This document shows, in pieces, positions 1-64,000 of a DNA stretch of 64,000 nucleotides. The stretch is taken from the IMG/VR virus record IMGVR_UViG_3300042197_004918, positions 64,001 through 128,000 of that record. The stretch is one strand, 5' to 3'. The translations under genes and the position numbers were made by a program. The stretch comes from a virus. Below the pieces are notes generated by a model. It made no database searches. It saw nothing but the letters and a program-made list of their open reading frames with translations, and was not told where the DNA came from. Position 1 is the first letter of the stretch. The number at the start of each line of letters is the position of its first letter.

Positions 1-3
1 CTT

Positions 4-567
4 TTGAATGGTTACAAGTTTGTTCAAACGTGGGATGGATTTGTGTATCACATGACTTGTAGAGGAAGTCGGTTCAACCCAACGCTTACGGTGGTTGGTA
101 AAGAAAGCCCCGAGTGGTTAAAACAGAATGAACGGAGTGCTAGGAACTTCATACGAAAGTGGGGTCATTTTGTTAAACATGATTCGTATATGAAACCCAT
201 CGTTCCGAAACGGTATAACGTTGGTTTTGTAATCCGAAACGCCAATGAGCAGTTTATTGCTGCGTTGGAACCGTGGTGTGACCGTCTATACTCGGATGTA
301 AATTACAACCGGTATATAGAAATAGAACAACCGAACACGCTTTATGATTTGAGAAGCAAACTGAAATCCGCTAAATCAGAGGAACCTACCGCTGACGTTT
401 TGGTTGAGTTTGACGCATCTGTGTTTAATAACAATCATTTTAACTTAATATCAAATCTGAGCGATGTCGTCACCGAGACTAACGAGGCCGGGTCGTTTGA
501 GTTCGACATATTCAAGATAAAAATAAACCAAGTCAGGTCGTTTGAGAAAGACCTCATAAAACTGTGA
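4..567 (+). CDS. C-terminal part of a probable glycosyltransferase family 2-like phage protein (starts before the window)
   Basis: ORF open from the window edge; 'FVYHMTCRGSRF...RNFIRKWG' resembles the C-terminal region of GT2 proteins. Confidence 0.45.
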   Translation: MNGYKFVQTWDGFVYHMTCRGSRFNPTLTVVGKESPEWLKQNERSARNFIRKWGHFVKHDSYMKPIVPKRYNVGFVIRNANEQFIAALEPWCDRLYSDVNYNRYIEIEQPNTLYDLRSKLKSAKSEEPTADVLVEFDASVFNNNHFNLISNLSDVVTETNEAGSFEFDIFKIKINQVRSFEKDLIKL

Positions 568-731
568 AGAACTTCAAGAAGTTGCTTGTAAAGTATCTTG
601 ATTCCAATGGAAACGAGAAGTTGGAACCATCTGAGATATTGTATCCACTTGCACTATTCTTCGTCATAGACATAATGGCCGGGACAATCTCCAATCTTTT
701 CTACGATTTTATGAAGGGTATACTAAAATGA
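564..731 (+). CDS. small membrane protein (55 aa) with an EF-hand-like loop
   Basis: read manually: MKNFKKLLVKYLDSNGNEKLEPSEILYPLALFFVIDIMAG...; GTGA/ATGA overlaps with both neighbours. Confidence 0.55.
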   Translation: MKNFKKLLVKYLDSNGNEKLEPSEILYPLALFFVIDIMAGTISNLFYDFMKGILK

Positions 732-1072
732 TTGAAATCTACCACAACATGATAGCCGTAAACCTATTCGTATTAATCGTTTGGTTTAAAACCGACGCTC
801 TGATAGAGTATGCGAAACTTATCAGAGTCGGAAAGTGGATTTATGTAGATGACTTTGAGAAGAAACGGGCGGAAGATTTTGAACTGACATACCTCACTTA
901 CCTGCGTCAGCACAGGAATTGCTTCTTTACAAGACTCATAACGTGTCCCATCTGTGTAACATCGTGGATGTTTCTTATAACCTTAATATCGGAAAATCCG
1001 ATTCCAAATTTTTCTCTAAATGCTACGATAACACTGGCTCTTTACTATTTATTCTCAAAGTTAATGAGATGA
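728..1072 (+). CDS. hypothetical membrane protein with CxxC (TCPICV)
   Basis: hydrophobic segments; coupled start/stop overlaps. Confidence 0.6.
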   Translation: MIEIYHNMIAVNLFVLIVWFKTDALIEYAKLIRVGKWIYVDDFEKKRAEDFELTYLTYLRQHRNCFFTRLITCPICVTSWMFLITLISENPIPNFSLNATITLALYYLFSKLMR

Positions 1073-1353
1073 TTAGGATAAACCATTTTACAGATTTTTA
1101 CAACCTCATAAATTCAGTGGGGTTATCCTCAACGTCGCCATACGACAATTTCACCAGAACGGTCGATAGGTTTGTCTCACTTTGCGGATGTGACCAAGCT
1201 ACCAAGAAGGCTGAAGCCGGTGACGATTCAAAGAAATTGTATATGTCTCTGGCTCGGTCGGAAATTGGTTCTCAGATTCAAATGATAAAGAAAAAGAGAA
1301 ACGTGTCCAAGATAGAGTTTTATTCTGACAACTCTTTGTTGTCTAAGTATTAA
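1069..1353 (+). CDS. hypothetical protein
   Basis: ATGA overlap with the upstream stop suggests a start at 1069 rather than 919. Confidence 0.55.
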   Translation: MIRINHFTDFYNLINSVGLSSTSPYDNFTRTVDRFVSLCGCDQATKKAEAGDDSKKLYMSLARSEIGSQIQMIKKKRNVSKIEFYSDNSLLSKY

Positions 1354-2246
1354 TCCTCTTTCGCGTCACACGCCACTTTTTTGTGTGGGCAGTATTTACA
1401 GTTCTTCTTCCCTTTTCCCGGAACCTTTGGATAGTTTCCATTTTTTCTAAACTCTCCGTTTTCGTGGAAACACTCTTCGACAAAGTTGGTGAACCCCGTT
1501 ATAGACTCCACCACTGCACCTTTATTGCTGCATGGCTGGAACAGTTGAATTCTATTCTGAGGGAACGCGACGTTCTCGAATAACTTCCGTTTAACTATAA
1601 AGAACTCGACTTCTATATCTTCAAGTGAGACATTGAATTTTTTGCTGTAGAACGCCTTGTATATTATGAGCTGACTGTATTTGCTTTCATCTTCCTTCAT
1701 ATAGGAATTCCAGCCTGCTGAAGAAGTTTTAAAGTCTATTATCTTGTATTTCCCCGAGGCCTTGTCACGCAACACCAAGTCTATGAAAGCGATGAATTGG
1801 ACATTGTGTTTGATGTCTAACTCAAGCGGCAATTCAGCACCAATGAATTCGTATTTTTTACTTGGGAAGTTCTTTAGACGGTTCACCGGTTTTGTGAAAT
1901 CTCCGATAATATCCTGAGCATCAAAGCAGAATTCGGTGTATTCATCCTCGGTGTATTTTAGTCCGCTTTTAGCTTTACCATCTTCAAGTTCACGTTCAAA
2001 TGCTTTCTTGAAAACATCAAAGAGGTTTAGAGAATCTGCCTCTACGTGAGTTTTTGTGTAGAGAGTTTCTATGTAAAGCTGAAGTGCTTCGTGCATAGCG
2101 GTTCCGAAACAGGTGTTTATGGAACCTTCAAACTTACGAAGATTCTCCAGATAATCCAATCGCCAAGCATTAGGACATTTAAACCATTTTGCGTATTGAG
2201 AATAGCTCACCCGCTTCTTTTTTATCTCGGTTTTTATATCATCCAT
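1350..2246 (-). CDS. PD-(D/E)XK nuclease, Cas4/AddB-like with a 4-Cys Fe-S motif
   Basis: SYSQ..W.KCP, GTAMHEAL, IDLV..IIDFKT, QL..Y, C-terminal CKYCPHKKVAC. Confidence 0.85.
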   Translation of the reverse strand: MDDIKTEIKKKRVSYSQYAKWFKCPNAWRLDYLENLRKFEGSINTCFGTAMHEALQLYIETLYTKTHVEADSLNLFDVFKKAFERELEDGKAKSGLKYTEDEYTEFCFDAQDIIGDFTKPVNRLKNFPSKKYEFIGAELPLELDIKHNVQFIAFIDLVLRDKASGKYKIIDFKTSSAGWNSYMKEDESKYSQLIIYKAFYSKKFNVSLEDIEVEFFIVKRKLFENVAFPQNRIQLFQPCSNKGAVVESITGFTNFVEECFHENGEFRKNGNYPKVPGKGKKNCKYCPHKKVACDAKED

Positions 2247-2292
2247 ACACTTACTATAACATGATTATCGTGATAGTCTACTACTTATAGTT

Positions 2293-3060
2293 ATGAGACA
2301 TTTTATACTGATTGCTTTGTTTTTCTCGTGTTTGACGACCATCGCTGCCGTTTATCCGACCCCTACGTATTTATTGAAATCTGCCGGAAAAATCGAAGCC
2401 GTGACATTGAGTGACAATGGGGGTATATCTACAAATAAGTTGGTGGTCGGTGAAACGTATGTCAGAGAGAATTCTCAATCAGACTATAACACGCATACGA
2501 ACGCTTCTTTATCTTTGCTGCTTGCCAACGAAACGATTGTCAGTTTGGATGAAAACACTGAGTTCAAATTACATTCATCGACGGTAGATATTGTAAACCG
2601 AGGTTCACTCCCATCCAGCTCGTCGTTCACTAATAAAAACCATGTCGCATCGCTGATGGGTGGTTCCGTTGACATAATCAACACCTCTTCAAATGGAACA
2701 TTTTTGTTGCAGACGCCCAGAGTTTCTATGACAGTGGGCAAGGGTAAATTTAGGGTGATAGTGCAGGGAAAAACAACAATCGTGGTCGCCCTTGAAGGAA
2801 CGGTGACTTTACATAAACTTGTGGAATCGAAATCAGGAGTAATATCCGATGGGAAATTTGCCCACGTAACTACATACTACAGCCTCGTTACCAAAGGCGT
2901 AGATGTTTTGAATAATGGCAAGGCCACCGCAACGGTCAAACCAATCGACGAAGAAGATTCAAAGAAGATGACAGAATCTTTCAGCGACCTTCTACGCCTA
3001 GGGTCTTCGGTGATGTTCGTTGAGATAGATAATAAAACGGTTGGTGTAAAAATTCGTTGA
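2293..3060 (+). CDS. secreted FecR-domain protein
   Basis: signal peptide; 'LANETIVSLDENT', 'LQTPRVSMTVGKGKFRV', 'VVALEGTVTL' follow the FecR pattern. Confidence 0.65.
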   Translation: MRHFILIALFFSCLTTIAAVYPTPTYLLKSAGKIEAVTLSDNGGISTNKLVVGETYVRENSQSDYNTHTNASLSLLLANETIVSLDENTEFKLHSSTVDIVNRGSLPSSSSFTNKNHVASLMGGSVDIINTSSNGTFLLQTPRVSMTVGKGKFRVIVQGKTTIVVALEGTVTLHKLVESKSGVISDGKFAHVTTYYSLVTKGVDVLNNGKATATVKPIDEEDSKKMTESFSDLLRLGSSVMFVEIDNKTVGVKIR

Positions 3061-3084
3061 CCATTTATCTATGAATGGTAATAT
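3057..3084 (+). promoter_or_regulatory. sigma70-like promoter upstream of the replication genes
   Basis: TTGACC-16nt-TAATAT with an extended TGn. Confidence 0.45.
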
Positions 3085-3087
3085 GGT

Positions 3088-3318
3088 TTGGTGACCAGTG
3101 AAACTTTAAAAACATTTACAGACGATGAATTGGCTCTACTCTTATATGTAGTCAATTCTCATACACCGAAACTTCTTAACGGTGAAGTAACTCCAAACCT
3201 GTTAAAATCCATACACCTGTGGAAACTATCAGAGATGCTCAAGAAAGCAGAACCGAATTTGTTGGATGAAGCCAAACCTATTTTTACTTGTGTTCTCGAA
3301 AAACTTGGTATAAAGTGA
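3088..3318 (+). CDS. hypothetical protein
   Basis: 76-aa ORF filling the gap before the polymerase. Confidence 0.55.
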   Translation: MVTSETLKTFTDDELALLLYVVNSHTPKLLNGEVTPNLLKSIHLWKLSEMLKKAEPNLLDEAKPIFTCVLEKLGIK

Positions 3319-3324
3319 GAGTAG

Positions 3325-5856
3325 ATGTATCAAAATATTTTCGTAGACAAGAAGACAGAAACCATTTTCATATGGGATGACCAAGCGGGCTTAGTGAAAG
3401 TCCCGATTTCTGACGCAACCTATGCTTACAGAAAGCGTGACGGTGGCCGATACAAATCCTTATATGGTGATGAACTTGAACGGATACGAGACTTTTCTCC
3501 CCGCGACCCGTTGCTGTTTGAATCTGACGTCCCGTTGACCACTAGGGTATTGATAGACGCTTATGAGGACTCTGACGAACCCTCCACTGGCCATGTCGTG
3601 CTGTTCCTCGACATAGAAATCGACATTACAAACGGTTTCTCCACTCCGCAGGACGCAGAAAACGAAATCACTGCGATTGCTTTATACGACGACATTACTA
3701 AGAAGTATACCGCGTTAATTCTCGATAAGAAAGGTGACTTGCCTGACGAATCGAATCAATCGGATGCAACTGTATTATCATTCAACTCCGAAGAATCTCT
3801 GCTTTCGTGTTTCTTGAACAAGGTTGAAGAAACTCGCCCAACCATTATTACGGGGTGGAACGTGGCCGAGTTCGATATGCCCTACCTCATTAACAGGATA
3901 ACAAAGGTGCTCGGAAGAAATCAGTCTTCCCGTATGTCACCTATCAACGTCTCATACATCAGCAAGGCTTTTGGAGACGTGGTTGTGGCTGGAGTTTCGA
4001 TTCTTGACTACATGGTTTTGTATAAGAAGTTCATTGGCCGAAACGAACCAAGTTATGCATTGGGAGCGATAGCAAAACGTGTAGTCCAGATGGATAAGTT
4101 GGCCTACGACGGAAACCTGCAGGATTTATTTAGGTCTGACATCAAGAAATACATCGAATACAACTTGAACGACGTCAAGATTGTGGTCGCTATAGACCAG
4201 AAATTAAAGTTCATTGATTTGGCGAGGAACATTTGCCACACGGGCCACGTTCCATACGAATACTTCGGTATGTCAAGCCGATATATCGAAGGAGCGATGT
4301 TGATATACCTTCGCAGGATGGGGCTTGTGGCTCCAAATAAATCGTTGGAAGGTCAAGCAGAGTTTGCTGCAAGGACTGAGGGCGACGAAGATGGGTTTGA
4401 AGGAGCATTCGTTAAAGACCCGGTTCCGGGAAGATATGATTGGGTGTATGACTTGGATTTAACCTCCATGTATCCCAACATTATGATAAGTCTAAACATC
4501 AGCCCGGAGACGGTCATTTCAAAGGTAGAAGGGTGGAACGTAGAGAAATATCTTAAAAACGAATATACGTCAGTCAAGATGTCGGGAACCGAATATCCAA
4601 TTGACGATTTCAAGAAGATGATGGAAGAGAAGAAGTTTTCTATCGCTTCAAATGGTGTAATTTACAGAAACGACAAACCGGGACTGATTCCTTCTATTTT
4701 GATAAAGTGGTTCGATGAAAGAAAAGCGTTGCGTAAGAAAGCCAAGGAATTCGCTGAGGCGGGAGACACGGAACAGTATGAATTCTATAATGGTCGTCAA
4801 GGCGTCCAAAAGATTCTACTCAACAGCGCATATGGTGTCTTGGGATTGGAAGTATTCCGATTTTACAACAAAGACAACGCCGAGGCCGTCACTCTAACGG
4901 GCCAGGATATCATCAAGACCACCAACAAAGCCATCAACCTCTATTACAAGAATGTCCTCCAGAAAGATGGAGATTATGTTGTATATGTAGACACCGATTC
5001 GGCCTTCGCAAGTGCCGTTCCTATCATCGAAAAGACGATGCCCGAAGTAGATTTGAAAGATGATAAACAGATGACGGTCGCAATATTGAAAGTTGCCGGT
5101 GACGTCCAACTGTTCGTCAATAAGTTTTACGATGTCATGGCTAAGAAGTTCTTTAACATCGAAAAACACCGATTTGATATTAAACAGGAAGTAATATCGA
5201 AGTCTAGTTTCTGGCTTGCCAAGAAACGGTATTGCCAACTTATCATAAACAAAGCCGGTTTACCTGTGGATGAACTTGAAATTAAGGGGATTGACGTCGT
5301 AAGAACCGGCTTCCCCGCGATTTTCAGAAAGTTTATGAAAGAGTTCATCGTTGATATTTTGAAGAAAGTTGACCAACGGAAGATAGACGATGATATTGTA
5401 AAGTTTCTGGAAGACATAAACACATTGTCGGTTGTGGAACTTGCTAAGAACACATCCGTAAAGTTTATCAGTTTGGATAAAACCAAGAATTACAATCCGA
5501 AGGAGAGGAAGCCCTTTCAGACCATGAAGGGCACGCCCGCACAAGTCAAGGCTGCCTTGATGTATAATGACTTACTTGAAAAGTGGGAATTGACCAAACA
5601 CGTCCAACCAATCTTTAACGGGCAGAAGATTAAGTGGGTGTATATCCGTGATAATGAGTATGGTATTGATGCTCTTGCTATGAAAGCGGATGGGAATGAC
5701 CCGAAGGAAATGATTGAGTTTATCGCTAAGTATATTGACCGAAAAGCGATGTATGACCAAGAGTTGAAAAGCAAGTTGGGTGACTTCTATTCAATTTTGA
5801 AGTGGGATTATCCAAGTCTGGAGAGTCGAAAAGCAGAGGAGTTCTTTTCTTTTTAA
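3325..5856 (+). CDS. family B DNA polymerase (T4 gp43-like)
   Basis: ExoI DIE, ExoII GWN..FD, YNLND; polymerase motifs DLTSMYP, K..LNSAYG, YVDTDS, KKRY. Confidence 0.97.
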   Translation: MYQNIFVDKKTETIFIWDDQAGLVKVPISDATYAYRKRDGGRYKSLYGDELERIRDFSPRDPLLFESDVPLTTRVLIDAYEDSDEPSTGHVVLFLDIEIDITNGFSTPQDAENEITAIALYDDITKKYTALILDKKGDLPDESNQSDATVLSFNSEESLLSCFLNKVEETRPTIITGWNVAEFDMPYLINRITKVLGRNQSSRMSPINVSYISKAFGDVVVAGVSILDYMVLYKKFIGRNEPSYALGAIAKRVVQMDKLAYDGNLQDLFRSDIKKYIEYNLNDVKIVVAIDQKLKFIDLARNICHTGHVPYEYFGMSSRYIEGAMLIYLRRMGLVAPNKSLEGQAEFAARTEGDEDGFEGAFVKDPVPGRYDWVYDLDLTSMYPNIMISLNISPETVISKVEGWNVEKYLKNEYTSVKMSGTEYPIDDFKKMMEEKKFSIASNGVIYRNDKPGLIPSILIKWFDERKALRKKAKEFAEAGDTEQYEFYNGRQGVQKILLNSAYGVLGLEVFRFYNKDNAEAVTLTGQDIIKTTNKAINLYYKNVLQKDGDYVVYVDTDSAFASAVPIIEKTMPEVDLKDDKQMTVAILKVAGDVQLFVNKFYDVMAKKFFNIEKHRFDIKQEVISKSSFWLAKKRYCQLIINKAGLPVDELEIKGIDVVRTGFPAIFRKFMKEFIVDILKKVDQRKIDDDIVKFLEDINTLSVVELAKNTSVKFISLDKTKNYNPKERKPFQTMKGTPAQVKAALMYNDLLEKWELTKHVQPIFNGQKIKWVYIRDNEYGIDALAMKADGNDPKEMIEFIAKYIDRKAMYDQELKSKLGDFYSILKWDYPSLESRKAEEFFSF

Positions 5857-5859
5857 ATT

Positions 5860-6069
5860 ATGAATTCTAAATTAACTCACGCGTGTTTGCCTCCGGATAG
5901 AGAGGAAATATTTCGATTGTTGGATATGTTTGAAGGTGGTGCATATACGGAAAATTATATGGTTGCATCGGTGATGAAACATCTTAGAGGAAGAGCTAAC
6001 CCCGTATTAGTGAGAAACGTCGTCGCGGAATACTTTAAAGGAAGTAATAGAAAGATAAGAGTAGTATGA
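5860..6069 (+). CDS. small protein with a GatB/YqeY C-terminal-like motif
   Basis: 'VASVMKHLRGRANPVLVRNVV' resembles the GatB/YqeY tail. Confidence 0.5.
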   Translation: MNSKLTHACLPPDREEIFRLLDMFEGGAYTENYMVASVMKHLRGRANPVLVRNVVAEYFKGSNRKIRVV

Positions 6070-6941
6070 AATACAAAAAATTACTTCCCTTCCACGATGA
6101 TGTCAAAGTTATGACTCAATTTGGAATGCTCCCATTGTCTGTTATGGAGTTTGCTAACGATGATAAATGGAACATTGCATACTTTGAACAGGATGAGTCT
6201 GAGAAACGTCGGTCGGATGATTGTGAATATCTTTCTGGATTGGGGATGAGCGAGTTCAGCAGTGCTATCTGTGAATTTATTGTGAGATATTGGAGTTTGG
6301 AGAATGCCAATATAGTTGACCCGTTCGCTGGAAGAGCTACGAGGGCCATCATTGCTTCAAAGTTAAATCGAAAGTATTGTGGATATGAAATCTCTCCAAA
6401 AACATACACTCGTAGTCAAGAACAATACTTAAAGGCCAAGGTTGACCCGATTTTATATCTATCCGACGGCTGTTTTATGAAAGAGACTCCGGATGACTTT
6501 GCCCACTTGGTTATGACCTGTCCGCCATACGGTTCGATTGAGAAATATGAAAGCGTTCCCGGTCAACTGAGCGACAAGAAGAATTATGACGAATTCTTGG
6601 CATCTGTAAGTGTCTGTGTATCCAATATACAACGTGTTTTGAAGCCTGGAGGGTTTTGTTGTTGGGTTGTAGGAGATTGGAGAGATGGGTCTGGGTATCA
6701 CCAGTTTGGTAGCGACAGTATTCAATTGTTTAAAAAGAACGGATTGATTCCCCATGACACCATTATTATAAAGAACAACTCCCCATTCGCGGCCCTACAA
6801 GCTGGTAAATCCGCCAGCAAGAGGATTTCTTCAAAGATTCACGAATACCTCCTTGTTTTCAGAAAAGAGGGTGAGTTGGATTTAACTGGTCTAAAGATGG
6901 AAGAGATTAACAAAACAGCAACGGAGTTTTTTGAATTATGA
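6066..6941 (+). CDS. amino-DNA methyltransferase (N4-C/N6-A)
   Basis: motif I DPFAG, GYEI, motif IV TCPPY, LKPGG, HEYLLVFRK. Confidence 0.9.
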   Translation: MKYKKLLPFHDDVKVMTQFGMLPLSVMEFANDDKWNIAYFEQDESEKRRSDDCEYLSGLGMSEFSSAICEFIVRYWSLENANIVDPFAGRATRAIIASKLNRKYCGYEISPKTYTRSQEQYLKAKVDPILYLSDGCFMKETPDDFAHLVMTCPPYGSIEKYESVPGQLSDKKNYDEFLASVSVCVSNIQRVLKPGGFCCWVVGDWRDGSGYHQFGSDSIQLFKKNGLIPHDTIIIKNNSPFAALQAGKSASKRISSKIHEYLLVFRKEGELDLTGLKMEEINKTATEFFEL

Positions 6942-7093
6942 GAATGTCAGATACACTACTGCTTGAATGGGAGAATTTGGTGATAGATTTTATAAATAGG
7001 GGAATGGGTGCGTCGGATGCTCGGACCCGTGCAACAGAAATAATGGAAGATAGGTATAACAAGTTTACAACGTCAAATGACGTGATAGAGTAA
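6938..7093 (+). CDS. small hypothetical protein (51 aa)
   Basis: read manually: MRMSDTLLLEWENLVIDF...; ATGA overlap with the MTase stop. Confidence 0.4.
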   Translation: MRMSDTLLLEWENLVIDFINRGMGASDARTRATEIMEDRYNKFTTSNDVIE

Positions 7094-7112
7094 TAACAGT
7101 CTTAAACAAAAT

Positions 7113-7853
7113 ATGAAAAAACAACTCGTAGATACATTCATCAAGAAATATTCACTCAATGGAATCATAGATTCCGTAAAGTGGACTGTAGATTCCACCA
7201 AGAAGACGTTGACAACCAACGCCATCACCGAAGAGAAGAACGTCTTGATTGCGGTTGAGATAGCCAACTTCGACGCATTGACCGAAAACTGTGAGGTCGG
7301 CGTGTATGAAACATCAAGGCTTTCAAAGATGTTGGCGGTATTATCCGACACGGTTGAGTTGACCTTGAACAAGAAAGATGACCGTATTACATCCGTAAAC
7401 TTCTCGGACGACGTAACCACCGCCCAATTTATTACCTCGGATTTGTCCGTCATTCCGTCGGCCCCAAATTTGAAGAAACTCCCTGAGTTTACCATTGAAG
7501 TCGAACTTGACGCAGATTTCGTCGGACGATTCGTAAAGGCCAAGAATGCTCTTCCAGAAGTTGATACGTTCACACTTCTTATGAACAAGAAGAAGAAGCT
7601 TGAGATGGTTTTGGGCCATTCCAACTTGAATAGCAACCGAATCACCTTGGGCATCACCGCCAAGGATGGAATGAACACCGTCGAACGCAATCTCAGTTTT
7701 AATGCCAAGTATTTCAAGGAGATTCTCACCGCCAATGGAGACTGTGCAGCAGCCGTTCTTCGTGTAAGTAACTCCGGATTATCCACCGTAGAATTCAAGA
7801 ACTCTGACTTCACCTCAACCTATTACATGGTCGAAGTCAAGATGGTTGACTAA
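7113..7853 (+). CDS. DNA sliding clamp (T4 gp45/PCNA-like)
   Basis: 246 aa, beta-rich; lies between the polymerase and the clamp loader; 'GVYETSRLSKML', 'FNAKYFKEIL'. Confidence 0.75.
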   Translation: MKKQLVDTFIKKYSLNGIIDSVKWTVDSTKKTLTTNAITEEKNVLIAVEIANFDALTENCEVGVYETSRLSKMLAVLSDTVELTLNKKDDRITSVNFSDDVTTAQFITSDLSVIPSAPNLKKLPEFTIEVELDADFVGRFVKAKNALPEVDTFTLLMNKKKKLEMVLGHSNLNSNRITLGITAKDGMNTVERNLSFNAKYFKEILTANGDCAAAVLRVSNSGLSTVEFKNSDFTSTYYMVEVKMVD

Positions 7854-7865
7854 CTCACTAAAAAT

Positions 7866-8825
7866 ATGAGCTTCAGTTTTGAAGAGGATGATGCCCCAAG
7901 GGGCAAGAACGCCCACACACTCTGGGTAGAGAAGTATCGGCCAGACACACTGGAAGGATATATTGGAAATGAACACCTTAAAGAAACGGTCAAGGCGTTC
8001 TTATCTCGTAAAGATATTCCTCACTTGATGTTCTACGGAACCGCTGGTGTCGGTAAGACGACCCTTGCCAAATTGATAACCAAGAACATTCCGTGTGACG
8101 TATTATATGTCAACGCTAGTGATGAGACGGGGGTTGACACGGTAAGAACAAAGATAAAAGGTTTCGCCTCAACAACGGGGTTCAAACCCCTCAAGGTGAT
8201 TATTTTAGATGAGTCGGATTTCTTGTCACAAGAATCCCAAGCAGCGCTCCGTAACTTAATGGAGACGTTCAGCCTCTCTACGAGATTCATTCTGACTTGT
8301 AACTATCAAGAGAAGATGATTCCCGCTCTTGTTTCACGGTGTCAGACGTATCAGATAAATCCGATAAGTAAGAAAGAAGTGGCGCTTCATTTGAAGGGGA
8401 TTATTGAAAAGGAATCCATCAAATTTAAGATAGAAGACGTCGCACATATAGTGAACACCTATTATCCTGACATACGGAAGGTGTTGAACTACACCCAACA
8501 AAGTGTATTGGCTGGCGAATTGAAATTAAATGCCCACGACGCGGTGGGAACCGACCTAAAGAACAAATTGATAGAAGTGTTGAAGACGGATACTAACATT
8601 CAGTCGGCATTCACGACAATAAGACAGTTGGTTGCTGACAACGACATCAAAATGTTCGATGATTACTATTCTCTGTTGTATGAGAAGTCCGAAGAATATG
8701 CTCGTGGAAAAGACGTGGCGGTAATTCTGACCATCGCTGAATACGTCCACCAAAACACGTTGGTAGTAGATAAAGAAATTACCTTCATGGCTTGTATCGC
8801 CGCAATTCTGAAATCCTTGAAGTGA
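7866..8825 (+). CDS. clamp loader AAA+ subunit (RFC small subunit/gp44-like)
   Basis: LWVEKYRP, GTAGVGKTT, NASDE, LDESD, SRC motif. Confidence 0.95.
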   Translation: MSFSFEEDDAPRGKNAHTLWVEKYRPDTLEGYIGNEHLKETVKAFLSRKDIPHLMFYGTAGVGKTTLAKLITKNIPCDVLYVNASDETGVDTVRTKIKGFASTTGFKPLKVIILDESDFLSQESQAALRNLMETFSLSTRFILTCNYQEKMIPALVSRCQTYQINPISKKEVALHLKGIIEKESIKFKIEDVAHIVNTYYPDIRKVLNYTQQSVLAGELKLNAHDAVGTDLKNKLIEVLKTDTNIQSAFTTIRQLVADNDIKMFDDYYSLLYEKSEEYARGKDVAVILTIAEYVHQNTLVVDKEITFMACIAAILKSLK

Positions 8826-9358
8826 CCAATATACTTAAAAACTCGAAGGTGTATCTGGCAGGGAATATGGAACACACTGCTGGTGCCGAGGGTTGGCGGG
8901 AATTTGTAAAAGAACAATTGTCTCCAATCGGCGTAAACATATTATCTCCAATAGATACAAAGTTCCGTGGATACCCAGTGGAGTCTCGTGAAGATATACT
9001 ACGGATGAAGCAAGAACGAAGTAACGGGAATTTAGAACTGGTGTCTGAATACATGAAACGTGTAATTAGGAAAGACCTGAGGCTCATAGATTTGTCAGAC
9101 TTCGTTATTGTGAACATGGAGGTCCTAAAGCCTACATTCGGAACCATGCACGAACTTGTTATAGCTGGACAACAGAAAAAGCCCATATTCCTATCCGTCT
9201 CGGAGGGTAAACGTGAATGCCCATTGTGGATATTAGGATTAGTGAACCCGAAGTTTATATACAACAGCATAGAAGATGTGGTGGAGACTGTTCTAAAAAT
9301 AGACAACGGTTCCATAGAAATGAACCCCGAACGGTGGAGACTGTTGGAAACCAGTTGA
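8822..9358 (+). CDS. nucleoside 2-deoxyribosyltransferase-like protein
   Basis: VYLAG, WRE, DLRLIDLSD, GTMHEL; GTGA overlap. Confidence 0.75.
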   Translation: MTNILKNSKVYLAGNMEHTAGAEGWREFVKEQLSPIGVNILSPIDTKFRGYPVESREDILRMKQERSNGNLELVSEYMKRVIRKDLRLIDLSDFVIVNMEVLKPTFGTMHELVIAGQQKKPIFLSVSEGKRECPLWILGLVNPKFIYNSIEDVVETVLKIDNGSIEMNPERWRLLETS

Positions 9359-9378
9359 CATCAACTACATATTAAAAG

Positions 9379-9404
9379 AAACCGGCCAAACAGGTCGGTT
9401 TTTT
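9379..9404 (+). terminator. intrinsic terminator
   Basis: AACCGGCC-AAACA-GGTCGGTT followed by a T run. Confidence 0.65.
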
Positions 9405-9430
9405 AGTTTGTATAAACGGAATCGGCTTGA

Positions 9431-9438
9431 TATTTATA
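9431..9438 (+). promoter_or_regulatory. putative phage late promoter TATTTATA
   Basis: recurrent motif a few nt upstream of start codons (see findings). Confidence 0.55.
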
Positions 9439-9443
9439 GGATA

Positions 9444-9989
9444 ATGAAAATAAACGAGAACGATCTAGGGGATAGGATGATTCTAGGCCTACCGGCAAAT
9501 ACATTCGGTATAGTAAATCCTGGCGTGGGAACCTTCGCTTCCCCAGCGGTTTCTCAGAATCCGACCAGTTTCTTTCCCGATGGTTCGGATAAAGCCGGTC
9601 AAGTAAACCACAACGATGACGTGGGACAGTTGACCAAGAAGGATATTGAAAACATAAAATCCAAAGTCACTCCTGATGAAGTGTTGTGTGGAATTGAATA
9701 CGAACTGAAGCGGATGTTACAGCCCAATAAAGACCAAGCTAAAGCGATTGTTGTCAAACACCTAAAGTCTGACCCCAAATACTACTCCAGTCTTAATATG
9801 TTGATTAAAGGTGACGAACGAGTGAATGAGTCGGTTGACAAGGAAGCTGAGAAGAAAAAGGCTTTTGAAGAAATTTTTGCCGGTATATCAAACAAGCAGA
9901 AGAAATTGTCTGAAAGACCCGTGGATCAACGAGTAGTTGATGCATATAAGGAAACCGCAAAAGAACGTAAAGAAAGGTATGGACGATAA
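9444..9989 (+). CDS. DUF5661-like protein
   Basis: 'GIEYEL...A.AIV.KHL.SDPKYYSSL', paralogous to the next gene; start placed after the motif at 9444. Confidence 0.55.
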   Translation: MKINENDLGDRMILGLPANTFGIVNPGVGTFASPAVSQNPTSFFPDGSDKAGQVNHNDDVGQLTKKDIENIKSKVTPDEVLCGIEYELKRMLQPNKDQAKAIVVKHLKSDPKYYSSLNMLIKGDERVNESVDKEAEKKKAFEEIFAGISNKQKKLSERPVDQRVVDAYKETAKERKERYGR

Positions 9990-9992
9990 CTT

Positions 9993-10592
9993 ATGGATTT
10001 AAAAGACTTTTACCCAGAATTCCCCGCACAGGTCCACCAAGACGTCCTGCCCGGAGGCGTCGCCGACAATGCTTCTCCGACCCCACTAGATGTCAACGAA
10101 TTGGCTATGGGAATCAAAGTCGAATTGGAACACACGAACGACCCAAAGATCGCTGTGGAGATAGCCTTGGACCATATCAGAGAAACTCCTGATTACTACT
10201 CAAGACTGTCAACGACCGGACTTTCACCTGAAATCAGCCCGGAACCAAATCAGGCAAGTAAATCGACTCCTCCTATGGGCGGAGACAGCCCAACCGTTTC
10301 ACCTTGCTGCCAAGATAAAGCTGCGGTAGTCAGCAGCCCGGTTATGGAAGATAAATCCACAACCACTTACGACCAATACAAAGACATTGCTAGGAAAGTC
10401 ATAGGACATCTTATGAAAATGTCCAAGAAAAATCCAAAGAACTATTCTGAAGCTGAAAGGGAACTCACACCGAGTCTCGTCAAGAGTGTCTTGATAGGGT
10501 TGGGTGATAGTGACCCGAAATTAAGCGCTGAATTGACCAAGGCCGGAGAGTTTGCTCATAAACCAAAAAAGGTAAGAATGAAGTCAGAGTGA
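9993..10592 (+). CDS. DUF5661-like protein
   Basis: 'LPGGVAD...ELAMGIKVELEHTND..IA.EIALDH..E.PDYYSRL'. Confidence 0.7.
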   Translation: MDLKDFYPEFPAQVHQDVLPGGVADNASPTPLDVNELAMGIKVELEHTNDPKIAVEIALDHIRETPDYYSRLSTTGLSPEISPEPNQASKSTPPMGGDSPTVSPCCQDKAAVVSSPVMEDKSTTTYDQYKDIARKVIGHLMKMSKKNPKNYSEAERELTPSLVKSVLIGLGDSDPKLSAELTKAGEFAHKPKKVRMKSE

Positions 10593-11899
10593 TTATGCTG
10601 ATAGAGAGCCCAGATAAACTCATTGTAAATGGGAGGAAACTGTCTTGGATAGACGGAACCACTTTCTTTGCGTTCAAGACTCCACAGGGAAAGACTCACA
10701 TAGCGATAACCTCTGGAAGCGGAACGGAGTTTCTTTTACAGATAAATCAAGTGGATCTCACGGATTATATCAAGAAAAATATGCCCGAGCTTGCGGTATA
10801 TTTGGACCATGAGAGTCTCGCAAACGTCCTACATCAGTTAAAGCCAGAGATGATAAAGGATAAGATGAATCGTGAAGAGTTTGAGTTCAGTGGAAGACTT
10901 TGGAACGGTAACGGGCGAAACTACATTTCATTTTGGAACAACAAAAAATCTGTAGATAAATCTCTCTTGGATAAGTTCATGGGATATGCAAAAGTAAATT
11001 ATCAGAACACGGTGTTTGAGTTCCCAAATAACCAAGGAGATTACAAGCCGTATGATGAGATAGTGGACAAACCCACAACGTCTTCTCAGAAAAGCGCGGA
11101 AGACAAATTCATGTCTCAGATACACACTTTACCTCCGGGAGCAAAAAAGTGGGCAATGAGAGGAATGAGTATGAGAGAGGCTCTGTTTAGCGAGTCTCCT
11201 GATAATATCTATCCGTTTGAAGGCGACCCCTCGGAGGAACTTACATTTGAATCTAATGAGGTAACGTCGGTATTTTCAATTTTCAAAGACACGGTTACGA
11301 ATAAAATCAGAATGATTGTGGCATTTTGTAAGAACGGAGAAGCATACAAAATAACGACCGGAGATAAAGATTTAGATGCTGAAATAGACGTTAATAAGAT
11401 GGTTGAGGATAATCGGGGATTTGCCATGATACACTCTAATCTACTTGCTCCGATTGCACGGAGAATAAGTGATTTCGGCGACACCTATGAGATGAGAGAC
11501 TTTGCTCGACTATCTGGAAGAACATTTCTGGTCGAAGGAAAAACCTTTATATCCGTTTGGAACGAAATACGTTTTCTTGTGAGAGAAAAACGACAGATAG
11601 ATATTCTCATTGAGAAACTAGGTGCGACGAAGGAGAAGGTTCTTTTTGAAACGGTGGATTTTCCTGGGGAGTATAAAAGTTACAGTGAGATTTACGGTTC
11701 AGTTGAGAAAAAGAAATCGGCCCTTTCTTCCGAACAGATAAAGGATTTGATGAAAAAACAACACTTAGACCCGAGAGCAAAGAAGATACTTCGCACTCTG
11801 GCGTCGAGCGACAAACACTTAGATTCACTAAGTCGTGCAGCCAACGGTATGAACATCACAGTAGCTCAGTTGAAGAATATGATGACCGCAGGAGATTGA
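10589..11899 (+). CDS. hypothetical protein made of two tandem homologous domains
   Basis: ESPD..H..L..SGR..IS.WN..FE....G.YK.Y.EI occurs twice. Confidence 0.7.
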   Translation: MIMLIESPDKLIVNGRKLSWIDGTTFFAFKTPQGKTHIAITSGSGTEFLLQINQVDLTDYIKKNMPELAVYLDHESLANVLHQLKPEMIKDKMNREEFEFSGRLWNGNGRNYISFWNNKKSVDKSLLDKFMGYAKVNYQNTVFEFPNNQGDYKPYDEIVDKPTTSSQKSAEDKFMSQIHTLPPGAKKWAMRGMSMREALFSESPDNIYPFEGDPSEELTFESNEVTSVFSIFKDTVTNKIRMIVAFCKNGEAYKITTGDKDLDAEIDVNKMVEDNRGFAMIHSNLLAPIARRISDFGDTYEMRDFARLSGRTFLVEGKTFISVWNEIRFLVREKRQIDILIEKLGATKEKVLFETVDFPGEYKSYSEIYGSVEKKKSALSSEQIKDLMKKQHLDPRAKKILRTLASSDKHLDSLSRAANGMNITVAQLKNMMTAGD

Positions 11900-12513
11900 T
11901 TATGATAAGCGAAAAAAGAAAAAGAGCAATATTGAATGCCAAGTTAATCAAGGACACTCCTTTAAACGAGATAAATTACAGGAGCATTGCTGCGGCCGGA
12001 TTGCTTGGATTATCTTCGCTCACTTCTCCATCGGATGCAGCGGAGAAGAAACCGTTGGAGAAATCTGCTCCGGTTAAATATCCATATACGGTGGAGGATG
12101 TTATAGCAGCAACTCTTGTGGATGAAGCCGGTGGTGAGAAGGATGCCGAACGTGGTATGACTGCTGTTTTGAACGTTCTTATGAAACGTGCGAAGGGGGA
12201 TTTTAGACGTGCTGGAGCAGAATGTTTGAAACCAAAACAATTTAGTGGGTGGAATCCGGTGAATAAATCGGATATGAATAGTGTAAATAAGTTTATAGAA
12301 TCCAAGCGAAAACATTCTAAGTATAACATGGCACTAAAACTGGCCGCTCAGGCTAGAGCCGGTAACTTGAAAGATGTAACAAATGGTGCCGACCACTTTC
12401 TAAATGTAAATCTGACCAAGGCACAATCGTCGAAGTCAAGTCTACCAAGTTGGTTCGACCCAAAAAAAGTCACAACCACCATAGGAAATCACACGTTTTT
12501 GAAATTAGGATAA
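11896..12513 (+). CDS. cell wall hydrolase, SleB/Hydrolase_2 family
   Basis: 'TLVDEAGGE...GMTAV.NV..KR', 'PKQFSGWN', 'DVTNGADHF', 'IGNHTF'. Confidence 0.9.
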   Translation: MIMISEKRKRAILNAKLIKDTPLNEINYRSIAAAGLLGLSSLTSPSDAAEKKPLEKSAPVKYPYTVEDVIAATLVDEAGGEKDAERGMTAVLNVLMKRAKGDFRRAGAECLKPKQFSGWNPVNKSDMNSVNKFIESKRKHSKYNMALKLAAQARAGNLKDVTNGADHFLNVNLTKAQSSKSSLPSWFDPKKVTTTIGNHTFLKLG

Positions 12514-12517
12514 ATTT

Positions 12518-12778
12518 ATGGAAGAGTTCAGAACTTTAAATTTTGGGGGTCACGACCCGATTCACAATATGCTTGTCCGTAGGAAAAACGGCGAAGCAGA
12601 ACTACCAGCGGTAGTTAAGCACAACGAACAAGATGTTCTTGAGCTGAAAGAATTTTGTCAGCGTCACGGCATCATTGGAGCTAATTTCGGAGGTATGTCT
12701 CCACGCGCAGCTCTGAATATGCTTAAATCTAGGTATGGAGAATCCATGAAGCCACAGAAGGTTCTATTGAAAGGATAA
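12518..12778 (+). CDS. hypothetical protein
   Basis: 86-aa ORF in the operon. Confidence 0.6.
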   Translation: MEEFRTLNFGGHDPIHNMLVRRKNGEAELPAVVKHNEQDVLELKEFCQRHGIIGANFGGMSPRAALNMLKSRYGESMKPQKVLLKG

Positions 12779-12780
12779 CT

Positions 12781-13746
12781 ATGAAAATGAAGATAATGTT
12801 TTTGATTGGGTTGTTGGCCTTATCCACGAGTTGTGTACACGTAAGGGATTTGATTGGGTCATCCACGTCTAAATCTGAAGATAAACTTGATAAGAAAAAG
12901 ATAGAACTTCAGTTGAAGAAGGATGAACTTTCTAAAAACAACGAAGTCAAGTTGAAGCAAATTGGGACGCTTTCAAAGGGCGTCGATCATGCACTTAACA
13001 CTGAAACCAATAAATCCAAACCGATAGATGTTGCCAAAGAACTGAATGATAGGGTGTCGTCTTTGGCCAGTAATCCTGATATAAAAGATGTAAACCGAAT
13101 AAAGAAAGTCGTCGATGACCTTGTATCCGAAGTAGAGAAGGAGAGAAAGGTCGGGGAGATGGAATTGACCAAGTTGGACAAAGAACTCCAATATGTCCAG
13201 TCGGAAAGAGATTTGATAAAGACTGCCTACGAGAAGAAGTCGGCTGAATATGCTGCGATTAGTGAAAAAATTGCAGAAGACAATGATAAAAACGAAGCAA
13301 TAGTTGGTGAGATGGACAAGTGGTTTGGATTGGGTGCCGTTTGGTATGGTGTAAAGAAATTCTTAATATCTGCGGTATGGATACTCTCTATCGGAACCAT
13401 AGTGTTCTTGGTGTTGAGAGTGTTATCACAGACGAATCCGGTTGCTGCAGCGGTGTTTGGGTTGTTCGAGATGGCCGGCAGCGCAGTATTACAATTAGTG
13501 AAGGTAGCTATACCAAATTCATTCAGCTACGCGAAATTTGTTGACAAGGGAACGTCTGAAAAATACCGTGGAACATTGGATAAAATCCTAGATACTCTCC
13601 AAGTGTTAAAAGAACAGAACAAACTTGCTCCTGATGATAAGAAGATAGACCTGGAGATGATTTTTGCTGAACTCGATAAGAAATTGGACGATGCTGAGAA
13701 GAGGGTTGTTACCGAAAGACTCCAATCTATGAATTGGAAAATATAA
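12781..13746 (+). CDS. lipoprotein with a long coiled coil and internal TM helices (spanin-like candidate)
   Basis: signal ending LALSTSC; about 150-aa K/E-rich helical region; hydrophobic FLISAVWILSIGTIVFLVL. Confidence 0.55.
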   Translation: MKMKIMFLIGLLALSTSCVHVRDLIGSSTSKSEDKLDKKKIELQLKKDELSKNNEVKLKQIGTLSKGVDHALNTETNKSKPIDVAKELNDRVSSLASNPDIKDVNRIKKVVDDLVSEVEKERKVGEMELTKLDKELQYVQSERDLIKTAYEKKSAEYAAISEKIAEDNDKNEAIVGEMDKWFGLGAVWYGVKKFLISAVWILSIGTIVFLVLRVLSQTNPVAAAVFGLFEMAGSAVLQLVKVAIPNSFSYAKFVDKGTSEKYRGTLDKILDTLQVLKEQNKLAPDDKKIDLEMIFAELDKKLDDAEKRVVTERLQSMNWKI

Positions 13747-13750
13747 TTAG

Positions 13751-13779
13751 TTGAAATAACGTGGCGAAAGGTATATATT
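13751..13779 (+). promoter_or_regulatory. sigma70-like promoter
   Basis: TTGAAA-17nt-TATATT. Confidence 0.5.
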
Positions 13780-13790
13780 GCCAACACGTT

Positions 13791-14090
13791 ATGAAGTATT
13801 ATATTGTAGACACAACACAGTCGGACAAACCTAAAGCATTTGACACGCTACAGAGATTAGTAGAACATCTCGAAGGAACGGTAAAACGCAGATTTAGATG
13901 TGACCGGGCAGCTTACATGGATAACCTCGTAAGCCTCGGTTATGGTTACGATGATGCCGAGGGTGCTACGTTCACCACTTCTCTCTCCGAACATTTTAAT
14001 ATTGGGGTTGTTCGTGACGGGAAACTTCTTAGAACGAACGTCCACGAGGCCGCGACCCACAATAAGTTTCGGGGACAAACGGGAGATTAA
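13791..14090 (+). CDS. hypothetical protein
   Basis: ATG at 13791 downstream of the promoter. Confidence 0.6.
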   Translation: MKYYIVDTTQSDKPKAFDTLQRLVEHLEGTVKRRFRCDRAAYMDNLVSLGYGYDDAEGATFTTSLSEHFNIGVVRDGKLLRTNVHEAATHNKFRGQTGD

Positions 14091-15728
14091 ATGGTTTCTC
14101 TTGATGTAAAGTGGTCCGAACCATACCAGTTCAAGACTGAATATGGTGATTGGTGGAAACGTGAGTGGCTTATCCCCGCCCAACATAGGTCGGAGTTTTT
14201 CATTTATTGGAGAGGTAATTCTTTTAAGTTGAAAGACCGTGGATACGGTGTCTTGAAGAAAAATGAAGACTGGTATCTCACCGAGTCTAAGCCCGAAAAA
14301 CACCTTTTTAAAGAATTTTCCCACCTCGCTCCAAAAGAAGTCGAAAAGAATGATTTCTTCCTCGCTCCAAAAGAAGTCAAAGATGTGAGCGGATTACGTC
14401 CTTGGCAGGTTTCCGCTGTTGGAAAAATATGTGCAGCAATAGAAAAATGGGGATGTGCAATAGATGGGTCGGATGTCGGCATAGGTAAGACCTACACGGC
14501 TTGTGGAGTTGCACGAGAGCTTGAAATGGATATTCTTGTCGTTTGTCCGAAGGCGGTCAAGGAGTCGTGGAGAAGGGTAATCAAGAACCATTTTAAAATG
14601 GCCGGGCGACTTGTAGGAATAACAAACTACGAACAGGTCAGGATAGGAAAAGAAGGCTCTGATATAGCTTCTTATGTAAGAAACAAGAAAACCCATGTAA
14701 AAGAGTTTATTTGGAAGATTCCCAAAGAAACACTGATTATATGGGACGAGAGCCAGAAATTAAAGGGAGCCAAAACACAAAACAGCGAAGTCTGTCTCCA
14801 TGCCCTAAAACAGGGGTATAAGATGTTGTTCTGTAGTGCCACGAACGCAACTAATCCTTTAGAATTAAGAACCGTGGGAATGTCCTTGAAATTGTTTGAA
14901 AACAATAAGCAGTATTATGCTTGGTTGTATCGTCACGGTTGTTCAAAGGGAAGATTTGGGTTGGAATTCAACAACAACAAAGAAGTGTTGACCAAATTGA
15001 ACAGAGATATTTTTGTGGACCGGGGAATCCGATTGACAAGAGATACTATTCCAAATTTCCCAGAGAGCCAGATAATAGCCGAGTGCTATGACATGGAAGA
15101 AGAAAGTCGTAATAAAATCGACGCGTTGTATGCTGAAATGAAGGCTGAATTGAATCGGCTTAACAAAAAGGAGAAACGTGGAAAGAAGGATAGCACCTCC
15201 CAACTTACCGCTATCTTGAGGGCTAGACAGAAAATAGAATTGGTAAAGGTGCCATTGTTCATAGACATGATAGAAGAGGGAATTGAAAATGGCATGAGTG
15301 TTGTGGTTTTCGTGAATTTCACCGAGACTTTGGAGACTATCGCGAAACGTTTAAACACTAAATGTATCGTAAATGGTAAAGTTAAAGACGACGACCGGCA
15401 GAGGAATATAGACGACTTCCAAGCAGATAAGGCCCGTGTCATCCTCGTAAACATAGCTGCCGGTGGAGCAGGACTGAGTTTACACGACCTCAATGGAAAA
15501 TATCCGAGATTATCTCTCATATCACCGTCATACTCAGCGGTTCAAATGAGGCAGGCCACCGGACGTGTTTGGAGAGATAGTGCAAAGAGTAAGAGTATTC
15601 AGAAGATTGTATTCGTGGCAAACACTGTGGAAGTCGATGTGTGTGAAGCTGTGAATAGGAAACTTGATAATTTAGACTTGTTGAATGACGGCGATATGGA
15701 AAACTATGGAAAAGCTGATAATAGTTAA
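14091..15728 (+). CDS. SF2 (SNF2-like) helicase
   Basis: LRPWQ, GIGKT, VVCP, DESQ, SAT, GAGLSL, QATGRVWR. Confidence 0.9.
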   Translation: MVSLDVKWSEPYQFKTEYGDWWKREWLIPAQHRSEFFIYWRGNSFKLKDRGYGVLKKNEDWYLTESKPEKHLFKEFSHLAPKEVEKNDFFLAPKEVKDVSGLRPWQVSAVGKICAAIEKWGCAIDGSDVGIGKTYTACGVARELEMDILVVCPKAVKESWRRVIKNHFKMAGRLVGITNYEQVRIGKEGSDIASYVRNKKTHVKEFIWKIPKETLIIWDESQKLKGAKTQNSEVCLHALKQGYKMLFCSATNATNPLELRTVGMSLKLFENNKQYYAWLYRHGCSKGRFGLEFNNNKEVLTKLNRDIFVDRGIRLTRDTIPNFPESQIIAECYDMEEESRNKIDALYAEMKAELNRLNKKEKRGKKDSTSQLTAILRARQKIELVKVPLFIDMIEEGIENGMSVVVFVNFTETLETIAKRLNTKCIVNGKVKDDDRQRNIDDFQADKARVILVNIAAGGAGLSLHDLNGKYPRLSLISPSYSAVQMRQATGRVWRDSAKSKSIQKIVFVANTVEVDVCEAVNRKLDNLDLLNDGDMENYGKADNS

Positions 15729-16008
15729 ATGTGCTGGATGGGAAATGGATGTATCCGTCAACGCTGAGGATTTTGATGACATTTACATCGAGGCGTGCAC
15801 CAGGGCTTTGGAGAAGAACATCAAGTCGTCAAAAATGATTGTGGCCCCATTCATGGAGGCGAGATTGAAGAAATCAAAGACGGTCTACATATTCAACAGT
15901 TATAAGATATTAGCAAATGCAGGGTTTCACACGTTCGCAGAAAATCTCCGAACTAATGTTCGTAGAGAAATGAAAGTGGATTTAAGAAACGAACCGATGA
16001 AAGGCTAA
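15706..16008 (+). CDS. hypothetical protein, paralog of 59128-59679
   Basis: shares 'YIEA.TRA.E' and 'S.KI.ANAG.H' with 59128-59679. Confidence 0.6.
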   Translation: MEKLIIVKCAGWEMDVSVNAEDFDDIYIEACTRALEKNIKSSKMIVAPFMEARLKKSKTVYIFNSYKILANAGFHTFAENLRTNVRREMKVDLRNEPMKG

Positions 16009-16719
16009 ATGCAACCAGAAAATCAAGATGCGGTGTTGAAATCGGTCATGGAACAGTTGTCAAAACTGTCCAATGAGGTTGCTGAATTGAAACGTGATAT
16101 ACCCACACAGGAAGAAGTCGTAAAGGAGATTTCCATAACAAAGAACGCTGGCTTCACCATAAAGCCTTTTAAATCAAAAAGAAAACGCGGATTGGGTGCC
16201 ATTCCACTGTTAGAATCCGAGATTAGAGAGGCCCAGGCAAAAGCAAAGAGTGCTTCCCAAGCTTCAAAGTTTTTAAACGTTTCATACATCACCTATAAGA
16301 AGTATGCAAAACTTTACAATCTCCACACCACATTCTCAAATCGGTGTGGAAAGGGGATTCCTAAGCCAAAGGACCCAAATCAAGGAAAGTATCCTCTCAA
16401 TGACATCTTGGCGGGAAAGTTCCCGGAGTATCCGCTGTGGAAGCTCAAAGACAGATTGATAAGAGCGGGATTAAAAGAGGCCTGTTGTGAACAGTGTGGT
16501 TACAACGAACGTCGGATAACAGACAACAAAATCCCCCTTCTGTTGGTTTTCGAGGATAATAATGAAAAGAATCATGCTATCCAAAATATCCGAGTGTTTT
16601 GTTACAACTGTTCGTTTACCGCAGGTAAGATATGGGTAAAAATAAAGGACAGAAAGCGTTGGATAAACGATCCTGACCGATTACAGGGGTCTTCATACGA
16701 TACTGAACAAAGATATTGA
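16009..16719 (+). CDS. HTH plus degenerate HNH/Zn-finger protein
   Basis: 'ASQASKFLNVSYITYKKYA'; CEQC..PLLL..D.N..N...NIRVFCYNC without the usual His. Confidence 0.6.
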   Translation: MQPENQDAVLKSVMEQLSKLSNEVAELKRDIPTQEEVVKEISITKNAGFTIKPFKSKRKRGLGAIPLLESEIREAQAKAKSASQASKFLNVSYITYKKYAKLYNLHTTFSNRCGKGIPKPKDPNQGKYPLNDILAGKFPEYPLWKLKDRLIRAGLKEACCEQCGYNERRITDNKIPLLLVFEDNNEKNHAIQNIRVFCYNCSFTAGKIWVKIKDRKRWINDPDRLQGSSYDTEQRY

Positions 16720-16753
16720 TTCTTATTTATTCCACATCCTATTTATAGGGTAA

Positions 16754-17266
16754 ATGGATAAAGGCATCAATCATATCCTAAACGTCGAAGGGATACTAAA
16801 AAACTTCAGTATCGCTAAGAAGATAAGTTCCTCTGAACTGCGAAGCATAAAGGCCCTTGCTTCAAAATCATGCGCCTCCAAGGAAGATTATTTGGAACTC
16901 CTAAAACGAGAAATCATCCGTTATACCGACGATTATGTGAAGAAGAATAAGATACCTGGTCTTATAATAAAGAAGAAGGATGGGTTGAAAAATTTCACGA
17001 TAAAGGATCCCGCCTACATTAAACTTTACAAAGAGGCGGCTATATTAGCCAAGAACCTAACCAAAAATCGAAACATGGAGAAACGTGAACTCATATTTCT
17101 CATCATGTCTCTTGTCGGAGCATTAGGGCTCACTCAAGAAGATTTTAACAAGTTCAACCGTGAGATAAATAGAAACCCAGACTTCGAGGAAAACGAGAAG
17201 TGGGGTGGTTTTGGTGAGTTTGATGTAGGTGACGAAGATGACGACGATGGTGATGAAATTATATGA
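16754..17266 (+). CDS. hypothetical protein with an acidic tail
   Basis: TATTTATA at 16740-16747 upstream. Confidence 0.6.
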   Translation: MDKGINHILNVEGILKNFSIAKKISSSELRSIKALASKSCASKEDYLELLKREIIRYTDDYVKKNKIPGLIIKKKDGLKNFTIKDPAYIKLYKEAAILAKNLTKNRNMEKRELIFLIMSLVGALGLTQEDFNKFNREINRNPDFEENEKWGGFGEFDVGDEDDDDGDEII

Positions 17267-18294
17267 ATAAAAAAATAGTTATAACCGGTGTGAGTGGACA
17301 AGTCGGTTCTTATATGTCTGAATATTGTCTTAAATTGGGCCACGACGTTTATGGAATCGTGAGGAGGACATCCACGCCAAATATTATAAACTATAAACAT
17401 CTAATCGGAAATCCTAAATTTAATATAGTCCACGCGGATTTAACGGATGGATCTTCTATAGAGAGCGCCGTCGGAAAAATTAAGCCGGATTATTTTATAA
17501 ACCTAGCAGCACAAAGTTTTGTGGGAGTCAGTTGGTCTATACCAGAAGAAACTTTTAACGTAGATACTTTGGGAGTCATACGGTGTCTGGAATCGGTCAG
17601 AAAATCCGTTCCAAAATGTAGGTTTTATAACGCGGGGAGTTCGGAACAATTTGGTGATGTGGATTACATTCCGCAGGATGAAACTCATCCATTCAAGCCG
17701 AGGAGTCCTTATGGTGCGGCTAAATGTGCAGCTCATCATATCATAAAGGTTTACCGGGAATCTTATGGTATATATGCAGTGCAGGGATTATTATTCAATC
17801 ACGAAAGCGAACGTCGAGGAGAAGAATTCGTTACAAGAAAAATCACAAAGGGGGTCGCGAGAATATTAAAGGAACTCGAATCTGATAAAATAACTGCTAT
17901 TGAACTTGGAAATATAGATTCAAAACGAGATTGGAGTCACGCTGAGGATTTTGTTGACGGTATATGGAAGATGTTAAATCAAGACTCCCCTCGCGATTTC
18001 GTGTTATCAAGCGGAGAAACACATTCTATACGAGAATTTGTCCAATTAGCATTTAAGTTTGCGGGCATAAAAGGTGAGTGGATAAAATCAAACGACAATG
18101 CTGAGAGTGAGGTTTTTGTTTTTGATAATAAAGTGCTGGTAAAAATAAATCCTAAATTTTATCGGCCAGCAGAAGTGGATATTTTATTGGGTTCGAGTGA
18201 ATGCATTCGGAGAGAATTGGGTTGGAAACCATCCGTGAGTTTTGAAGGATTGGTTGAGAGAATGGTCCAAAATGATTTAATTATTGTTGGTTAA
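17263..18294 (+). CDS. gmd: GDP-mannose 4,6-dehydratase
   Basis: ITGVSGQVGSY, NLAAQSFV, PRSPYGAAK, FNHESERRG..FVTRKIT, RDWSHA, RPAEVD. Confidence 0.95.
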   Translation: MNKKIVITGVSGQVGSYMSEYCLKLGHDVYGIVRRTSTPNIINYKHLIGNPKFNIVHADLTDGSSIESAVGKIKPDYFINLAAQSFVGVSWSIPEETFNVDTLGVIRCLESVRKSVPKCRFYNAGSSEQFGDVDYIPQDETHPFKPRSPYGAAKCAAHHIIKVYRESYGIYAVQGLLFNHESERRGEEFVTRKITKGVARILKELESDKITAIELGNIDSKRDWSHAEDFVDGIWKMLNQDSPRDFVLSSGETHSIREFVQLAFKFAGIKGEWIKSNDNAESEVFVFDNKVLVKINPKFYRPAEVDILLGSSECIRRELGWKPSVSFEGLVERMVQNDLIIVG

Positions 18295-18324
18295 ACCGTC
18301 TCGTCTTTATATTTATAAAGAGAT

Positions 18325-20154
18325 ATGGCACTAAAAACCAAAATAAGTGAATTTCCGTCGTCTTCTTTTTTGTCGGGAAGCGATTTACTTCCGATAGTCC
18401 ATAATTCCTCCGGCAGTTTAACGAATTATAAGACTAATTTAGACGACATCAAGGGGTGGATGGTAACTACGATTCCGATTGGCGTTCCTACTGATGCTGT
18501 ATACACGGACGGATTTTTCGACACATTCACTTCCACAACCATTCTGGCTGATGCCATAGACGATATAAGTGAGGCATTTTTAGACTTAGCTCCTGTAAAA
18601 GCAGGAGTATTAACTTCTACAAACTTGACCATATCCGGTTTGACACTGTATTCCGGTTACTTGGCATCCGGTCTAAATTCTCATTGGTATAGCGGTTCTT
18701 ATTCAGCAGGAAGTTCAATTTCATCATTTGCAAATCAAACCAATCTAAAACTGTCATCGTCCGGGTCAGCTATATTTAGGTCAGGAAAATACAGCGACTT
18801 CTCAGCTCTGAGCGGAGGCGTCACTGCAAGCTTTGCTACAGGAAGCAATGCTTCTGTTGCAGCATCAAGTGCATCAATACTCCGTTCAACAAGTTCAATA
18901 GTGTCGAGCAGTTTAGCTGTAGGAACGGGGATCCTCCCATCTACCTACATCAATGGAACTTCTCGGTATAACACATTTTGGACACAGACCTCCGCTTCAA
19001 TAAGCCACTCCCTCTCAGTCACGGGTTCATCAACATACAAACTGACGGCGGACAATGGTGCTGGTTCTAGCCTACCGTATACGATATGGTTTGCTACTAA
19101 CTCAACTGATTATCCTGACCAGACCGTGTTTGCCACCGCAAGTATATCGTCCGTGACTTTAAAATATTTGAGCGGAATGGCATATCTATCGGGTTCGTCA
19201 ACGGTGAACGTGATGGTGTCTGCGAGCAATTTACACAATCCTGTCTATAATACCACGCCGATTTCATTTGCTTTTTCAAATCCTACAATCGGTTCTATAT
19301 CAGCTACAGGAAGCGTAACAACGCCAGCTCATGGTGCATCTATAGTTGTGACATCATCCTTTTCTTTGACCACGGGCAATTTGGTGGCATCTACTCCTTG
19401 GACAACAAACCCAACGGTAGTTCTCACCGCCACAAAGCCAGGAAAATCCTCGGCTGGCTCGGAAGCAGTTCCCGTCTATCCTAGACCCGTGAACACATAC
19501 GCAAATCCGGCATCAGGAACAACAAACGGTGCAAACACTATAACGGAGTTGTTCTTGGATGAGTATTACAGATTGGGTAACTTGAAGAGTGGTTCTTTGT
19601 CTACTTACGGTCCCGGATTCTCATCCTCTTTAAATTTACAAACGGTCGTTTCAAGTGCTGACAATGCACATCTTCAAGTTCAAAACGGAAGACTTATCGC
19701 CGGCGGTGCTTCCGGCCAAGGAGACTACAGCGGATTCGCTGCGGGGTCTTCGGGCGGAACATACGCAAATTATTTCAGGAGATTGGATATTATCTCTGAC
19801 AACGTGGAGAGTGGACAGTTAACCATGTCATTTAGCGGATTTACGACAGTCGAAGCGTGGGGAACATCGACAGGCGCTGGACCGGAGGTCGCATTGGTTC
19901 TTTCTTCAAGTATTACAAACAATTTGACAGCGAGCAGTTTATTTGATCTCGGACTTGGAACGGGGCTTTATTCGGGAGATAATGTTACAGGGTCGCAAAA
20001 CTCAGGGCTTTCGTCTCTATCGTCGGGAAGAGTGTATTGGGCTCTACCATTGGGGGTAAATACGGGTCCTGCATCGACGAATCATCTTATTCTATGGATA
20101 CGTTATAAGAACGCGACCACTAATTATATAGACGATCTAACCTTCAAAATTTAA
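18325..20154 (+). CDS. Ser/Thr-rich virion structural protein
   Basis: 'KISEFP' N-terminus typical of fibre/decoration proteins; upstream TATTTATA at 18310. Confidence 0.6.
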   Translation: MALKTKISEFPSSSFLSGSDLLPIVHNSSGSLTNYKTNLDDIKGWMVTTIPIGVPTDAVYTDGFFDTFTSTTILADAIDDISEAFLDLAPVKAGVLTSTNLTISGLTLYSGYLASGLNSHWYSGSYSAGSSISSFANQTNLKLSSSGSAIFRSGKYSDFSALSGGVTASFATGSNASVAASSASILRSTSSIVSSSLAVGTGILPSTYINGTSRYNTFWTQTSASISHSLSVTGSSTYKLTADNGAGSSLPYTIWFATNSTDYPDQTVFATASISSVTLKYLSGMAYLSGSSTVNVMVSASNLHNPVYNTTPISFAFSNPTIGSISATGSVTTPAHGASIVVTSSFSLTTGNLVASTPWTTNPTVVLTATKPGKSSAGSEAVPVYPRPVNTYANPASGTTNGANTITELFLDEYYRLGNLKSGSLSTYGPGFSSSLNLQTVVSSADNAHLQVQNGRLIAGGASGQGDYSGFAAGSSGGTYANYFRRLDIISDNVESGQLTMSFSGFTTVEAWGTSTGAGPEVALVLSSSITNNLTASSLFDLGLGTGLYSGDNVTGSQNSGLSSLSSGRVYWALPLGVNTGPASTNHLILWIRYKNATTNYIDDLTFKI

Positions 20155-20164
20155 TTTGTAACGT

Positions 20165-21577
20165 ATGTCACTTAACAAAACCGATTTGGCCTTTAAGAAA
20201 CTGATAAACCGTCAGTTTTCTACACCGAACCGAGCATTTTACCAAGAAGTAGGAGCGAACACTTTAGAAGTAGATGCTGGAATGATTTACTCCAGTAATA
20301 TACCAGAATCTCGTGCTGCCGCAATATCTTCCGGCGTAGTTAGATTGATGCAATGTGTTTTGACAAAGGATTACAGTGGAACGGTATCTACTTCTTCATT
20401 TTATGTCATATCTGGAAGCGGATATACAGTTGATTCAAACAACTACAACGCTGACTTCACAACTCGTGGAGCTAACTACTTCAGTGTAAGCAGTTCCCAT
20501 GTTCAGAGAAATTTTTTGAGTGAAAAGTATGGTAGTCAATATGCGGTAGATATAAGAAATAGTGCTGGAACACAGTTGTCGCAGGATTCTTCTATAAACT
20601 GGTATTTCGATTATAAATCCGGCGTTCTTCACGTTGCTGACCCATCTCTAAGCACCGCACCATATTCCATAACAGCGTCACAGTATATCGGAACGTTCTT
20701 ATCCACTACGTTCGCGGGGGCCTCAGTGTCAGCGAGCTATATAACCGCAAGTATTGTATCAGCAAGTGTCATAACTGCTAGCGCAATTCATACGGATAAA
20801 TTTGAACAGGGAAGTGTGGTGAATGCAGTGGGGTCATACTCTCACGCACAAGGAAACGGATCGGTTTCATACGGAAGCATATCTCACGCTGAGGGCGGCG
20901 CCACGGTTTCAAGTGGAAGTGGTGCTCACAGCGAAGGTGCTTACACGGTAGCTTTCGGAGAATATTCTCATGCCGAGGGTTATCTCACTAGAGCCGGAGG
21001 AGACTATTCTCATGCTGGAGGATTGCTTACTACCGCGAGTGCCACCGGACAGACAGTATTTGGAAAATATAACGTAGCCAGTTCTAACACAGACGACGTA
21101 TTCATCGTAGGAACGGGAACGTCTATCTCTGCTAGAAGTAATATGTTCGTGGTAAACACCACAAGCGCCCTTGTTGGCGGCAACATCAGTGCCAGCGGAC
21201 ATCTGATACTAGGTTCTTCTCCGGAACTTCTTACGTATCAAAAATCAAAAATCCGATCTGACGGAGCCTTGGTTGATTTCAAGAATATAGGATATTACAT
21301 AAACGCAGAATCGACCGGTGGATTCCACTCCGCCTTCTACGATTATGTTGTCGCTAAAGATTCCAATATAAGAGCGGGCACGATTCAAGCGGCCTTTGTA
21401 AGCGGAAGTATCGTTTATAACGACGTGGTTACGACTGATATAGGAAATACCAGTGAAATCACTTGCAGCGCAGTATTAGTGACCTCCACCGTCCGTTTTT
21501 ACGCATATGTTTTTACAGGATCTATCGGGTCTTCGCCTACTAATTGGACGGTAAAGGTAATGTCAAGATATGTATGA
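20165..21577 (+). CDS. tail fibre-like protein with five YadA-head-like (SHAxG) repeats
   Basis: 'NWYFDYKSGVL'; 14-aa repeats followed by GKYN..FIVGTG..RSN. Confidence 0.65.
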   Translation: MSLNKTDLAFKKLINRQFSTPNRAFYQEVGANTLEVDAGMIYSSNIPESRAAAISSGVVRLMQCVLTKDYSGTVSTSSFYVISGSGYTVDSNNYNADFTTRGANYFSVSSSHVQRNFLSEKYGSQYAVDIRNSAGTQLSQDSSINWYFDYKSGVLHVADPSLSTAPYSITASQYIGTFLSTTFAGASVSASYITASIVSASVITASAIHTDKFEQGSVVNAVGSYSHAQGNGSVSYGSISHAEGGATVSSGSGAHSEGAYTVAFGEYSHAEGYLTRAGGDYSHAGGLLTTASATGQTVFGKYNVASSNTDDVFIVGTGTSISARSNMFVVNTTSALVGGNISASGHLILGSSPELLTYQKSKIRSDGALVDFKNIGYYINAESTGGFHSAFYDYVVAKDSNIRAGTIQAAFVSGSIVYNDVVTTDIGNTSEITCSAVLVTSTVRFYAYVFTGSIGSSPTNWTVKVMSRYV

Positions 21578-21616
21578 TATAGAAGTTTTCCTGGAAATTG
21601 AAGGGAATTACAAATT

Positions 21617-24600
21617 ATGGCAAATGAATTTAAAGTAAAACATGGACTTATAGTCCACGGAAACACCGCCGTCACAGGTTCTCTAACCACCACGGGAGTT
21701 ATATCAGCGATCTCTTTCAGATTATCCGGCTCTAGCGCTGGAACCCCCGAGATGTATGGTGCAGTTGGTGATGGAACCACTGACGATTTCTTAGCATTCA
21801 AACACGCTCTTATAAGCCACAGTGTTGTAGAATTGGGTGCTAAGACATACGCCGTCCGTGGTTACATAGGAATGCCATCACACCGTTCTCTTATAGGAAA
21901 GGGAAAAGATAGAACGGTCATAAAACTGATGAACAATTCTCCGTATGGATACGGGTCTTCTGTTTATGTAATACAAAACACGGTTTTACAAGATACTGTA
22001 AACTGGACAGGTTCAGTAGTAGGAACGACCGATAATACGGGGTCAGTTCTATTGGATTACAGGGATACAACTGTTAGAGATCAATCCCCATCAAGCCCAT
22101 TTTATCAACAGACACAATCTCAACCTTTCGCTGGATTAGGTTACTGGCAATATGACACCAGCATCCAGTCTATTGGTGGACGAAGAGACATTTTAATCGA
22201 AGGATTGACGGTAGACTGTAACTTCGATAGACAGGCAAGACACGCGAGTTATAACCACTCTGATAACCCATATTCAGCGTCAAGGGTGACCGGTGGAACA
22301 TACTACATACCTCAGTATGCAAACCGAGTAAGGTCCACAGTTCACGCTATAGTTCTAAATGGTGAAAACATAATTTTAAAAGATGTAAAGGCTGTAAATT
22401 ATGGTTATGGATGTGATGCTGCGGCAAACGGTCCATTGAATTATGCTGACTCAACCACTATCCCACCATACAACGAGAATTTTCCTCTATTGGTAAATGC
22501 AGATAACTCCGCGTTAAATTATACCTCTTCTGATTACGACATAGGATCGGATTCGGCAGGTCTTTCACGTTGGAGAGGAAATTATGCCATAGGATGTGAA
22601 GTTCTTGCTCCAGGAAGCACGGATTTACTTAACCCATTCTCGAACGCCACTGCAATCTATGTAACAAATCAATCTGTAAATACTTCTACTGGACGAAGCA
22701 GTTTCTCATCCGAAGGTGGAATTTTTGATTCTATAGTTGACCCGGGAGAGAGAATCAAAGCACCATCTGCGAGCCTTTGGAGCGGTTCTTATCTCGACGG
22801 GTTTAAAAGTTCAAGCCTCAAACAGACAGCTGCATCCCTCGCTGAGTGGTTATATACGGCACAGGGATCTCTGACTGGATCGAACAACGACATCGCACTA
22901 AGCTATGGATCTCCTGCTGGAGCGGTAACGGTCCACATGAAGAAGATAAGTGGAAGTTGGTATCCAGTTGGTAACGGATATTCTGTTCAAGAACACTATG
23001 TTCAGGGATTCTCTGGATATAGAATGTCCAGATGTTTGGCTAGAAACCTTGAGATCGGTTTTTATTTGGACAGCTGGAGGAATAATGCTTTCTTGGATAA
23101 CAACCAGATGGTCGATGTTACAAGCGGATTCAGATATGTCGTATCTGATATAGGATTGACTTCGAGTTATAAAAACGTAGTTATAAAAGATAACTACATA
23201 AAACTTTCTGCACACGAAAGGCCCTATGATGCTCAGGGACATGGTGTGATAAACTATGCTGTGGATCTGTCAAATGGTTCCGGTTCAATGTTACGTCACA
23301 TAGATAACTTGGTTATTGAGGATAACGTTTTTGAACTTCCTATTTCCAGTTCAACAAACACGTATGGTTTGGGAAATACGACATTTAGAAACTATCCGAG
23401 ATATGTAGGATTTTATCTTCAACACGATGTAACTCCATCCGGGTCTTTGCCTAGGACCCACCGAGCTGCTTCGATAAAAAACAACAAGTTCTTTAACTGG
23501 AATCCGTTAAAATCCGCGACCACCTCTGCCGGAGAACTTTATGGATACAATCTTCCATTCTATTTTGCATTCACCACCGGAAGCATGGGTATGGACGCGG
23601 CCGATCCAGCAGCAGGACCATATCCTCTATCGGTAGAGAAGTTCAAACGAGAAGTTCTTCCAAACTGGATAATATCGGACAACACGTATTCGGATTCCGA
23701 TTATCCGTCCACGAGTTCTATTGTTCCAATTACAATACAGATAACAGGAACAGGAACAAACTACTTCTATCCGATTGACCAGGTAAACAGATTCGCTGGA
23801 GTCACCGCGAACTCAATCACAAGCACTACTGCTTCGATTAGAGTTCTTAATGCTACCGGAAGTTTACAAGGAAGTTCAAGTTTTGCCACAACCGCAAGTT
23901 ATGTTTTAACATCGAGCCACGCCGTGACATCAAGCTATTCGGTTAATGCTGGAACAGCAGCAACTGTAACCACAAATGCATTGACTGGTTCATCCTTGAT
24001 GTTAACTGACCATTTAAACAATGGAGCTTCAAACGTAATAGCTGCTGGTGCATCGTTCTCCCATGCTGAAGGATTTTATACAAGAGTAGAGGGTTTCGCT
24101 GCCCACGCTGAAGGATTCCAAACTTCAGGAAGCGGTCAGTATTCCCACGCCGAAGGTGGTTACACCCGCGCATCGGCAGATTATTCCCACGCCGAGGGTG
24201 GAACAACTATAGCATCTGCTCAAAGTTCTCACGCCGAGGGTGACACAACTCACGCTGCGGGATTCGGTTCTCACGCAGAAGGTTATATCACTCGTGCTGG
24301 ATCATCCGGAGCTCACTCGGAGGGTTATGCTACATCTGCGAGTGCAACGTATTCTCATGCTGAAGGAAGTTTCACTAGAACTCTTGCTTCATGGGCCCAC
24401 GCGGAGGGGTCATACACAACGGCATCTGGAATAGGAGCTCACGCCGAGGGTTCTTCGTCGTATGCTTCCGGATCATACTCTCACGCTGAGGGTGGTTCCA
24501 CTCGCACCGCAGCGGATTACTCCCACGCGGAGGGTTCTTCCACAAGTGCATCCGCTGAGGCCGCACACGCTGAAGGATTTATGACTAAGGCGACAGGGCT

Positions 24601-27436
24601 TTTCTCTCACGCTGAAGGCGGCGCCACGGTCGCAAGTGGTCAACAGAGTCACGCTGAGGGTGGAGTAACTATGGCTTCGGGACACTCGTCTCATGCTGAG
24701 GGAACCAATACAAGTGCTAGTGCTGATTATGCTCACTCTGAGGGGTCTTTCACGAAGGCCACTGCTGATTATGCTCACTCTGAGGGAAATTTAACATTGG
24801 CTACGGCTGCTGGTGCTCACGCCGAAGGATGGGAAACCTTAGCTAACGCATTATACTCCCACGCCGAGGGGTATCATTGCACCGCATCTGGACAAACATC
24901 CCATGCTGAGGGTCAATCGACCACTGCTGCCGGTTTAGGCGACCATGCCGAGGGATTGTTCACAAGAGCTGAAGGCGGAACATCGCACGCCGAGGGATAT
25001 GGAACATTAGCTTTGGGTGGAAGAGCGCACTCTGAGGGTTATTTCTCCACCGCAAGTGGTGATTATTCTCACGCTGAAGGTTACTTTGGACGTGCTGGGG
25101 GAGAATCTTCTCACGCTGAAGGATACTACTCAAGTGCAAGTGGATGGTTCGCTCACGCGGAAGGAAACAGCACGACGTCCTCCGGTCAGGGGTCACATTC
25201 CGAAGGTGAAGGAACTATTGCTTCAAACACGAGTGCCCACGCAGAAGGTTATCATACTATAGCAAGTTCGGCAGTTGCTCATGCCGAAGGAAACAGAACC
25301 ACCGCATCTGGAGTCGGTTCTCATTCTGAGGGTGATACAACCGTCGCTTCGGGAAATTATTCTCACGCTGAGGGATATGGTTCCACATCCACTGGGTTGT
25401 TGGCTCACGCTGAAGGTGTATTAACCCTTGCATCTGACGTCGGTGCCCACGCTGAAGGAAGATACACGACAGCATCTGCTGAATATGCTCACTCAGAGGG
25501 AACCTGTAGTAGAGCCATCACAAGTTACTCCCACGCAGAAGGATTTTTCTCTCAGACGTTCGGATCGGGATCACACGCTGAAGGACATTATACCAGAACG
25601 CACGGAAAATGGTCCCACGCTGAAGGAAGTAATAATACTTCAAGCGGAGATTATTCTCACGCTGAAGGGTTTAACTCTCAGGCATTTGGAACGGGTTCCC
25701 ACGCCGAGGGTTATTACGCCGTCGCTTCTGGTTCAAGTGCTCACGCTGAAGGTGGAAACTGTTACGCATTTGGAAACTATTCTCACGCTGAAGGCGACCT
25801 TGCCATGGCAATCGGTGTTTCATCTCACGCTGAAGGATATAACTGCACGACGTCTGGTTCATATTCCCACGCCGAGGGTCAATACACGAATGCTATCGGA
25901 ATATACTCACACACAGAGGGTTCTGCCACAAGAACTTCCGCTGGAGCTCTTTATGCTCACGCTGAAGGAGCTACTACACTGGCCAGCGGAAGTTATTCCC
26001 ACGCTGAGGGTGTAAACACTGTGGCTAATGCACCATATTCTCACGTCGAGGGTGGTCAGACAAAAACCATCGGAACCGGTTCTCACGCTGAAGGATATTA
26101 TACCACAGCGAGCGCTAATTACTCTCACGTCGAGGGTGATGCTACAATTACATACGGATTGTATTCTCACGCTGAAGGATATAACACGGTTGCTAGTGCA
26201 AGTTACTCTCACGCTGAAGGAGGTCTTGCCCACGCAAGCGGATTGTATTCTCATGCTGAAGGATCTTACACCTCAGCAAGTAATTATGCGGCCCACGCTG
26301 AAGGATACCTAACTCTCGCCAGCGGACAACAGAGTCACGCAGAAGGTGCACAGACCTTGGCATCGGGAAATGGTTCTCATGCTGAGGGACAACACACCAC
26401 TGCGAGCGCCCACTACCAACACGTTTCCGGTAAATACAACGTGGCGAGCGCCAATGCCGACGACCTATTCATGATCGGTGCAGGAACAGCACACACTCTC
26501 CGTTCTAACATAGTGTTGGTAAATCGTAAGGGTGTATATATAAACAACGGCGGGTATGTGTCTGGAAGCGGATTCAATACTGTCTCACAGAGTTCGTTGT
26601 GTATCAATACCACAGAACCTTACGCCGACCGTGAATTTTGGAGTGCTTCACTATCAGTTGCTGGTGGAATGATTATCAAAAACGGTATATTACTTGTTAC
26701 CGGTTCCGAGGCCAACGGTGGAGGAAATGATGCGGGGTCGATATTTGTTAAAGGCTGCGGGTCTGCTCCATTCTTGACTTTGGCCTCAAAACAGGATGGA
26801 CCTACGGACACCCAGAGATACGGTTTGGTTCAGTCTTCCGGAAAACGTCTCTGGCTCGCTGCCGGAACATCTCCCGGAATCCTTTGTATAGGAAATGACG
26901 ACGAGGATAACGCGGTGTCGATAGGAACCACTCCGATTAGTTCGTATACTCTTAATGTGGGTCCTGGAACAGGAACATATTCGATACTCGCACAGGGTGG
27001 TATATCTTCCAGTGGAAATATTTATTTACAGGGAAACATAGATGCGTTATCAGGTGTCACTTCGAGTGTCACTTCGAGAGTAGGATTCTCTGGGTATATG
27101 CCTGCTGAGTTTATGGTTGCTGTATCCGATGAAATAAGCAACTTGGCTTCGGGAAGCAATAAACTACGATTCATATTCCCATATGCTATGACGGGTTCAT
27201 CATTGACCGCATATGTTCACACCGCTCCAGAGGGTGCTTTCATAACCTCAAGCGTTAGACTTGCTGGGGGAATAACGATAAGTGCTTCCATAAGCGGTTC
27301 GATGTTGTCTGGTTCCGATGACCAAGAGTATTTTATCGAAAAATACCAAGAGTTGTCGGTGGACGTAGAACAGGTCGGCTCGGTTACAGCCGGTGTGGGA
27401 CTCAAACTTATATTCAATGGAATTCGCAAGGTATGA
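21617..27436 (+). CDS. giant tail fibre/adhesin: pectate-lyase-3-like beta-helix plus about 56 YadA/Hep-Hag repeats
   Basis: MANEFKVKHGL N-terminus; YGAVGDGTTDD..AF; periodic SHAEG. Confidence 0.8.
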   Translation: MANEFKVKHGLIVHGNTAVTGSLTTTGVISAISFRLSGSSAGTPEMYGAVGDGTTDDFLAFKHALISHSVVELGAKTYAVRGYIGMPSHRSLIGKGKDRTVIKLMNNSPYGYGSSVYVIQNTVLQDTVNWTGSVVGTTDNTGSVLLDYRDTTVRDQSPSSPFYQQTQSQPFAGLGYWQYDTSIQSIGGRRDILIEGLTVDCNFDRQARHASYNHSDNPYSASRVTGGTYYIPQYANRVRSTVHAIVLNGENIILKDVKAVNYGYGCDAAANGPLNYADSTTIPPYNENFPLLVNADNSALNYTSSDYDIGSDSAGLSRWRGNYAIGCEVLAPGSTDLLNPFSNATAIYVTNQSVNTSTGRSSFSSEGGIFDSIVDPGERIKAPSASLWSGSYLDGFKSSSLKQTAASLAEWLYTAQGSLTGSNNDIALSYGSPAGAVTVHMKKISGSWYPVGNGYSVQEHYVQGFSGYRMSRCLARNLEIGFYLDSWRNNAFLDNNQMVDVTSGFRYVVSDIGLTSSYKNVVIKDNYIKLSAHERPYDAQGHGVINYAVDLSNGSGSMLRHIDNLVIEDNVFELPISSSTNTYGLGNTTFRNYPRYVGFYLQHDVTPSGSLPRTHRAASIKNNKFFNWNPLKSATTSAGELYGYNLPFYFAFTTGSMGMDAADPAAGPYPLSVEKFKREVLPNWIISDNTYSDSDYPSTSSIVPITIQITGTGTNYFYPIDQVNRFAGVTANSITSTTASIRVLNATGSLQGSSSFATTASYVLTSSHAVTSSYSVNAGTAATVTTNALTGSSLMLTDHLNNGASNVIAAGASFSHAEGFYTRVEGFAAHAEGFQTSGSGQYSHAEGGYTRASADYSHAEGGTTIASAQSSHAEGDTTHAAGFGSHAEGYITRAGSSGAHSEGYATSASATYSHAEGSFTRTLASWAHAEGSYTTASGIGAHAEGSSSYASGSYSHAEGGSTRTAADYSHAEGSSTSASAEAAHAEGFMTKATGLFSHAEGGATVASGQQSHAEGGVTMASGHSSHAEGTNTSASADYAHSEGSFTKATADYAHSEGNLTLATAAGAHAEGWETLANALYSHAEGYHCTASGQTSHAEGQSTTAAGLGDHAEGLFTRAEGGTSHAEGYGTLALGGRAHSEGYFSTASGDYSHAEGYFGRAGGESSHAEGYYSSASGWFAHAEGNSTTSSGQGSHSEGEGTIASNTSAHAEGYHTIASSAVAHAEGNRTTASGVGSHSEGDTTVASGNYSHAEGYGSTSTGLLAHAEGVLTLASDVGAHAEGRYTTASAEYAHSEGTCSRAITSYSHAEGFFSQTFGSGSHAEGHYTRTHGKWSHAEGSNNTSSGDYSHAEGFNSQAFGTGSHAEGYYAVASGSSAHAEGGNCYAFGNYSHAEGDLAMAIGVSSHAEGYNCTTSGSYSHAEGQYTNAIGIYSHTEGSATRTSAGALYAHAEGATTLASGSYSHAEGVNTVANAPYSHVEGGQTKTIGTGSHAEGYYTTASANYSHVEGDATITYGLYSHAEGYNTVASASYSHAEGGLAHASGLYSHAEGSYTSASNYAAHAEGYLTLASGQQSHAEGAQTLASGNGSHAEGQHTTASAHYQHVSGKYNVASANADDLFMIGAGTAHTLRSNIVLVNRKGVYINNGGYVSGSGFNTVSQSSLCINTTEPYADREFWSASLSVAGGMIIKNGILLVTGSEANGGGNDAGSIFVKGCGSAPFLTLASKQDGPTDTQRYGLVQSSGKRLWLAAGTSPGILCIGNDDEDNAVSIGTTPISSYTLNVGPGTGTYSILAQGGISSSGNIYLQGNIDALSGVTSSVTSRVGFSGYMPAEFMVAVSDEISNLASGSNKLRFIFPYAMTGSSLTAYVHTAPEGAFITSSVRLAGGITISASISGSMLSGSDDQEYFIEKYQELSVDVEQVGSVTAGVGLKLIFNGIRKV
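24059..26400 (+). repeat. 42-nt (14-aa) coding tandem repeat, about 56 units
   Basis: TCTCACGCTGAAGG-like core every 42 nt; near-exact adjacent duplicate at about 24723/24765. Confidence 0.9.
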
Positions 27437-28134
27437 TACTGCTAAGTCCTTTACAAAGTTATCCATTAAGCCAGACTAATCTGTTGAAGGTATTTGTCTT
27501 GTTTAATGGAAAAAATAACACGGATTTTTTAACAAATGGAGTCGGTGTATACGGTTATAGCGCGGATTACAGTTCGTCGCTCATACCATCACAGATAATA
27601 ACATCCGTCGTCGAAGATTCTACGGCCACACTGATTAATGGTTCCGGTCCGACATATAACAGAACCAGAGTTGTAAGTGGTCTGGTGACCGGGTATAACG
27701 ATGTATACAATAACTCATCGAGTCTGACCATGAGCATCGGAGCCAATGCGGGATTGTATGGGTATGTAGGTGGTCCTTATAGTCCAGGAATAATGTGTTC
27801 GACGTATCAATATTTATACGGAGCGCCAACATACATAACCATGTCTGGATTGAACGTGGGAACATATGATTTATACCTTTACGCGGTCGTAGACGACGAC
27901 GGAAGTAATCAATATAGCAAATTTACTTTACAAACTGGATCGGGGATAGAAAAATCTACATCGAACGTTGCCAGTCTAGGAAACGGAGATTTTCCGGTAT
28001 TTGTTGAAAACAACTCATACGTAAAATTTTCAAACCATTACACTTCCGATGGAATTATACGAGTGGCGTGGGCAATCGCAGATGGGGCGGATTATGGACC
28101 AATAAACGGAATACAGATTGTCCAAACTAAATAA
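27433..28134 (+). CDS. beta-sandwich virion/fibre accessory protein
   Basis: 'SGLNVGTYDLYLY...NGIQIV' pattern; ATGA coupling to the fibre gene. Confidence 0.55.
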   Translation: MILLSPLQSYPLSQTNLLKVFVLFNGKNNTDFLTNGVGVYGYSADYSSSLIPSQIITSVVEDSTATLINGSGPTYNRTRVVSGLVTGYNDVYNNSSSLTMSIGANAGLYGYVGGPYSPGIMCSTYQYLYGAPTYITMSGLNVGTYDLYLYAVVDDDGSNQYSKFTLQTGSGIEKSTSNVASLGNGDFPVFVENNSYVKFSNHYTSDGIIRVAWAIADGADYGPINGIQIVQTK

Positions 28135-28136
28135 GT

Positions 28137-28301
28137 TTAACTGGAAAACTTTTTTAGAAGATTAGAGAAAAACTTTGTCAATCCACGTTCGGTCAATCGA
28201 ATCCGCTTAGTCTCTTGTTTGTAAAAATTGAGCGTAGTTTCGGTCAACTCTACTTTTTCGGTTTCCCCTGTCGTATTTACAAGCGTGATTGTTTTCTTCA
28301 T
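28137..28301 (-). CDS. small hypothetical protein
   Basis: MKKTITLVNT... Confidence 0.45.
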   Translation of the reverse strand: MKKTITLVNTTGETEKVELTETTLNFYKQETKRIRLTERGLTKFFSNLLKKFSS

Positions 28302-28309
28302 ATAAAAGG

Positions 28310-28343
28310 TTTCTCCCAAAGGGAGTTAACCCTTCGGGAGAAA
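28310..28343. terminator. hairpin/terminator downstream of the HNH gene
   Basis: TTTCTCCC..AAGGG / CCCTT..GGGAGAAA inverted repeat. Confidence 0.5.
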
Positions 28344-28349
28344 TTTGTT

Positions 28350-29003
28350 CTAATTCGTTCCACTCGCTTCGAGGAAGTGCTTCCAGTCAGCGTGCTTCGC
28401 CTCGGTGATTAAGTCACAGACTCGGACCGGTCCAGGAGCGATAGGCTTCCGAATCAACTTCAATCCGACTTCCTCATTCAACTTGTTTCCCTTACGGGTG
28501 TTGATTTCTCTGGAAGTAACCACCATGTTTGTCCACGTGTCCTTACCACCCCTGCTCGACGGGACAATATGGTCAATGTTTGCCTCATTCTTATTCAAAG
28601 GCTTTCCGGTGTATTGGTCAATACCACCGTCACGTCTCCAAAGAGCTTCCTTTGTAGGCTTGCCTCTGAACATTCTGACAGGCATCTTGGTGTAATTCGT
28701 TGCAACCACGACTGTAGGAACTCGGATTTCACTCTGAGCACTATTGATAGTTACATCCCAAGAACGGATTGGGAGTTTGACCCACTCATCCCACGTTAAA
28801 GGGATTATTTGAGTTGGCTTGTCAAAGTCCGGGTTTCCATCGACATCAACCTCGTAGTGAATATCCAAAGCAACCGAAGACGGTTCCGTTTCAAAGGATG
28901 CTCCACAGAGCTGAATGATTGTATCCTTGACGGTTTTGTAACCAACAACCTTCCAGTTGCGGTTAAGACTCAAACAGATTAACTTTTGTGCGATGTTGCT
29001 CAT
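28350..29003 (-). CDS. HNH endonuclease (McrA-like)
   Basis: 'RDGGIDQYTG...NIDHIVPSSRGGKDTWTNMV....IN..KGN'. Confidence 0.9.
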   Translation of the reverse strand: MSNIAQKLICLSLNRNWKVVGYKTVKDTIIQLCGASFETEPSSVALDIHYEVDVDGNPDFDKPTQIIPLTWDEWVKLPIRSWDVTINSAQSEIRVPTVVVATNYTKMPVRMFRGKPTKEALWRRDGGIDQYTGKPLNKNEANIDHIVPSSRGGKDTWTNMVVTSREINTRKGNKLNEEVGLKLIRKPIAPGPVRVCDLITEAKHADWKHFLEASGTN

Positions 29004-29013
29004 AACAGTATTA

Positions 29014-29042
29014 AATATACACGGACTTATGAAAAAAGTCAA
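29014..29042 (-). promoter_or_regulatory. sigma70-like promoter
   Basis: TTGACT-17nt-TATATT on the minus strand. Confidence 0.55.
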
Positions 29043-29088
29043 CGACTTTTTTTACATCTACGGAAATCTGTAGAATGTGGGGAATTAT

Positions 29089-29733
29089 CTATATGATTTC
29101 GTCAATCAATCCCAATTTGAGACACTCCTCGGGGGACAAACAGAGGTCGTGCTTGAGGAGTTCGTTCAACTCTTTTTCTTTGAATTTGGTATGTTTGAGG
29201 TAGATTTTTTTAATCATCGACATAACCAACTCCAAATTCTTCATTTCGTCTTCAAATTGTGCAAAATTTCCCCACATAGCGCTCGAACACTGATGGATAA
29301 GCATATTAGCGTTTTTACGCATATATCTGCGACGGCCAACGACACTCAAAAGTGTTGCAGCAGAGGCGGCAATGCCCTCTACATAAGTATCCACTGGAAT
29401 TTTGCTTGAGAGAATCCTATCCACAGCGGTAAAACCGCTATAAATCTCTCCGCCTTCACTCGAAATATACAATTCTATCGGAGGAACGACCGGTATATTG
29501 TATTGAATTTGAACAAGCCTTAATTGTTTCTCAACTTCCACCATCTGTCGGTTTAAGTTGTAAATACTTTCTCGGGTAACATCGCTATAGAAAAACAATT
29601 GATTGGTCTGACTAGAAAAATTCCCCAAATCTCTTTGGGGTTTTGATTCGTCACCTTCATCAGCTGAGATTGATAGGGAATACCGTGGGGTTCTTTGAGG
29701 TGATTTCATAGTAATAGGAACATAACCTTTCAT
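29089..29733 (-). CDS. ClpP-like serine protease subunit
   Basis: LYISSEGG, GIAASAATLL (Ser), MLIHQ (His), HD..LSPEEC.KLGLIDEI. Confidence 0.9.
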   Translation of the reverse strand: MKGYVPITMKSPQRTPRYSLSISADEGDESKPQRDLGNFSSQTNQLFFYSDVTRESIYNLNRQMVEVEKQLRLVQIQYNIPVVPPIELYISSEGGEIYSGFTAVDRILSSKIPVDTYVEGIAASAATLLSVVGRRRYMRKNANMLIHQCSSAMWGNFAQFEDEMKNLELVMSMIKKIYLKHTKFKEKELNELLKHDLCLSPEECLKLGLIDEII

Positions 29734-29781
29734 GCTATTCATAAATATCAAACGGTCAGAACAAAGTATGATTTTTGATTA

Positions 29782-30246
29782 TTAAACTAAGATGACTTCA
29801 TCGAACCCTTCCGACGTAGATGGACGCACGTATTTGGAAATCATCTTATCAATCACAAACTCGGGAACTTCTCTTCCGCCGGCGGCTTTTCTTTTGGCTT
29901 GATTTTTCATCAAGGTGTTCTTATCACGTTCGAGAACATACGCCACAACTTTAGCGGAATATCTCTTCGCCGTGAGAATATAATCCTTACGTTCACGCGG
30001 ATTAAGGCTCGTCGCATCAACCATAACGTCTTTACCTGCTGCCAAGTCCCGATTTAAGTTGTATTTGATTGTAGAAAATACTTGAGCCGTCACCGACTGG
30101 TCGGTTTCATCCCTACCGAGAATCCCCCTAAGTTTGTCGCTGCTGTGGACAATGACGTTGGGATGAGACTTCAGAAAATTTTCAATAAATGTGGATTTTC
30201 CTGCGCCTGAAATTCCAACCATGACATATAGTGTGTTCAGATTCAT
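29782..30246 (-). CDS. P-loop kinase, polynucleotide kinase-like (AAA_33)
   Basis: GISGAGKST, SSDKLR, VDATSL, R.VPEFVI. Confidence 0.85.
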   Translation of the reverse strand: MNLNTLYVMVGISGAGKSTFIENFLKSHPNVIVHSSDKLRGILGRDETDQSVTAQVFSTIKYNLNRDLAAGKDVMVDATSLNPRERKDYILTAKRYSAKVVAYVLERDKNTLMKNQAKRKAAGGREVPEFVIDKMISKYVRPSTSEGFDEVILV

Positions 30247-30647
30247 AATAGTTCGTATGCTCTCTTAAAGTTTTCGATATAAGACTCGATATTTGTCTTT
30301 CCAATCGGATTCATACTGTGACATACGTAACCAGGAAAAGTCAAACCGTTTTTCATACAGTAATCTACTGCCCACTTAGCACAATGATATCCAGTCTTCT
30401 CTTTGAACGAATCGTAAAGTTGGTTGTAATCCCGTGGGTTATCGCTATACATGGCCGGATGGTATTGGTCCGGTCCGAGGTCGTGGTCAAATGAAATGAA
30501 TTCGGGCATTCCACAACTCTCAATTTTTGAAACAAATTGGTCGTAACTTCTGACAATTTCCCAAGGAACCAGAGGCAGATTTACCCAAGTGACGGCTTTT
30601 GGAATCCGAATGTCATCCAAAAATAAGTAGTAAAGTTTTTTATCCAT
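30243..30647 (-). CDS. cyclic-phosphate-processing receiver-like domain protein
   Basis: LFLDDIR.P, ISFDHDLG, TGYHCAKW, HSMNPIG. Confidence 0.8.
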   Translation of the reverse strand: MDKKLYYLFLDDIRIPKAVTWVNLPLVPWEIVRSYDQFVSKIESCGMPEFISFDHDLGPDQYHPAMYSDNPRDYNQLYDSFKEKTGYHCAKWAVDYCMKNGLTFPGYVCHSMNPIGKTNIESYIENFKRAYELL

Positions 30648-30680
30648 TCACCTATCAATGTAACACGGATATTCGAGGTG

Positions 30681-33600
30681 TCAATTAACAAAAACCATCT
30701 CGTTGCTTAATATAAGAATGTGAGTGTATCTTTCCCAACTATTAAGCTCTCTGTCAGATTTTTTAAGAGGTCCTTTGAAGTCTAACTTTGAATCCCAGGT
30801 TACAGGGGTGAGTGAATCTGCGTCTTTGACCTCGGATACCTTTACTGCCAGTGTGTAATCTTTATTAATATTGGTTTCGTTAGACATAACGAACTCCAAT
30901 TTATCGTTTACAGCAAGAGTGACGTTGAAATTGAAAGGAACCTCCGTTGTTGGGTTTATCGAAACCTTGTTTTGAAAGACGCCATTTTTATAAACCAACA
31001 GTTGTGAGGATTCTCCAACGCGACCTTTCGCTCCAACTGACCCTGAAACTGTGAACGAACCGTTTCTAGGAGAAATCCACTGTCTCACTGATTTTATGGA
31101 TGGGTTTTTCGACAACGTTCCACCATTTCTGGTCACTGTTACCCCTTTGAAGAAGTCGTTGGTTGAACCATAGACCTCTTTATCAAACTTTTGAAACTCG
31201 AAGAACGAGGAAGAACTTCTGGCATCGGAAACACGATACCCATATCTCCAATTGTATTCTTTTTTCACGTCCGACATATCCTCTTTCATTGCACTTTCGA
31301 TGTATCGGATTCCGATTTTAATCTCCAAGTCAGATGGTTCACGTTGAAAGCAGATTCTATACAAAGTCCTGATTCTCTCTTCCTCGGTTATAATACGGGT
31401 GAACTCTGGTCGAGTGACCATGTTTCTTACCTGTTCTATCACCATCGCATTGTTCATTAAAAACAATGCCTGTTTTGGAACGGTTGTCTGGAACCTTTTT
31501 CCTGTGGTCATTTCCGGGGTGGCAAAGTCAAACGTGGTAAAAACCTCCGGTAGGCGACCTCTATCAACCAAACCGTAAACGGTTCTTCTCGTGGAATACT
31601 CCCCACCATTGGCGGCAACAAGATTAACACCCTGTCCTCCCATGTTAGTATCCAATTTTCCTCCAAGGAATAGAATCGTGTCTCTAAGAGTCTCGAAATC
31701 CAATCGAGTGTTGTTCATCTTCCAATAAAGCCTGTTGTAAGGGTCAACCAACGATTTCTTTCCGTCACCATTCGATACTTGCCGGTAAGTCGAAGAAGAC
31801 ATGATAAGACGGTGCATATCCTTAACCGACCAACCGCTCTTTATAAATCTATCCGCAAGGTAGTTCAGAAGGTCGTAGTGAATTGGCTGTGGAGTGTTTA
31901 TTCCGAAGTCATCTACTGACGTTACCAATCCTTCACCGAAATGAAACTGCCATATTCTATTGACGATGACACGCGGAGTCAGTGGGTTCAACGGGTGAGC
32001 TATGGTTTTTGCTAGCTCAAGCCGACCACTTCCGTTTGTAAATGGGTTGGCGTTGAGATAATCGAACGTCGTAATGAAACGCCTTCCTACCACCGGCCCA
32101 CGAGTTCCTGGGTCACCCTTGATTAGCACCGCCGAGTCAATTGCACGAGGTTTGTCACCGATTACCATTGCTCTTGCCGGAGTGAACGGGTGGTTAATCT
32201 CGTGAGTTATTAGTTTCCCACGTTGCTGCCTAAGTTCGTTATCATATTGCATCGTTTTCTGATTACTACTATAGAACCTCGAAAACGAATCTCGGTCTAT
32301 ATCAAGAGGTCCACCATTTTTAAAAATTGCTGATGAGAATGCTTCCAATCCAACTATATTCGTCGGTGTAGTATTCACGGCCAAGACGGCATTGTGATAT
32401 GCGGATGCCAAATCTCTCATATTCTTTATCACGCCGATTTTCTTTATGTGAGACAGAAGGTATGGGTTAGTGTTTTCAGAATTCTCCGATAGGAATGTTG
32501 CGAATTCATCTTTAAATTTACCGTCTTCCACGTTAAACATCGTTCCGAACGGTAGAAACACCGCCGACTTTGGATTTGTCGTGGCGGATTTCGTTCCTTT
32601 TGGTGTGGATTGAACGGCCACGCCTGCGTCACTTGAAACCACCGTCAATTCCATTCCACCCCTCATATTAGGCGTCCGGACATTTATCATAGATGTCCAT
32701 CGTTGAATCATCCTTACATTCAAGCCGGAATCTCGAATGTAATCCGTCCTATTTGAAGATGCTACGGAATTTAGAGCGTATCCACCGTATATGTTTTTGA
32801 AAGTGTTTGTTCTAAATTCTGTCAGTGCCGCCAGATGCCGAGAGTTTATGAAACTTTCGATTTCTCCTTCTATCGTATTTCGTTTGTTTAGATAATCCTT
32901 GTAACCACCCGTCTCTGATACCGGGTTCAGAAGAGGTTTTTCGGAATCACTTGGAAAATAGGAACTATTCATCACGCCATGTAGAGCGTAATAATCTTTT
33001 GTGCTTACGGGGTCGAACTTGTGGTCGTGACAACGGGCACAAACAACTGTCGTGGCCATAAACCCCTTAAATATTACATCTATTTGGTCGTCGATAATGT
33101 CATTGGCGTTTCCAGAGTTCTTACCGAGCGTCAAGAATCCAAGACCTGCCAAATCCGGCTTCTTGATGTCGTTCAATCTGTCTCCTGCTATCTGTTCCAG
33201 TATGAATCTATCAAAAGGTTTATTCTCATTAAAACTTCGGATTACATAGTCACGGTAGGTGTATGAATATGTGTAACGGGGCTCTCGGTTTCCATTCACC
33301 GTTCCAGTGGTGTCACTGTATCTTGCGGTGTCGAGCCAGTGGCGACCCCACCGTTCACCATACATGGGATTGTCTAAAAGTCTATCCACTAATTTAACGT
33401 AAGCATCCGGAGAAGAATCTTTAAGGAAGTTCTCAACCTCTTTTTCAGTCGGAGGCAATCCGATTAGGTCAAAATATGCTCTACGAATGAGGATTTTCTT
33501 GTCAGCTATCTGTGAAGGCATCAAATTTGTTTTGGATAGTTCCGAAAAAACAAAGTTGTCGATGGGATTGGCAATCCACTTGCTTTTTGAAGTCGGAGGC

Positions 33601-34043
33601 ACCGGCTTGATTGGTAATGGAGCATAGGCCCAATGTTTCTTTGCTTCCGCATTGACATCCACGGTTTTAATCTTATCAATTCTCGGATCAGCCGCTCCAC
33701 TCTTCACCCATGCCTCAAAATCAGAAATGATTTGCGGAGAGAGCTTTCCATCCGGAGGCATTTGAAGGTCTTTATCTGAATATCGTATCGCCTTGATTAA
33801 TAAACTCTGTTCCAAGTCATTAGGAACGACAGCAGGACCATTCTCCCCACCCTTTAGTGTGGATTCCTGATTGTCAAGTAAAAGTTGTCCCTTGGCCTTT
33901 TTGTGTTCAGCGGAGTGACACTTGTAACACTTCTCCACTAGAACGGGCCGAATCTTCTTTTCAAAGAAATCCGACTCGTCTTTGGTTATTCCGTTTACAG
34001 ATATTGCGCACAGAAGTGCGACGAACGTTAAAATTCTCTTCAT
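30681..34043 (-). CDS. Planctomycete cytochrome c (PSCyt1)-DUF1549-DUF1553 (PSD1) protein
   Basis: signal peptide; FFEKKIRPVL..KCYKCH; YGERWGRHWLD.ARY; CARCHDHKFDP; GSGRLELA; NPLT.RV.VNRIWQ.HFG. Confidence 0.95.
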   Translation of the reverse strand: MKRILTFVALLCAISVNGITKDESDFFEKKIRPVLVEKCYKCHSAEHKKAKGQLLLDNQESTLKGGENGPAVVPNDLEQSLLIKAIRYSDKDLQMPPDGKLSPQIISDFEAWVKSGAADPRIDKIKTVDVNAEAKKHWAYAPLPIKPVPPTSKSKWIANPIDNFVFSELSKTNLMPSQIADKKILIRRAYFDLIGLPPTEKEVENFLKDSSPDAYVKLVDRLLDNPMYGERWGRHWLDTARYSDTTGTVNGNREPRYTYSYTYRDYVIRSFNENKPFDRFILEQIAGDRLNDIKKPDLAGLGFLTLGKNSGNANDIIDDQIDVIFKGFMATTVVCARCHDHKFDPVSTKDYYALHGVMNSSYFPSDSEKPLLNPVSETGGYKDYLNKRNTIEGEIESFINSRHLAALTEFRTNTFKNIYGGYALNSVASSNRTDYIRDSGLNVRMIQRWTSMINVRTPNMRGGMELTVVSSDAGVAVQSTPKGTKSATTNPKSAVFLPFGTMFNVEDGKFKDEFATFLSENSENTNPYLLSHIKKIGVIKNMRDLASAYHNAVLAVNTTPTNIVGLEAFSSAIFKNGGPLDIDRDSFSRFYSSNQKTMQYDNELRQQRGKLITHEINHPFTPARAMVIGDKPRAIDSAVLIKGDPGTRGPVVGRRFITTFDYLNANPFTNGSGRLELAKTIAHPLNPLTPRVIVNRIWQFHFGEGLVTSVDDFGINTPQPIHYDLLNYLADRFIKSGWSVKDMHRLIMSSSTYRQVSNGDGKKSLVDPYNRLYWKMNNTRLDFETLRDTILFLGGKLDTNMGGQGVNLVAANGGEYSTRRTVYGLVDRGRLPEVFTTFDFATPEMTTGKRFQTTVPKQALFLMNNAMVIEQVRNMVTRPEFTRIITEEERIRTLYRICFQREPSDLEIKIGIRYIESAMKEDMSDVKKEYNWRYGYRVSDARSSSSFFEFQKFDKEVYGSTNDFFKGVTVTRNGGTLSKNPSIKSVRQWISPRNGSFTVSGSVGAKGRVGESSQLLVYKNGVFQNKVSINPTTEVPFNFNVTLAVNDKLEFVMSNETNINKDYTLAVKVSEVKDADSLTPVTWDSKLDFKGPLKKSDRELNSWERYTHILILSNEMVFVN

Positions 34044-34062
34044 ATTTTGTAACACCTTTAGT

Positions 34063-35451
34063 TTAGGCTATGACCGGCTTTGCAACTTCACCAAATACAT
34101 CGGTGAGTCTGAAATCTCTTCCATTGTATCGGTAATTGAGTTTTTTGTGGTCAAATCCAACGAGATGTAAAATTGTTGCGTGAAGGTCGTGAATAGACAT
34201 TTTATCGGTGACAACTTGAGCACCGAGTTCGTCAGTCTCACCATAAACCGTTCCGCCCTTGACGCCGCCACCAATAAGAACGGATGACATGGCTCTGTTC
34301 CAGTGACTTCTTCCGAATCCGTTAGGGCCACCAACACCGTCTCTTGATGGAGTTCTTCCAAATTCACCGGTCATCACGATAAGGGTCGAGTCGAGCAATC
34401 CACGGTCTTTTAAATCTTTGATTAAAGCAGCTATTGGACCATCAACTTGGTCAGCAGCATTCTTGAGAGAACGACTGATTCCATCATGGGTATCCCATCC
34501 GCCAGTCCAAACTTGAACGAAGCGAACGCCCTTTTCAACCAACCGTCTAGCAATCAACATTTGTTTGCCTTGGTTTCCGGTTCCATACGAATCTCTAACC
34601 GAGGCAGGTTCCTTGCTGATGTCGAATGCATCCGTGGCTTCGGTCTGCATCTTGAACGCCAATTCAAAGGATTGAATCCTTGCGTCGAACGCTTCATCTT
34701 TTTGAAAGTTTTGGCGATGGAGTTCGTTGAGAGCTGAAAGTGTATCCAACTGACTACGTTGTTCTTTCAATGATGCGTATTGACTCTTGATGTTTTGAAT
34801 CATTCGGTCAACTGAACCCAACGAGGTATCAATTGGTGTTCCTTGATACATACCGGGCAGAAACGCGCTTCCGAAGTTTTGTGTTCCTCCGGTGGGCATT
34901 CCACCACTACGTAGGCTTATGAAAGATGGGAGATTGTTGTTTCCACTACCCAAACCATAAACTACCCAAGCACCGAGGCTTGGTCGGACGAGCCGGAGAT
35001 TTCCGGTATTCATCAGTATCGTGGCTGTCTCGTGCGCCGGGACATCGGTTGTCATGCCACGGAGAACAGCAGCGTGGTCAATATATTGAGCGGTCTTACT
35101 GAAAACTTCACTTACTTCGATTCCACTCTTACCACTTTTGATAAATTTGAAAGGTGAACCACAGGCCAATCCATTTACACCCGGCATCGGCTGTCCGTCC
35201 ATTTCAACCAACTTTGGCTTCGGATCCCAAGTGTCAATGTGCGACTGACCACCGCTGAAAAATATATGAATGACGTGCTTGGCCTTAGCAGGAAAGTGTG
35301 TCGGTAGAGATTCTGCCGCACCAAGGGAATTTTCAAACAATGAAGCCGCTCCGAGCATTCCCATTCCCATTCCAAATCGTGAAAGGAACTGTCGCTTGGT
35401 CATAATTAAGTCGGTGGGCTTTACTTGGTCTTGGTTGCAGTATTCTTTCAT
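34063..35451 (-). CDS. DUF1501 protein (Tat-type signal, PVC-typical)
   Basis: TKRQFL; AKHVIHIFFSGGQSHIDTWDPKP; ARRLVEKGVRFVQ; WDTH; GEFGRTP; RLTDV.G. Confidence 0.95.
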   Translation of the reverse strand: MKEYCNQDQVKPTDLIMTKRQFLSRFGMGMGMLGAASLFENSLGAAESLPTHFPAKAKHVIHIFFSGGQSHIDTWDPKPKLVEMDGQPMPGVNGLACGSPFKFIKSGKSGIEVSEVFSKTAQYIDHAAVLRGMTTDVPAHETATILMNTGNLRLVRPSLGAWVVYGLGSGNNNLPSFISLRSGGMPTGGTQNFGSAFLPGMYQGTPIDTSLGSVDRMIQNIKSQYASLKEQRSQLDTLSALNELHRQNFQKDEAFDARIQSFELAFKMQTEATDAFDISKEPASVRDSYGTGNQGKQMLIARRLVEKGVRFVQVWTGGWDTHDGISRSLKNAADQVDGPIAALIKDLKDRGLLDSTLIVMTGEFGRTPSRDGVGGPNGFGRSHWNRAMSSVLIGGGVKGGTVYGETDELGAQVVTDKMSIHDLHATILHLVGFDHKKLNYRYNGRDFRLTDVFGEVAKPVIA

Positions 35452-35504
35452 AAGTAGGGTGTATTAAATATAACTATCAATCAGTGTTCAAAACGTATCG
35501 AGAA

Positions 35505-35765
35505 TTAGTAACTCGTTTGACGTCTTAGAGTGAAGCCAAATCCTAACAATTTGACTGAAAATGCCCAATAATATTTTACTCCGTCATCAAACCTTGTATC
35601 TATATAAAGTATCTCGGTCGGAAAGGATATGGACGCTTGGGAACCTTTATCATCCTCAAATATACACTGACGTTTCTTGGTAAAGACAAATTCCGGGAAG
35701 TAATGGATGGTAAGTGTGAGATAATGGAAATCTCCCTGCCTTAATATATCCCAAGTTTTGTTCAT
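35505..35765 (-). CDS. hypothetical protein
   Basis: packed minus-strand operon. Confidence 0.5.
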   Translation of the reverse strand: MNKTWDILRQGDFHYLTLTIHYFPEFVFTKKRQCIFEDDKGSQASISFPTEILYIDTRFDDGVKYYWAFSVKLLGFGFTLRRQTSY

Positions 35766-36184
35766 TTTACTGTTGGTTTGAAACCACATAGGATTGCGCT
35801 CTCTTTACAGAGGGTCTTCATTAAGAATCCCCGTTTGCACATATCTCCGATTCCACCTGTGAGTTCACAAGTATCCAAGGAGAGGTCTTCATATTTTGAA
35901 ATCACGGCATTAACTTCTTTCCACACCTGTTCTTTGGCATCGCCATCAATTTTTACGTAAAATCTCAATCCACCAAACTTCTCTTTAATTTGTGTGGCCA
36001 CGACCTGACTTCCATACGCATCGGACCAACCTTGGAGTTCTTCACATAGGTTGTATATCAAATCATACCAACCATCATCACATGATATTCCGTATGCCAT
36101 ACAGGTGTGCTGCGGATTTCCATACATATCCACTAACAACTTCGGAAATCTTTCTCTGAGTTTTAATTCTAACGATTTAGTCAT
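35762..36184 (-). CDS. conserved phage protein (QIKEKFGGLRFY motif)
   Basis: GW..LI, QIKEKFGGLRFY, CE..G. Confidence 0.7.
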   Translation of the reverse strand: MTKSLELKLRERFPKLLVDMYGNPQHTCMAYGISCDDGWYDLIYNLCEELQGWSDAYGSQVVATQIKEKFGGLRFYVKIDGDAKEQVWKEVNAVISKYEDLSLDTCELTGGIGDMCKRGFLMKTLCKESAILCGFKPTVK

Positions 36185-36492
36185 ATTACGGTAGTATTTA
36201 GGTTTATGGAAACGATGTCAGACTTCTTTATAACAAGAGAATCGAATAAATTTACTAGGTCTTTATCCTCGGAAGTTTTAAGGCTTTCAACGACTCTCTT
36301 AATTTCTTCACAAAGTTCTTTTTTCAGTTGAATGAATTGTTCTCGGGTGACACAATCTTCTTTGGAAATATATTCGGATAATCTCCCATCAGTTGCTGAC
36401 CGGAATACTACTTTGACACCAACTGAACCAAAGCCCTTGGCTCTAGCCAGAATTTTTTCTACATCATCGTCTGCGTTTTTATACCACGGCAT
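36181..36492 (-). CDS. hypothetical protein
   Basis: coupled ORF. Confidence 0.55.
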   Translation of the reverse strand: MPWYKNADDDVEKILARAKGFGSVGVKVVFRSATDGRLSEYISKEDCVTREQFIQLKKELCEEIKRVVESLKTSEDKDLVNLFDSLVIKKSDIVSINLNTTVI

Positions 36493-36496
36493 AATG

Positions 36497-36889
36497 TTAA
36501 ATTCCTTCTCCTTGAGCGGCCAAATCTGTTCTATGTTCGGCCCACTTCAAAATTTGTTCGTAAACTTTCATAAGATGGTCATAATCATAATCCTCTTCCG
36601 AGGCAATACGTCCAGGCAATGCCGGGTCGGTTTTGTATTTTGCCAATCTCACTAAATCATTCACATTTCCCGACCAATCCCAGTGGGGTTGATTCGGCCC
36701 CTCATCATCGGATATTCCTCCGCCGGTGATGGATGCCCATGTATCATAACATGAACAATGTCCGTATTTGGTCAAGGCGGCCCAATCTCCGACCACCACG
36801 GCGACCCAACCTGACTCGGAATAGTCACAGTCATCGTCCTGTGCGATTATGGATTTTTGAAATAAATCTCTTTGTCCTTTAGTTATCAT
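36497..36889 (-). CDS. hypothetical protein (GHCSCY motif)
   Basis: coupled ORF. Confidence 0.6.
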   Translation of the reverse strand: MITKGQRDLFQKSIIAQDDDCDYSESGWVAVVVGDWAALTKYGHCSCYDTWASITGGGISDDEGPNQPHWDWSGNVNDLVRLAKYKTDPALPGRIASEEDYDYDHLMKVYEQILKWAEHRTDLAAQGEGI

Positions 36890-36926
36890 TGGGATACTTT
36901 ACTTCACCTTTAATGAAGTGTCAATT

Positions 36927-37181
36927 CTAAAAACTATTCGGTTGTATTGTTTCTCCGTCTATTATAGGAAGTGGAATCGGATTCTCGCTCCAAAGAGAAC
37001 CGTTTTCATATTTTACTTGAAACCCGTATTCTTCGTTACTTGCATAAAATCCTCTGCCCATCTTTTCTACATGAAGAATACACGGCGTATGCTCGCCCAT
37101 ATCTGACCACCAATAATATCCCGCTTTAGTCGGAATCTTTTTTGTCATTTTCATAGTTTTTCTTACACTTTTTACACACAC
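36927..37181 (-). CDS. hypothetical protein (PTKAGYYW)
   Basis: ORF track; start uncertain. Confidence 0.5.
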   Translation of the reverse strand: MCVKSVRKTMKMTKKIPTKAGYYWWSDMGEHTPCILHVEKMGRGFYASNEEYGFQVKYENGSLWSENPIPLPIIDGETIQPNSF

Positions 37182-37265
37182 CGTCGAACCGTATATAATT
37201 GAATCTGAAAAACTTCTTTTCAGAGAGCATACATTTACACACTCTACACTTGATGCTTACTACGG

Positions 37266-37586
37266 TCATTTAATGCTTAGGATTACAATTGAAGTCACGC
37301 CCAGTAAAATTCCTACCCAGTCAAGGAGTTTAAGAGGTTCTTTAAAAATTCCACAGCCCACAAATAAACCGGCAAACACTGCTGCAACACCGAACAACAC
37401 CGCTCCCTTACCAATATCCATTCCTCTTTTTATACAAAACAACCACACAACGGATGTGACTACGTAACTTAGACATGAAAGTATTGCTAGGGTTAAACTG
37501 TTAGATTCTCCGAACTTTTTTGAAAAAAAGTCCCCGAAACCATACGCTAGTATCAAAATCATTCCGATTAAAAAGAAGTTAGTCAT
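37266..37586 (-). CDS. SMR/EamA-like 4-TM small transporter
   Basis: four hydrophobic helices; 'FKEPL....WVGILLGV'. Confidence 0.7.
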   Translation of the reverse strand: MTNFFLIGMILILAYGFGDFFSKKFGESNSLTLAILSCLSYVVTSVVWLFCIKRGMDIGKGAVLFGVAAVFAGLFVGCGIFKEPLKLLDWVGILLGVTSIVILSIK

Positions 37587-38001
37587 ATTTTTGAAAAATG
37601 TTTCCGATGACTTTTATGGAAGACCTAAAGTTATGGATTTGCTGACCAGCGAACTCAACCCCCACACCGTCAAATTTGTATCCTACTGGGAAAACCGCCC
37701 AGCCGCAGTAAAATTTAGACCATCGGACCTCTTGGTCCAGTCTGTATCCATCTTTGTCGTCCCAGTCTTCATATGAAGTAAATTCTACTATATCTCCCTC
37801 AAAAATAGGGTCGCCGTCCACATCATTCATTTCGGTGTATCTCTGAACAACGTAATCCGGGTCGTCGGTTCTTGTGAGAGATATTTCGTTGCCGGTGTGC
37901 AGCCATAGAAGATGGTGGCCGCACGCACCCAAGAATGGAATGTCTGAAAAATGTTGTGAGATTTTACACCAGACACGAATTTTGTTTTTTAGAGTCATCA
38001 T
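37579..38001 (-). CDS. YopX family protein
   Basis: RVW..QRYT..D..G..IFEGDIV..VIGNIF. Confidence 0.8.
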   Translation of the reverse strand: MMTLKNKIRVWCKISQHFSDIPFLGACGHHLLWLHTGNEISLTRTDDPDYVVQRYTEMNDVDGDPIFEGDIVEFTSYEDWDDKDGYRLDQEVRWSKFYCGWAVFPVGYKFDGVGVEFAGQQIHNFRSSIKVIGNIFQKYD

Positions 38002-38013
38002 ATCAAGTATACC

Positions 38014-38268
38014 TTATCTGTATTTTAAACACAAGACTAAGTTTAATGCAGCCAGTGTAGTAAATATTATATTACTTACTAAAAAATGATAAGGAATCGG
38101 AACTGTTGTGACGGAAGATAGGCACGCGAAAATATTTCCAAATAAAGCGATAACACAAGAGGATGGATTTATATCTTTTGTACTCTTTGTTTTTAAAATT
38201 TGTAATATCTGCGGAACATTACACGTTATAAAACAAATTGTCATTAATAATACGAATATCTCTGTCAT
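38014..38268 (-). CDS. SemiSWEET/PQ-loop membrane protein
   Basis: 'VPQILQILKTKSTKDIN'; 3 TM helices. Confidence 0.75.
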   Translation of the reverse strand: MTEIFVLLMTICFITCNVPQILQILKTKSTKDINPSSCVIALFGNIFACLSSVTTVPIPYHFLVSNIIFTTLAALNLVLCLKYR

Positions 38269-38867
38269 TTTTCTTGAAAATAACTAGGTTTCAAATCATA
38301 AAACATCCACTCTTGACTCTGTGATTCGCTCCCAGAACCCTTTCCGTCCTTCCCACCTTTTTGACCGGGAAACCCTTTTCCATCTTTTTGTCCCTGACCG
38401 TCAGCAAAACCCTTCGTTAGAGTGCCTCTGACCATTTGCCCACGTTGGGTCCGTTTTATGACGCTTCGTTCTTCGCCCTTTGATAACTGTTCGTGTAGTT
38501 TTCGACTGTATGGTAATCCAAACAATCTAGGTTCACTATCCTTGACATTGTAACCAAAAAGGTTAAGAGTATATTCGTTATATTTTACGGTGGGCTGTTC
38601 TACTAAGAACCAGATTCCTCCTTGTTCGTTGTTAATTTGGTTTGGCTCTTTCACCACGACGGACCTAATACTTAATATCTCTGGCAAAGCCCTCGGCGGT
38701 GCTCCCCATCCAAGAAATGAAATCGTCGAATTGTAAAATGCCACGGTGAAGAATGAAAATCCCAAAATTAACAGAACTTTTAATTGCCACTTAACATTCG
38801 ATGACGCTAACACCCAGAAACTAAGTGAGAAAAGACAGAGGAGAAGAATGGATAATGAGACACTCAT
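38265..38867 (-). CDS. membrane-anchored protein, putative partner of the ExbB/TolQ-like module
   Basis: two N-terminal TMs, GWG.P, 'EPRLFGLPYSRKLHE'. Confidence 0.55.
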   Translation of the reverse strand: MSVSLSILLLCLFSLSFWVLASSNVKWQLKVLLILGFSFFTVAFYNSTISFLGWGAPPRALPEILSIRSVVVKEPNQINNEQGGIWFLVEQPTVKYNEYTLNLFGYNVKDSEPRLFGLPYSRKLHEQLSKGEERSVIKRTQRGQMVRGTLTKGFADGQGQKDGKGFPGQKGGKDGKGSGSESQSQEWMFYDLKPSYFQEK

Positions 38868-38868
38868 A

Positions 38869-39255
38869 TTAAGGTTTATCGAAAATATTTCCTACAACTT
38901 CATACCGCTTTATAGCACAAGTCAAGTGACCTATACAAATTTTGTAATCAATGTCAAACAAAATCCACGAACAGTCGCCCCAACGGATTTCTGCGTTTAT
39001 GATGTTCGACATATCGGATGCAAGGGGATATTTGATTATATCCCCTTCGTAAATTTCTTTTCCATTCTTGTCCTTCACCCCGGTGAATTGTTGAATCACG
39101 TATCTGATTTCATCAAGAACATACCCACCTTTAATATACCATTCCCCCGAGTTAGAGTATGTCAAATCAATATCGTCATAATCATTACCCGTCCACGGAA
39201 TTATAAAGTGGTTTTCCTTTTTATCCCAAACTCGTAGTTTTAATCTGTGACTCAT
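38869..39255 (-). CDS. YopX family protein
   Basis: KLRVWD..QFTGVKDKNGKEIYEGDI..EVVGNIF. Confidence 0.9.
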   Translation of the reverse strand: MSHRLKLRVWDKKENHFIIPWTGNDYDDIDLTYSNSGEWYIKGGYVLDEIRYVIQQFTGVKDKNGKEIYEGDIIKYPLASDMSNIINAEIRWGDCSWILFDIDYKICIGHLTCAIKRYEVVGNIFDKP

Positions 39256-39497
39256 ATATTTTTAAATCCGCAGTCGTGACAAATATACCCATCCCACGCC
39301 GACTCTCCGCACTGGGGACATTTTTCAAGTTCTATTTCTGGTTCCTCGTCAACGTTACATTCAACCGCAGGAGCCTTTAGAAACCCAACGATTTCTTCAA
39401 GAATAGTAACTAATTCCTTAGTATCGGTCGGTCTTTCAAAGGTGACGGACGTTCCGAGGATTTCTTCGTTGTTGAATTTGATGGAAATTCTGTTCAT
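39252..39497 (-). CDS. small Zn-ribbon protein
   Basis: CPQC..CHDC. Confidence 0.55.
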   Translation of the reverse strand: MNRISIKFNNEEILGTSVTFERPTDTKELVTILEEIVGFLKAPAVECNVDEEPEIELEKCPQCGESAWDGYICHDCGFKNI

Positions 39498-39554
39498 TTT
39501 TTGTGCAAGTAGTATTCGGAAACCGAGTCTGATTTTACTTCGTTAGAAAGGTAT

Positions 39555-39770
39555 CTAAATCCTCACCCAAAAGGTTTCGTATTCGTATTCGTATGTAGAA
39601 CTAAACCAATGTTTCTTTTTAGTTGGTCGTCTGCTACTTTCAATGGAACGATGTAATCCACCGTCAAAAAACCTTACCGTTCCCTCCACGATGGATTCTT
39701 TAGACCTCCACGGATATTCGTCTCCGCTTCTGGTATAAATTTCATCTAAGATTGAAGTTTTCATAAGCAT
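39555..39770 (-). CDS. hypothetical protein
   Basis: ORF track. Confidence 0.45.
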   Translation of the reverse strand: MLMKTSILDEIYTRSGDEYPWRSKESIVEGTVRFFDGGLHRSIESSRRPTKKKHWFSSTYEYEYETFWVRI

Positions 39771-39771
39771 T

Positions 39772-40359
39772 TCAGTTATCCTTCACGTTCTGCGCTACAA
39801 ATGATTGCATACTGTTTATGTTACTCACTTTTCCATCTTTGTCGAGTGTAAAACGAAAGAAAGTGGTTTCATCACCGGCAGTTATCATCATATTTGTCTT
39901 GACGATGACCTCTGCATGAGGTTTCATTTTGACCAACTTTATTATCACAGGAGTAGGAGTGGTATCTGTTTTCCGATAGACATGACAGTTAGCGATGTAT
40001 TCTCCCGGAGTGATTCCTCTAATGGCAATGACTTCTTGGTTGAAATCCAACTGTGTCCCTTGTTGATTTTGAGAATATCCGAGGTTATCATGGTTCAGAT
40101 TCATCAAAGAGCCGTCGCCGCCTTCTCTACGTTTGAATCCAACGATATGTCCCTCCGAGTCACTTGCCCATAAATCCATGTCGTCATTCGACTTAGAAGG
40201 CCACTCCATAACGAGAGTGTATGCGGCTTGAAATGATTGCGTAGGTGTAGAATCTTTAACTCTGTGATTCACCACAAGAATAATTGCCAAACAACATAGA
40301 AGAAGTGAAAATAACACGTCCAAAAATGGAGTCATTGATTGATTGGATTTGTATGTCAT
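39772..40359 (-). CDS. single-TM ExbD/TolR-like protein with a periplasmic beta domain
   Basis: 'MTPFLDVLFSLLL' TM with the conserved Asp; 'W...D.D.DLW', 'PGEYIANCHVY'. Confidence 0.6.
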   Translation of the reverse strand: MTYKSNQSMTPFLDVLFSLLLCCLAIILVVNHRVKDSTPTQSFQAAYTLVMEWPSKSNDDMDLWASDSEGHIVGFKRREGGDGSLMNLNHDNLGYSQNQQGTQLDFNQEVIAIRGITPGEYIANCHVYRKTDTTPTPVIIKLVKMKPHAEVIVKTNMMITAGDETTFFRFTLDKDGKVSNINSMQSFVAQNVKDN

Positions 40360-41054
40360 AATTTTGAAAGTTTTTCCGCGACATTCCCAAAGGTGTCCGT
40401 GACTATTTCCGACTTTTTAGATGAGAGGTAGTTTAAGAGATTGTTATGAGTCTCCGTGGAAACTGACATATTTCCTTCGCCTATTCCATGAAAGTATAAA
40501 ACCAGCCAGCCTCCGTCTCCGATAGCATTAACTCTATCAACTAAGTCACCCGCACGGGAGGCTTCCACGCCGGGTATCTCAAATCGTGTATTTCGGATGT
40601 GTTCCTTGGCATCGGAACCATACATTGTTCCACCACCAGCGAGTCTAGCAAATTTATGAAATTTCGATACAACGTGAATGTATGATGCCTCGAATTTTCC
40701 CATTGTCGTGATTCCACAGGGATATGCGAATGACGGGACGGAAGAACAACCAAGTTCCATTATGGCTTCGACGCCTCTGGATATTTCTCTTTCTATTCCA
40801 GACTCTCCCAATTCCTCAAAAGTGTTTCCTGACACCGCCCACCTAGCCTCCTTCGGACCGGGGTGAGAGAATGTGTGATTGGCGATTTCATGGTCGCTTT
40901 TCATCACATCTTTCCACCTTGATTCGTTTTTTCTGAAACCGGAAGTTCCCGTATTAACAAAAAACGTCCCTCTCAATTTTCGAGAACTTAGTTCCATAAC
41001 CGCCCTAAAATGGCTCTGTAATGCGTCGTCGTATGTTAGTGAAACGTAAGTCAT
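40356..41054 (-). CDS. polysaccharide deacetylase (NodB/CE4)
   Basis: LTYDD, GTFFV, HEIANHTFSH, FAYPCG, VLYFH. Confidence 0.9.
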   Translation of the reverse strand: MTYVSLTYDDALQSHFRAVMELSSRKLRGTFFVNTGTSGFRKNESRWKDVMKSDHEIANHTFSHPGPKEARWAVSGNTFEELGESGIEREISRGVEAIMELGCSSVPSFAYPCGITTMGKFEASYIHVVSKFHKFARLAGGGTMYGSDAKEHIRNTRFEIPGVEASRAGDLVDRVNAIGDGGWLVLYFHGIGEGNMSVSTETHNNLLNYLSSKKSEIVTDTFGNVAEKLSKL

Positions 41055-41296
41055 AAGTCTTTTTCGGTCAATCTATTAACCGTGGATAGGATTGTTGATT
41101 TACATTCGTCATTATCAGCGGGCACCCAGTCTGGATGTCCATCACACAATTTCGCAGCTCTCAACATCCCTTCTTTAATTGCATCAATCTGAATCTGTTT
41201 GATAATAAACGAATACTCACTCTGCATCAACGGATAGCCATCTTGTCTATCAATCGCTGCTCCTATTTGTTTTGCCCAGTCTTCTGCGGGTTTCAT
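41051..41296 (-). CDS. hypothetical protein
   Basis: MKPAEDW.. start. Confidence 0.5.
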   Translation of the reverse strand: MKPAEDWAKQIGAAIDRQDGYPLMQSEYSFIIKQIQIDAIKEGMLRAAKLCDGHPDWVPADNDECKSTILSTVNRLTEKDL

Positions 41297-41300
41297 AGAG

Positions 41301-41663
41301 TTATTGCCTTTCTGCCCAATCCCACGCCCAAATCCAAGCTCCGATTGTCGCCAAAAACCCAGCCAAATAGTGAAACGGTGTAGGAGACTCCTTGTATGCG
41401 TGCCATAGAGATGACAAAGCAAGGAAAGCAAGGAATAATACAACGATTAGAACGAAGCATCCGATGACCAACATTGTTCCGCTAGTAATAAGTTCGGCGA
41501 CAATTTTTCTCCAACTTTGTTTTTTTAGATATGCGAAGTAATTTTTCATATTATTTGTCAGTAGCTTAGTCCCTCTTAAAAAGTATCCATAGATCACTAA
41601 TCCGATATACAAAACCACAAGTGTTCCTATTGCTATAATAAATTCCAACATTTCATCACTCAT
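41301..41663 (-). CDS. hypothetical membrane protein
   Basis: three hydrophobic segments. Confidence 0.55.
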   Translation of the reverse strand: MSDEMLEFIIAIGTLVVLYIGLVIYGYFLRGTKLLTNNMKNYFAYLKKQSWRKIVAELITSGTMLVIGCFVLIVVLFLAFLALSSLWHAYKESPTPFHYLAGFLATIGAWIWAWDWAERQ

Positions 41664-41665
41664 AA

Positions 41666-42142
41666 TTAATCCTTCATCGAATACTCAGCAATAAACATCT
41701 GCAATCTGAGAATCAAATTTGCGACCATCCCGACAAGGGTAGGAATGAAAGCCGTGCTAAGACCATTCTTAATCGCGCCTATGAGAGAATTAACATCGCT
41801 GCCCATACCGAGGAACATCATAACGAGGCCGACGATGGTGGAGAGAAGCCCGAGGTCGAAACATATCTCCGAAGCGAATCTCACTAATCCTATCTCTTTT
41901 AAGATAACATCTTTTTCGGGATAATACGCAGAGGAACATCTATATGTTGCGTTCCACACATCAATTTCTTTTGATACTTTCCCCATTAAACACGCCGCTG
42001 CCGTGGCAACTGCAATGATGACGAATCCTAAATAAGAGCTGTCGTATTTAAGAAGCCCTGTGAATGCTCCGGCTTTTCCTGCGAAGTAACATCCGACTGT
42101 TGTAGATGCCATTATGATTGTCCAACGTGTGAATATTTTCAT
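41666..42142 (-). CDS. MotA/TolQ/ExbB proton-channel-like protein
   Basis: 'LGLLSTIVGLVMMF...GLSTAFIPTLVGMVANLIL'. Confidence 0.75.
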   Translation of the reverse strand: MKIFTRWTIIMASTTVGCYFAGKAGAFTGLLKYDSSYLGFVIIAVATAAACLMGKVSKEIDVWNATYRCSSAYYPEKDVILKEIGLVRFASEICFDLGLLSTIVGLVMMFLGMGSDVNSLIGAIKNGLSTAFIPTLVGMVANLILRLQMFIAEYSMKD

Positions 42143-42146
42143 TATC

Positions 42147-42971
42147 TTAATTATTGGTTCTAGTTGTCGGTGTATTTGTGACTCCGATAAAATTGTTTGT
42201 AGAGAACCTAAACGGGAAACCATTGGTTCCTTCTGGAACCATAAAAAGTTTAACAATAGGTCTGATTGGGTCGCCCATATAGTCTCGATTGTAGTGCCAC
42301 GGCGGGTTTATACCCGATTCATACGCTACCTTCTCAATCATCTTAGAATAAGGCTTGTTGGTGAATCTGTCAAGGTGGAACGAATAGAAATTGCTTACAG
42401 TAAGTTGGCAATATAAATCGAACGACATATCAATGGGTCGTTCAATTTTAGCTCTGACCGTATGTTCTACGTCAAGATTGCTTGCGTGAAGACACTCGTG
42501 AATAACAGTGCTTCCGAAATCTCTCATCGCATTCAAGTCGTGAATACTAGGCGGTTTCAGTGACGTGGTTATTGCGATAAACGCCCTCCACGGTTCTCTA
42601 TATTGATGGAACACTGTCATTCCAAGAAGGGAGTTGTTGGTTCCCATGCTTGTCAACATATCATCCGACCAATACATATTTTTGTAATCTACATTGTATT
42701 TGATTCCAGTGATGTTCTCCATAAACGTGACTGCGAGTTGAGCCACAGCAACATCTTGTGTAGAAAACTTTCGTGAAAACGTCCAATCTACACCAGCAAA
42801 TTCGTCGTTTTCTCGTGGGACATTGATTTTTACTGCTGACATCCTCTTGCCGGTTACGTTTTCTAATTGAATCGGTGTTCTAGGGTCAGCGACCGTAGTA
42901 AATGACTCTGGTTTTTCTTTACATCCTAGTAAAAATAGGAGCCCAATAATAGTTAATGTAACGATTTTCAT
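42147..42971 (-). CDS. lipoprotein zinc metallopeptidase-like
   Basis: LLGC lipobox; IHECLHA (HExxH). Confidence 0.6.
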   Translation of the reverse strand: MKIVTLTIIGLLFLLGCKEKPESFTTVADPRTPIQLENVTGKRMSAVKINVPRENDEFAGVDWTFSRKFSTQDVAVAQLAVTFMENITGIKYNVDYKNMYWSDDMLTSMGTNNSLLGMTVFHQYREPWRAFIAITTSLKPPSIHDLNAMRDFGSTVIHECLHASNLDVEHTVRAKIERPIDMSFDLYCQLTVSNFYSFHLDRFTNKPYSKMIEKVAYESGINPPWHYNRDYMGDPIRPIVKLFMVPEGTNGFPFRFSTNNFIGVTNTPTTRTNN

Positions 42972-43014
42972 AACACACTTGACCGCAAATAATACGTATC
43001 AATTTGTAACCAGA

Positions 43015-43416
43015 TTAATTGAATTTGTTTTCTGGAAACACATCTAATTCTGGATTCCAAACTCCTTGAGAAATCATCTTTTCCTTGAGTCGTTTTCTAG
43101 GTTGCATTTTTCTCTTTTTTGCTACAAATTCAACTGTGGCCCAGTCTTCAATCTTTTCGTATAAAGAAAAGAACCCGGGGAGGTCATTCAGTGTCAGACA
43201 ATCCGAGTCAGCACCAGGACCAAAACAGTCATTACAATTTAGGAAGAGAACAATAGTTTCTTCCATAACTTCTTTGTTAAATGGGTCTACAAATTTTCGG
43301 CTATTGCAGAATAGAACGTCTTCATCCAAGAGTTTAGCCAACATGGATTCCTCATTAGGGATACGTTTTCCGTCAATTACGAACCAATATTCGTTTTCAA
43401 TCATAAAATCATTCAT
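43015..43416 (-). CDS. hypothetical protein
   Basis: ORF track. Confidence 0.55.
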   Translation of the reverse strand: MNDFMIENEYWFVIDGKRIPNEESMLAKLLDEDVLFCNSRKFVDPFNKEVMEETIVLFLNCNDCFGPGADSDCLTLNDLPGFFSLYEKIEDWATVEFVAKKRKMQPRKRLKEKMISQGVWNPELDVFPENKFN

Positions 43417-43796
43417 TGCATGAAGAGGATGTCTACCCGGAGTCCAGTTTCCGTGGAACAGATAGCAACGTTTCTCCCGTAATCCTTATCCGCATAGACT
43501 CTGAAGTTTTCTCTCGCCGATTCACTCATGGTTACACCTAAAGATTCAAGAAGCGCGTTCTTATCAAAGGGCATCTCTGGATTATGCGGATATGCAATCA
43601 CGTCGAAGTCTTTTGTGGATTTCCCCTTGAATAGAACTGATCCTGTAAATCCGAGGTGGAAGTTCTGTGCTGCCGCAATTGGTTCTTTCTCTCGTATCCA
43701 ATTTATTGCGATTTCGGGTGTAATGGTCATAGTTTGTTTATTATGTATGATTCTATTGTTCTGGACGTAGGTATCCACCGCGTAAGTCTTCTCCAT
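43413..43796 (-). CDS. minimal nucleotidyltransferase-like protein
   Basis: GFTGSVL..G.S.KDFDV...RVDIL (Pol-beta GS/DxD/D); start uncertain. Confidence 0.6.
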   Translation of the reverse strand: MEKTYAVDTYVQNNRIIHNKQTMTITPEIAINWIREKEPIAAAQNFHLGFTGSVLFKGKSTKDFDVIAYPHNPEMPFDKNALLESLGVTMSESARENFRVYADKDYGRNVAICSTETGLRVDILFMQ

Positions 43797-44338
43797 GTTT
43801 TGAATATCTGATGAATTGCATTCTCCAGTGGTTTGGGTTTCATCGAATTGAAGAGGGCGTCTAATCTGGCTTCTCTTTCAGACCTATCTCTACGCTCAAA
43901 CTTCAACAGTTTTACATCTGACATGATGGAGTTTGAAAACGTGACTTCGTATTCTATCCAATAATCGAATTTGGTAGTATATTCATACCGTTCATCCATA
44001 GGCGAATAGAATTCGTGGATTGTGATGGTTTTATTGTGAACATAATAAGGGACCCACGTTATGTTATATTTTACTGACTTTTGGAGATTGGTGCTGATGT
44101 CAAATAGTTCGGAATATTTCTTAGAATACTCCGGGTCGTCCACGTATTTTAAATCATACTTCTCAGCCCAGAGAGTTCCGTCTTCACGCAGTTCGTAACT
44201 ACCCATTCCCCTTCCAAGGCCTTTTGTCTGAAAAGAAACCAAGCTTTCGATTGACTTCCCGCCAAACTCTGATAATAATCCCTCATCTTTTGGGAGGGGA
44301 AGCTTGATTTTACATCTTATTGTGTCGTATAATCCCAT
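43727..44338 (-). CDS. conserved phage hypothetical protein
   Basis: MGLYD.I.C..FQTK..WIEY..F. Confidence 0.6.
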   Translation of the reverse strand: MGLYDTIRCKIKLPLPKDEGLLSEFGGKSIESLVSFQTKGLGRGMGSYELREDGTLWAEKYDLKYVDDPEYSKKYSELFDISTNLQKSVKYNITWVPYYVHNKTITIHEFYSPMDERYEYTTKFDYWIEYEVTFSNSIMSDVKLLKFERRDRSEREARLDALFNSMKPKPLENAIHQIFKTWRRLTRWIPTSRTIESYIINKL

Positions 44339-44347
44339 AATAAATCC

Positions 44348-44626
44348 TTATTTTCTGAAAATTAAGTCTGAAAGGTGTTGGTGGAGTTCGGTGAGCGCAT
44401 CTTGTTTGCCCTTCAAAACTCCCTCATCGTATGCACGAGTGTTAACTATGGTCAACAATTCTCCCATATCGTGAACATGAAAATCCAACGGAACGTATAT
44501 TCTTCTGAAATGTAAATGCCATACGGAGTGTCTATCTGATATGTCTGCTACCGGCAGCCCGCCCATGAATTTCAAATAATTGACCGTTGCTTCATCGGGA
44601 TGATCTCTGTGTGCGTAGTATGCCAT
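44348..44626 (-). CDS. hypothetical protein
   Basis: ORF track. Confidence 0.5.
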   Translation of the reverse strand: MAYYAHRDHPDEATVNYLKFMGGLPVADISDRHSVWHLHFRRIYVPLDFHVHDMGELLTIVNTRAYDEGVLKGKQDALTELHQHLSDLIFRK

Positions 44627-44627
44627 A

Positions 44628-44945
44628 TTACTTTGTTGTAGGTGGTGGAACAGCTAGATATGCGATGGAAGAAAGATTGTGGTTTGAAACGGTTCTTGGG
44701 TCAACTCTCGTTCCATCCTCGAACGCTGATTTTGTTGCTTCCGTCATCTTTAAAAGGTCGGTAAGACTTAAATTATGTCGTTTCTTTGAAAATGCTTCGA
44801 TTGCACCTAACAAGTCTGATAGTTCAACCAGTGCCATGACCGGGTTTTCCGTTTCGAGCGCATCCTTAAATTCGAGGTATTCTTCGTCAATTTTACTAAC
44901 CTCTCCTAAAACTCCCTTTGGTATTTTATTTTTGTGGTATCCCAT
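44628..44945 (-). CDS. MazG/HisE-like all-alpha NTP pyrophosphatase
   Basis: KIDEEYLEF.DA...ELSDL.GAI. Confidence 0.7.
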   Translation of the reverse strand: MGYHKNKIPKGVLGEVSKIDEEYLEFKDALETENPVMALVELSDLLGAIEAFSKKRHNLSLTDLLKMTEATKSAFEDGTRVDPRTVSNHNLSSIAYLAVPPPTTK

Positions 44946-45501
44946 ATTTTTCCATTACTCGTGACAACCGTGGTTCCGCTACACCAGTAGCATACACCCA
45001 ACTCAAAAAGTCACAACTTCTTATACCATAACTTCCAAGTTCGATATTGTCAAATGAAATGTCGTATTCTCTTCCGGGAACGATGGTTTGAATCACAACT
45101 CGGTCGCCGAGCCTAGTTTGAAAAAAATCGAACGCTGTGCCCAACACGTAATCCAAAGAATCTTCATCAACTTGGTCGGTTTTAATGAGTTCGTTTTTTA
45201 AGAAATACTTGGTATGAAATGAATCGAATGAATCTTCACGGAAGCATGGAGTCACGGTCTGAAACTGGCCCTTGGGTAGAAACCCCTTATTGTAAAGATA
45301 TAAAAACGATTGTTCTCCGGAAGCCACAAGGACTTTGTTTTTCTCCTTGATGGTGAAATCTGGAAGAGTTTCTCCTGGGCCGAATACGGGCTTAGTTATA
45401 TCGGAGATAGCCTTCGTCACCGTCCACGGGCTTTCTACTCTCTTAAAACCACGTTTTTCGTAGAATTCTATTGAATCTTGGATGTTCTTGTAATTTATCA
45501 T
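44926..45501 (-). CDS. stand-alone class II aminoacyl-tRNA synthetase catalytic-core paralog
   Basis: GF..VESPW, motif 2 TPCFRE, ELGSYG, motif 3-like ATGVAEPR; no anticodon-binding domain. Confidence 0.7.
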   Translation of the reverse strand: MINYKNIQDSIEFYEKRGFKRVESPWTVTKAISDITKPVFGPGETLPDFTIKEKNKVLVASGEQSFLYLYNKGFLPKGQFQTVTPCFREDSFDSFHTKYFLKNELIKTDQVDEDSLDYVLGTAFDFFQTRLGDRVVIQTIVPGREYDISFDNIELGSYGIRSCDFLSWVYATGVAEPRLSRVMEKYGIPQK

Positions 45502-45764
45502 ACAGTTGGTTTTAACTTTAGAATGTCAGTCAATACTCCGCCAGTAGCAAGAACTAAATGAACGTAATCTAGGTTATCATCTATTAGGACGCCGCCGAAA
45601 ATGTCTCCATTCATAGGTTTCCATAGATATTCGGCTCCAGCGAAGTGACGTTTATGTTCGTCCGTGAGTTGTGAAATGTCCGTGAAAGATGCGGCAATTT
45701 TTGTTTTCTTTCCAGACTTCAACCAACCGTCTAACAGTGATTCCAGTTCTTTTACGGTTCTCAT
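45498..45764 (-). CDS. hypothetical protein
   Basis: coupled ORF. Confidence 0.5.
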   Translation of the reverse strand: MRTVKELESLLDGWLKSGKKTKIAASFTDISQLTDEHKRHFAGAEYLWKPMNGDIFGGVLIDDNLDYVHLVLATGGVLTDILKLKPTV

Positions 45765-45991
45765 AAATCAATTATTTCCACATCAAACTCATTCTTACTA
45801 CAGAGTTCTCCGTCCGTGCTTCCATCGGGCATCATTCCTCTCACACAAATTCCCCATCCCAGGTCGTCTTCTTCCCATTTTTCCAAAGTGATATGTTTCT
45901 TTAATTCGTATTCCTCATTATAGTCATACACTTGGGTCCCTGACCTAAACCACGAAGAAGGTTCTTTTACTGTAAGTTTTACGTATTTCAT
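45761..45991 (-). CDS. hypothetical protein
   Basis: coupled ORF. Confidence 0.5.
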   Translation of the reverse strand: MKYVKLTVKEPSSWFRSGTQVYDYNEEYELKKHITLEKWEEDDLGWGICVRGMMPDGSTDGELCSKNEFDVEIIDL

Positions 45992-46245
45992 ATCAATATC
46001 AATGCCAACTTTTCTTTTCTCGAAAGTTTCTTTATTTGGTGTTCACGCTTTAATGCTTCGGATTTGGTTTTTAACTCTTCTGAATACACTAATGTCACCG
46101 GTGTTCTTCGTCGAGTATATTTAGCGCCCTTCCCACGATTATGAGTCTTTACTCGTTTTTCCAAATCATCGGTGTAGCCACAATATAATGTGTTATCTAC
46201 ACATCTCAGTAGGTATACAAAGTAAACTTTTGTGATATTATTCAT
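45988..46245 (-). CDS. GIY-YIG nuclease (YhbQ/UPF0213-like)
   Basis: FVYLLRC.D..LYCGYT.DL..R...HN.GKGAKYT...ALKRE..IK. Confidence 0.9.
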   Translation of the reverse strand: MNNITKVYFVYLLRCVDNTLYCGYTDDLEKRVKTHNRGKGAKYTRRRTPVTLVYSEELKTKSEALKREHQIKKLSRKEKLALILI

Positions 46246-46447
46246 TTATTCCTGCGAACTCTTCCGCTCCAGAACTTACATCGGAATAAAAAAACCTTGT
46301 GTTTCCGTGGACATTAAGTTCCAAATTTCTTTCTAAATCCATCCTTGAACAATTCTCAAGGGTTGAATAAATTTGGTCAGTTGACTTCTGAAACAGTCGA
46401 ATAGTGGTATCTCTGACGATTGATATGTTATTCCCCATATAAAGCAT
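46238..46447 (-). CDS. hypothetical protein
   Basis: ORF track. Confidence 0.4.
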   Translation of the reverse strand: MLYMGNNISIVRDTTIRLFQKSTDQIYSTLENCSRMDLERNLELNVHGNTRFFYSDVSSGAEEFAGINE

Positions 46448-46670
46448 AAACTAGGTTTAAATCTGATATTGTCCGAACGGCACTTTCGATTGGAATTGAA
46501 ATAGATTGTGCTTCTATTCTATCCATTGTTTCTTTTGAAATTTCGTATAAGCATCTATTTGTCGAATTATGGTCTACCGAGTGGCTAAATTTTTCAAATA
46601 CCCTATCAATTCGTCTGTTTGCTGACAGTTTCATTTCATGTCTATGTAATGGAACACTAGCCCTGCCCAT
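46428..46670 (-). CDS. hypothetical protein
   Basis: ORF track; true start probably 46634. Confidence 0.4.
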   Translation of the reverse strand: MGRASVPLHRHEMKLSANRRIDRVFEKFSHSVDHNSTNRCLYEISKETMDRIEAQSISIPIESAVRTISDLNLVYALYGE

Positions 46671-46924
46671 TCATCTTGAAGAAAATCGACTTCATCCGAA
46701 TTTAATCTCGAAGAAATGGTTTTTGGCATATCAAGATAATCGGGGTAATCAAACGAACAAGCAAGGTCATCACTTAACGACTCACATTCACGTTTGGTTA
46801 ACAACCTCATGCCATGTTCTGTAGCATATTCCTTTATTATTCGTTTTCCATTTCGATTAAACCACTCAACTGCCTTTTTGAGAGTTTTAGTGACTCGGCC
46901 GTAAGGATAGTCGGATGATTTCAT
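46631..46924 (-). CDS. hypothetical protein
   Basis: coupled ORF. Confidence 0.5.
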   Translation of the reverse strand: MKSSDYPYGRVTKTLKKAVEWFNRNGKRIIKEYATEHGMRLLTKRECESLSDDLACSFDYPDYLDMPKTISSRLNSDEVDFLQDEWAGLVFHYIDMK

Positions 46925-48039
46925 ACAGCCACCGCCGCTTTAATTGCATCCTGCGGATGGTATCCGGTCAATTCTATGTCTTCAAATTTTATATCAAATA
47001 TGGATTTGCCCGGAGTCTTAATCGTCACTCTTGGAAGTTCTCCGGGATGTCTTCCCAGTTGAGTCTTGGACTGTTCGACATGATTCTCATACAAGTGTAG
47101 GTCAGCTATACTTGCTACCAACGTTCCTACCACCATGTTTAGTTGATTTGCTACCAGATGGGTTAATAGGGCGTAGAATGCGTCATTATAAGGCTTTCCT
47201 AAGAAAATATCGTTTGACCTCATCGAATAGTAACAATTCAATCGCCTGGTAGGAATGTTATGATACTTTCTTTCTCCCTCCGAACCGTTTCCGGTGAAAG
47301 GTTTATCTTTTGGCCAACACTTTTCGTGAAGCAATCTGTTTTGTTCATCCAACGTCAGCTCTTCCGTCCCAAATTGAATATAGTTGTGACAGGCAGGAAG
47401 AACCGCATCTTCCTTTCGGTTACTGTGGAACGGGTGCCATGCTGAAATGATTATCCTACGACTGTCTGGGTTTGTTTTTAAATCGTTTAAGGCGGTTGAC
47501 AACTGGTCGATTTCGATACTGTCTTCTTCATACGACATATCCGCGCCTGCCTGCCACGTTCTAGCCGGAAATCTCCGCCACAGACCACCGTAAGCAAACT
47601 TTCCCACGCTACCGAATCGAAATGCAAAGATTTCGTTGTCAACAATCCGTTGTTCAAATTCTTTTTGTGTAAACGGTCGGTTACTTCTAGCACCAATATC
47701 CATGCCATAAAATGTTCCTCCCTCGGTGCAAATTGCCATACCGTTTTCTTCATAATGTTTGAGATATGACTGATACGGCCACTCCGTCCAGAAAGTCACT
47801 CCGTTTTGAAGCAAATAACGGATGTTTGTGTCTCCGTGAATCATCCACAAAAGTTCGTGAACCACACTTTTCCAATACATCTTCTTTGTGGTCATCAAAG
47901 GAAATCCCTGATTCAGGTCAATGTGTGTCTGCCGGCCCCATACCTTACGGGTATCAATTCCTGTTCTGTTTGAGGATTTTCTACCGTTTGAAAATACATC
48001 GAATAACAATGCAAAGTAATCTGATTCGTATTTATTCAT
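46921..48039 (-). CDS. thyA: thymidylate synthase
   Basis: NRTGIDT, FPLMTTKK, ELLW, PDSRRII, LPACH, RSND.FLG.PYN, DLHLYENH. Confidence 0.95.
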   Translation of the reverse strand: MNKYESDYFALLFDVFSNGRKSSNRTGIDTRKVWGRQTHIDLNQGFPLMTTKKMYWKSVVHELLWMIHGDTNIRYLLQNGVTFWTEWPYQSYLKHYEENGMAICTEGGTFYGMDIGARSNRPFTQKEFEQRIVDNEIFAFRFGSVGKFAYGGLWRRFPARTWQAGADMSYEEDSIEIDQLSTALNDLKTNPDSRRIIISAWHPFHSNRKEDAVLPACHNYIQFGTEELTLDEQNRLLHEKCWPKDKPFTGNGSEGERKYHNIPTRRLNCYYSMRSNDIFLGKPYNDAFYALLTHLVANQLNMVVGTLVASIADLHLYENHVEQSKTQLGRHPGELPRVTIKTPGKSIFDIKFEDIELTGYHPQDAIKAAVAV

Positions 48040-48226
48040 ATTCTTCTTTAATAATCTCCAAAAGACTTTGTAGTTCGTCTTTATCAATGCCACCGTTCAT
48101 ATAGGCCACGAACGGATAGTAACCTTTTTTAATCTCAACTGTGGCAGCACTGTTCTCATATACATCAGTTTTCTCTATGAGACTCCACTGATGGCCGCCG
48201 ATATACTCCCATTTTCTGTTTTTCAT
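48032..48226 (-). CDS. hypothetical protein
   Basis: coupled ORF. Confidence 0.45.
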   Translation of the reverse strand: MKNRKWEYIGGHQWSLIEKTDVYENSAATVEIKKGYYPFVAYMNGGIDKDELQSLLEIIKEEYE

Positions 48227-48417
48227 AAAATCGGATTAACGTCACGATTTAATTGGACTATAAACGCAACATCAGCTGTATAGGCAGCTTTGGATAATGG
48301 GTCTATGAACAGCATATATGGAGAATTGAGTTCCCAACCTGCTTTTGCTAAAAATTCGTTGATATACTCGACGGCTTCTTTCCCAGCTTCCACTCGTTCA
48401 CTCGTTCTCATATTCAT
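48223..48417 (-). CDS. hypothetical protein
   Basis: coupled ORF. Confidence 0.45.
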   Translation of the reverse strand: MNMRTSERVEAGKEAVEYINEFLAKAGWELNSPYMLFIDPLSKAAYTADVAFIVQLNRDVNPIL

Positions 48418-48427
48418 AAATCAACGG

Positions 48428-48676
48428 TTATCTTTTAACAAATTTACTAAATTTTCGGTATTCATTCGCGTGGTCGTAAGAGTCGAACGACATACGTTTG
48501 TCACAATCAAGACATCTTACCACCACCCAATATTTATCATCCATAGGATCAAAATTTCCCGTATTTGAATCATAATGTGCATCAACACTCTCATGTGAAC
48601 ATTCGGCTTGAAGATTTCTCAACTGAACATTGAGTTTATCAATTTTCTTGATGACGGATTCAATTTTCGTATTCAT
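48428..48676 (-). CDS. small Zn-binding hypothetical protein
   Basis: CSH..CLDC. Confidence 0.5.
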   Translation of the reverse strand: MNTKIESVIKKIDKLNVQLRNLQAECSHESVDAHYDSNTGNFDPMDDKYWVVVRCLDCDKRMSFDSYDHANEYRKFSKFVKR

Positions 48677-48959
48677 AAATCATCTTTTCCACTTTTGCCC
48701 ACTCTTCGTTGGACTTTTTAGCAACAGCAAGTTCTACAGCCATGTGGCCTGCGGCCACTTCTATCTGAGCTTCCACGGAATTCATCTTTTCGGTGAATCC
48801 AAGGGAGAACCTTTCGTCCGATTTTTCCATCCTATCCTTTAATTCCATCAATCTGTCAAATTCTGCAATCCAGAAGTTGGCGGAGGATTTAATCATGGTG
48901 TCGGATTCGCCTTGGTCTATTAACCTCTCACGGGATTTCTTTGTAAGTGTCTTTTTCAT
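48660..48959 (-). CDS. hypothetical helical protein
   Basis: ORF track. Confidence 0.5.
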   Translation of the reverse strand: MKKTLTKKSRERLIDQGESDTMIKSSANFWIAEFDRLMELKDRMEKSDERFSLGFTEKMNSVEAQIEVAAGHMAVELAVAKKSNEEWAKVEKMIYEYEN

Positions 48960-49429
48960 TCGGTGAAGTATTCTCTGACGGTGTTTTCTAGTATTTTTCT
49001 GAGCTGTGGTGGGATGTTGTATTTTTGAGAGTTGATTTCGATGGATTTTCTTATATTTCCATCTTTATTCCGCATCGTAGCAGCTTTCCAGTCGGCCAAC
49101 ATTTCCAATACGTCAACCAACGTCATGTCTTCTACACCATTCGGCCAGTGTTCAGGGTGATGACGGTTCTTTGAATAATGGTGGGTTATGGCCGGGCGGA
49201 CTTCATCCAACAATTTCTTATATTCATCGCTTCCATAAACAGTTTCACCTAATTTGTGAGTGTTAGCTGCGAAGATTTCAAGTTCCGGTTCTTCAAACTT
49301 GGAATTATCGTGGTTTTCTCCACGGATGATTAAATCGGTAACGAACAGATTGAGGTTTTTCTGAACGGTTCTTACGTGTTTATGAGTCTCGGCCAAACAA
49401 TGGCTAATCTCATGGTCTGTAGCTTTCAT
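48956..49429 (-). CDS. DUF5662-like HD-fold protein
   Basis: HV..V, HDNSKF...E, HHY..NRHHPEHW, EMLADW.AA. Confidence 0.8.
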   Translation of the reverse strand: MKATDHEISHCLAETHKHVRTVQKNLNLFVTDLIIRGENHDNSKFEEPELEIFAANTHKLGETVYGSDEYKKLLDEVRPAITHHYSKNRHHPEHWPNGVEDMTLVDVLEMLADWKAATMRNKDGNIRKSIEINSQKYNIPPQLRKILENTVREYFTE

Positions 49430-49430
49430 A

Positions 49431-49901
49431 TCACCGACTATATTTCACAACACGATGTCCGTCAAATTCTTTTACCACCGACTGTGTAGGCAATAAATGT
49501 TCAAACGGAGGCATGAATGTGTCGCCTTCATATTTCCCCGCGACGTGTGTGACGTAAAACTCGGTGATTCTATGTAAGAACTGTTCGTAAATCTTGGCGC
49601 CGCCACAGATTATAACATCTTCCGGTGCTTCGTCGGCAACTATTTTACCACAACTTACAATAAACCACTCTTCAATCGTGGTGTCGCCCTTCATCCAATT
49701 CTCCGTATTGGATGCTACTACAATATGTCTCTTCGGGAGGTATCCCCTACCAAAAGATTCGTAGGTTTTTCTCCCAACCAAAATGGTTTTATCCATAGTG
49801 ATTGATTTGAACCATTTAAAATCCTCTTGGATTGACGGCCAAGGAAGCCTTCCGTTTAACCCCAAGACTCTCCCCTCTGACATGGCAGCAACAGCAATCA
49901 T
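49431..49901 (-). CDS. folA: dihydrofolate reductase
   Basis: AVAA...LG..G.LPW...EDFKWFK..T, GRKTYES, CGGAKIY, GDTFMP. Confidence 0.93.
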   Translation of the reverse strand: MIAVAAMSEGRVLGLNGRLPWPSIQEDFKWFKSITMDKTILVGRKTYESFGRGYLPKRHIVVASNTENWMKGDTTIEEWFIVSCGKIVADEAPEDVIICGGAKIYEQFLHRITEFYVTHVAGKYEGDTFMPPFEHLLPTQSVVKEFDGHRVVKYSR

Positions 49902-50053
49902 TCGAGTGCGACCATTTTCTTAGATACACCGTTGGTGTTATAGGCGTAGTTAATCGTTTCCACATCCTTCTTGGAAAGAAGGTATTCAACGTTATCCACT
50001 CTGTCACCTGTGACTGAATCTACAAGTTTGTATTTTTCGTAGTTTTTTTCCAT
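49898..50053 (-). CDS. small hypothetical protein (51 aa)
   Basis: read manually: MEKNYEKYKLVDSVTG...; ATGA overlap with DHFR. Confidence 0.45.
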   Translation of the reverse strand: MEKNYEKYKLVDSVTGDRVDNVEYLLSKKDVETINYAYNTNGVSKKMVALE

Positions 50054-50056
50054 ATC

Positions 50057-50482
50057 TTATGTAGTTTTAATTGTCATTACTCTATACACCGACTCAAACC
50101 CATTGACGTCAGCAATCTTAATCACCAAATCTTTTTCCGTTGAGAAATAGTGAGTCACAAACTTAAATTTTGAAGACTTATCTTTGAATCCCTTCTCAAG
50201 AGCCTTCTGTAAGAACTCCGTGAACTCTGCTTCAGATAATTCGGTTTTCTTTGCTTTATCTACAGCCGGTTCTTCTGACTCGATACCAGATAAAAACGCA
50301 TCAACCTTCTTGTCGTCGTGAAACACTCTATCTCTTAAAATAGATACTAATGCTTCTCTACTCTCCGACTGGTCAATTTTTTCAAGAGTCGGATCCTTAG
50401 AAATTTCTTTGGTGAGTTTGAGTTTTACTTTGGTTGCGAGGGTTTTCAATTCCATAGAAACATGATAGTAGATTTCTGCCAA
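50057..50482 (-). CDS. hypothetical protein
   Basis: ORF track; start probably 50455. Confidence 0.5.
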   Translation of the reverse strand: MAEIYYHVSMELKTLATKVKLKLTKEISKDPTLEKIDQSESREALVSILRDRVFHDDKKVDAFLSGIESEEPAVDKAKKTELSEAEFTEFLQKALEKGFKDKSSKFKFVTHYFSTEKDLVIKIADVNGFESVYRVMTIKTT

Positions 50483-50502
50483 AAGTCAATTCCGTAATTA
50501 CT

Positions 50503-51105
50503 TCAATCCCAAAGGTTTCTGAAGTATTTTCCGAAAAGTTCAAATCCCTCGTCAACTCTTTTTTCGTGATTGAAAACAGGTGACCAATCAATAGGGCGTT
50601 CATCCGCTGCTTTGAATGTAGTTCCTCTTTCCTCAACCGAAACCACAATTTGACGTTTATCGTATCCGGGTGGATAAATTGGGTCAACGTCATCCCCATG
50701 ATGTTCCATAGACCAGATGATTTTGTCTAAAATAGCTTCCCACTTTTCGTGAGCAGTGGGCGTCACGGTGACATCCTTAATAAAGTCGAAATAAAGCTGC
50801 TGAGTTGCATTCAAGTCGTCAGCCTCAGTGCAAAAATACACAGGATGTCCACTTAGATTGTCTCTAAGCTGTTTAAGTCTCGGTAAAGACCACTTTGAAC
50901 AGTGAGAATAGAAGTCAAAAGACTCTTCGGACGGAAATCCATCACGAATCGACTGCCCCTTTTTTCTAAACCAATATGAAATGTCATTCCACCACCATTT
51001 CGGTGTGTATTGGATCCGTTCCCACCACTTTAGCGGAGTAAAATCAAACCCAAATGCTGAAACATAATCTCCGACTTTTAATTCTTTTCGTTTAGCCATA
51101 ACCAT
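50503..51105 (-). CDS. conserved phage hypothetical protein
   Basis: LPRL..G.P..W..ILDKI..EGFELFGKYFRNLWD. Confidence 0.7.
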   Translation of the reverse strand: MVMAKRKELKVGDYVSAFGFDFTPLKWWERIQYTPKWWWNDISYWFRKKGQSIRDGFPSEESFDFYSHCSKWSLPRLKQLRDNLSGHPVYFCTEADDLNATQQLYFDFIKDVTVTPTAHEKWEAILDKIIWSMEHHGDDVDPIYPPGYDKRQIVVSVEERGTTFKAADERPIDWSPVFNHEKRVDEGFELFGKYFRNLWD

Positions 51106-51110
51106 TTATA

Positions 51111-51410
51111 CTACGACTCATCCTCAATGTCAATACCTTCGTTATAATATGAATATTCACAACACGGATACTCTCTACCAAGTTCATCGGTGTGGACCCA
51201 TACCATGCCTTCTTTTATCCACTTGAACTCCTTTTCTGGAGGATTTTGTCCCACATTTAATCCGTCATAAGTAGCATCCGGGTTCTCCGGCGTAAGTTCT
51301 CGGTTACAGCTACATCCACGAGAAACACAGTTTTCACAAAAATCTCCGTTTCCTGGCATATAAGACCACACAGCCATTTCCTTTGCACACGTATCACACA
51401 GTTTTTTCAT
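51111..51410 (-). CDS. Cys-rich hypothetical protein
   Basis: CDTC, CENCVSRGCSC, PCCE. Confidence 0.6.
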   Translation of the reverse strand: MKKLCDTCAKEMAVWSYMPGNGDFCENCVSRGCSCNRELTPENPDATYDGLNVGQNPPEKEFKWIKEGMVWVHTDELGREYPCCEYSYYNEGIDIEDES

Positions 51411-51411
51411 T

Positions 51412-51906
51412 TTAAGTTAAACGTATGTATTTTATCTCTTCCGACGAAAGCTTTTGTTTAACAGATTCCCAAATTTTTGACTTCTTTTCTTTAAGAGCAT
51501 CTCTCTTCTGTTTTAACGTCAACTTCTTCTGTTCTACGACTGACTTATGTTTGGATACCTCTCTATCAAATTCTTTTTTAAAATCCGCTTCCCATAACCA
51601 TCTAGTAGGAAACGAGTTATCGCAACCGTAAGGTTCTGGTAAAGATGCATAATCCCCACCTACGGTTATTTCCGTCTTATACTCGACTATATCAAAATCT
51701 CCGTCGTGGCCGTCTTCTCCATATCCACAGTTTCCGTAGTCAATCCAACCTTTTTTGTTGATATTCGGAAGCATGACGTTAACAATTTCATAAAATCGGT
51801 CATTTATTTTCGATATTATCTCATCATATCTTTGACAAGTTATCTTTGGATTATACAACGACTCGAAATCTTTTTTTGTTATCGTATTATTCATATGTTT
51901 CTTCAA
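51412..51906 (-). CDS. hypothetical protein
   Basis: ORF track. Confidence 0.55.
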   Translation of the reverse strand: MKKHMNNTITKKDFESLYNPKITCQRYDEIISKINDRFYEIVNVMLPNINKKGWIDYGNCGYGEDGHDGDFDIVEYKTEITVGGDYASLPEPYGCDNSFPTRWLWEADFKKEFDREVSKHKSVVEQKKLTLKQKRDALKEKKSKIWESVKQKLSSEEIKYIRLT

Positions 51907-52264
51907 AGTGAGTGTATCCGGCCTTTTTTAACTTCTCAAGTCCCTCGTTTAAGTCAGCGGTATATTCATAGGTGCTTTCCATAGACTCGTGAAATCCATT
52001 CGGAATAAATCTACCAAAATTCTTCAAACCCGAGTTGTAATAGAAATCTTTGAACTCACCTTTCTTGATTATCCCCAAAATATATTGAGGTGGCCCACCG
52101 TATGCGGCCCTGAGATATTGAACTGCAAGGGTCAATTTTTTAGACTTCGCTTCGGCTTTTATCGAATTGTTACTCAGTGACTCTTCATACTCAGCAACAT
52201 CCTTATGTCGGCGCCTCACTTCGGCAAGCAAATCTCCGATTGGTATTTTTGATAAATCTTTCAT
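51887..52264 (-). CDS. hypothetical protein
   Basis: ORF track. Confidence 0.55.
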   Translation of the reverse strand: MKDLSKIPIGDLLAEVRRRHKDVAEYEESLSNNSIKAEAKSKKLTLAVQYLRAAYGGPPQYILGIIKKGEFKDFYYNSGLKNFGRFIPNGFHESMESTYEYTADLNEGLEKLKKAGYTHFEETYE

Positions 52265-52785
52265 ATTTCGTAAATCTTTCCATCTAACATAGTCTTGACC
52301 CCCAACTTAGCACTCACAACTCTGACTTTGATGTGGGATTCATAAATCATCAAGTCGCTTCTTGCTCCACTAGCCGCCCACTTCTCTCGTGCAGCCTCTA
52401 ATGAAAGCCCATGTTCCCACTCCTCGTGCAAAACTATCTCTGAAATTCCTGATTGGATTATGGCCCGAGTGCAATCGCTACACGGAAGTCCCTGTGTGTA
52501 TAGAGTTGTTCCTAAAGTAGATATACCATTTCTGGCACAGTGGTAGATGCTGTTCCTCTCCGCGTGTTCTGCCCAAAAATACTTTTCGGGTCTTTCGTGT
52601 CGTTCGGGGAAAGTGTCTATAACTCCTCGACAAAATCCGTTATATCCCTCACTTATTACCGCATTGTTTCTTACAATTACCGCACCAATCTTTGTCATCT
52701 TATCCTTGCTTTTTGAAGCAATAAGATATACGTGTCTCAAAAACAATTCATCCCAATTTGGGATTTTCCAATCAGAATGGTCCAC
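52261..52785 (-). CDS. dCMP deaminase
   Basis: WDE.F, SKD..TKIGAVIV, GYNG, HAERN, PCSDC; GGAGGG upstream of GTG 52785. Confidence 0.93.
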   Translation of the reverse strand: MDHSDWKIPNWDELFLRHVYLIASKSKDKMTKIGAVIVRNNAVISEGYNGFCRGVIDTFPERHERPEKYFWAEHAERNSIYHCARNGISTLGTTLYTQGLPCSDCTRAIIQSGISEIVLHEEWEHGLSLEAAREKWAASGARSDLMIYESHIKVRVVSAKLGVKTMLDGKIYEI

Positions 52786-52984
52786 TATATCCCTCCATAA
52801 TGTCCTGTCCAGCATGAAACGTCTCCCACCATTCTGAATATTGTTGAACTTGATTCTCGTGGATAAGGTCATTCAAAGCACATTTTAAAGCCTCTACGTT
52901 GGCTACATCTTCGGTTGTGAATCCATGACTATCCACGAGGTCAATGATTTCTTCGACGAGCTGATATGGTGATTTCTCTGTCAT
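52772..52984 (-). CDS. hypothetical protein
   Basis: ORF track. Confidence 0.5.
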   Translation of the reverse strand: MTEKSPYQLVEEIIDLVDSHGFTTEDVANVEALKCALNDLIHENQVQQYSEWWETFHAGQDIMEGYSGPF

Positions 52985-53014
52985 AAAGGTATCTTACATC
53001 CGAACAATGCTCGG

Positions 53015-53677
53015 TCAACTTTTTTCATTAACATGGTGGTCAACTTCTTTGATTTTTTTCTTGGACATTACACTCTTAATGTCATCGAAGGAATATGGTC
53101 CGAGATTTCCATCCCATCCGATGTCCAGTATCAACCCTTCCTTAGCGTCTGCCCTGGTAGCAGGAAAGCTATAGTGACTGTGTCCACAAAGCATGAATGC
53201 ACCTTCCTTCATAAAGTTCCACACAGAAAGAGGGTAGTGCATCATAATCAAAATCTGTCCATCAAGAAGAAGTTCTTGATAGTCTCCAAGAAAAATTACG
53301 TTCTTATAACGAAACGGCGTGACCTTAATATCCTCTCCATACTTCGCGAAAACTTCCCTCCGATAGACAGATTCCACCGGATTGTTATGGTTCCCCCACA
53401 ACATATAGATGTTCTGGCAATTAATCCGTGAAAGATACCCCTCAAATTGAGACTCTTTTGTGTTTAAACAAAAATCTCCGATGAAGAACAACTTATCTTC
53501 TGGCTTAACCTTCTCGTTCAGTGTTGAGATGATATAATCTGTGCATTCATCTACGTTTTTGTGACCCCTCTTCTCCCAAACAAACGGTTTGTTATGTCCG
53601 AGGTGAAAGTCGCTACTAAACCAGACCTTAGAATTTTCTTCGGTCTTCATCTTCATCATGTGTGATATGTTTGACAT
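53015..53677 (-). CDS. calcineurin-like metallophosphoesterase
   Basis: SDFHLGH, GDF, GNH, HYP, GHSH, DIGWD. Confidence 0.9.
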   Translation of the reverse strand: MSNISHMMKMKTEENSKVWFSSDFHLGHNKPFVWEKRGHKNVDECTDYIISTLNEKVKPEDKLFFIGDFCLNTKESQFEGYLSRINCQNIYMLWGNHNNPVESVYRREVFAKYGEDIKVTPFRYKNVIFLGDYQELLLDGQILIMMHYPLSVWNFMKEGAFMLCGHSHYSFPATRADAKEGLILDIGWDGNLGPYSFDDIKSVMSKKKIKEVDHHVNEKS

Positions 53678-53687
53678 TGTTTCTTCT

Positions 53688-53716
53688 AATGTAACACTCC
53701 GTTTGTAAATAGTCAA
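53688..53716 (-). promoter_or_regulatory. sigma70-like promoter heading the minus-strand accessory block
   Basis: TTGACT-17nt-TACATT. Confidence 0.5.
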
Positions 53717-53761
53717 CGATATTAAATCGACAATCTTTCAGTGAATGTGTAATGTGTTGAT

Positions 53762-54199
53762 ATGGATACAGTCCCACCACCAAGTTTTGTAAAAAACCGA
53801 TACAAACCGGTTACTCAACGATTTGATGGGTCGTTTCATAAATTTGGGCCAGAGATGACTAAGCTGTTATCCGCCTATCCGTCGGAAAATCCTATTTGGT
53901 ATGTGATTGGAGAAGAATTCATAACCTCATACAAGTTAGTTAGAAGCGACGCACAACTTCTCGACCCCTGGAATCGTCCGTTTCCTGATGAAATGATTTC
54001 TAAGATGGTCACAGTGGAACTTCCCGAAAAACACGTAAAAATTCCAACCACTGTCAGTGGAACACTGTATATGTGCAATGTTTATGTGCGGGATTTAAAT
54101 CAATTGGAGATCGACTGTAACGATTGTATAGGCAGAAACGAGTGTATAGAATGTAATAAAACTCGTCGGAAAATTGTCGTATTTCCAAAAATGAATTGA
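53762..54199 (+). CDS. hypothetical protein with a C-terminal Zn finger
   Basis: CNDC....CIEC. Confidence 0.55.
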   Translation: MDTVPPPSFVKNRYKPVTQRFDGSFHKFGPEMTKLLSAYPSENPIWYVIGEEFITSYKLVRSDAQLLDPWNRPFPDEMISKMVTVELPEKHVKIPTTVSGTLYMCNVYVRDLNQLEIDCNDCIGRNECIECNKTRRKIVVFPKMN

Positions 54200-54211
54200 A
54201 TATTTATTGGC

Positions 54212-54586
54212 ATGAACGAACTTTTGAAGAGTATCTTTATCGTGTCGATTTCCGTGGCATTATCAATGCAATGGTGTCATTCTCATTTTGATAAACGGCT
54301 GCCACCAGCTAGAACTGACTCGCCAGCGCCAAAAAACATCCCTGCGTCAAAAATGATGACAGTGACAAACTACCTTACCATCACGAATTACGTCACGGTA
54401 ACGAATATCGTCGAAAGTGTGCCAGCGGAGAAGAAATCAATCCTTTCTCCAGGAATACCGCTTCAGCAAGACACCCAATCGGTTTCATCCGTTGACATTC
54501 AACCACCGATTGAAAACGAAACTCGTCTCCGTAAGATAGCCAAAGAGTTGACAGACATCTTAGATGAGGTTAAGATAAAGAAATGA
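54212..54586 (+). CDS. membrane-anchored hypothetical protein
   Basis: N-terminal TM; TVTNY-like repeat x3. Confidence 0.55.
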   Translation: MNELLKSIFIVSISVALSMQWCHSHFDKRLPPARTDSPAPKNIPASKMMTVTNYLTITNYVTVTNIVESVPAEKKSILSPGIPLQQDTQSVSSVDIQPPIENETRLRKIAKELTDILDEVKIKK

Positions 54587-55602
54587 TAAAGTTAAAACCT
54601 ATCGCGGAATCTATTATTAAGGAGGGAGGAAAGCTCTTTGGAGCCAGAGCTCAACGTGTTTCCACGGCTGAAATGAACGCGGTTTTCAATGAAATTCAAC
54701 AGGTCCTAAAACCCAACTTTCAGAGAATGGAACTTTCCCGTGCGCTGAAGACAAAAGCAGACCACGGTGACATCGACATCGTGATTTTAAATCGAGACAA
54801 ACTACTGATGATGGACGTTCTAAAGAAAGCGTTCGGAGACAGAATAGAAGACCTCAGTAGAAATGGAAACATATACAGCATCCTTTATAGATCTCCAGCA
54901 ATAGGAAAAACCGTCCACATTGATTTTCTGACCGCAGCCTCACCGGAGGCTTTCGATTCACAATGGGAATATCTAAGCTATAACGATTTCAGCGGAATCT
55001 TAGGAGTCTTCGCTCGTAGAATGAAGTTCATTTACGGGACACATGGTTTTTTTAAAATCTACATAGACAAAAAAGGAACGCACCATCACGTTTTTATAAC
55101 AAATGATTTGAGAAAGGGGCTCAAGATATTGGGTTACACTGATATTAAGAAATATGACGACATAAGTTCGGTGGATGACATAGTTTCCTTCATAATAGAC
55201 TCTCCGCTGTTCGCCAGCGAGGATTATGTGGGTCAAACCATGAATCACAGTGATAGAAAGAGAGTCCGTTCGGGTAGACCAACGGCCGATTACATCCGTA
55301 ATAAGTTGATTTCTCTTAACATCCCTCGGAAGATAACCGACGAAGACTACTTCTTCAAGAAGCTTTATCCCGATGATTATACCAAATATTTAAAGAAGTG
55401 TGAGGAGATAGAATCGACCGTCATACCAAAGAGTAAATATAACGGAGGATGGTTGATGGCTAATTTTCCAGAAATAAAGCCCGGTCCGTTTGTAGGGAAG
55501 GTTATTAAATTCTGGTTCGACACCTTTGGGGATAAACTGGATGATGTGGATGAAAGTGAACTTAAAAGAATTACGGCTGAATTCTTGAAGAAGAATACGT
55601 GA
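54583..55602 (+). CDS. Pol-beta-superfamily nucleotidyltransferase
   Basis: KADHGDIDIVI, HIDF; C-terminal 'NGGWLM...KPGPFVG' like the tail of CCA/poly(A) polymerases. Confidence 0.7.
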   Translation: MIKLKPIAESIIKEGGKLFGARAQRVSTAEMNAVFNEIQQVLKPNFQRMELSRALKTKADHGDIDIVILNRDKLLMMDVLKKAFGDRIEDLSRNGNIYSILYRSPAIGKTVHIDFLTAASPEAFDSQWEYLSYNDFSGILGVFARRMKFIYGTHGFFKIYIDKKGTHHHVFITNDLRKGLKILGYTDIKKYDDISSVDDIVSFIIDSPLFASEDYVGQTMNHSDRKRVRSGRPTADYIRNKLISLNIPRKITDEDYFFKKLYPDDYTKYLKKCEEIESTVIPKSKYNGGWLMANFPEIKPGPFVGKVIKFWFDTFGDKLDDVDESELKRITAEFLKKNT

Positions 55603-55654
55603 ATAAATAACGTCGGCAATCCGTGGTAGACTATATTTATAGGGAGATATAGAT

Positions 55655-58333
55655 ATGGCAAACGTAAAAATCTCCAATTTATCCGCCACCTGGACATCCT
55701 CAGCTGAGCTGACGGCTATTAAGATGGACGTGACCGACACGGCTTCGTCAGGTTCAAGCAAACTCATGGACCTACAGTTAGGTTCGGTGAGCAAGTTTTC
55801 CGTCAGAAAAGACAGCGTAGTTACTGCTACATCATTTGTCGGTGGTCATACCGGGTCATTAGTAGGAACCTCCAGTTTTGCGGTAAGTTCAAGCACCGCT
55901 CAGTATAGTTCGACTGCGAGCTATGCTTCATCGGGCATCAGTGCGAGTTTTGCACAACAAAGCAATCAATCAGTGACGTCAAGCCACTCTGTAAGTGGTC
56001 TTAGCTCAAGTTATTCTTCATATAGTGGTCAGAGTAATACTTCGTTGAGTTCAAGTCAATCCAACTGGTCAAACACCGCAAGTTATGCTCTGAATGCGGG
56101 CAGCAGCGCAGGAACAACTTTGAACAGCGGTAGCTCCTATAATATCACAGCATCTTGGTCAGTTTCATCGAGTTATGCGTTAAATTCTTCGGTAGGAACT
56201 ACACTTGAAAGCGGAAGTTCTTACAATATAACCTCGTCGAGATCGATTTCTGCAAGCTTCGCTCACTCCGCTAGTTCGGCTATGACAGCAAGTTTTGCTT
56301 TAAGTGCAATTGCATCTCTTTCTTCGGGGAGTTCTTACAATATAACTGCCAGCCGTGCGGTCACTGCGAGTTATGTTCTGTCTTCCAGTTATGCTATCAC
56401 AGCAAGCTTCGCTGAACGGTATGCACCATACTGGCCTTCAAATGTAGAAATTTCTGGTGCCGGCCTAACTCCATCACTTAACAATGTGGTGAATTATGTG
56501 GCAACAAGTGGGTCATTTAGTTTATTCGCGAGTGCTCTAGGGAACACCCCTCAGTATTTTAAATGGTATATCAACTCCTCTTCATTATTACAACAGGGAA
56601 CAGCGAGTGCATACAATGTCACTTCTTCTATGAAGAATCCCAACAGCGGCATTTATACGTGCCAGGTGACCAACAGTTATGGCTCAGCGACTTCACAAAA
56701 CTTTCAAGTTCAAGTCCTCGATCCTGTGGAGTTAGTGTCAGAAACTGCTCCAACTCCAACTCCCTCGGTCAACTCAATGGTCTATTTCATCGTGAGTGCG
56801 ACTGGAGACCTTATCCGTTACAGGTGGAAGAAACGTGGAACAACGCCGGCTTTAGACACCTATGTTGTAGACGGTGTGCCTAGTATTCTTAATGAGGGTT
56901 ATGCATCTTCAACGTTAACCATCCAAGCCATAAGTCCAGAATCCGAGGGGTCTTATTTCTGTGAAATATCAAACAGCGTCAGTAACACATCTTCCTCAAA
57001 TATGTTGATTTATGTTACAGCACCTACAATCGTGACACAACCGGAAGATTTGGATACATTTGGAATGGCCACGGTATTGGCAACCGGCTCGGCCATCAGT
57101 TATTCGTGGCAATATAATGGCATTGATATAGTCGAACAGACCGCAGCGACTTTGAATTTATCCACTGCTGTCAACGCTAATTATTTTACTCAGCCGATGA
57201 TGGATCAATTATACTCCTTACGGTGTAAGGTCTATAACGGAGTCGGATACAACCTTAGCGATTCTATTCAAGTCAAACCGTTTAAGAAGGCCGGTGTCGC
57301 ACTATCAGGTCACGCTGGGTCTGCCACGAGAACCGATCACTTTGTCGTCGCAATAGATGCTGCCTCTCAAATCATAGCCCCAGTGGGAACAACGTATGCA
57401 GTCGTTAAAAACAACGTTAACGTGGGTTCCGATGTCACTGCTTTGGGAGAGTCTACGCCAAAACTTACTCTCCATAACGTCCAATCGTCGGACGCGGGAA
57501 CATATGCTGTAAGTGCCAGTTTCAATGGACTTAGTGTTACAAGTGACGCGATATCTCTGACCATTGCCGAGAATGCTAGTTATCATAACGCGTTTCCTTT
57601 GATCAGGTATGTTTTTGACGATGAAACTCATACATTAGTCGCGGACTATGGAATGTCGCTTGGAACCACATATAACGGCCCCAACGGCACACCTCCAGGA
57701 ACTTATTACATAGGTCGCGCCATCCGCCAGTCTCAGAACTTCACTGCATACGACCAGGCCGATTTGAATGGAAGTGTTTCATGTCCCGATCACGCGCCGT
57801 TTCCGACCACGTTGGGTTTTCCAACTTCCACGGTCACAATTACTGGCCGAAACATATCCGGCTCGTCTTCCTCGGGTTCTACAAGCATATTTTACCAATA
57901 CGCTTACTCATACACGTTCGCCTCTTGCCCAACCAACTCTGTTAGCACTCCTAATCCGTGGCCGTGCGTCCACCCTGACACGTTGGCAGACACCTGCTCG
58001 GGTGGACAAACAGCCACGTCGGCTGCCAATCTAATGACCGTCACCGTAATGAGTTTTGGTAATCTTGGAATTACCGTCCATCCGACTGGTAGCCAGTCAA
58101 AAGCCACCGGAAGCGCCGTGGTGCTTAGAACCGTCGGAACTGCCGGTGGCGCAGACCTACACTACAGATGGTATAGGAACGGTGTAAGAATCCCTGACTC
58201 TGATTCAAGCCTCTATTCTATATCCAGCGTTGCACTGAGCGACTCGGGCTCTTATTATTGTATTGTCGGTGCTAAATCCACACTGTCTTATAGAACGATG
58301 CAGTCGTCTGCATCTATACTTAACGTGGTGTAA
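55655..58333 (+). CDS. Ig-like-domain virion decoration/fibre protein
   Basis: KISNL start; xASYA repeats; about 5 I-set-like units (W..N...SG.Y.C.V.N); TATTTATA at 55634. Confidence 0.8.
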   Translation: MANVKISNLSATWTSSAELTAIKMDVTDTASSGSSKLMDLQLGSVSKFSVRKDSVVTATSFVGGHTGSLVGTSSFAVSSSTAQYSSTASYASSGISASFAQQSNQSVTSSHSVSGLSSSYSSYSGQSNTSLSSSQSNWSNTASYALNAGSSAGTTLNSGSSYNITASWSVSSSYALNSSVGTTLESGSSYNITSSRSISASFAHSASSAMTASFALSAIASLSSGSSYNITASRAVTASYVLSSSYAITASFAERYAPYWPSNVEISGAGLTPSLNNVVNYVATSGSFSLFASALGNTPQYFKWYINSSSLLQQGTASAYNVTSSMKNPNSGIYTCQVTNSYGSATSQNFQVQVLDPVELVSETAPTPTPSVNSMVYFIVSATGDLIRYRWKKRGTTPALDTYVVDGVPSILNEGYASSTLTIQAISPESEGSYFCEISNSVSNTSSSNMLIYVTAPTIVTQPEDLDTFGMATVLATGSAISYSWQYNGIDIVEQTAATLNLSTAVNANYFTQPMMDQLYSLRCKVYNGVGYNLSDSIQVKPFKKAGVALSGHAGSATRTDHFVVAIDAASQIIAPVGTTYAVVKNNVNVGSDVTALGESTPKLTLHNVQSSDAGTYAVSASFNGLSVTSDAISLTIAENASYHNAFPLIRYVFDDETHTLVADYGMSLGTTYNGPNGTPPGTYYIGRAIRQSQNFTAYDQADLNGSVSCPDHAPFPTTLGFPTSTVTITGRNISGSSSSGSTSIFYQYAYSYTFASCPTNSVSTPNPWPCVHPDTLADTCSGGQTATSAANLMTVTVMSFGNLGITVHPTGSQSKATGSAVVLRTVGTAGGADLHYRWYRNGVRIPDSDSSLYSISSVALSDSGSYYCIVGAKSTLSYRTMQSSASILNVV

Positions 58334-58365
58334 TTTTATAAAGTCCGTTCAACTATATATTGAAT

Positions 58366-58536
58366 ATGAGATATTTCACAGGCATGGTACCACTCCAACC
58401 AATCGGAGGACTCGTCACAAACAACCCAGCTACGACCGTTCAGGAACAAGCTGATAAACAGAAGCAAGAAGCGGCCATCAAAGAGGCCATGAGGCAGACA
58501 CAGTTGGAAAAGGAAGAGAAGAAGAAAGCCAGATAA
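58366..58536 (+). CDS. small hypothetical protein (56 aa)
   Basis: read manually: MRYFTGMVPLQPIGGL... Confidence 0.45.
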   Translation: MRYFTGMVPLQPIGGLVTNNPATTVQEQADKQKQEAAIKEAMRQTQLEKEEKKKAR

Positions 58537-58541
58537 AGCGT

Positions 58542-59051
58542 ATGGACGAAGATGTGAGAGAATACGGTTGTTTAATGGCGTATATCGAACCGGCTTCTGC
58601 GAATAAAGTGGTGGAGCTTGGAAAAAAGATTATACCTCAATCAATTCTCTACGAGGTTCCTGGTGAAGAATATGGTAGAGAGACAGAACCTCACGTCACC
58701 ATAAAGTATGGTTTCACCCGAGATTTGACCGACGAAGAAGTAAAGAAAATCATCGGAAAAACAAAATCATTCTCCGTAGTCGCTGAAGGCCTAAGCACGT
58801 TTGATGGTAAAGAATTTCAAGTTGTAAAATTTGATATTCGCAGGGATGGGGTATTGTTATCCATGCGTAAGCTATGTGACGCATTTCCAAATAAAGACTC
58901 GCACCCCGACTTCCATCCTCACATGACATTGGCATACACAAAGCTAAAGTCATTCCCACACAAAAAGACCGGTCTATCTCTATCCTTTCGAGTAAACAAA
59001 TTTGTCTACTCTCCTATAACTGGAAAAAAGAGAGACTATAACCTATCTTAA
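58542..59051 (+). CDS. 2H phosphoesterase, Acb1/T4 gp57B-like
   Basis: two HxT motifs: EPHVTIKYG and FHPHMTLAY. Confidence 0.8.
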   Translation: MDEDVREYGCLMAYIEPASANKVVELGKKIIPQSILYEVPGEEYGRETEPHVTIKYGFTRDLTDEEVKKIIGKTKSFSVVAEGLSTFDGKEFQVVKFDIRRDGVLLSMRKLCDAFPNKDSHPDFHPHMTLAYTKLKSFPHKKTGLSLSFRVNKFVYSPITGKKRDYNLS

Positions 59052-59053
59052 TG

Positions 59054-59077
59054 TGATGCCCAAATATATGGGCATCA
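59054..59077. terminator. hairpin after the 2H gene
   Basis: TGATGCCCA-ATATA-TGGGCATCA-type inverted repeat; no clear U-tract. Confidence 0.4.
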
Positions 59078-59127
59078 ATGAGATAAAAACTTTACTTTAA
59101 GCAGGCATGAGTTAGTATTTATTCAAA

Positions 59128-59679
59128 ATGAGTAACGATACCACAAAGTTTTATGTAGAGAGTGGGAACTGGAGAGGTTGCATCTCTTTGCCGGTGAAGA
59201 GGTCTGAGGTATCTAACTATGATTATATTGAAGCTGCCACCAGAGCAATGGAAGCGGTGTTCGATGAACGAAAAGAGATAGGCAAAGAGTTTGAAATTAT
59301 AAGTCTGCTCGATAAATCAGGAAAAGATTACTTCGACTCAGAGTTCACCGGACAGTTGAGTGATGTTCCTGAATGTCTCTTCGGATTGCTTACTGCCTGC
59401 TTCCTTGAAAAAGATGTAAACAATCAGGAAAATTGGTGGTATTTCCTATCAAGTAAGATTTTCGCCAATGCTGGACAACATAGAAACGTTTCCCTTGCTA
59501 CTGCGGTAGAGAAACAGTATTCCAAAGAGGTAAATGAGTTTAAAGCCAGAGAGGAAGAGCTCATAGATTTAGACAAGCGGGGAGAAATGGATGCCCGGAT
59601 AGCGGAAGCGAAAAAGAAGATGAAGAAAAAATCTCCTCCCAAAAAGGACTCCGGAAATGAATCTGATAATCAGTTGTGA
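59128..59679 (+). CDS. hypothetical protein, paralog of 15706-16008
   Basis: YIEAATRAME; SKIFANAG.H. Confidence 0.6.
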   Translation: MSNDTTKFYVESGNWRGCISLPVKRSEVSNYDYIEAATRAMEAVFDERKEIGKEFEIISLLDKSGKDYFDSEFTGQLSDVPECLFGLLTACFLEKDVNNQENWWYFLSSKIFANAGQHRNVSLATAVEKQYSKEVNEFKAREEELIDLDKRGEMDARIAEAKKKMKKKSPPKKDSGNESDNQL

Positions 59680-59950
59680 ATTGACTGCCCCTCCCAGTGA
59701 GATTGGAGCCTTCCGAAATCTCACTCTTTATGCGACGATTTTCAAAAAAATGGATTGTCTCATAGAAGCCGAACCAGATGAAGTTGATTTTTACTACAAC
59801 TGGCTGAAACGAAATTATGCCTACGATTTCGTCAAACAGTTTGTGAAGAAACGTGAAGTCACGGGAATAAGATTGAATTACGATAGAATCCAACGTCTCA
59901 CATTCAACAACTTAAATGATATGATATTCGTAGTGAGTATGGCAAAATGA
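59657..59950 (+). CDS. hypothetical protein
   Basis: ORF track. Confidence 0.55.
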   Translation: MNLIISCELTAPPSEIGAFRNLTLYATIFKKMDCLIEAEPDEVDFYYNWLKRNYAYDFVKQFVKKREVTGIRLNYDRIQRLTFNNLNDMIFVVSMAK

Positions 59951-59951
59951 C

Positions 59952-59980
59952 TTGACAAAAAAACGGACTGTTTGTATATT
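59952..59980 (+). promoter_or_regulatory. sigma70-like promoter
   Basis: TTGACA-17nt-TATATT. Confidence 0.65.
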
Positions 59981-59986
59981 GCTGTA

Positions 59987-60157
59987 ATGGATAATGCCCG
60001 CCTTAAAGAAATCGTCCTCAAGTTGATGGATGATAAGCAGAAATCTACTTTGGTATGTGACCACGGAGATTATAAAGTGATGTTCCCATACTGTATTATG
60101 CAGCATCTAAACGAATTGGAGGATCTTTATGCAGATGAAACTTCGCAAGAAAGTTAA
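59987..60157 (+). CDS. hypothetical protein
   Basis: ATG downstream of the promoter. Confidence 0.45.
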   Translation: MDNARLKEIVLKLMDDKQKSTLVCDHGDYKVMFPYCIMQHLNELEDLYADETSQES

Positions 60158-60335
60158 ACTTTACAATATCAAGGAACGTCCCGACGGAAACTGGAAACTA
60201 TGTCCACTTTGCGACTCGGAATTGGATTCTTGCCATATCGGAGTATTTTGTTCAAGTAAAAAATGTCGTTATGTAGATGGTATCGCTTTTTTGACCAAAG
60301 GCGAATACAAAAAATTTAAAGATAAAATCGAATAA
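60129..60335 (+). CDS. small Zn-ribbon protein
   Basis: CPLC..C....C. Confidence 0.5.
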   Translation: MQMKLRKKVKLYNIKERPDGNWKLCPLCDSELDSCHIGVFCSSKKCRYVDGIAFLTKGEYKKFKDKIE

Positions 60336-60373
60336 TTTAGCGGTTTTCAAAATTTCGTAATATGTATTGGATA

Positions 60374-60517
60374 ATGAACGTAGAATCGTATTTACCGTCA
60401 CTGTCTGTGTGGGCACCAGTTGCCCTCGGGAGTGCTGTATTGTCAGCCCCTCTCGGGTAACCTTTCTAACGGCATATCTTTACATAAGGACCGTTGGAAA
60501 AACTTCCAACGGTTTTT
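60374..60517 (+). promoter_or_regulatory. attenuator-like leader: 28-codon ORF, antiterminator arm and terminator
   Basis: ORF 60374-60460; terminator ACCGTTGGAA/TTCCAACGGT-TTTT; alternative pairing with TTCTAACGG at 60464-60472. Confidence 0.5.
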
Positions 60518-60546
60518 GACGTTTTTGGGATGGTTGAAGAAAGTAG

Positions 60547-60574
60547 TTGACGGATTTGAAAAGAAGTGTAAGAT
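60547..60574 (+). promoter_or_regulatory. sigma70-like promoter for the tRNA array
   Basis: TTGACG-16nt-TAAGAT. Confidence 0.5.
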
Positions 60575-60717
60575 AGTAACAGTTGAATTTGAAACAAGAC
60601 GTTCGGTTGAAACTCCGAACCGTAGAGGCAGAGTCTAAAAGACAGAGCCGGTCGGGCTAGTCCCGGTCACCACACGATAGGTCTGCCGACTAACCCCCGG
60701 AAAATAAAAGGGTCAAC

Positions 60718-60791
60718 GCGGGTATGATGTAATGGTAGCCTATAACTTTGCCAAAGTTGATGCGAGGGTTCGATTCCCTTTACCCGCTCCA
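60718..60791 (+). tRNA. tRNA-Gly(GCC)
   Basis: cloverleaf; loop TTGCCAA; GTTCGATTC; CCA. Confidence 0.93.
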
Positions 60792-60887
60792 GTAAATTGT
60801 TGTGTAAGTGGATTTAACCACCTTGACAACGGATATAAACCCCTTAACTGGGTTTTCCAATGTAGTCACAACGATTTATCAATTAAT

Positions 60888-60961
60888 GCGGAATTGTTGT
60901 AATGGTAGCGATTCTGATTTACACTCAGACAGAGGGGGTTCAATTCCCTCATTCCGTACCA
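60888..60961 (+). tRNA. tRNA-Val(TAC)
   Basis: TCTGA-TTTACAC-TCAGA; CCA. Confidence 0.9.
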
Positions 60962-61052
60962 ATTAATTTGTTAACAAAGAAAGCCGAAACCCTTCTGGTA
61001 TGGGAGCGTTTTTATCGGGGGTAAAAGTCCCAACTATCACCGCATTTTCAAT

Positions 61053-61129
61053 GGCCCCGTCGTCTAAGGTGGGTAGGACTTTTGATTCTCAATCAAAGAA
61101 ACTCGGTTCGACCCCGAGCGGGGCTACCA
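61053..61129 (+). tRNA. tRNA-Glu(CTC)
   Basis: TTTGA-TTCTCAA-TCAAA; CCA. Confidence 0.92.
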
Positions 61130-61217
61130 AATTTAAGGCAAAGCATCCTTTAATCCCAAACCGCACGTAAAGCGGGGATGGAAGCTTGACAGCTGGAGAG
61201 AAAGCACCAATTTTAAT

Positions 61218-61290
61218 GGTCGGCGTATGACACCTCTACAACGGGTTGCTCTGTTGAACAGTGAATAATTACGAGGATCCCCGGCCGCCA
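61218..61290 (+). ncRNA. 73-nt CCA-ending RNA with an acceptor-like stem but no T-loop
   Basis: GGTCGG/CCGGCC-GCCA; internal hairpin CAACGGG/TCTGTTG. Confidence 0.45.
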
Positions 61291-61386
61291 ACTTAAATCA
61301 CGGAAGTTAGGGTTCGAGGTCCTTGGGTCTTCTTGTAGGGAGGACACTTAATGTAAGTGGAAGCATACCGTGATTTGAAGTTTTTT

Positions 61387-61461
61387 GGGGGATTAGTGAT
61401 AATGGTAGCACGACTGATTTGCACTCAGTAGGTACTGGTTCGATTCCTGTATCCTCCACCA
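61387..61461 (+). tRNA. tRNA-Ala(TGC)
   Basis: G3-U70; ACTGA-TTTGCAC-TCAGT; CCA. Confidence 0.93.
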
Positions 61462-61462
61462 A

Positions 61463-61535
61463 CCGTTCGTAGGATAATGGCTATTCCGCCTGCTTTGGGA
61501 GCAGGATATTGTGAGTTCGAGTCTCACCGAGCGGA
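61463..61535 (+). tRNA. tRNA-Pro(TGG), CCA not encoded
   Basis: CCTGC-TTTGGGA-GCAGG. Confidence 0.9.
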
Positions 61536-61604
61536 CAGCGTAGCGCCGGGTTGGGTATTGCTCCAACGGTAATGTGTTAGTGTTAACGCCCGGCGGTCAC
61601 GTAT

Positions 61605-61678
61605 GCTCAAGTGATGTAATTGGAAAACATCTTTGTCTCAAAAACAGAGTTTTGTGGGTTCAACTCCCACCTTGAGCA
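61605..61678 (+). tRNA. tRNA-Leu(CAA), short variable loop
   Basis: TTTGT-CTCAAAA-ACAGA; A73 followed by CC only. Confidence 0.85.
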
Positions 61679-61680
61679 CC

Positions 61681-61760
61681 GTTCAGTTGATGAAAATCGT
61701 AGGGAAACATCTGGGACGAAAATCTCGGTTTTGTAGGTTCGACTCCTACACTGAACACCA
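61681..61760 (+). tRNA. non-canonical tRNA, 6-nt anticodon loop (CGAAAA; Phe-like GAA without U33)
   Basis: perfect acceptor GTTCAGT/ACTGAAC-ACCA; T-arm GTAGG-TTCGACT-CCTAC; enlarged D-loop. Confidence 0.7.
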
Positions 61761-61764
61761 TAAT

Positions 61765-61839
61765 GGTCACGTAGCCCAATTGGCAGGAGGCGCAACGTCG
61801 AGAACGTTGACAGTGTGAGTTCAAATCTCACCGTGACTA
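61765..61839 (+). tRNA. tRNA-Leu(GAG), short variable loop, C33
   Basis: CAACG-TCGAGAA-CGTTG. Confidence 0.85.
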
Positions 61840-61848
61840 CCGTATTTT

Positions 61849-61936
61849 GGGCAAGTATCCAAATGGTGAAGGAGACTGACTGTAAATCAGTTGCCATGTG
61901 CTAAACTTACAGGTTCGAGTCCTGTCTTGCCCACCA
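61849..61936 (+). tRNA. tRNA-Tyr(GTA)
   Basis: ACTGA-CTGTAAA-TCAGT; long variable region; CCA. Confidence 0.92.
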
Positions 61937-61978
61937 AACATCAAGCTCCCTTGAATTACACAACCTATGCATGGGTCA

Positions 61979-62132
61979 ACGAAATGGTGTATTAACCGAT
62001 TGGCTCGGTCGGCCTCTGATGTCTTTGATTTAAACAGACTAGCGTTTTCGGCTAGCCTGGCAGAGTGAGATAGATACCGTAGTAGGGCACGAGGCGGAGA
62101 ACATCAGTGAAATCCTCACAAAACCATTTCGT
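61979..62132 (+). ncRNA. structured RNA of unknown function (154 nt)
   Basis: perfect 10-bp terminal stem ACGAAATGGT/ACCATTTCGT; internal helices. Confidence 0.55.
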
Positions 62133-62141
62133 AAGTATAAT

Positions 62142-62219
62142 GGCTACGTAGCCCAATTGGAAGGAGGCGTCTCATTTAAAACGAGAACAGTGCAGGTTCG
62201 AGTCCTGTCGTAGCTACCA
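62142..62219 (+). tRNA. tRNA-Leu(TAA), short variable loop
   Basis: TCTCA-TTTAAAA-CGAGA; CCA. Confidence 0.85.
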
Positions 62220-62341
62220 TTTTTGATTTCGGGTGTATATGACACAACGAATTACGTATATTTGTGTCAAAATGTGGAATGGATTGGGCACGAAACTCCG
62301 AATTGCACTGACCAATCACACTCGAATTTTGAATCTATGTT

Positions 62342-62415
62342 GGGGCACGGTAGGCTCCGATGTAAGTAGAGGTCGCGGGTGGTGCCCTCGGATGGGTTCA
62401 AGTCCCAGACCACCA
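62342..62415 (+). ncRNA. tRNA-like RNA with a T-arm and ACCA end but no cloverleaf 5' half
   Basis: TGGG-TTCAAGT-CCCA-GACCACCA; GGGGCAC/GTGCCCT helix. Confidence 0.55.
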
Positions 62416-62423
62416 AATTTCAT

Positions 62424-62498
62424 AGGGATATAGCTCAATGGCGGAGCAACACAATGACATTGTGAAGGTTGCTGGTTCAAGTCCAGTTATCCCTACCA
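62424..62498 (+). tRNA. tRNA-Val(GAC)
   Basis: CACA-ATGACAT-TGTG; CCA. Confidence 0.9.
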
Positions 62499-62582
62499 GA
62501 TTGAAGAAAATTGTGCTAGATTTAAGCGGTAAACGTAACCGGCTCTCCTAAAGGAAGGGAAATTTTAAATCACTTCAACATT

Positions 62583-62741
62583 TTGTAGATGAGCGGTGGA
62601 GAAGTGCCACTAGAACATGAGTAGTGCGTAAATAGGTGTGTGATGTCCCGACAGTGGAATAAACGGAAACGGCCGTAACAACGGTGTAGCCGCCACGACG
62701 TAGAAAATACGCCATGAAGATTAAATTCTTTCCATCTACAA
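62583..62741 (+). ncRNA. structured RNA of unknown function (159 nt)
   Basis: perfect 9-bp terminal stem TTGTAGATG/CATCTACAA. Confidence 0.5.
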
Positions 62742-62750
62742 TCCCTTTAT

Positions 62751-62827
62751 GGTCACGTAGCCCAACGGCAGGAGGCGGGAGTCTTAGAAGCTCTACAGTG
62801 GGGGTTCAAATCCCTCCGTGACCACCA
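62751..62827 (+). tRNA. tRNA-Leu(TAG), short variable loop
   Basis: GGAGT-CTTAGAA-GCTCT; CCA. Confidence 0.88.
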
Positions 62828-63248
62828 TTTTGTTTTTTCTTCTCCAGTTTGGTGTTATGGAATGGCAATTAGGACATAGAAGTTTTAAGTTTTGGTTTTG
62901 ATTATTTTTCTTGTTTCCATCCACATGATGAACCTCAAGCGTTATTGGTTCTCCCAACCAATCCGCAGTCGAGCATCGTTCGCATTTTAATCCTCTCTCT
63001 TTAATGAGACAGTTTCTACGAGCGGTTGCGGAAGAATAATCTTCTAAAGATTTCAAAGATTTACCCTTATTCCACAGTTGATGTGAAAAATGACTTATAT
63101 CAAGATTCAATCGTTCAATATGAAGTTTAACGGACCCCTGAGTCCCGCCGGCTTGAACTAATCCAAGATTTTTCAAAACTTGACTATAAGCACGACTTTT
63201 GGAAACAGCAACTTTTAATTCTTCGTCTGAGTATGTTCTTTTTTTCAT
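62793..63248 (-). CDS. free-standing HNH homing endonuclease in the tRNA array
   Basis: CERC..LEVHHVDGNKKNN...NL.LLCPNCHS.T; N-terminal DNA-binding region. Confidence 0.9.
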   Translation of the reverse strand: MKKRTYSDEELKVAVSKSRAYSQVLKNLGLVQAGGTQGSVKLHIERLNLDISHFSHQLWNKGKSLKSLEDYSSATARRNCLIKERGLKCERCSTADWLGEPITLEVHHVDGNKKNNQNQNLKLLCPNCHSITPNWRRKNKMVVTEGFEPPL

Positions 63249-63304
63249 ATCAATAAATATGAAACGGTAGACGAATAACACAATATTTATGTGTCAACCA
63301 TTTT

Positions 63305-63548
63305 GAAAACGTGAGCGTGATAAAACGCAATGGGAACTAGACCACAACGAACCGGGAAGAAATGAAAGGTCGATAAACTATAGTTCTCATGTCGATTGAG
63401 GCGGTGCGATAATCCGATGGCGAGCGGACGCTCGTTGTGATTGGAAACAATCATACTATGGGGAACTAAGCGGTGATATATCACAAGGCACCCATAGCGC
63501 AGGGCCAGTCTTAGACACATACGGGTCCGAACCCCGTCGTTTTCACCA
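63305..63548 (+). ncRNA. 244-nt RNA closed by a tRNA acceptor stem, T-arm and CCA
   Basis: GAAAACG/CGTTTTC-ACCA; ACGGG-TCCGAAC-CCCGT; several internal hairpins. Confidence 0.75.
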
Positions 63549-63550
63549 TT

Positions 63551-63783
63551 TTGAAGTAGTAGGCTTAGAAGCAGCCATCTTTAATCAGCGAATCGAAACG
63601 CTGGCGACGACGCCTCCGTGCAACACCGACATTACGATTGGATGTTGTGAACGAGGTGATACATAAGAAGATATAGAGAGATAATAGTCTTGTGTATTGC
63701 CGTCCAGTATCTCCGCAGAAAGTAAACGGATACTCCGTAACTGGTAAGGTCCAATTATTCCTTGGCGTAAAAGCAGACTTCAA
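63551..63783 (+). ncRNA. 23S rRNA H43-H44 (uL11-binding/GTPase-associated centre) mimic RNA, copy 1
   Basis: GTAGGCTTAGAAGCAGCCATCTTTAA...GCGTAAAAGC inside the TTGAAGT/ACTTCAA stem. Confidence 0.75.
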
Positions 63784-63786
63784 TAT

Positions 63787-63861
63787 CCATCCGTCGCCTA
63801 ACTTGGTATGGCATCTCATTTGGGGTGAGAAATAATCTCGGTTCAAATCCGGGCGGGTGGA
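63787..63861 (+). tRNA. tRNA-Pro(TGG), second copy, CC only
   Basis: TCTCA-TTTGGGG-TGAGA; CTCGG-TTCAAAT-CCGGG. Confidence 0.88.
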
Positions 63862-63873
63862 CCTGATTAGAAG

Positions 63874-64000
63874 AAAGTAGGCTTAGAAGCAGCCATCTTT
63901 TAAAAAGTGACGAGTGGAAAAAGTATCTGTTGCAACAGAGAAATAAGCGTAACGGGTTTGTCAAGTCCCCGACGTATAACCACAGGGAATATAAATCCAA
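63874..64000 (+). ncRNA. 23S rRNA H43 mimic RNA, copy 2 (probably truncated by the window end)
   Basis: 25-nt exact repeat AGTAGGCTTAGAAGCAGCCATCTTT at 63876-63900. Confidence 0.65.

Follow-up and report, generated by a model that had tools for sequence, protein, structure and literature searches.

The tRNA array carried on the + strand of the analysed stretch of viral DNA (64,000 nucleotides, hereafter the window) alternates tRNA genes with folded non-tRNA modules between positions 60793 and 62741. The array spans about 12 kb of a 174-kb record, and it may be described as a long phage tRNA operon in which tRNAs would alternate with small folded non-tRNA RNA genes of 65-160 nt, each forming its own family. 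The first-pass annotation, made from the sequence of the window, had proposed that almost every inter-tRNA spacer is a distinct structured RNA. This holds for most spacers, which are mainly discrete, conserved, independently folding non-tRNA modules unlike one another. The word "every" is nevertheless too strong, because U4 and S2 are without fold support, S2 being unstructured, and S5 is a tRNA paralogue. The suggested total of about ten or more ncRNAs fits the 9-11 modules recognised here, but not as a count of proven RNAs. All modules, spacers and signals described below are given on the + strand, with coordinates in the window.

The evidence for these modules comes mainly from comparison with related phages, about ten contigs of which were recovered. 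Pattern scans of IMG/VR yielded one relative (G001), a scan of genome_contigs with the U2 core and a protein-pattern scan with a 68-aa ORF gave no match, and a search of phage GenBank sequences matched tRNAs only. Across the modules, 71-78% of alignment columns are invariant, including 64-82% of unpaired columns, while in the same six genomes the flanking ORFs show 4-19% invariant third codon positions and 47-83% invariant positions 1-2. Pairwise identity is likewise 0.84-0.95 in the modules versus 0.34-0.62 at flanking-ORF third positions. As judged from these alignments, purifying selection on the modules is shown to be about as strong as that on codon positions 1-2 of the neighbouring proteins.

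The covariation check proposed in the first-pass annotation backs the folds of U1, U2, U3, U5, U5b, U6 and U7. Against column shuffles, their consensus-fold z-scores lie between -2.5 and -4.0. Each shows 1-5 doubly compensated pairs and 0-3% of cells broken, in shallow alignments of 2-9 sequences, mostly 80-98% identical, with a single program both choosing the consensus structures and counting covariation. For most units this comparative evidence, drawn from sequence, is decisive: the predicted helices are shown to be kept through compensatory changes, and the unpaired stretches are conserved too. The + strand folds better for U1, U2, U3, U5, U5b and U7; for U6 and S3a the two strands are equal in this respect. 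The statement that the units contain no convincing ORF also holds, as small ORFs are rejected because one-base indels occur between relatives in U2, U5b, U6, U7 and U4R. The modules hold their positions beside particular tRNAs while other cassettes come and go, with tRNAs, endonuclease genes and other modules gained or lost around them between relatives.

Folding of the single sequence is weak evidence for spacer structure. Seven terminal stems had been proposed, and all seven are present: 60793-60804/60867-60878 (12 bp, one G-U), 61295-61303/61368-61376 (9 bp), 61544-61550/61589-61595 (7 bp), 61979-61988/62123-62132 (10 bp), 62228-62236/62318-62326 (9 bp, one G-U), 62501-62506/62573-62578 (6 bp) and 62583-62591/62733-62741 (9 bp). 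Perfect Watson-Crick stems of at least 9 bp with loops of 30-170 nt occur three times in 1257 nt of spacer, against 0.25 expected (P=0.0025), an expectation that is the same from dinucleotide shuffles and from random pieces of the same genome. When whole spacers were compared with shuffles, as had been suggested, folding stood out for 60792-60887 (z -3.1) and 61537-61604 (z -2.2), but the others were unremarkable, with +1.35 for 60962-61052 and -0.2 to -1.4 for the rest.

The first module, U1 (88 nt, 60792-60879), is closed by a 13-bp stem and represents an insertion in the 11-nt linker between the Gly and Val tRNAs; the uninterrupted linker, GTAAATTTAAT, is retained in other relatives. It was found only in G000 and L044, the L044 copy being 93.8% identical, and has a consensus-fold z of -4.0 with one doubly compensated pair and no broken pairs, alongside single-sequence values of -3.1/-3.2. 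The S2 spacer (60962-61052) is confined to the closest relatives, L044 and L045, and its consensus fold is unsupported (z -0.2, n=3; single-sequence z +1.35). S3a (61141-61216), which is missing from the first-pass list, consists of a conserved hairpin at 61141-61187 followed by the invariant block GACAGCTGGAGAGAAAGCACCAATTT. It shows two doubly compensated pairs among five sequences of 84-100% identity, with a column-shuffle z of only -1.4.

U2 (88 nt, 61292-61379) is cloverleaf-shaped. Its 11-bp terminal stem encloses three elements: a T-loop-like hairpin that is invariant, AGGGUUCGAGGUCCU; a 3-bp stem whose loop, CUUGUAGGGAA, is conserved; and a further small hairpin. One copy is present in every relative, including those with the smallest arrays (one per genome by covariance model), and no paralogues were found. 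The module contains a 28-nt invariant block, and among nine distinct sequences its fold reaches z -2.8 with 5 doubly compensated pairs and 2 of 243 cells broken; the folding energy is -20.9 kcal/mol on the + strand versus -9.1 on the - strand. The two inner hairpins proposed earlier fared less well, since CACTTA/TAAGTG is missing in seven of eight relatives, and GTCTTC/GAGGAC is conserved in its three lower pairs but not in the remaining ones. U3 (65 nt, 61538-61602) is Y-shaped, with a terminal helix and two hairpins, and lies directly 3' of tRNA-Pro(UGG) in 6 of 8 genomes and directly 5' of a tRNA-Leu in 7 of 8. Its fold is supported by a z of -3.6, 4 doubly compensated and 4 one-sided pairs, and 0 of 184 cells broken (n=8). 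The tRNA-Pro that precedes it has no encoded CCA.

The neighbouring S5 spacer (61681-61760) resembles a tRNA in its 7-bp acceptor stem, well-formed T arm and ACCA, and BLAST against the whole record identifies it as a paralogue of the adjacent tRNA-Leu(CAA). Its anticodon loop, however, has 6 nt (CGAAAA) and its D loop is oversized; ARAGORN detected the spacer only at relaxed thresholds, and it has no Rfam tRNA match at E<=1. The L054 copy is 96% identical, with changes limited to the D loop.

U4 had been presented as one unit closed by the stem 61979-61988/62123-62132, and comparison does not support this. In G001 and L039 the 10-bp stem is reduced to 6-7 bp; in G001 a tRNA-Met lies within it, and in L040 the 5' partner is missing. 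In G001 the tRNA-Met sits between the left part, U4L (61979-62029, 94-96% identical), and the right part, U4R (62030-62132, 80-87% identical); L040 has U4R alone, directly after a tRNA 3' end. By the arrangement in relatives, U4 is two modules and not one. Neither consensus fold is supported, with z +0.25 for U4L, and z -1.1 with 6 of 22 pairs broken for U4R.

U5 (99 nt, 62228-62326) is closed by a 9-bp stem and contains the hairpins TGACACAA/TTGTGTCA and GATTGG/CCAATC as well as long invariant unpaired stretches (z -2.5, 1 doubly compensated and 4 one-sided pairs, 1 of 144 cells broken, n=6). It is followed by U5b (62336-62415, z -2.5), in which a variable 5' hairpin precedes a conserved hairpin, GAGGUCGC...GUGCCCUC, and a 3' portion with the T-arm-like hairpin UGGGUUCAAGUCCCA and a 3' ACCACCA. 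Two alternative folds of U5b were rejected: an acceptor/T-arm minihelix, GGUGGU/ACCACC, is broken in L047 while the competing hairpin is kept, with a G-U to A-U change in L045, and the tRNA-Thr-like cloverleaf given by relaxed ARAGORN places its 5' strand in the most variable, indel-rich part. U6 (78 nt, 62501-62578), closed by the invariant stem TTGAAG/CTTCAA, always lies 3' of tRNA-Val(GAC) and has z -2.6, 3 doubly compensated pairs and 4 of 132 cells broken (n=6). U7 (159 nt, 62583-62741) always follows U6, with tRNA-Leu coming directly after it or about 105 nt further on. This multi-helix module, closed by the invariant 9-bp stem TTGTAGATG/CATCTACAA, has z -3.5, 5 doubly compensated pairs and 3 of 264 cells broken (n=6), and five one-base indels rule out coding.

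An Rfam search of 60000-64000 at E<=1 returned only the 12 annotated tRNAs, with which ARAGORN agrees at default settings. The spacer modules belong to no catalogued family. Matches to tmRNA, the BMV pseudoknot and DicF, obtained with 60000-64000 and with S7 alone, were dismissed as noise. No module was recovered as a tRNA (RF00005), relaxed ARAGORN showing S5 and, with a poor cloverleaf, U5b. The sole Rfam signal in U5b relates its T arm to tmRNA at 5-13 bits versus a 47-bit threshold (RF00023: 13.4 bits, T arm alone 5.3), and the tmRNA option of ARAGORN found none in the 174-kb record. GOLLD and ROOL (RF02032, RF03087) gave no match in 60000-64000; the search itself works, since it finds GOLLD elsewhere in the array. 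Tandem repeats of about 36 nt of the ToxI type were likewise not seen, as each unit matches only itself in the record by BLAST, with the exception of tRNA-like S5.

Several features of the array bear on its expression. A sigma-70-like promoter-like site, TTGACG-16-TAAGAT (60547-60574), lies just downstream of a strong terminator (60485-60518) and probably drives the array, and the leader (60520-60717) is 83-97% identical across 8 relatives. No strong + strand terminators were found inside the array. The upstream site and this lack of internal terminators fit a single polycistronic transcript, and to that extent the polycistronic cassette proposed at first reading is supported. Linkers of 8-10 nt, rich in A/U, follow the module terminal helices, and U occupies position -1 of the next tRNA.

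Other elements occur in the same setting. Downstream of the modules, the array contains an RNase P-like RNA, two look-alikes of the 23S GTPase-associated centre (GAC) at 0.8-1.1 kb, and a true GOLLD RNA (211 bits in Rfam) about 9 kb away. The two GAC look-alikes match 18-25 nt of the E. coli 23S L11/GTPase-associated centre at 96-100%. An HNH gene occupies 62793-63281 in the array, a 2H phosphoesterase gene is syntenic with it, many tRNA repair or maturation genes lie in the neighbourhood, and the phage encodes a CCA-adding-type enzyme. A CUA suppressor tRNA is also present. TAG recoding was rejected, since open frames gain no more length when TAG is taken as a sense codon than when TGA or TAA is.

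We consider it probable, though well short of certain, that the modules are co-transcribed with the tRNAs and excised by tRNA processing as stable RNAs resembling RNAC and RNAD of phage T4. In this model, the promoter at 60547-60574 would yield the array as one precursor, RNase P would cut every tRNA at its 5' end, where position -1 is always U, and each module would come free once the tRNA before it is trimmed at its 3' side. The closed terminal helix would then shield the module from 3' exonucleases, allowing it to accumulate as a stable small RNA, much like the species 1 and 2 RNAs (RNAC, RNAD) of the T4 tRNA cluster. Release of the modules as RNAs is inferred from geometry, that is, from the terminal helices and the A/U-rich linkers. 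Processing of tRNAs cannot be the sole route to their ends, because U5/U5b and U2 are not always beside tRNAs in relatives. The modules would be expected to act in trans and to be more than inert spacers, each binding specific protein or RNA components of the machinery of tRNAs or of translation, because their loops are as conserved as their stems.

That conservation of loops also bears on a different and rather unlikely account, in which the modules are cis-acting processing or insulation elements that are degraded after use and have no trans function. Such elements would prevent misfolding of nearby tRNAs and determine the sequence in which RNase P, RNase E or RNase III cut the 12-kb precursor. 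The exact location of the modules between tRNAs, the uniform A/U-rich linkers, the association of U3 and U6-U7 with particular tRNAs, the missing CCA of the tRNA-Pro before U3 and the phage's own RNase P-like RNA and CCA-adding-type enzyme are all compatible with it. An insulator, however, needs only a stable helix, whereas the unpaired columns of the modules are far more often invariant than the neutral sites; moreover, relatives cope well where Gly-Val linkers are 11 nt long or tRNAs abut directly, and U2 and U5/U5b persist without an adjacent tRNA. Neutral drift of decaying pseudo-tRNAs left by array turnover is very improbable, and as a general account it is refuted by module conservation far above that of neutral sites together with non-tRNA helices kept by compensation. 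It draws on S5, clearly paralogous to a tRNA but defective in its anticodon loop, on the T-arm-like hairpin and ACCA of U5b, on the cloverleaf shape and T-loop-like hairpin of U2, and on the gain and loss of tRNAs between relatives. Against this, no module has an Rfam tRNA match at E<=1, and the relaxed U5b cloverleaf takes its 5' strand from the most variable, indel-rich part.

The first-pass annotation had also raised decoys or mimics as a function, and there is a small chance that the modules imitate pieces of host tRNA or rRNA to engage defence nucleases, toxins or translation proteins. Points in its favour are the known action of phage tRNAs against anticodon nucleases (PMC10264068), the two downstream matches to the E. 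coli GTPase-associated centre, the tRNA-like parts of S5, U2 and U5b, and a neighbourhood rich in tRNA repair or maturation genes. Yet comparison of 60793-62741 with E. coli rRNA on both strands gave only chance words of 9-14 nt (E 0.2-0.8); no known family matches, and U3, U5, U6 and U7 are without tRNA-like features. A 10-nt word shared by U3 and 5S rRNA was set aside as chance (E 0.21), the topologies being different. The search for antisense targets of the modules within the phage record also returned chance words only. Similarly doubtful is the view that the 12-kb array is a phage RNA toolkit whose modules are purpose-built ligands, acting as mimics or decoys for host defence enzymes directed at tRNAs or ribosomes, or for host proteins of translation and processing. 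Such a toolkit may combine the tRNAs, GOLLD RNA, RNase P-like RNA, the two GTPase-associated centre look-alikes and the small modules. Each of these modules might be freed when the tRNAs are processed and be exchanged among phages as a cassette, keeping pace with host defences.

In phage tRNA clusters, the stretches between the tRNAs are usually taken for junk. The spacers described here equal neighbouring proteins in constraint, and they contain structured RNAs of at least seven families, none of them catalogued. These families, most of all U2, U3 and U7, can be aligned and lend themselves to covariance modelling, to mapping of metatranscriptomes and to studies of binding. Should host defence or translation factors prove to be their partners, an RNA-based layer of phage counter-defence would come to light.

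Among known systems, minimal HDV-like (theta) ribozymes are small structured RNAs at phage tRNA 3' ends, just as the modules adjoin tRNAs, and they take part in tRNA maturation (PMC10879173). Unlike them, the supported folds here are simple nested junctions. Rfam gave no HDV-family match in 60000-64000. A home-made descriptor, too permissive to discriminate well, returned 547 sites in the array, a modest excess over the 316-416 in control regions, and no candidate among them combined a tRNA end with a canonical P1/P1.1. In murid herpesvirus 4, ncRNAs of the tRNA-like/miRNA units are released via tRNA processing enzymes. There the virus is one of eukaryotes, the units are of the pol III type and their hairpins give miRNAs, and the likeness to the modules is one of concept, with no homology expected; viruses of this type carry tRNA-like genes (PMC2888160). 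GOLLD and ROOL are phage or prophage RNAs often found beside tRNAs and possibly co-transcribed with them (PMC5737381), but they measure 400-800 nt, in contrast to 65-160 nt for the modules.

The closest parallel is phage T4, in which one precursor of about 1.75 kb contains eight tRNAs, the species I and II RNAs and segB (PMC2330249). Species 1 (rnaC, 139 nt) and species 2 (rnaD, 119 nt) are, like the modules, non-tRNA structured RNAs in a tRNA cluster; both are real, and their function is unexplained (PMC3014915, PMC9697503). The T4 cluster carries a homing endonuclease gene (PMC2330249), as this array carries an HNH gene. When folded here, T4 RNAC had its ends paired and, like U5b, a T-arm-like hairpin at the 3' side, and comparison of the modules with rnaC/rnaD by blastn-short gave only a 12-nt chance word. 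Taken operationally, as structured non-tRNA RNAs encoded on the tRNA strand of a phage tRNA cluster, the modules fall into the RNAC/RNAD class. The differences concern number and arrangement: in T4 an eight-tRNA cluster ends with two such RNAs, whereas here at least seven distinct families of predicted RNAs are interleaved with the tRNAs at about one per spacer and shuffled as cassettes among relatives. The half-century-old puzzle of RNAC and RNAD may thereby widen from two RNAs to a diverse, cassette-exchanged class.

The stretch studied is the first 2 kb of an array of 24 tRNAs, all on the + strand from window position 60718 to about 72545 (ARAGORN), in a virus record of 173.8 kb (GC 41.7%; CheckV completeness 49%), of which the window covers bases 64001-128000. 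It holds 11 tRNAs and eight spacers of 68-257 nt, and a short A/U-rich linker ending in T lies 5' of each tRNA. A promoter-like site (60547-60574) is located upstream, and no strong + strand terminator was found inside the array. The array is best read as a polycistronic tRNA operon in which the spacers encode small structured RNAs, here called modules.

Comparison relied on metagenomic relatives; GenBank phages had nothing in common with the array beyond tRNAs. A tRNA-derived pattern recovered one IMG/VR relative, G001, and the invariant core of module U2 recovered five metagenome contigs. The 97-aa protein encoded just upstream of the array has 38 homologue clusters, whose contigs gave L044, L045, L047, L049/L050, L052/L053 and L054; in more distant homologues the gene has no array after it, or has an RNA ligase and a P-loop kinase nearby. 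Between the source record and contig L039 or G001, modules are 0.84-0.95 identical and tRNAs 0.63-0.99, against 0.34-0.62 for third codon positions of flanking ORFs. Over the same six genomes, 71-78% of columns are invariant in U2, U3, U5, U6 and U7, including 64-82% of unpaired columns, compared with 4-19% of third positions and 47-83% of positions 1-2 in flanking ORFs. Because the modules are far more invariant than third codon positions, the spacers are not junk, and one-base indels between relatives rule out coding, in agreement with the first-pass annotation, which had seen no convincing ORF.

RNAalifold consensus folds, checked against shuffled alignment columns and by counting pairs, are conserved in seven units. 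U3 (61538-61602; eight sequences) gave z -3.6, with four doubly compensated pairs and 0/184 cells broken; U2 (61292-61379; nine sequences) z -2.8, five such pairs and 2/243 broken; U7 (62583-62741; six) z -3.5, five and 3/264; and U6 (62501-62578; six) z -2.6, three and 4/132. U5 (62228-62326; six sequences, z -2.5) has one doubly compensated and four one-sided pairs (1/144 broken), while U5b (62336-62415; four sequences, z -2.5; 1/96) and U1 (60792-60879; two sequences, z -4.0; 0/56) have one doubly compensated pair each. An additional hairpin (61141-61187) contains two compensated pairs, and U1, U2, U3, U5, U5b and U7 fold better on the + strand.

All seven terminal stems described from the sequence were found exactly in place. 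The 1257 nt of spacer contain three perfect stems of at least 9 bp with loops of 30-170 nt, versus 0.25 (P=0.0025) both in dinucleotide-shuffled controls and in randomly chosen segments of that genome. Single whole-spacer folding energies were less telling: 60792-60887 (z -3.1) and 61537-61604 (-2.2) stood out from shuffles, but 60962-61052 (+1.35) and the rest (-0.2 to -1.4) did not. Unit by unit, z was -3.2 for U1, -2.4 for U2, -1.7 for U3, -2.2 for U5 and -0.1 for U6. The proposal that almost every spacer is a distinct structured RNA is supported for the seven covarying units but not for U4 (61979-62132) or S2 (60962-61052), and S5 (61681-61760) is instead tRNA-like. U4 showed no fold support (column-shuffle z +0.25 and -1.1) despite its conserved sequence; its 10-bp terminal stem shrinks to 6-7 bp in G001 and L039, a tRNA-Met lies exactly between its two halves in G001, and its right half is directly 3' of a tRNA in contig L040. 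S2 is unstructured and lineage-specific, and the inner CACTTA/TAAGTG hairpin of U2 is missing in 7/8 relatives.

Across a ten-genome map, module order is fixed, and tRNAs, ORFs and other cassettes are gained or lost between modules. U3 keeps its place between tRNA-Pro and tRNA-Leu, and U6-U7 theirs after tRNA-Val(GAC). U1 is an insertion in an 11-nt Gly-Val linker that other relatives retain; L045 carries a tRNA-Ser and another module at this site. U2, present once in every relative, has a cloverleaf shape with an invariant T-loop-like hairpin. At its 3' end U5b has a T-arm-like hairpin and then ACCACCA; it was considered as a minihelix and as a tRNA, and both were rejected. In L040 (3820-3913) and L035 (3460-3553), the place of the source record's normal tRNA-Tyr is occupied by an unusual tRNA-Tyr-like gene missed by ARAGORN: it has 8 bp in the acceptor stem and an extended stem carrying the GUA anticodon, lacks a D arm, and ends with a good T arm and CCA.

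Further features surround these units. The 380-nt non-coding leader (60336-60717; 83-97% conserved across eight relatives) contains a strong intrinsic terminator (60485-60518) before the promoter-like site. An HNH endonuclease gene (62793-63281, - strand), antisense within the array and overlapping tRNA-Leu(UAG) with its 3' end, parallels segB of the phage T4 tRNA cluster. Leu anticodons (CAA, GAG, UAA, UAG) occur in four tRNAs (61605-61680, 61765-61841, 62142-62219, 62751-62827) of uncertain amino-acid identity, which are only 76-78 nt long and lack the long variable arm usual in bacterial tRNA-Leu; position 33 of tRNA(GAG) is C. A CUA suppressor tRNA lies at about 71027-71101 (source record 135027-135101), and genome-wide TAG recoding left no sign: TAG read as sense lengthens open frames no more than TGA or TAA.

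Past the window end, the same array holds a true GOLLD RNA (RF02032; 211 bits vs a 150-bit threshold, E 3e-59) at L043:7925-8352 (G000:135925-136352, window about 71925-72352), L043 being part of the source record, G000; it ends 7 nt from a tRNA-Ser. Another RNA, RNase P-like and 243 nt long (L043:581-823, G000:128581-128823; RF00373 RNaseP_arch, 34 bits vs an 84-bit threshold, E 6e-7), lies about 580 nt past the window end and starts 5 nt downstream of tRNA-Glu(UUC). G001 and L039 conserve it at 82-94%, and it may be a minimal RNase P RNA of the phage's own. Within the window, two non-tRNA RNAs on either side of tRNA-Pro match E. coli 23S rRNA 1062-1086, the L11/thiostrepton GTPase-associated centre, at 63562-63579 (18 nt, 100% identical) and 63880-63904 (25 nt, 96%). 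The record also encodes a PolyA_pol/CCA-adding-type nucleotidyltransferase (G000:153549-153971, 72 bits) and an RNA-ligase-like ORF (G000:163060-163599; 25.4 bits, slightly below cut-off). A gene at 58542-59051 (+ strand) encodes a 2H phosphoesterase of the 2',5' RNA ligase/LigT family (39.6 bits) that weakly resembles Acb1. This gene keeps its position upstream of the array in all close relatives; in a distant one, its neighbour, the 97-aa gene, precedes an RNA ligase and a P-loop kinase.

As genes for small RNAs, the modules would be freed by tRNA processing, would probably be stable and may act in trans, as with T4 RNAC/RNAD. That they instead act in cis, as processing elements, is conceivable though rather improbable. 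Decoys or mimics, as the first-pass annotation suggested, are less probable still; the 23S look-alikes downstream, the GOLLD and RNase P-like RNAs in the array, and the nearby CCA-adding-type enzyme, RNA-ligase-like ORF and syntenic 2H phosphoesterase point that way indirectly. Decay from tRNAs is very improbable as a general origin, holding for S5 alone, a paralogue of tRNA-Leu whose anticodon loop has 6 nt.

An Rfam search of the region returned only tRNAs and no family for the modules. The small-RNA reading likens them to phage T4 RNAC and RNAD, which were also folded here (PMC2330249, PMC3014915, PMC9697503), and the occurrence of GOLLD and ROOL RNAs near tRNAs was already known (PMC5737381). 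Although this kind of RNA is familiar from T4 and GOLLD/ROOL, the present families are uncatalogued, and they surpass T4 both in number and in cassette behaviour.

Follow-up and report, generated by a model that had tools for sequence, protein, structure and literature searches.

The GTPase-associated centre (GAC) of 23S rRNA comprises the top of H42 together with H43 and H44 (E. coli 1051–1108) and is represented in L11 and thiostrepton studies by a 58–60-nt fragment. It is among the most conserved functional sites of the ribosome and is a target of thiopeptide antibiotics and at least one bacterial toxin. Its compact tertiary fold is built by U1060, G1071, C1072 and A1088, as seen in crystal structures of L11-RNA complexes, and the loop adenines A1067 and A1095 are contacted by thiostrepton and by factors; activation of RelA depends on uL11. 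The isolated 58–60-nt GAC RNA folds by itself and binds the L11 C-terminal domain, whose interface covers positions 1058–1060, 1062–1065, 1075–1083 and 1088, and a U1061A variant stabilises the tertiary fold (PMC1802607).

RNAs that imitate an rRNA protein-binding site away from the ribosome have been described in the mRNA leaders of ribosomal proteins, e.g. the uL1 site of the L11-L1 operon and the L10(L12)4 leader (PMC10931766). Those leaders are cis-regulatory and cellular, and are usually loose structural mimics, whereas the element described here, referred to as copy 2, is near-exact in sequence, viral, situated in a tRNA array and not followed by a ribosomal-protein gene. A 2018 review by Meyer is said to cover rRNA-mimicking ribosomal-protein leaders as well. 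Among phages, the tRNA cluster of T4 contains species 1 and species 2, small stable non-tRNA RNAs that are presumably released by tRNA enzymes and for which rRNA mimicry has not been described; they resemble copy 2, in a comparison made by description only, as non-tRNA RNAs located among phage tRNA genes. The GOLLD and ROOL RNAs are likewise big structured phage RNAs that are often near tRNA genes, but their architecture differs and neither has an Rfam match in the window, in the overlapping locus L002 or in 14 carrier loci. Full-text literature searches that included motif strings returned papers on the ribosomal site and no description of such a phage RNA, and a large phage RNA family copying the uL11-binding centre is apparently undescribed.

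Organization of the complete element and its paralogue

The window (the whole stretch of DNA that was analysed, 64,000 nt) corresponds to bases 64001–128000 of the 173,817-bp IMG/VR record IMGVR_UViG_3300042197_004918. The source is a large uncultured freshwater phage, and the stretch containing copy 2 is present in freshwater, riverine and drinking-water metagenomes. The final 3.3 kb of the window constitute a one-strand array with 12 tRNA genes (identified with ARAGORN and Rfam). A gene encoding a LigT-like 2H phosphoesterase is located immediately upstream of this array, and HNH endonuclease genes are situated within it. Sequence past the window end was taken from locus L002 (G000:C1:126380–129397), for which the window position equals the L002 position plus 62379.

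Copy 2 (G000:C1:127865–128132) is 268 nt long and lies in the same orientation as the array, between a tRNA-Pro(tgg) gene (63787–63863, + strand; ARAGORN, with an Rfam tRNA score of 46.1 bits) and a tRNA-Trp-like gene past the window end (L002 1759–1829). It starts 1 nt past the tRNA-Pro gene and ends 5 nt ahead of the tRNA-Trp-like gene. As a gene it is complete, encoding a non-coding RNA of ~268 nt. As read from the sequence, the ends of this RNA meet such that it forms a self-closed replica of the uL11-binding GAC with a top-of-H42-like stem, H43 and H44, and a ~198-nt lineage-specific domain is inserted in the 5′ strand of H44 between U1090 and G1091.

The 5′ strand of the closing stem, GAUUAGAAG (63865–63873, + strand, as are all features of copy 2 within the window), corresponds to the top of H42 (E. 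coli 1047–1055) and pairs at 9/9 positions with CUUCUAAUC (L002 1745–1753; window-equivalent 64124–64132). It is followed by the H43-like hairpin (63874–63900; 1056–1082), which contains the lower stem AAG/CUU, U1060, A1061, GGCUUAGAAGCAGCC with A1067, and AUCUUU. The next segment, UAAAAAGU (63901–63908; 1083–1090), provides the junction triloop, A1087, A1088 and U1090, and aligns to the family consensus UAAAGAGU. The whole insert spans L002 1530–1727 (~198 nt), with its first 92 nt at 63909–64000 and its end at window-equivalent 64106; the opening GAC pairs with GUC at the far end and is followed by GAGUGGAA. Past the window end are the UUUG linker (L002 1728–1731), the H44-like segment GCGUCAUAGC (L002 1732–1741; DNA GCGTCATAGC), in which two G-C pairs close a hexaloop, and AUAC (L002 1742–1745). 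The segment UUUG-GCGUCAUAGC-AUAC and the closing strand CUUCUAAUC were found 107–132 nt past base 64000, where L002 reads ACAGTC-TTTG-GCGTCATAGC-ATAC-TTCTAATC-TTTAT before the tRNA-Trp-like gene begins.

The sequence-only reading, which ended at base 64000, had anticipated much of this organization. It placed the H44 half past the window, and an H44-like hexaloop hairpin is indeed present at window-equivalent 64111–64120; it expected a stem complementary to about 63865–63875, and a 9-bp partner of exactly 63865–63873 lies just past the window end. The two features whose absence it had named as the sign of a degenerate local duplication, a downstream H44-like loop and a closing stem, are thus both there. 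Two of its assignments have to be revised. The AAAG/CTTT that it took for an extension of H43 is the ordinary lower H43 stem (1057–1059/1079–1081, with a possible 1056:1082), which covaries family-wide, and GCGTAACGG near 63947, offered only as a weak candidate for H44, gives way to the real half GCGTCATAGC at L002 1732–1741.

The similarity of copy 2 to the ribosomal centre is extensive. The 18-mer GGCTTAGAAGCAGCCATC at the centre of a 25-mer shared with the upstream copy is identical to E. coli 23S H43; a 37-nt query matches an annotated 23S ribosomal RNA gene in 5,426 of 5,426 complete E. coli genomes (BLAST), and the E. coli sequence reads ATGTTGGCTTAGAAGCAGCCATCATTTAAAGAAAGCGTAATAGCTCACTGG (in L120). 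The H43 loop UUAGAAGCA, including A1067, is present in copy 2. With the insert and linker removed, 39 of the 48 core positions (1057–1104) are the same as in E. coli, and six of the nine differences constitute three pair-preserving double changes (U1058-A1080 to A-U, G1087-C1102 to A-U, and A1090-U1101 to U-A). The remaining three are A1061, which is equivalent to the stabilising U1061A variant, G1089, and C1095, which gives an H44 of GC-GUCAUA-GC and is a deviation from the hexaloop GUAAUA. The set of tertiary contacts (U1060, A1088, G1071, C1072 and the pair 1082:1086) is complete, and copy 2 is the same as E. coli at every listed L11 contact except the compensated pair 1058:1080.

Copy 2 therefore keeps the helices and the tertiary-contact nucleotides of the 23S GAC, but it differs as a free-standing phage gene between tRNAs with its own arbitrary closing stem, with the ~198-nt domain and UUUG between 1090 and 1091, and with A1101 and C1095. 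It is not a genuine 23S gene or a fragment of one: there is no LSU rRNA match, and the flanks are tRNA genes and not 23S. Rfam 15 reports no family at the places of the elements in the window, L002 and the 14 carrier loci, even at E ≤ 10; the matches in these sequences are to tRNAs, a tmRNA, one RNase P and, below threshold, one RNase P-like RNA. A group I or group II intron or an intervening sequence was considered and rejected, with no intron family at E ≤ 10 in L002 and with family inserts down to ~25–40 nt.

RNAfold predicts the 9-bp closing stem and both parts of H43 in copy 2. The energy of the whole-molecule fold is no better than that of shuffles (z = −0.71), and in the minimum-energy fold GUGACG pairs with CGUCAU and H44 is lost. 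This pairing, which would make copy 2 a possible switch, is not kept in L015, the other member with C1095.

In the upstream paralogue, copy 1 (63551–63785, + strand), UUGAAGU/ACUUCAA forms the stem that closes an element with the 25-mer found in copy 2, an insert of ~185 nt and GCGUAAAAGC-AGAC. Copy 2 is the more canonical of the two: in copy 1, positions 1057 and 1081 form a U-U mismatch, UAAAGAGU is absent, and the register of the closing stem is displaced by one. The 25-mer AGTAGGCTTAGAAGCAGCCATCTTT is exactly repeated at 63558–63582 and 63876–63900 with the tRNA-Pro(tgg) gene (63787–63863) separating the copies, as the sequence-only reading stated, and its observation that the inserts are unrelated also holds (alignment score of −5.5 vs −6.0 ± 5.0 in shuffled controls, comparing 186 nt of copy 1 and 196 nt of copy 2). 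Likeness between the copies is limited to the 25-mer (100%) and a 20-nt 3′ piece (85%). The window contains the 18-mer GGCTTAGAAGCAGCCATC at exactly two places, each on the + strand (0.00 expected from 100 shuffles), and the whole 173,817-bp record contains no further occurrence. Similarly, the 3′-half pattern TKGGCGTNNNAGCANAC has exactly two matches in the record, one downstream of each H43, and no match in the whole record on the other strand or with a reversed control. The copies agree also where other members of the family differ from one another (AGUA...UUU), and the H43 arms are therefore either recently common in origin or homogenised.

Family members, covariation and carriers

Scanning viral contigs with the H43 18-mer yielded more than 117 loci, none of which runs on as 23S rRNA. 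A scan with the 3′ half, which cannot match real rRNA because rRNA has UCAC where the family has ACAC, yielded more than 119 loci, and in these H43 is exact in 26, has one change in 22 and two changes in 21. The pooled scans contain at least 126 distinct members with one architecture, nearly all of them on viral contigs. The 5′ part of the common plan consists of an 8–10-bp private closing stem, GG-ANGUN, the H43 18-mer, N′N′N′-UAAAGAGU-N and the variable insert; the 3′ part consists of N′-UUUG, GCGUAAUAGC, ACAC and the other closing strand. Copy 2 shows the family characters in its insert-closing pair G1530-C1727 (L002 positions), UUUG, A1101 and AUAC.

An alignment of 56 members with dissimilar inserts supports this architecture. 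In total 93.2% of cells pair compared to 68.8% in shuffled alignments (reached in 0/500 shuffles), the covariation score is 0.621 compared to 0.148 for shuffles and 0.10–0.17 for slid partners, and 17 of the 25 pairs change on both sides. All nine closing-stem columns covary in the family, a figure that is to some extent circular, since pairing at six or more of eight closing positions was a condition for membership; the H43 lower stem, the pair 1082:1086 and the insert-closing helix played no part in member selection. Within H43, the pair 1058:1080 is seen as GC, UA, AU and CG, which are all four Watson-Crick types. The GAC tertiary pair 1082:1086 is U-A in 55 members, C-G in 39 and A-U in 17. 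The insert-closing pair is Watson-Crick in 119 of 123 members, with four types represented (GC 32, AU 14 and UA 8 in the covariation alignment). Copy 2 provides the single case in the family in which G1087-C1102 is replaced by A-U (A1087:U1102).

Among the nucleotides that build the ribosomal fold, U1060 (126/126), G1071 (77/77) and C1072 (77/77) are invariant and A1088 is kept in 117 of 126 members; the loop adenines are looser than these fold nucleotides (A1067 in 68/77 and A1095 in 72/74), and members also vary at 1067, 1068, 1070, 1096 and 1097. Other characters are absent from rRNA, including A1101 (73/74), the UUUG linker (112/126) and the use of one insertion site (1090/1091). Positions 1087–1090 are GAGU even in phages of gammaproteobacteria, e.g. 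Pseudomonas phage pf16, where E. coli 23S has GAAA. The shared A1101, UUUG linker and insertion site lead us to infer that the family arose once and then spread from phage to phage, its rRNA-like nucleotides being kept by selection; that host rRNA was captured repeatedly seems unlikely. Identity to rRNA extends further into H42 in three members (L133, L179 and L186) and not in most of the others, including copy 2. With the lower part of H42 mostly not copied, the uL10/bL12 stalk site is not generally imitated.

Carriers are mostly large phages of 77–536 kb, many of them complete with terminal repeats. In a one-genome-per-species set covering 185,579 prokaryote species the 3′ pattern finds only 20 loci, against more than 119 on viral contigs, and 15 of these 20 are family members; the assemblies that contain these members span many phyla, with prophages or phage contigs placed in the bins as the probable sources. 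Several cultured phages also contain the element without annotation. In Aeromonas phage 4_4572 it is just upstream of tRNA-Met, and in Pseudomonas phage pf16 it occupies the gap between tRNA-Asn and tRNA-Pro; further carriers are Serratia phage BF, several Erwinia pEa_SNUABM phages, Xanthomonas phage XbC2 and Paenibacillus phage Pd_22F.

An association with tRNA genes is common. Of the loci of 79 members, 65 contain tRNA genes, and 39 elements have a tRNA no more than 60 nt away, many of them at a distance of 0–10 nt. The neighbouring tRNA genes of these members are almost all transcribed in the same direction as the element, with 502 on the same strand and one on the opposite strand. Genes for tmRNA and RNase P RNA are near the element in some loci.

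A relative with ~97% identical DNA has both copies. Its copy 2 differs at five places, all of which are in the insert, and there are no changes in H43, H44 or the closing stem, compared to 11 changes in the tRNA-Pro gene. Relatives are also represented in RNA libraries. Two lake metatranscriptomes from different studies have contigs of ~90% identity covering L002 1530–1723 and 1560–1723, wholly within the copy-2 insert. Neither the ends nor the strand or level of an RNA can be read from these contigs, which may derive from carried-over DNA; they break off at 1530 and 1723, where the core common to rRNA and other members starts, probably through breaks in the assembly, and the stretches left uncovered in the libraries (copy 1 and the spacers) are no evidence of absence. 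The insert contigs hint at expression of the element of a close relative. In one lake run, a contig of the neighbouring 244-nt tRNA-like RNA continues past its CCA end into UUGAUUAGAAG, a copy-2-type 5′ closing strand, and in this lake relative copy 2 therefore directly follows that tRNA-like RNA. Copy 1 and the tRNA-Pro gene look like an added module.

Predicted processing, binding partner and role

The reading that we favour, and consider somewhat more probable than its competitors taken together, is that copy 2 is processed from the array transcript, that its GAC-like fold is bound by host uL11, and that this off-ribosome imitation titrates uL11 or other readers of the site. The tRNA genes 1 nt and 5 nt away and the co-stranded arrangement of 502 of 503 neighbouring tRNA genes fit release by tRNA-processing enzymes, which had been proposed for both copies from their flanking tRNA-like units. 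In copy 2, the 5′ end of the RNA would result from 3′ maturation of tRNA-Pro, and its 3′ end from RNase P cleavage at the 5′ end of the downstream tRNA. The released RNA is predicted to fold like the isolated 58–60-nt GAC RNA, and its identity at the published contact nucleotides suggests that host uL11 could bind it via the C-terminal domain. Domain searches of the whole phage record revealed no Ribosomal_L11, L10 or L12 domain, and a search of 46 carrier records (24 with a completeness of 90% or more) likewise detected no uL11 gene; if the RNA has a uL11 partner, the host must therefore supply it. An autoregulatory leader (e.g. L10_leader) was considered and rejected, as the record has no uL11, uL10 or bL12 gene and no Rfam leader match.

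Titration of uL11 or of other readers of the site would presumably act to the benefit of the phage; for example, withdrawal of uL11 might blunt uL11-dependent RelA signalling. Since the ribosomal protein is abundant, titrating uL11 would need high RNA levels. The C1095 of copy 2, and the lower conservation of the loop adenines relative to the fold nucleotides, favour reading of the fold by uL11 over a substrate decoy, and copy 2 with C1095 may not present the full face seen by factors and thiopeptides. On this view the two paralogues would carry different add-ons in the form of their variable inserts.

The inserts are nevertheless a conspicuous part of the family. The distance from H43 to the H44 half is 40–380 nt (median 150; 126 members) and the insert proper is about 25–365 nt; its presence at one site in nearly every member suggests that it matters more than a plain decoy needs. 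This near-universality keeps alive a different, less likely reading: the GAC core, with or without uL11, would be a compact nuclease-resistant handle similar to a tRNA scaffold, and activity would reside in the insert, serving as a regulator, aptamer or decoy that is not the same from phage to phage or in the two paralogues here. The sequence-only reading had similarly seen a conserved rRNA-like core with interchangeable inserts, and that description stands. Insert diversity is extreme, with 84 BLAST clusters among 126 members, and inserts are unrelated between the two copies here and between the two members in record L220; the two in L022/L158 have related inserts, and such same-record comparisons cover a few pairs only. 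Some insert modules are kept across clusters. One is the 3′ module CCCCGUAAnUGGUAAGG, which occurs in ~30 members (copy 1 is one of these) at a constant distance of 22 nt from the end of the insert. Another is the opening GNC-GAGUGGAA, which together with the manner of closing the helix is all that the copy-2 insert has in common with those of L037, L053, L065, L078 and L110. However, inserts as short as ~25–40 nt (L190 and L119) and the lack of an insert in L013 show that the core alone is viable, and a stability handle would need neither rRNA-identical loop nucleotides nor the tertiary-contact set. The insert of copy 2 is also A-rich and not detectably more structured than shuffles.

An extension of the favoured reading, in which host uL11 binds the GAC-like fold, is more speculative, and we consider it unlikely as it stands. 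The RNA and host uL11 together could form a free stalk-base particle that traps a reader of the GAC, for which RelA with deacylated tRNA, a translational GTPase and a GAC-directed defence enzyme are candidates, and that switches off the stringent response or ribosome-directed immunity; the inserts of the paralogues might aim this bait at different partners. If true, such a particle would represent a new class of viral host-takeover RNA derived from a copied ribosomal functional centre. Apart from this extension, the family as a widespread set of free-standing copies that preserve the fold would offer viruses a new route to disturb translation, stress signalling or immunity. The favoured reading involves one RNA and one well-studied protein partner and is testable with existing L11-RNA binding assays. 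The large phages that carry the family have hosts in many phyla, and those of Pseudomonas, Aeromonas, Serratia, Erwinia and Xanthomonas include culturable ones. This locus contributes two paralogues with unrelated inserts in one phage, a canonical copy with pair-preserving double changes, and an insert that is represented in RNA libraries.

A decoy for a reader other than uL11, whether a host toxin or defence effector that alters or cleaves H43/H44, a thiopeptide, a translational GTPase or RelA, appears improbable. The family does reside in tRNA arrays, for which a role against RNA-targeting defences has been suggested, the gene for a LigT-like 2H phosphoesterase lies just upstream of the array in this phage, and both A1067 (68/77) and A1095 (72/74) are well kept. 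There is also a precedent for attack on this site in the T6SS toxin Tre23, which ADP-ribosylates 23S H44 at 1095–1098 and blocks EF-G GTPase activity (PMC8661411). However, a substrate mimic should hold these loop positions tightest, and copy 2 has C1095 and members vary at 1067, 1068, 1070, 1096 and 1097. We know of no anti-phage system aimed at the GAC, and none was found in the literature searched. Most members are also without the lower H42 for the uL10/bL12 stalk, making bL12-mediated recruitment of a GTPase unlikely.

An inert remnant, whether a local duplication that has degenerated or leftovers of 23S exon flanking a mobile insertion (an intron or intervening sequence), would accord with the identity of the copies at family-variable positions (AGUA...UUU) and with the HNH endonuclease genes in the array but is hardly credible, given that the record has two 3′ halves for two 5′ halves, that rRNA similarity ends at the private closing stem, that no LSU rRNA or group I/II intron match lies at or near the element at E ≤ 10, that hundreds of relatives have compensatory changes, and that the core is unchanged in the 97% relative while adjoining DNA changes.

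Two further comparisons concern the inserts. A viral-contig scan with AGAGTGNCGAGTGGAA for relatives of the copy-2 insert gave 88 matches, of which the new ones have no upstream H43 and are chance matches. The insert openings ACGAGUGGA (copy 2) and UCGAGAGGA (L078) looked similar to the sarcin-ricin loop (SRL), but SRL mimicry was rejected as a general reading: the SRL-like bulged-G hairpin motif AGUA-C-GAGA-G-GA is present in 5 of 126 members vs 3.2 expected from shuffles, and is absent from copy 2. The C of the SRL-like opening belongs to the covarying insert-closing helix, and the AGUAC-NNNN-GGA hairpins of L037, L053 and L065 occupy one homologous place with a variable tetraloop.

The tRNA-like RNA and tRNA-Pro flanking the two copies

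A 244 nt tRNA-like RNA (window 63305–63548) is located 5′ of copy 1 of the GAC mimic, and two lake RNA libraries contain contigs covering its 3′ part. In a lake RNA-library relative the CCA end of the tRNA-like RNA runs straight into UUGAUUAGAAG, a 5′ strand of the copy 2 type, and copy 1 and the tRNA-Pro between the copies (63787–63863) thus look like a module inserted in this phage. This tRNA-Pro is changed at 11 of 77 positions in comparison with a relative of 97% overall identity, and the GAC-like cores beside it show no change in the same comparison. The record encodes two other tRNA-Pro genes, the second (tgg) at window 61463–61536 and the third at coordinates 1985–2059 of L002, the locus that contains both copies and extends past the window end.

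Insert modules and variant cores in the family

The conserved module CCCCGUAAnUGGUAAGG is positioned a fixed ~22 nt from the insert end in about 30 loci (about a quarter of the family; e.g. L006, L029, L114 and L131), is common to unrelated insert clusters, and is present in copy 1 at window 63735–63752. A sarcin-ricin-type bulged-G hairpin (AGUAC-NNNN-GGA) is present in the long relatives of the copy 2 insert (L037, L053 and L065), where it occupies one homologous place about 230–260 nt into each insert with differing tetraloops (GGGA, CAGC and GAAA); this hairpin is absent from copy 2.

L013 (around 3700–3790, + strand) is a plain GAC mimic that is free of an insert and has the organization AAAGUGGCGUA-H43-GCUUAAUCAAC-GCGUAACAGC-GAUCACCUUU. 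In L133, L179 and L186, located on viral contigs of 223, 533 and 146 kb respectively, 23S identity reaches into H42 (GACAGCCAGGAUGUU ... ACACUGGCCGAG), and the uL10 site might also be present. These three are not 23S genes, because they have no LSU match.

Two cultured, sequenced phages carry family members, each in an unannotated gap adjoining tRNA genes: Aeromonas phage 4_4572 (L320; record positions 75085–75362) and Pseudomonas phage pf16 (L321; record positions ~29403–29655). Both would serve as experimental models for the family.

Neighboring genes and an RNase P-like RNA

Immediately 5′ of the tRNA array is a 169-residue ORF (58542–59051, + strand) with a match to the 2′-5′ RNA ligase/LigT 2H phosphoesterase superfamily (E = 7e-10), which may function in RNA repair. 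The 892-residue protein encoded at 55655–58333 (+ strand) contains many immunoglobulin-like domains (Ig_3, E = 1e-20) and has a probable role in virion decoration or adhesion. A 162-residue HNH endonuclease ORF (62793–63281, − strand; Pfam HNH, 22.6 bits) overlaps the 3′ end of tRNA-Leu (62751–62827) in antisense orientation.

A ~250 nt RNase P-like RNA is situated 3′ of tRNA-Glu, ~580 nt beyond the window end (L002 2198–2447; G000:C1:128577–128826). It matches Rfam RNaseP_arch with 34 bits (E = 2e-7), under the gathering score of 84, and is covered by RNA-library contigs from three studies, two of which begin at 2198.
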